Below are positions 1-5,667 of a DNA stretch of 5,667 nucleotides, one piece after another. Under the pieces are notes generated by a model. The model saw only the letters and a program-made list of their open reading frames with translations. It made no database searches and was not told the origin of the DNA. The translations under genes were made by a program, and so were the position numbers. How positions within the stretch are numbered: the stretch's first letter is position 1; every line of letters begins with the position of its first letter. Source of the stretch: a virus (Duplodnaviria > Heunggongvirae > Uroviricota > Caudoviricetes); the IMG/VR virus record IMGVR_UViG_2671180637_000030. One strand, given 5' to 3'.

Positions 1-255
1 ATCACCGCAACGCTGATTCGCGACATCGTTGACGGCATCAATGCCAAATTCCGTGAGCTGAAAACAAACGGCTATATCGTGGATGCGACCTGCTGGTTCA
101 GCGAAGAATCCAACGATGCGGAAACCCTCAAGGCCGGAAAACTGTATATCGACTACGACTATACACCGGTGCCTCCTCTCGAAAACCTGACCCTGCGCCA
201 GCGTATTACCGATAAATACCTGGCAAATCTGGTCACCTCGGTTAACAGCAATTAA
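1..255 (+). CDS. FI: Tail sheath protein, C-terminal fragment (5' end lies outside the window)
   Basis: Frame 1 is open from the window edge to TAA at 253-255 ([33 protein letters not shown]...[11 protein letters not shown]). It sits immediately upstream of the tail tube gene, as FI does in P2, and the FII Shine-Dalgarno AAGGAG (254-259) overlaps its stop. Identification is by position and recalled similarity, not a search. Confidence 0.8.
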
Positions 256-267
256 GGAGCCTGACCG

Positions 268-786
268 ATGGCAATGCCGCGCAAACTCAAGTTAATGAAC
301 GTCTTTCTGAACGGCTACAGCTATCAGGGCGTCGCGAAGTCCGTCACGCTACCAAAACTGACCCGTAAGCTCGAAAACTATCGCGGTGCGGGGATGAACG
401 GCAGCGCACCGGTAGACCTCGGCCTTGATGACGATGCGCTGTCAATGGAGTGGTCGCTCGGTGGCTTCCCGGATTCGGTTATCTGGGAGCTTTACGCCGC
501 AACCGGTGTGGATGCCGTACCGATTCGTTTTGCAGGCTCTTACCAGCGCGACGATACCGGCGAAACGGTGGCCGTCGAGGTGGTCATGCGTGGACGTCAG
601 AAAGAAATCGACACCGGCGAGGGCAAACAGGGAGAAGACACCGAGTCGAAAATCTCCGTGGTCTGCACCTATTTCCGGCTGACGATGGACGGTAAGGAGC
701 TGGTCGAAATCGACACCATTAACATGATTGAGAAGGTGAACGGCGTCGACCGGCTGGAGCAACACCGCCGCAATATCGGCCTGTGA
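268..786 (+). CDS. FII: Major tail tube protein
   Basis: 172-aa ORF, the same length as P2 gpFII, with the sequence as I recall it. AAGGAG at 254-259 lies 8 nt upstream of ATG 268. It follows the sheath gene as in contractile-tail phages. Confidence 0.92.
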   Translation: MAMPRKLKLMNVFLNGYSYQGVAKSVTLPKLTRKLENYRGAGMNGSAPVDLGLDDDALSMEWSLGGFPDSVIWELYAATGVDAVPIRFAGSYQRDDTGETVAVEVVMRGRQKEIDTGEGKQGEDTESKISVVCTYFRLTMDGKELVEIDTINMIEKVNGVDRLEQHRRNIGL

Positions 787-793
787 TTTTCAT

Positions 794-814
794 CCGGTCA
801 GCCTGGCTGACCGG
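794..814 (+). promoter_or_regulatory. Perfect inverted repeat (stem-loop) in the FII-E intergenic region
   Basis: CCGGTCAGCC (794-803), T (804), GGCTGACCGG (805-814): the second arm is the exact reverse complement of the first. It lies 8 nt after the FII stop (784-786) and 29 nt before the E start. No U-tract follows (TTAACCC), so it is not a canonical intrinsic terminator. Confidence 0.4.
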
Positions 815-842
815 TTAACCCTGATTCAGAAGTGAGAAAACC

Positions 843-1118
843 ATGAACAAAGAAAATGTCATTACCCTGGAAAATCCGGTCAAACGTGGTGAGCAGGTCA
901 TCGAACAGGTCACGCTGATGAAACCCAGTGCCGGGACACTGCGCGGTGTCAGTCTGGCTGCGGTCGCGAACTCCGAAGTCGATGCACTGATTAAGGTGCT
1001 GCCGCGCATGACGGCACCGATGCTGACCGAGCAGGAAGTCGCCGCGCTGGAACTGCCTGACCTTGTGGCGCTGGCCGGTAAGGTGGTCGGTTTTTTGTCG
1101 CCGAACTCGGTGCAGTGA
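843..1118 (+). CDS. E: Tail assembly chaperone gpE (zero-frame product)
   Basis: 91-aa ORF, the same length as P2 gpE, between the tube and tape measure genes (position analogous to lambda G). It contains a T6 slippery run near its 3' end. Confidence 0.88.
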   Translation: MNKENVITLENPVKRGEQVIEQVTLMKPSAGTLRGVSLAAVANSEVDALIKVLPRMTAPMLTEQEVAALELPDLVALAGKVVGFLSPNSVQ

Positions 1119-1270
1119 CGTTCCCGAAAAATCTCTCGGTCGATGACCTGATGGCGGATGTGGCAGTGATATTTCACTGGCCGCCATCAGAACTGTATCC
1201 CATGAGTCTGACCGAACTCATCACATGGCGCGAAAAGGCGCTCCGGCGAATCGGAAACACGAATGAGTAA
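843..1270 (+). CDS. E+E': Tail assembly chaperone E+E' made by programmed -1 ribosomal frameshift (142 aa predicted)
   Basis: After a -1 slip at 1091-1097 the -1 frame stays open for 57 codons (VAELGAVTFPKNLSVDDLMADVAVIFHWPPSELYPMSLTELITWREKALRRIGNTNE) to TAA at 1268-1270. That gives 84 + 1 + 57 = 142 aa, matching the known P2 E+E' product, and the extension ends overlapping the T start codon. Confidence 0.8.
1091..1097 (+). other. Slippery heptamer T TTT TTG (X XXY YYZ) for the -1 frameshift
   Basis: Zero-frame codons are GGT TTT TTG at 1089-1097. The heptamer T-TTT-TTG allows tRNA re-pairing in the -1 frame, and the downstream -1 frame is open to 1270. Confidence 0.8.
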
Positions 1271-3710
1271 CAATGTAAAATTACAGGTATTGCTCAGGGC
1301 TGTTGACCAGGCATCCCGCCCGTTTAAATCCATCCGCACAGCGAGTAAGTCGCTGTCGGGGGATATCCGGGAAACACAAAAATCACTGCGCGAGCTGAAC
1401 GGTCACGCATCCCGTATTGAGGGATTCCGCAAGACCAGTGCACAGCTTGCCGTGACTGGTCATGCACTTGAAAAGGCACGGCAGGAAGCCGAAGCCCTTG
1501 CCACACAGTTTAAAAACACCGAACGTCCGACCCGTGCTCAGGCGAAAGTGCTGGAATCCGCAAAGCGTGCGGCGGAGGACTTACAGGCGAAATATAACCG
1601 CCTGACGGATTCTGTTAAACGCCAGCAGCGGGAACTGGCCGCTGTGGGAATTAATACCCGCAATCTTGCACATGATGAGCAGGGGCTGAAAAACCGTATC
1701 AGTGAAACCACCGCACAGCTTAACCGGCAGCGTGATGCGCTGGCGCGTGTCAGTGCACAACAGGCAAAACTTAACGCAGTAAAACAGCGTTATCAGGCCG
1801 GAAAAGAACTGGCAGGAAATATGGCCTCAGTGGGCGCTGCCGGTGTGGGGATTGCTGCTGCGGGAACGATGGCCGGTGTTAAGCTGCTGATGCCCGGTTA
1901 TGAGTTTGCGCAGAAAAACTCAGAATTGCAGGCCGTGCTCGGTGTGGCAAAAGACTCCGCCGAAATGGCTGCACTACGCAAGCAGGCGCGCCAGCTCGGC
2001 GACAACACCGCCGCCTCGGCGGATGATGCGGCCGGTGCGCAGATTATCATTGCGAAAGCGGGTGGAGATGCTGCGGCTATTCAGGCGGCAACGCCGGTCA
2101 CGCTAAATATGGCACTGGCGAATCAGCGGTCGATGGAAGAAAACGCTCAACTGTTGCTGGGGACTAAGGCATCCTTTCAACTGTCAAATGATGATGTCAG
2201 TCATGTGGGCGACGTGTTGTCGGCAACGATGAATAAGTCGGCGGCTGATTTTCAGGGACTCAGTGATGCACTGACTTATCTCGGCCCGGTTGCGAAGACG
2301 GCAGGTGTAAGTCTTGAGCAGGCAGCAGCCATGACAGGTGTGCTGCATGACAATAACATCAGGGGGTCAATGGCGGGTACGGGTAGCAGTGCCGTTGTTA
2401 CCCGATTACAGGCTCCGACAGGGAAAGCATGGGATGCACTCAAAGAGCTTGGCGTTAAAACCTCGGACAAAAAGGGAAATATGCGCCCGTTGTTCACCAT
2501 TCTGAAAGAGATTCAGGCCAGCTTTGATAAACACAAGCTGGGAACGTCTCAGAAGGGGGAATACCTTAAAACCATTTTTGGTGAGGAAGCACTGAAATCA
2601 GCGAACGTTTTACTGGCAGCGGCAGCAAGCGGAAAACTGGATACGCTGACCGCCACGCTGAAAGCCTCGGACGGTAAAACGGAAGAGCTGGTTAAAATCA
2701 TGCAGGATAACCTCGGCGGTGACTTTAAGGAGTTTCAGTCCGCTTATGAGGCGGTGGGGACAGACCTGTTTGACCAGCAGGAAGGCGCACTGCGTAAGCT
2801 CACGCAGACGGCCACAAAGTATGTGTTAAAACTCGATGTCTGGATCCAGAAAAACAAATCACTGGCGTCAACCATCGGCATCATTGCCGGTGGCGCACTG
2901 GCGCTGACTGGCATCATCGGTGCCATTGGTCTTGTCGCCTGGCCGGTTATCACCGGCATCAATGCCATCATCGCGGCAGCAGGCGCAATGGGGGCAATCT
3001 TCACGACGGTTGGCAGTGCCGTTATGACGGCCATCGGGGCGATTAGCTGGCCGGTTGTGGCCGTGGTGGCCGCTATTGTCGCCGGGGCGTTGCTTATCCG
3101 TAAATACTGGGAGCCTGTCAGCGCATTCTTTGGCGGTGTGGTGGAAGGGCTGAAAGCGGCATTTGCGCCGGTGGGAGAACTGTTCACGCCACTGAAGCCG
3201 GTGTTTGACTGGCTGGGTGAAAAGTTACAGGCCGCGTGGCAGTGGTTTAAAAACCTGATTGCCCCGGTTAAAGCCACCCAGGACACCCTGAACCGTTGCC
3301 GTGACACGGGCGTCATGTTCGGGCAGGCACTGGCTGACGCGCTGATGCTGCCGCTTAATGCGTTCAACAAACTGCGCAGCGGTATTGACTGGGTACTGGA
3401 AAAACTCGGTGTTATCAACAAAGAGTCAGACACACTTGACCAGACCGCCGCAAGGACTCATGCCGCCACGTATGGCACCGGCGGTTATATTCCGGCGACC
3501 AGCTCTTATGCAGGCTATCAGGCTTATCAGCCGGTCACGGCACCAGCTGGTCGCTCTTATGTGGACCAGAGTAAAAACGAATATCACATCAACCTGACGG
3601 GCGGTACTGCGCTGGGAACACAGCTTGACCGCCAGTTACAGGATGCGCTCGAAAAATATGAGCGGGATAAACGTGCGCGCGCCCGTGCCAGCATGATGCA
3701 TGACGGTTAA
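1263..3710 (+). CDS. T: Tail tape measure protein
   Basis: 815-aa ORF, the same length as P2 gpT. The N-terminal third is rich in Q/R/A/E/K heptad-like sequence (predicted coiled coil), there is a central Gly/Ala-rich hydrophobic block, and it sits directly downstream of the chaperone frameshift pair. Its ATG (1263) is embedded in ATGAGTAA, overlapping the E' stop. Confidence 0.93.
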   Translation: MSNNVKLQVLLRAVDQASRPFKSIRTASKSLSGDIRETQKSLRELNGHASRIEGFRKTSAQLAVTGHALEKARQEAEALATQFKNTERPTRAQAKVLESAKRAAEDLQAKYNRLTDSVKRQQRELAAVGINTRNLAHDEQGLKNRISETTAQLNRQRDALARVSAQQAKLNAVKQRYQAGKELAGNMASVGAAGVGIAAAGTMAGVKLLMPGYEFAQKNSELQAVLGVAKDSAEMAALRKQARQLGDNTAASADDAAGAQIIIAKAGGDAAAIQAATPVTLNMALANQRSMEENAQLLLGTKASFQLSNDDVSHVGDVLSATMNKSAADFQGLSDALTYLGPVAKTAGVSLEQAAAMTGVLHDNNIRGSMAGTGSSAVVTRLQAPTGKAWDALKELGVKTSDKKGNMRPLFTILKEIQASFDKHKLGTSQKGEYLKTIFGEEALKSANVLLAAAASGKLDTLTATLKASDGKTEELVKIMQDNLGGDFKEFQSAYEAVGTDLFDQQEGALRKLTQTATKYVLKLDVWIQKNKSLASTIGIIAGGALALTGIIGAIGLVAWPVITGINAIIAAAGAMGAIFTTVGSAVMTAIGAISWPVVAVVAAIVAGALLIRKYWEPVSAFFGGVVEGLKAAFAPVGELFTPLKPVFDWLGEKLQAAWQWFKNLIAPVKATQDTLNRCRDTGVMFGQALADALMLPLNAFNKLRSGIDWVLEKLGVINKESDTLDQTAARTHAATYGTGGYIPATSSYAGYQAYQPVTAPAGRSYVDQSKNEYHINLTGGTALGTQLDRQLQDALEKYERDKRARARASMMHDG

Positions 3711-3724
3711 GGAGGTGACGAAAA

Positions 3725-4204
3725 ATGATGCTCGCGTTAGGTATGTTTGTTTTTATGCGCCAGACGCTGCCACACCAGACCATGCAGCGTGAATCAGATT
3801 ATCGCTGGCCGTCAAATTCCCGTATCGGTAAACGGGACGCTTTTCAGTTTCTCGGTATGGGTGAGGAAAACATCACGCTGGCCGGTGTGCTTTATCCCGA
3901 ACTGACCGGCGGAAAGCTGACGATGACCACGCTCAGGATGATGGCAGAGGAAGGCAGGGCGTGGCCGTTGCTGGATGGCACCGGCATGATTTACGGCATG
4001 TATGTCATCAGCAGGGTGAGTGAAACAGGGAGTATTTTCTTTGCAGACGGCACACCCCGGAAAATTGATTTTACGCTGTCGCTCACCCGCGTTGATGAAT
4101 CACTGGCTGCGCTTTATGGCGATATCGGTAAACAGGCGGAATCGCTCATCGGTAAGGCTGGCAGTATGGCGACCAGATTCACGGGTATGACGGGGGCGGG
4201 ATAA
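3725..4204 (+). CDS. U: Tail protein U (essential tail formation protein)
   Basis: 159-aa ORF, the same length as P2 gpU. A strong Shine-Dalgarno AAGGAGGT at 3709-3716 lies 8 nt upstream of ATG 3725. It sits between T and D as in P2. Confidence 0.88.
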   Translation: MMLALGMFVFMRQTLPHQTMQRESDYRWPSNSRIGKRDAFQFLGMGEENITLAGVLYPELTGGKLTMTTLRMMAEEGRAWPLLDGTGMIYGMYVISRVSETGSIFFADGTPRKIDFTLSLTRVDESLAALYGDIGKQAESLIGKAGSMATRFTGMTGAG

Positions 4205-5367
4205 TGCTGGATGCGCTGACATTTGATGCAGGCAGTACGCTGACGCCGGATTACATGCTGATGCTCGACAGCAGGGATATTACCGGCAATATCAGCGACC
4301 GTCTGATGAGCATGACCCTGACGGATAACCGGGGCTTTGAGGCTGATCAGCTTGATATTGAACTGAACGATGCCGACGGGCAGGTCGAACTGCCGGTTCG
4401 TGGCGCTGTCCTGACGGTGTATATCGGCTGGAAAGGTTTTGCCCTGGTATGCAAAGGGAAATTCACCGTTGATGAGGTAGAACACCGGGGCGCGCCGGAT
4501 GTGGTCACCATCCGCGCCCGGAGTGCAGATTTTCGCGGGACGCTCAATTCCCGCCGTGAAGGCTCATGGCATGACACCACGCTCGGTGCGATTGTTGAGG
4601 CGATAGCCTCCCGTAACAGGCTGGAAGCCAGTGTCGCGCCGTCACTGGCAGGAATTAAAATCCCGCACATCGACCAGTCGCAGGAGTCTGATGCGAAATT
4701 CCTGACCCGTCTTGCTGAACGCAACGGCGGTGAGGTGTCGGTAAAAATGGGAAAACTGCTGTTTCTCAAAGCGGGGCAGGGGGTGACGGCCAGCGGTAAA
4801 AAAATCCCGCAGATTACCCTCACCCGTAGCGACGGCGACCGTCATCATTTTGCGATTGCTGACCGCGGAGCCTATACAGGCGTAACGGCAAAGTGGTTAC
4901 ACACCAAAGACCCGAAACCGCAAAAGCAGAAGGTAAAACTGAAACGCAAAAAGAAAGAGAAACACCTGCGCGCACTGGAGCACCCGAAAGCGAAACCGGT
5001 CAGGCAGAAGAAAGCGCCTAAAGTACCGGAAGCGCGCGAAGGTGAATACATGGCCGGTGAGGCTGATAACGTTTTTGCCCTGACCACGGTATATGCCACG
5101 AAAGCACAGGCCATGCGTGCCGCTCAGGCGAAGTGGGATAAACTGCAACGGGGCGTTGCGGAGTTCTCCATCAGCCTGGCTACTGGTCGGGCAGATATTT
5201 ACACGGAAACACCGGTCAAAGTGTCTGGCTTTAAGCGCGTCATAGACGAGCAGGACTGGACAATCACTAAGGTGACACACTTTCTGAATAATAGCGGCTT
5301 CACGACGTCCTTAGAACTTGAGGTAAGGCTTTCTGATGTGGAGTACGAAACAGAAGATGATGAGTGA
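4204..5367 (+). CDS. D: Tail/baseplate hub protein gpD (late control gene D family; gp27/VgrG N-domain-like)
   Basis: 387-aa ORF, the same length as P2 gpD. Its start ATG (4204-4206) overlaps the U stop TAA (4202-4204) in TAATG, indicating translational coupling. It is the last gene of the tail operon before ogr, as in P2. Confidence 0.88.
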   Translation: MLDALTFDAGSTLTPDYMLMLDSRDITGNISDRLMSMTLTDNRGFEADQLDIELNDADGQVELPVRGAVLTVYIGWKGFALVCKGKFTVDEVEHRGAPDVVTIRARSADFRGTLNSRREGSWHDTTLGAIVEAIASRNRLEASVAPSLAGIKIPHIDQSQESDAKFLTRLAERNGGEVSVKMGKLLFLKAGQGVTASGKKIPQITLTRSDGDRHHFAIADRGAYTGVTAKWLHTKDPKPQKQKVKLKRKKKEKHLRALEHPKAKPVRQKKAPKVPEAREGEYMAGEADNVFALTTVYATKAQAMRAAQAKWDKLQRGVAEFSISLATGRADIYTETPVKVSGFKRVIDEQDWTITKVTHFLNNSGFTTSLELEVRLSDVEYETEDDE

Positions 5368-5448
5368 TATCTTTTATTTATCTGTTTGTTTTATAAAGAT
5401 AAATTAAATAAAATGGCACCATCAACAAAACCGGAAGAGGTGCTCGCG
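5368..5448 (+). promoter_or_regulatory. AT-rich D-ogr intergenic region with putative ogr promoter and ribosome-binding site
   Basis: Candidate sigma70-like elements are TTTATC (5377-5382), a 17-bp spacer and TAAATT (5400-5405), with TATAAA at 5392-5397 as an alternative -10. A purine-rich GAAGAGG (5433-5439) lies 9 nt upstream of ATG 5449. Element assignment is by eye and tentative. Confidence 0.3.
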
Positions 5449-5667
5449 ATGTTTCATTGTCCTTTATGCCAGCATGCCGCACATGCGCGTACAAGTCGCT
5501 ATATCACTGACACGACAAAAGAGCGTTATCACCAGTGCCAGAACGTGAATTGCAGCGCCACGTTCATCACTTATGAGTCGGTGCAGCGATACATCGTGAA
5601 GCCGGGAGAAGTCCACGCCGTAAGGCCGCACCCGTTGCCGTCAGGGCAGCAAATTATGTGGATGTAA
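5449..5667 (+). CDS. ogr: Ogr late-gene transcription activator (Ogr/Delta zinc-finger family)
   Basis: 72-aa product MFHCPLCQHAAHARTSRYITDTTKERYHQCQNVNCSATFITYESVQRYIVKPGEVHAVRPHPLPSGQQIMWM with a C-X2-C...C-X4-C cysteine quartet (C4, C7, C30, C35), matching P2 Ogr as I recall it. It has its own ribosome-binding site and ends at TAA 5665-5667. The ORF-track start at 5386 is judged an over-extension. Confidence 0.9.
   Translation: MFHCPLCQHAAHARTSRYITDTTKERYHQCQNVNCSATFITYESVQRYIVKPGEVHAVRPHPLPSGQQIMWM

Follow-up and report, generated by a model that had tools for sequence, protein, structure and literature searches.

A conserved sense-strand RNA hairpin behind the tail tube gene of P2-type phages, related to tI of phage 186 and a putative leaky terminator and 3'-end protector

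The 5,667 nt of DNA analyzed here (the window) belong to a P2-type phage (Peduovirus) and hold its tail operon, as judged from Pfam matches, the P2 annotation and a DNA identity of 97 to 98% with P2, Wphi and many P2-like phages; the FII gene taken alone is likewise 97 to 98% identical to its counterparts in P2-type phages. The same stretch is found at an identity of at least 95% in 1,550 of 5,426 complete E. coli genomes. Its genes and features are listed in Table 1. The spacer between FII and E is 56 nt long, in agreement with the preliminary description of this DNA, while the other operon junctions are overlaps or spacers of at most 14 nt. An internal Ogr-dependent late promoter was considered and rejected, as the window contains no Ogr-type TGT-N12-ACA dyad and no sigma-70-like site is found near the spacer. 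The listed E. coli records carry no RNA-feature annotation at the hairpin site described below, and the P2 reference record leaves its own copy, which differs from that of the window by A810G, unannotated.

Table 1. Genes and RNA features of the window (positions are those of the window)
Feature	Coordinates	Strand	Remarks
FI (sheath), 3' end	up to 255		
FII, tail tube gene, 172 aa	268-786	+	Upstream high-copy gene; Pfam Phage_tube PF04985, E = 2.3e-60
FII stop codon TGA	784-786		
FII-E spacer	787-842		56 nt
Linker UUUUCAU	787-793	+	7 nt, from FII stop codon to hairpin base
RNA hairpin	794-814	+	5' arm 794-802, loop CUG 803-805, 3' arm 806-814
Pyrimidine-rich, G-poor tail UUAACCCUGAUU	815-826	+	Degenerate U-tract; only two U adjoin the stem
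Weak Shine-Dalgarno region of E, GUGAGAAAACC	832-842	+	Not sequestered by the hairpin region
E, tail assembly chaperone gene, 91 aa	843-1118	+	First downstream low-copy gene; Pfam Phage_TAC_7 PF10109
E start ATG	843-845		
E', frameshift extension of E	-1 frameshift near 1098, end at 1270		E, E+E' and frameshift site as annotated in P2
T	1263-3710		
U	3725-4204		
D	4204-5367		
ogr	5449-5667		

A perfect 10-bp inverted repeat had been reported in the FII-E spacer, and it is present exactly as described, with CCGGTCAGCC, a single T and GGCTGACCGG filling positions 794 to 814. A loop of 1 nt being physically impossible, the RNA folds into nine base pairs closed by a 3-nt loop, with an energy of -16.5 kcal/mol (z = -5.0 against dinucleotide shuffles). 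Seven of the nine pairs are G-C, and the stem is thus of the kind found in intrinsic terminators, which we defined as GC rich, at least 5 bp long and with a loop of 3 to 8 nt. No other perfect inverted repeat of at least 10 bp with a loop of at most 8 nt occurs in the window. When the window was dinucleotide-shuffled, such repeats numbered 0.073 per shuffle on average, with any at all in 5% of the shuffles, and chance is less likely still because the repeat falls inside the 56-nt spacer. The conservation in relatives settles the question, and by this comparison a chance origin is ruled out. An Rfam scan (E ≤ 10) returned no family near 794-814, and a covariance model built from relatives has a single plus-strand match per genome in the window and in phage 186. 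With one copy per phage genome and no Rfam match, a REP element or other dispersed repeat was rejected.

Conservation of the repeat region in other P2-like phages had been set as a point on which a functional role could be refuted, and the hairpin is kept across these phages. A scan of one genome per species yielded 80 enterobacterial prophage loci with tube proteins 70 to 100% identical to that of the window, and all but one of them have the hairpin. Nearly all of the 87 distinct enterobacterial P2-like spacers contain a GC-rich hairpin 4 to 8 nt after the tube stop codon (stop-to-helix distance within this range in 82/87, and 7 nt in the window). The family core is CCGG[U/C]CAGC-loop-GCUGGCCGG; across the close relatives the stems have 7 to 12 pairs and the loops 3 to 6 nt, the loops varying freely in sequence and length. 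A GC-rich hairpin in the equivalent position, with unrelated stem sequence, is also found in 15 of 16 more distant phages. The carriers are Klebsiella Kp4886-2 and ST512-KPC3phi13.2, two phages of Yersinia enterocolitica, Salmonella SopEPhi, Pseudomonas Dobby and PPpW-3, Burkholderia Momento and PhiBP82.2, a Ralstonia phage, Smp131, Acica, PhiR44_2 and Xanthomonas FoX5 (with Stenotrophomonas and Acidovorax among the hosts represented), and in Vibrio MAR the hairpin is located after an extra small open reading frame (ORF). The only distant phage without one is Salmonella phage SEN5 (L170), with a spacer of 14 nt, and the prophage of Yersinia aldovae (L149) has lost it by a clean deletion that left a spacer of 26 nt. 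The element is therefore not indispensable, at least in some backgrounds. The pairwise identity of the stem (0.89) equals that of the first and second codon positions of the tube gene (0.89), compared to 0.58 at third positions and 0.39 in the flanks, and by this measure the hairpin is under purifying selection.

Seven stem pairs are near-invariant in sequence across tube proteins down to 70% identity, and complete turnover of the stem is seen in the more distant clades only. As judged from the alignments, a generic terminator would need less constraint on its sequence than this, and the near-invariance could also reflect recognition by a factor. Some smaller observations were made on the same loci. 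Our first IMG/VR scan returned 80 near-identical P2 copies, which were of use for polymorphisms only; in these P2-type copies (L003-L082) the center of the loop (window 803-805) is T or A, giving CCTGG or CCAGG, both of which are Dcm methylation sites (CCWGG), while one relative has CCCGG, and the match to Dcm is probably incidental. In Yersinia phage vB_YenM_42.18 (L085, 1231), as well as in L121, L135 and L137, the start of the E homologue, whether annotated or taken from the longest ORF, is an ATG within the hairpin loop, which results in an apparent spacer of 15 to 17 nt and an overlong protein; the true start at these four loci is probably a downstream ATG that follows a GAG-type Shine-Dalgarno sequence. 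An assembly labeled Chryseobacterium sp. 18061 (L092) contains a tube locus of P2 type (protein identity, 94%) whose spacer does not differ from the one in a Citrobacter genome (L093), and is probably contaminated or mislabeled.

A protein-binding site, taken here as one on the DNA, had been offered as a third possibility. A palindrome acting at the DNA level, be it as an operator for a protein, as a cruciform or as a site of recombination, would agree with the window itself, where the 10+10 symmetry is perfect and the two strands fold equally well. The relatives contradict it. In most of them the sequence is GGTCAG/CTGGCC, which lacks symmetry at the DNA level and can pair only in plus-strand RNA: at the fifth pair (U798-A810 in the window), 39 of 67 rows have U.G, a T.G mismatch in the DNA, compared to 17 with C-G and 10 with U-A. 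Two-fold DNA symmetry, which an operator would retain, is thus not conserved, and the distant relatives keep a hairpin of unrelated sequence, with loops that are free in sequence and length. Considering also that the window lacks the Ogr-type dyad, we give a DNA-level function next to no credence. Since U.G occupies the fifth pair in most rows, the perfect palindrome is a derived state of P2 proper and is not the conserved feature.

The structure that is conserved can be recovered from an alignment that was fitted to no structure: RNAalifold, given a MAFFT alignment, returned the same nine pairs. In the seed alignment and the 72-row model alignment, 83 to 84% of the cells are paired, against 14 to 43% when the partners are slid, and the covariation score of 0.18 to 0.21 was reached in 0 of 500 shuffles, which gave 0.12 to 0.14. 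The core pairs of 64 distinct sense-strand rows contain G.U in 49 cells and A.C in 4, and the stem polymorphisms among the P2-type copies are mostly towards G.U. The plus strand also folds better, with a mean hairpin energy of -17.5 kcal/mol compared to -14.2 kcal/mol on the minus strand and the lower energy in 44 of 55 hairpins. The covariance model scores the minus strand 18 to 28 bits below the plus strand (41.9 bits on plus and 23.9 on minus in the window), and with this deficit and the poorer folding in 44/55 relatives a function on the antisense strand was rejected. Because G.U far outnumbers A.C, the plus strand folds better and the stem is conserved like nonsynonymous positions, the conserved element is a sense-strand RNA structure and not a DNA palindrome.

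The sequence that follows the stem is much less uniform. The repeat had been described as lacking a U-tract, and indeed the sequence after it is TTAACCCTGATT and a terminator scan gave no call. The first nucleotides, UUAACCCU, have 3 U in 8 nt, two of them adjoining the stem, and then become C-rich, which falls short of the U-tract that we took to mark an intrinsic terminator, with approximately five or more U among the first 8 nt behind the stem. In the family as a whole, U makes up 52 to 62% at positions +1, +2, +4 and +5, C 45 to 58% at +5 to +8 and G 0 to 2% at +3 to +7; the first 8 nt contain 3.5 U on average, and at least five in 18 of 64 relatives. Terminator-grade tails are present also in FoX5, PPpW-3, Dobby and MAR. 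At the other extreme, ST512 (CCAACCCA) and L165 (CCCACAAC) have U-free tails and retain the hairpin, and hence it is the hairpin and not a complete terminator that is the conserved unit. A constant hairpin with a graded U-tract fits a leaky terminator of variable strength and also a hairpin that protects a 3' end. With two U only and no terminator call, intrinsic termination in the window phage could be very inefficient.

An element of this kind has been annotated before. The record of phage 186 (NC_001317) lists positions 15906-15932 (ACCGGTCAGCACTGCTGGCCGGTTATT) as "tI; partial terminator of pJ transcript", placed after gene I, which encodes the tube, and before H, the homologue of E. The window hairpin has the same position, on the sense strand between the tail tube gene and the E-type chaperone gene of the same operon and 7 to 8 nt after the tube stop codon, and it shares with tI the stem core CCGGTCAGC / GCTGGCCGG, as seen in the MAFFT alignment, as well as a 3-nt loop; the covariance model gives the two similar scores (43.2 bits for 186 and 41.9 for the window). 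By position and sequence, the window hairpin is the orthologue of tI. The two differ at the fifth pair, which is U.G in 186 and U-A in the window; the 186 stem is also longer by three outer pairs (-20 kcal/mol), its tail is richer in U (UUAUUACC, compared to UUAACCCU in the window), and the P2-type site may therefore terminate less. Within 186, tI has the strongest stem (-20 kcal/mol) when compared with the full terminators tW, tB and t95b. Xanthomonas phage FoX5 (NC_055838, 17203-17228) has an annotated rho-independent terminator between its tube and chaperone genes; the gene context is the same although the myovirus tail module is a distant one, while the stem is unrelated and is followed by a full U-tract (GGCGGCGG...CCGCCGCC UUUUUAC). 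The 186 terminators tW, tB and t95b resemble the window hairpin in their GC-rich, short-loop stems on the sense strand downstream of a gene but have 5 to 7 consecutive U after the stem, where the window has two U and then AACCC. Because it is placed inside an operon with essential downstream genes, the window site must be leaky. Hairpins that stabilize mRNA between cistrons are found in the malE-malF REP element and in the Rhodobacter puf operon. Like the window hairpin, these are stable, lack a U-tract and follow, on the 3' side, those genes of an operon that are nearer to the promoter and more highly expressed; in contrast to the malE-malF REP, the window hairpin is present in single copy in the phage genome and matches neither an Rfam family nor a REP.

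Transcript data are available for a relative. BTP5 is a 186-like prophage of S. Typhimurium D23580 in which the tube gene (STMMW_31801) and the E homologue (31791) are 62 nt apart, and Owen et al. 2020 (PMC7067206) provide RNA-seq TPM values for it as supplementary data. From this table we calculated that tube RNA exceeds E RNA in 17/17 conditions, with a median of 2.4-fold (range, 1.2 to 5.8), and T RNA with a median of 4.6-fold, while sheath and tube are at about the same level; these are steady-state RNA values from uninduced lysogens at low TPM, in which termination and decay are inseparable, and the comparison is one of gene positions and TPM values. In the best-expressed condition, sheath, tube, E, E', T, U and D reach 39, 37, 16, 21, 4.4, 4.9 and 4.5 TPM, respectively (PMC7067206). 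The tail-fiber-assembly, sheath and tube genes of BTP5 are described as a three-gene transcript that ends with the tube gene (PMC7067206). A stable sense-strand hairpin thus delimits, on the 3' side, the mRNA segment of higher abundance, as a stabilizer should, with the abundance taken from BTP5 and not from the window phage.

We consider it reasonably probable (roughly 60%) that the hairpin is a leaky terminator combined with a 3'-end protector that sets the dosage of FI and FII relative to E, T, U and D, by analogy with 186 and BTP5. The preliminary description had proposed that a hairpin here lowers the expression of the downstream genes relative to FI and FII, and the proposal is supported by the annotation of the 186 orthologue as a partial terminator, by the RNA step-down in a 186-like prophage and by the conservation of the hairpin in P2-like phages. 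Late transcription from the promoter upstream of FI would cross FI and FII, and the hairpin would form behind RNA polymerase over the weak UUAACCC tail, so that a fraction of the complexes would terminate. The resulting FI-FII message would end in a stable hairpin and be protected from 3'-to-5' exonucleases, and the polymerases that had not terminated would go on to transcribe E, E+E', T, U and D. A single promoter could in this way give more message for sheath and tube than for chaperone, tape measure and baseplate hub. From the relatives, we infer that a dosage step is most likely made in the window phage too, and likewise that it would be divided between termination and stabilization.

The main rival is that the hairpin only stabilizes, without any termination: the mRNA would be cut endonucleolytically downstream, the hairpin would block the 3'-to-5' exonucleases PNPase and RNase II, and the FI-FII segment would outlive that of E-T-U-D, as with the intercistronic hairpins of the mal and puf operons. 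We regard this as possible but doubtful. The very stable, GC-rich stem, the missing U-tract of the window and the several relatives that keep the hairpin with U-free tails would all be expected from it, and the RNA step-down in BTP5 fits equally well. Against these points, the 186 orthologue was called a partial terminator by the laboratory that mapped the 186 transcripts, U is enriched family-wide at the two positions adjoining the stem, and the terminator-grade tails of 18/64 relatives and of FoX5, PPpW-3, Dobby and MAR would not be needed by a pure stabilizer. Translation could also enter into the leaky terminator. With the base of the hairpin so close to the tube stop codon (4 to 8 nt), the 5' arm would be covered by a ribosome that terminates on FII, and in a translation-coupled attenuator this ribosome would keep the hairpin from forming. 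Read-through into E-T-U-D would then depend on how close the lead ribosome is to RNA polymerase, and the dosage of chaperone and tape measure would be linked to the translation of the tube; we consider such coupling unlikely.

Two further readings are less probable still. In Rho-assisted attenuation, the hairpin would pause RNA polymerase and the C-rich, G-poor tail would help Rho to terminate a fraction of the transcripts. This agrees with the composition of the tails across the family (G at 0 to 2%, C at 45 to 58% at +5 to +8) and with the documented Rho-dependent polarity in the P2 morphogenetic (late) operons, which is relieved by the Psu protein of P4 (PMC11718236). However, the untranslated spacer of 56 nt, with translation of E beginning 28 nt after the hairpin, offers little naked RNA for loading, nothing links Rho to the FII-E junction specifically, and a degenerate U-tract, or a landing site kept single-stranded for ribosomes, could account for the composition of the tail as well, which makes a role for Rho quite improbable. 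If it had one, the site should be sensitive to Psu, the anti-Rho protein of the satellite P4. In translational control of E, the Shine-Dalgarno sequence would be hidden through pairing with the hairpin region. This reading came from the minimum-energy fold of 780-842, in which UUUUCAU (787-793) pairs with GUGAGAA (833-839), and a similar outer helix is seen in ST512. Ensemble accessibility does not bear this out: over 66 distinct spacers the value for the Shine-Dalgarno sequence is 0.61 with native and 0.56 with shuffled flanks (median z = +0.5), i.e., there is no extra pairing, and in the window its unpaired probability of 0.69, compared to 0.47 with shuffled flanks, makes it more open. The outer helix was rejected on these grounds, and a control of E translation through it is very improbable.

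Other repeats were observed in the window. The terminator scan picked out, at 1070-1099, a terminator-like hairpin with TTTTTTG behind it (GCTGGCCGGTAAGGTGGTCGGT-TTTTTTG). The slippery site annotated in P2 for the E/E' -1 frameshift falls at the same place, and the 9 nt with which this hairpin begins, GCTGGCCGG, also make up the 3' arm of the FII-E hairpin of the P2 reference. Another perfect inverted repeat of 10 bp, at 1148-1157 and 1181-1190 (CTGATGGCGG / CCGCCATCAG, 23 nt apart), lies just before T in a stretch (1119-1262) that is translated by frameshifted ribosomes only. In BTP5, RNA drops by another 4- to 5-fold from E' to T (calculated from the TPM values in PMC7067206), and the mostly untranslated stretch 1119-1262 might be a second attenuation point. 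Finally, the spacer between D and ogr contains, at 5372-5413 and upstream of the ogr ATG at 5449, AT-rich inverted repeats (TTTTATTTATCT / AGATAAATTAAA and TTTTATTTA / TAAATAAAA), where the equivalent spacer of 186 has the promoter pB and CI operators.

In conclusion, the FII-E hairpin is an element of a known kind that is already annotated in 186, and it opens no new biological question. For a contractile tail, sheath and tube are required in many copies and chaperone, tape measure and hub in few, and the hairpin would let one promoter give this ratio. Recognizing it should also improve the annotation of prophages, since several records place the start of E at an ATG within the hairpin loop, and it is of relevance to the engineering of P2-type phages, tailocins and P4-type satellite systems, where the stoichiometry of the tail proteins counts.

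Follow-up and report, generated by a model that had tools for sequence, protein, structure and literature searches.

The 5,667-nucleotide window (the whole stretch of DNA analysed here) almost certainly carries the P2-type E/E+E' programmed -1 frameshift, which is predicted to give a 91-aa gpE and a 142-aa gpE+E'. The feature is already known, being one more instance of a programmed frameshift that was characterised in 2002, and it holds nothing that is new biologically. For phage P2, a passage in PMC3091744 describes a -1 shift at TTTTTTG that results in the 91-aa E and the 142-aa E+E'. The point of scientific interest is the contrast between an intrinsically weak heptamer with no known stimulator and the useful frequency at which it is reported to shift.

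The window is the tail region of a P2-type (Peduovirus) phage or prophage. It starts within the tail sheath gene FI (1-255), and its last base is the end of the stop codon of ogr, the late-gene activator (5449-5667). The whole gene order, FI(end)-FII-E-E'-T-U-D-ogr, matches that of the E. coli prophage that is its best full-length match among complete E. coli genomes. That match reaches only 97.5% identity, and we therefore regard the window as a P2-like variant and not as P2 itself. Matching P2-like prophages are common, being found in 2150 of 5426 complete E. coli genomes, and an exact-sequence look-up located the 91-aa E sequence on at least 1000 public contigs. The gene pair of interest is flanked by the major tail (tube) gene on one side and by the tape measure gene on the other (Table 1). 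Comparison with the P2 record shows that gene E starts and stops where P2 gpE does, and its 91-aa product ends in ...KVVGFLSPNSVQ.

Table 1. Position of the frameshift cassette and its neighbours in the window.
Feature	Position	Strand	Evidence
Gene FII, major tail tube protein (172 aa), upstream neighbour	268..786	+	TIGR01611 tail_tube, E = 1e-49; gpFII in the P2 record
Gene E, 91-aa zero-frame product, tail assembly chaperone short form	843..1118	+	ATG 843, TGA 1116-1118; PF10109 Phage_TAC_7, E = 2e-12
SD-like stretch TAAGGTGGT, candidate stimulator	1079..1087	+	3 nt 5' of the heptamer; predicted anti-SD duplex
Slippery heptamer T_TTT_TTG (zero-frame codons TTT, TTG)	1091..1097	+	Same in P2
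E', predicted -1 frame extension, 57 codons and TAA	1097..1270	+	PF06528 Phage_P2_GpE; conserved alignment
Gene T, tape measure protein (815 aa)	1263..3710	+	TIGR01760 tape_meas_TP901, E = 1e-99

In the frame of gene E the slip site reads GG(T TTT TTG), with F84 at 1092-1094 and L85 at 1095-1097, which is the correct phase for an X_XXY_YYZ heptamer. The first-pass annotation, made from the letters alone, had proposed a T-TTT-TTG heptamer seven codons before the gpE stop, and this is what we find: the heptamer is in phase with gene E, in which the TTG forms codon 85 and the stop follows as codon 92. It had also described a -1 frame open for 57 codons up to the start of the tape measure gene. 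From 1097 the -1 frame indeed holds 57 sense codons (VAELGAV...GNTNE; VAELGAVTFPKNLSVDDLMADVAVIFHWPPSELYPMSLTELITWREKALRRIGNTNE) before a TAA at 1268-1270 that overlaps the ATG at 1263, and the join 843..1097 + 1097..1270 gives the 142 aa (85 + 57) expected for the conceptual fusion. On its 5' side the -1 frame opens, at 1082, just 9 nt before the heptamer because a TAA at 1079-1081 closes it. Both frames can consequently be joined by a -1 shift only in a zone of 12 codons, 1082-1118, and the heptamer lies inside it. By itself the heptamer is ordinary: TTTTTTG occurs as a single copy in the window, where 1.4 would be expected (both strands, dinucleotide-preserving shuffles). A 57-codon open frame is by itself unremarkable as well. 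What lifts the arrangement above chance is the combination of the phase, the position in the only joinable zone, a Pfam match and conservation in 16 of 16 relatives.

The correspondence with P2 is close at every level. Positions 700-1400 share about 98% identity with phage P2 and with many Peduovirus genomes, positions 800-1300 are 99% identical to P2 (AF063097), and from the heptamer to the end of E the two sequences agree base for base. The P2 GenBank record annotates gpFII, gpE, gpE+E' and gpT. It enters gpE+E' as a joined CDS described as "-1 frameshift; essential tail protein", with an amino terminus common with gpE, and its misc_feature "site of -1 translational frameshift" maps to window position 1098. 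The P2 reference fusion, identified by exact-sequence look-up (AAD03292.1 / NP_046780.1 / UniProt O64312, "Tail assembly protein E'"), is formed by the same join that we used. Aligning the window fusion to P2 gpE+E', a check put forward in the first-pass annotation, gave 140 identical residues out of 142, the only differences being D10E in E and S137I in E'; the few remaining nucleotide changes are synonymous. Genes, place in the FETUD operon, heptamer, flanks, product lengths (91 and 142 aa) and the ATGAGTAA overlap with gene T are all as in P2.

Protein families point the same way. The -1 extension matches the Pfam family PF06528 (Phage_P2_GpE) at E ~1e-20 (2.5e-21), and PHROG tail families match the fusion, with the match to phrog_1756 crossing the junction (residues 82-142). 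No NCBIfam model matched when the fusion was used as the query, and a sequence search for solved structures of relatives found none. The earlier identification of this region as the P2 E/E+E' chaperone frameshift is supported by the 99% DNA identity, the P2 annotation at the homologous position, the near-identical fusion and the Pfam families.

The arrangement recurs in related phages. A tblastn search of the fusion against 50,697 phage records matched 419 of them, 400 with at least 80% of the query covered, and among the 60 matches listed those with full coverage came in two pieces each, as two reading frames predict. We selected for comparison 16 diverged Peduoviridae loci with 37-77% protein identity, from phages of Klebsiella, Salmonella, Yersinia, Burkholderia, Ralstonia, Pseudomonas, Enterobacter, Aeromonas, Mannheimia and Escherichia and from one uncultured phage; together with the window they make up the 17 loci referred to below. 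E' lies in the -1 frame relative to E in all 16 (17 of 17 with the window), and each of the 16 has an in-phase X_XXY_YYZ heptamer within the overlap. The heptamer is exactly T_TTT_TTG in 12 of them; the other four have T_TTT_TTC, A_AAT_TTT, C_CCT_TTC and G_GGA_AAG, one each. Salmonella phage SEN5 has a -1 frame whose open stretch begins right at the heptamer.

Substitution patterns indicate that the extension evolves as protein in the -1 frame. In the E'-only part, substitutions relative to three enterobacterial relatives fall on the three -1 codon positions as 4/4/12, 8/7/12 and 13/10/30, an excess at the third position that resembles the pattern in gene E. The protein alignment has a conserved E' core, (V/I)(D/E)D..AD(I/V)A..F.W.P......E...WR..A..R. 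An extension without conservation in related phages had been named beforehand as evidence against the frameshift; instead, all the diverged relatives that we examined conserve E' in the -1 frame.

Tandem -1 tRNA slippage is the best-supported mechanism. Most ribosomes translating gene E would stop at the TGA at 1116-1118 and release the 91-aa gpE. A minority would slip back by one nucleotide on T_TTT_TTG, where the P-site tRNA-Phe (on UUU) and the A-site tRNA-Leu (on UUG) move in tandem, and would then read on from GTC (GUC) at 1097 in the -1 frame to the TAA at 1268-1270. The slipped product would be the 142-aa gpE+E' with the junction ...GFL-VAELGAV..., and E' is predicted to be translated only as the C-terminal part of this fusion. 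The first-pass annotation had written the junction as ...KVVGFF-VAELGAV. Its second F differs from the P2 reference protein, which reads ...KVVGFL-VAELGAV, and a Leu is also what tandem slippage predicts at the junction. If the slip occurred one codon earlier, or if the transcript had seven U residues, the junction would be GFF-VAEL. A protein of this kind occurs once in NCBI, from an E. coli genome (QTN08932.1): an in-frame 142-aa fusion with a GFF-VAEL junction, the product expected of a run of seven T. Either the homopolymer was misread in sequencing, or this is a natural mutant restricted to the long form.

For P2, the abstract of Christie et al. 2002 (J Bacteriol 184:6522) reportedly gives a shift frequency of about 10%, with the fusion at roughly a tenth of gpE. 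A passage in PMC5009743 puts its efficiency 2- to 3-fold above that of lambda. In E. coli reporters, U_UUU_UUG shifted at 0.118% without a stimulator, at 0.247% with the IS911 stimulator and at 0.765% with the IS3 stimulator (PMC4066793 Table S3), that is, 0.12% alone and 0.77% in the strong pseudoknot case. With reporter values of only 0.12-0.77%, the efficiency reported for P2 is not explained by the motif alone. T_TTT_TTG is nevertheless the preferred site of the family, despite its near-background shifting in reporters.

No classical stimulator was found downstream. The 80 nt 3' of the heptamer fold no better than shuffled sequences (z = -0.58), and RNAalifold run on the 17 loci predicts zero conserved pairs, so a conserved hairpin or pseudoknot 5-9 nt after the heptamer was rejected. 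These folding results agree with a passage in PMC3091744 that describes P2 as having no downstream stimulatory structure. A longer fold of 141 nt gave z = -2.4. Its strong hairpin, CUGAUGGCGG...CCGCCAUCAG, is at 1147-1190, inside E', and has a 5' arm that encodes the conserved DLMAD motif. Lying about 50 nt 3' of the slip site, it is too far away to act as a classical stimulator. The T-run was also considered as part of an intrinsic terminator and rejected: two terminator-like matches occur at 1070-1092 where 1.3 are expected, and they are absent from the minimum-energy fold.

Upstream of the heptamer there is a candidate. For the stretch 3-17 nt 5' of the heptamer, we compared the energy of the anti-SD duplex with that at other positions in the gene. 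TAAGGTGGT has a predicted anti-SD duplex of -8.9 kcal/mol, the strongest of the in-frame positions sampled in gene E, and at 13 of the 17 loci the complementarity to the anti-SD ranks within the top 4%, or higher, among positions in the gene. The SD-like element is present with TTTTTTG in 12 of 13 loci and is absent from three of the four loci whose shift site is another heptamer. In a control that kept the amino acids fixed and drew synonymous codons from local usage, P was 0.12 for the window TAAGGTGGT and 0.05-0.43 per locus across those 13 loci, with a combined P of 0.015 when relatedness is ignored. The SD-like signal is largely accounted for by the encoded amino acids, with a weak excess beyond them, and the stretch is kept as a candidate stimulator. 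We think it rather unlikely that most of the frameshifting is due to an unrecognised element of the context; the best candidate for such an element would be the SD-like stretch 3-10 nt upstream. A nascent-peptide effect or polymerase slippage may possibly contribute to the shift.

The E. coli dnaX gene, in which a -1 shift on A_AAA_AAG is assisted by an SD-like element 10 nt upstream and by a downstream hairpin, offers a partial parallel. Both systems make a -1 tandem slip on a heptamer and both have an SD-like stretch upstream of it, but the spacing is 3-7 nt here, against 10 nt in dnaX, and the dnaX hairpin has no conserved counterpart in the 17 P2-type loci. The shifted product is the longer one here and the shorter one in dnaX.

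If the frame change took place mainly in the RNA, the polymerase would slip on the run of six T and add a U, and the resulting U7 messenger would encode an in-frame GFF-VAEL fusion. The slip site is indeed a homopolymer of six T, the 0.12-0.77% measured for U_UUU_UUG (PMC4066793) makes it a very poor ribosomal shifter, neither folding nor RNAalifold on the 17 loci found a downstream stimulator, and QTN08932.1 demonstrates that with seven T the fusion is encoded intact. We still consider this explanation very unlikely. Efficient polymerase slippage usually needs runs of about 8-9 residues or more, and six is short of that. The relatives with the non-homopolymeric heptamers G_GGA_AAG, A_AAT_TTT and C_CCT_TTC keep the two-frame design, which fits tandem tRNA slippage and not polymerase slippage. 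Both the P2 record and the literature (PMC3091744, PMC5009743) call the event translational. Polymerase slippage could possibly make a minor contribution in P2-like phages, next to the ribosomal shift that we favour.

Slightly more improbable still is that E' is made as a separate small protein from a start codon of its own, with no frameshift at all, either from ATG 1151 (39 aa) or, by termination and reinitiation, from GTG 1115 (51 aa). An ORF of 51 aa does begin with GTG at 1115 and run to 1270, its start overlapping the E stop as GTGA. On the 97.5%-identical E. coli prophage, RefSeq/PGAP annotates a 39-aa "GpE family phage tail protein" corresponding to 1151-1270, and stand-alone E' entries are plentiful in databases, with a cluster of 195 sequences of which one member is found on at least 1000 contigs. 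However, these start codons are not conserved: among the relatives the distance from the heptamer to the first -1 frame start varies between +24 and +144 nt, with some of these starts inside the conserved motif, and three close relatives (L002, L003 and L004) lack the GTGA overlap. ATG 1151 is situated within the conserved VDDLMADIA motif, so a protein started there would lose conserved residues. What the relatives do share is the in-phase heptamer and the -1 relation of the two frames, and in the P2 record the amino terminus of E+E' is that of gpE.

It is mainly for annotation that the predicted fusion matters. The first-pass annotation had expected a standard ORF caller to report only the 91-aa E, which is not quite what happens: NCBI's pipeline also calls the 39-aa ORF at 1151-1270. 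We judge this separate E' call to be wrong. Automatic pipelines still split the predicted 142-aa product, recorded as essential in P2, into a 91-aa "tail assembly protein" and a 39-aa "GpE family" protein.

A coincidental heptamer and open -1 frame, without function, would agree with the unexceptional TTTTTTG count and with 57-codon open frames not being rare, but this reading is excluded by the conservation data. The -1 ORF has a Pfam match (E ~1e-20) and shows the substitution pattern of a coding sequence in that frame, and the whole arrangement persists across Peduoviridae genera that infect Escherichia, Klebsiella, Yersinia, Burkholderia, Ralstonia, Pseudomonas, Aeromonas and Mannheimia.

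From their family membership and by analogy with lambda G/GT (Levin et al. 1993; Xu, Hendrix and Duda 2004, 2013, 2014), we infer that E and E+E' are a tail assembly chaperone pair. In lambda, the domain shared by G and GT binds the tape measure protein and the extension binds the tube protein (PMC5009743). By this analogy, the N-terminal domain common to E and E+E' would be a chaperone that covers tape measure protein T, the less abundant E' domain would bring in the tube protein FII, and neither gpE nor gpE+E' would be expected in the finished virion. The first-pass annotation had likened the region to the chaperone frameshifts found upstream of tape measure genes, and the flanking genes bear this out, being a tube gene (TIGR01611) and a tape measure gene (TIGR01760). 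The order in lambda is the same: tube gene, two overlapping chaperone ORFs, tape measure gene. Both systems have a -1 shift at an X_XXY_YYZ heptamer and a short abundant and a rare long product. In contrast, no sequence similarity was detected between lambda G/T and E/E+E', which belong here to PF10109 and PF06528. The lambda heptamer is G_GGA_AAG instead of T_TTT_TTG, although the Mannheimia phage relative also uses G_GGA_AAG, and the tail is contractile here and non-contractile in lambda.

With gene T starting at ATG 1263, the E' stop and the T start overlap by 8 nt (ATGAGTAA). The diverged relatives likewise have an E' stop that overlaps or directly adjoins the start of T (ATGAGTAA, ATGAGTGA, ATGA or TAAATG). 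The overlap suggests that translation of T may be coupled to the rare frameshifted ribosomes, in which case the amounts of T and E+E' would be tied together.

FII and E are separated by 56 nt, and within this gap, at 794-814, lies a near-perfect inverted repeat, CCGGTCAGCC-t-GGCTGACCGG, without a T-tail. P2 has a G in place of the A at 810 and keeps the pairing as a G-U wobble, and in the Mannheimia relative a rho-independent terminator is annotated at the corresponding place. The repeat may act as a transcription attenuator that lowers the expression of E-T-U-D relative to that of the sheath and tube genes.
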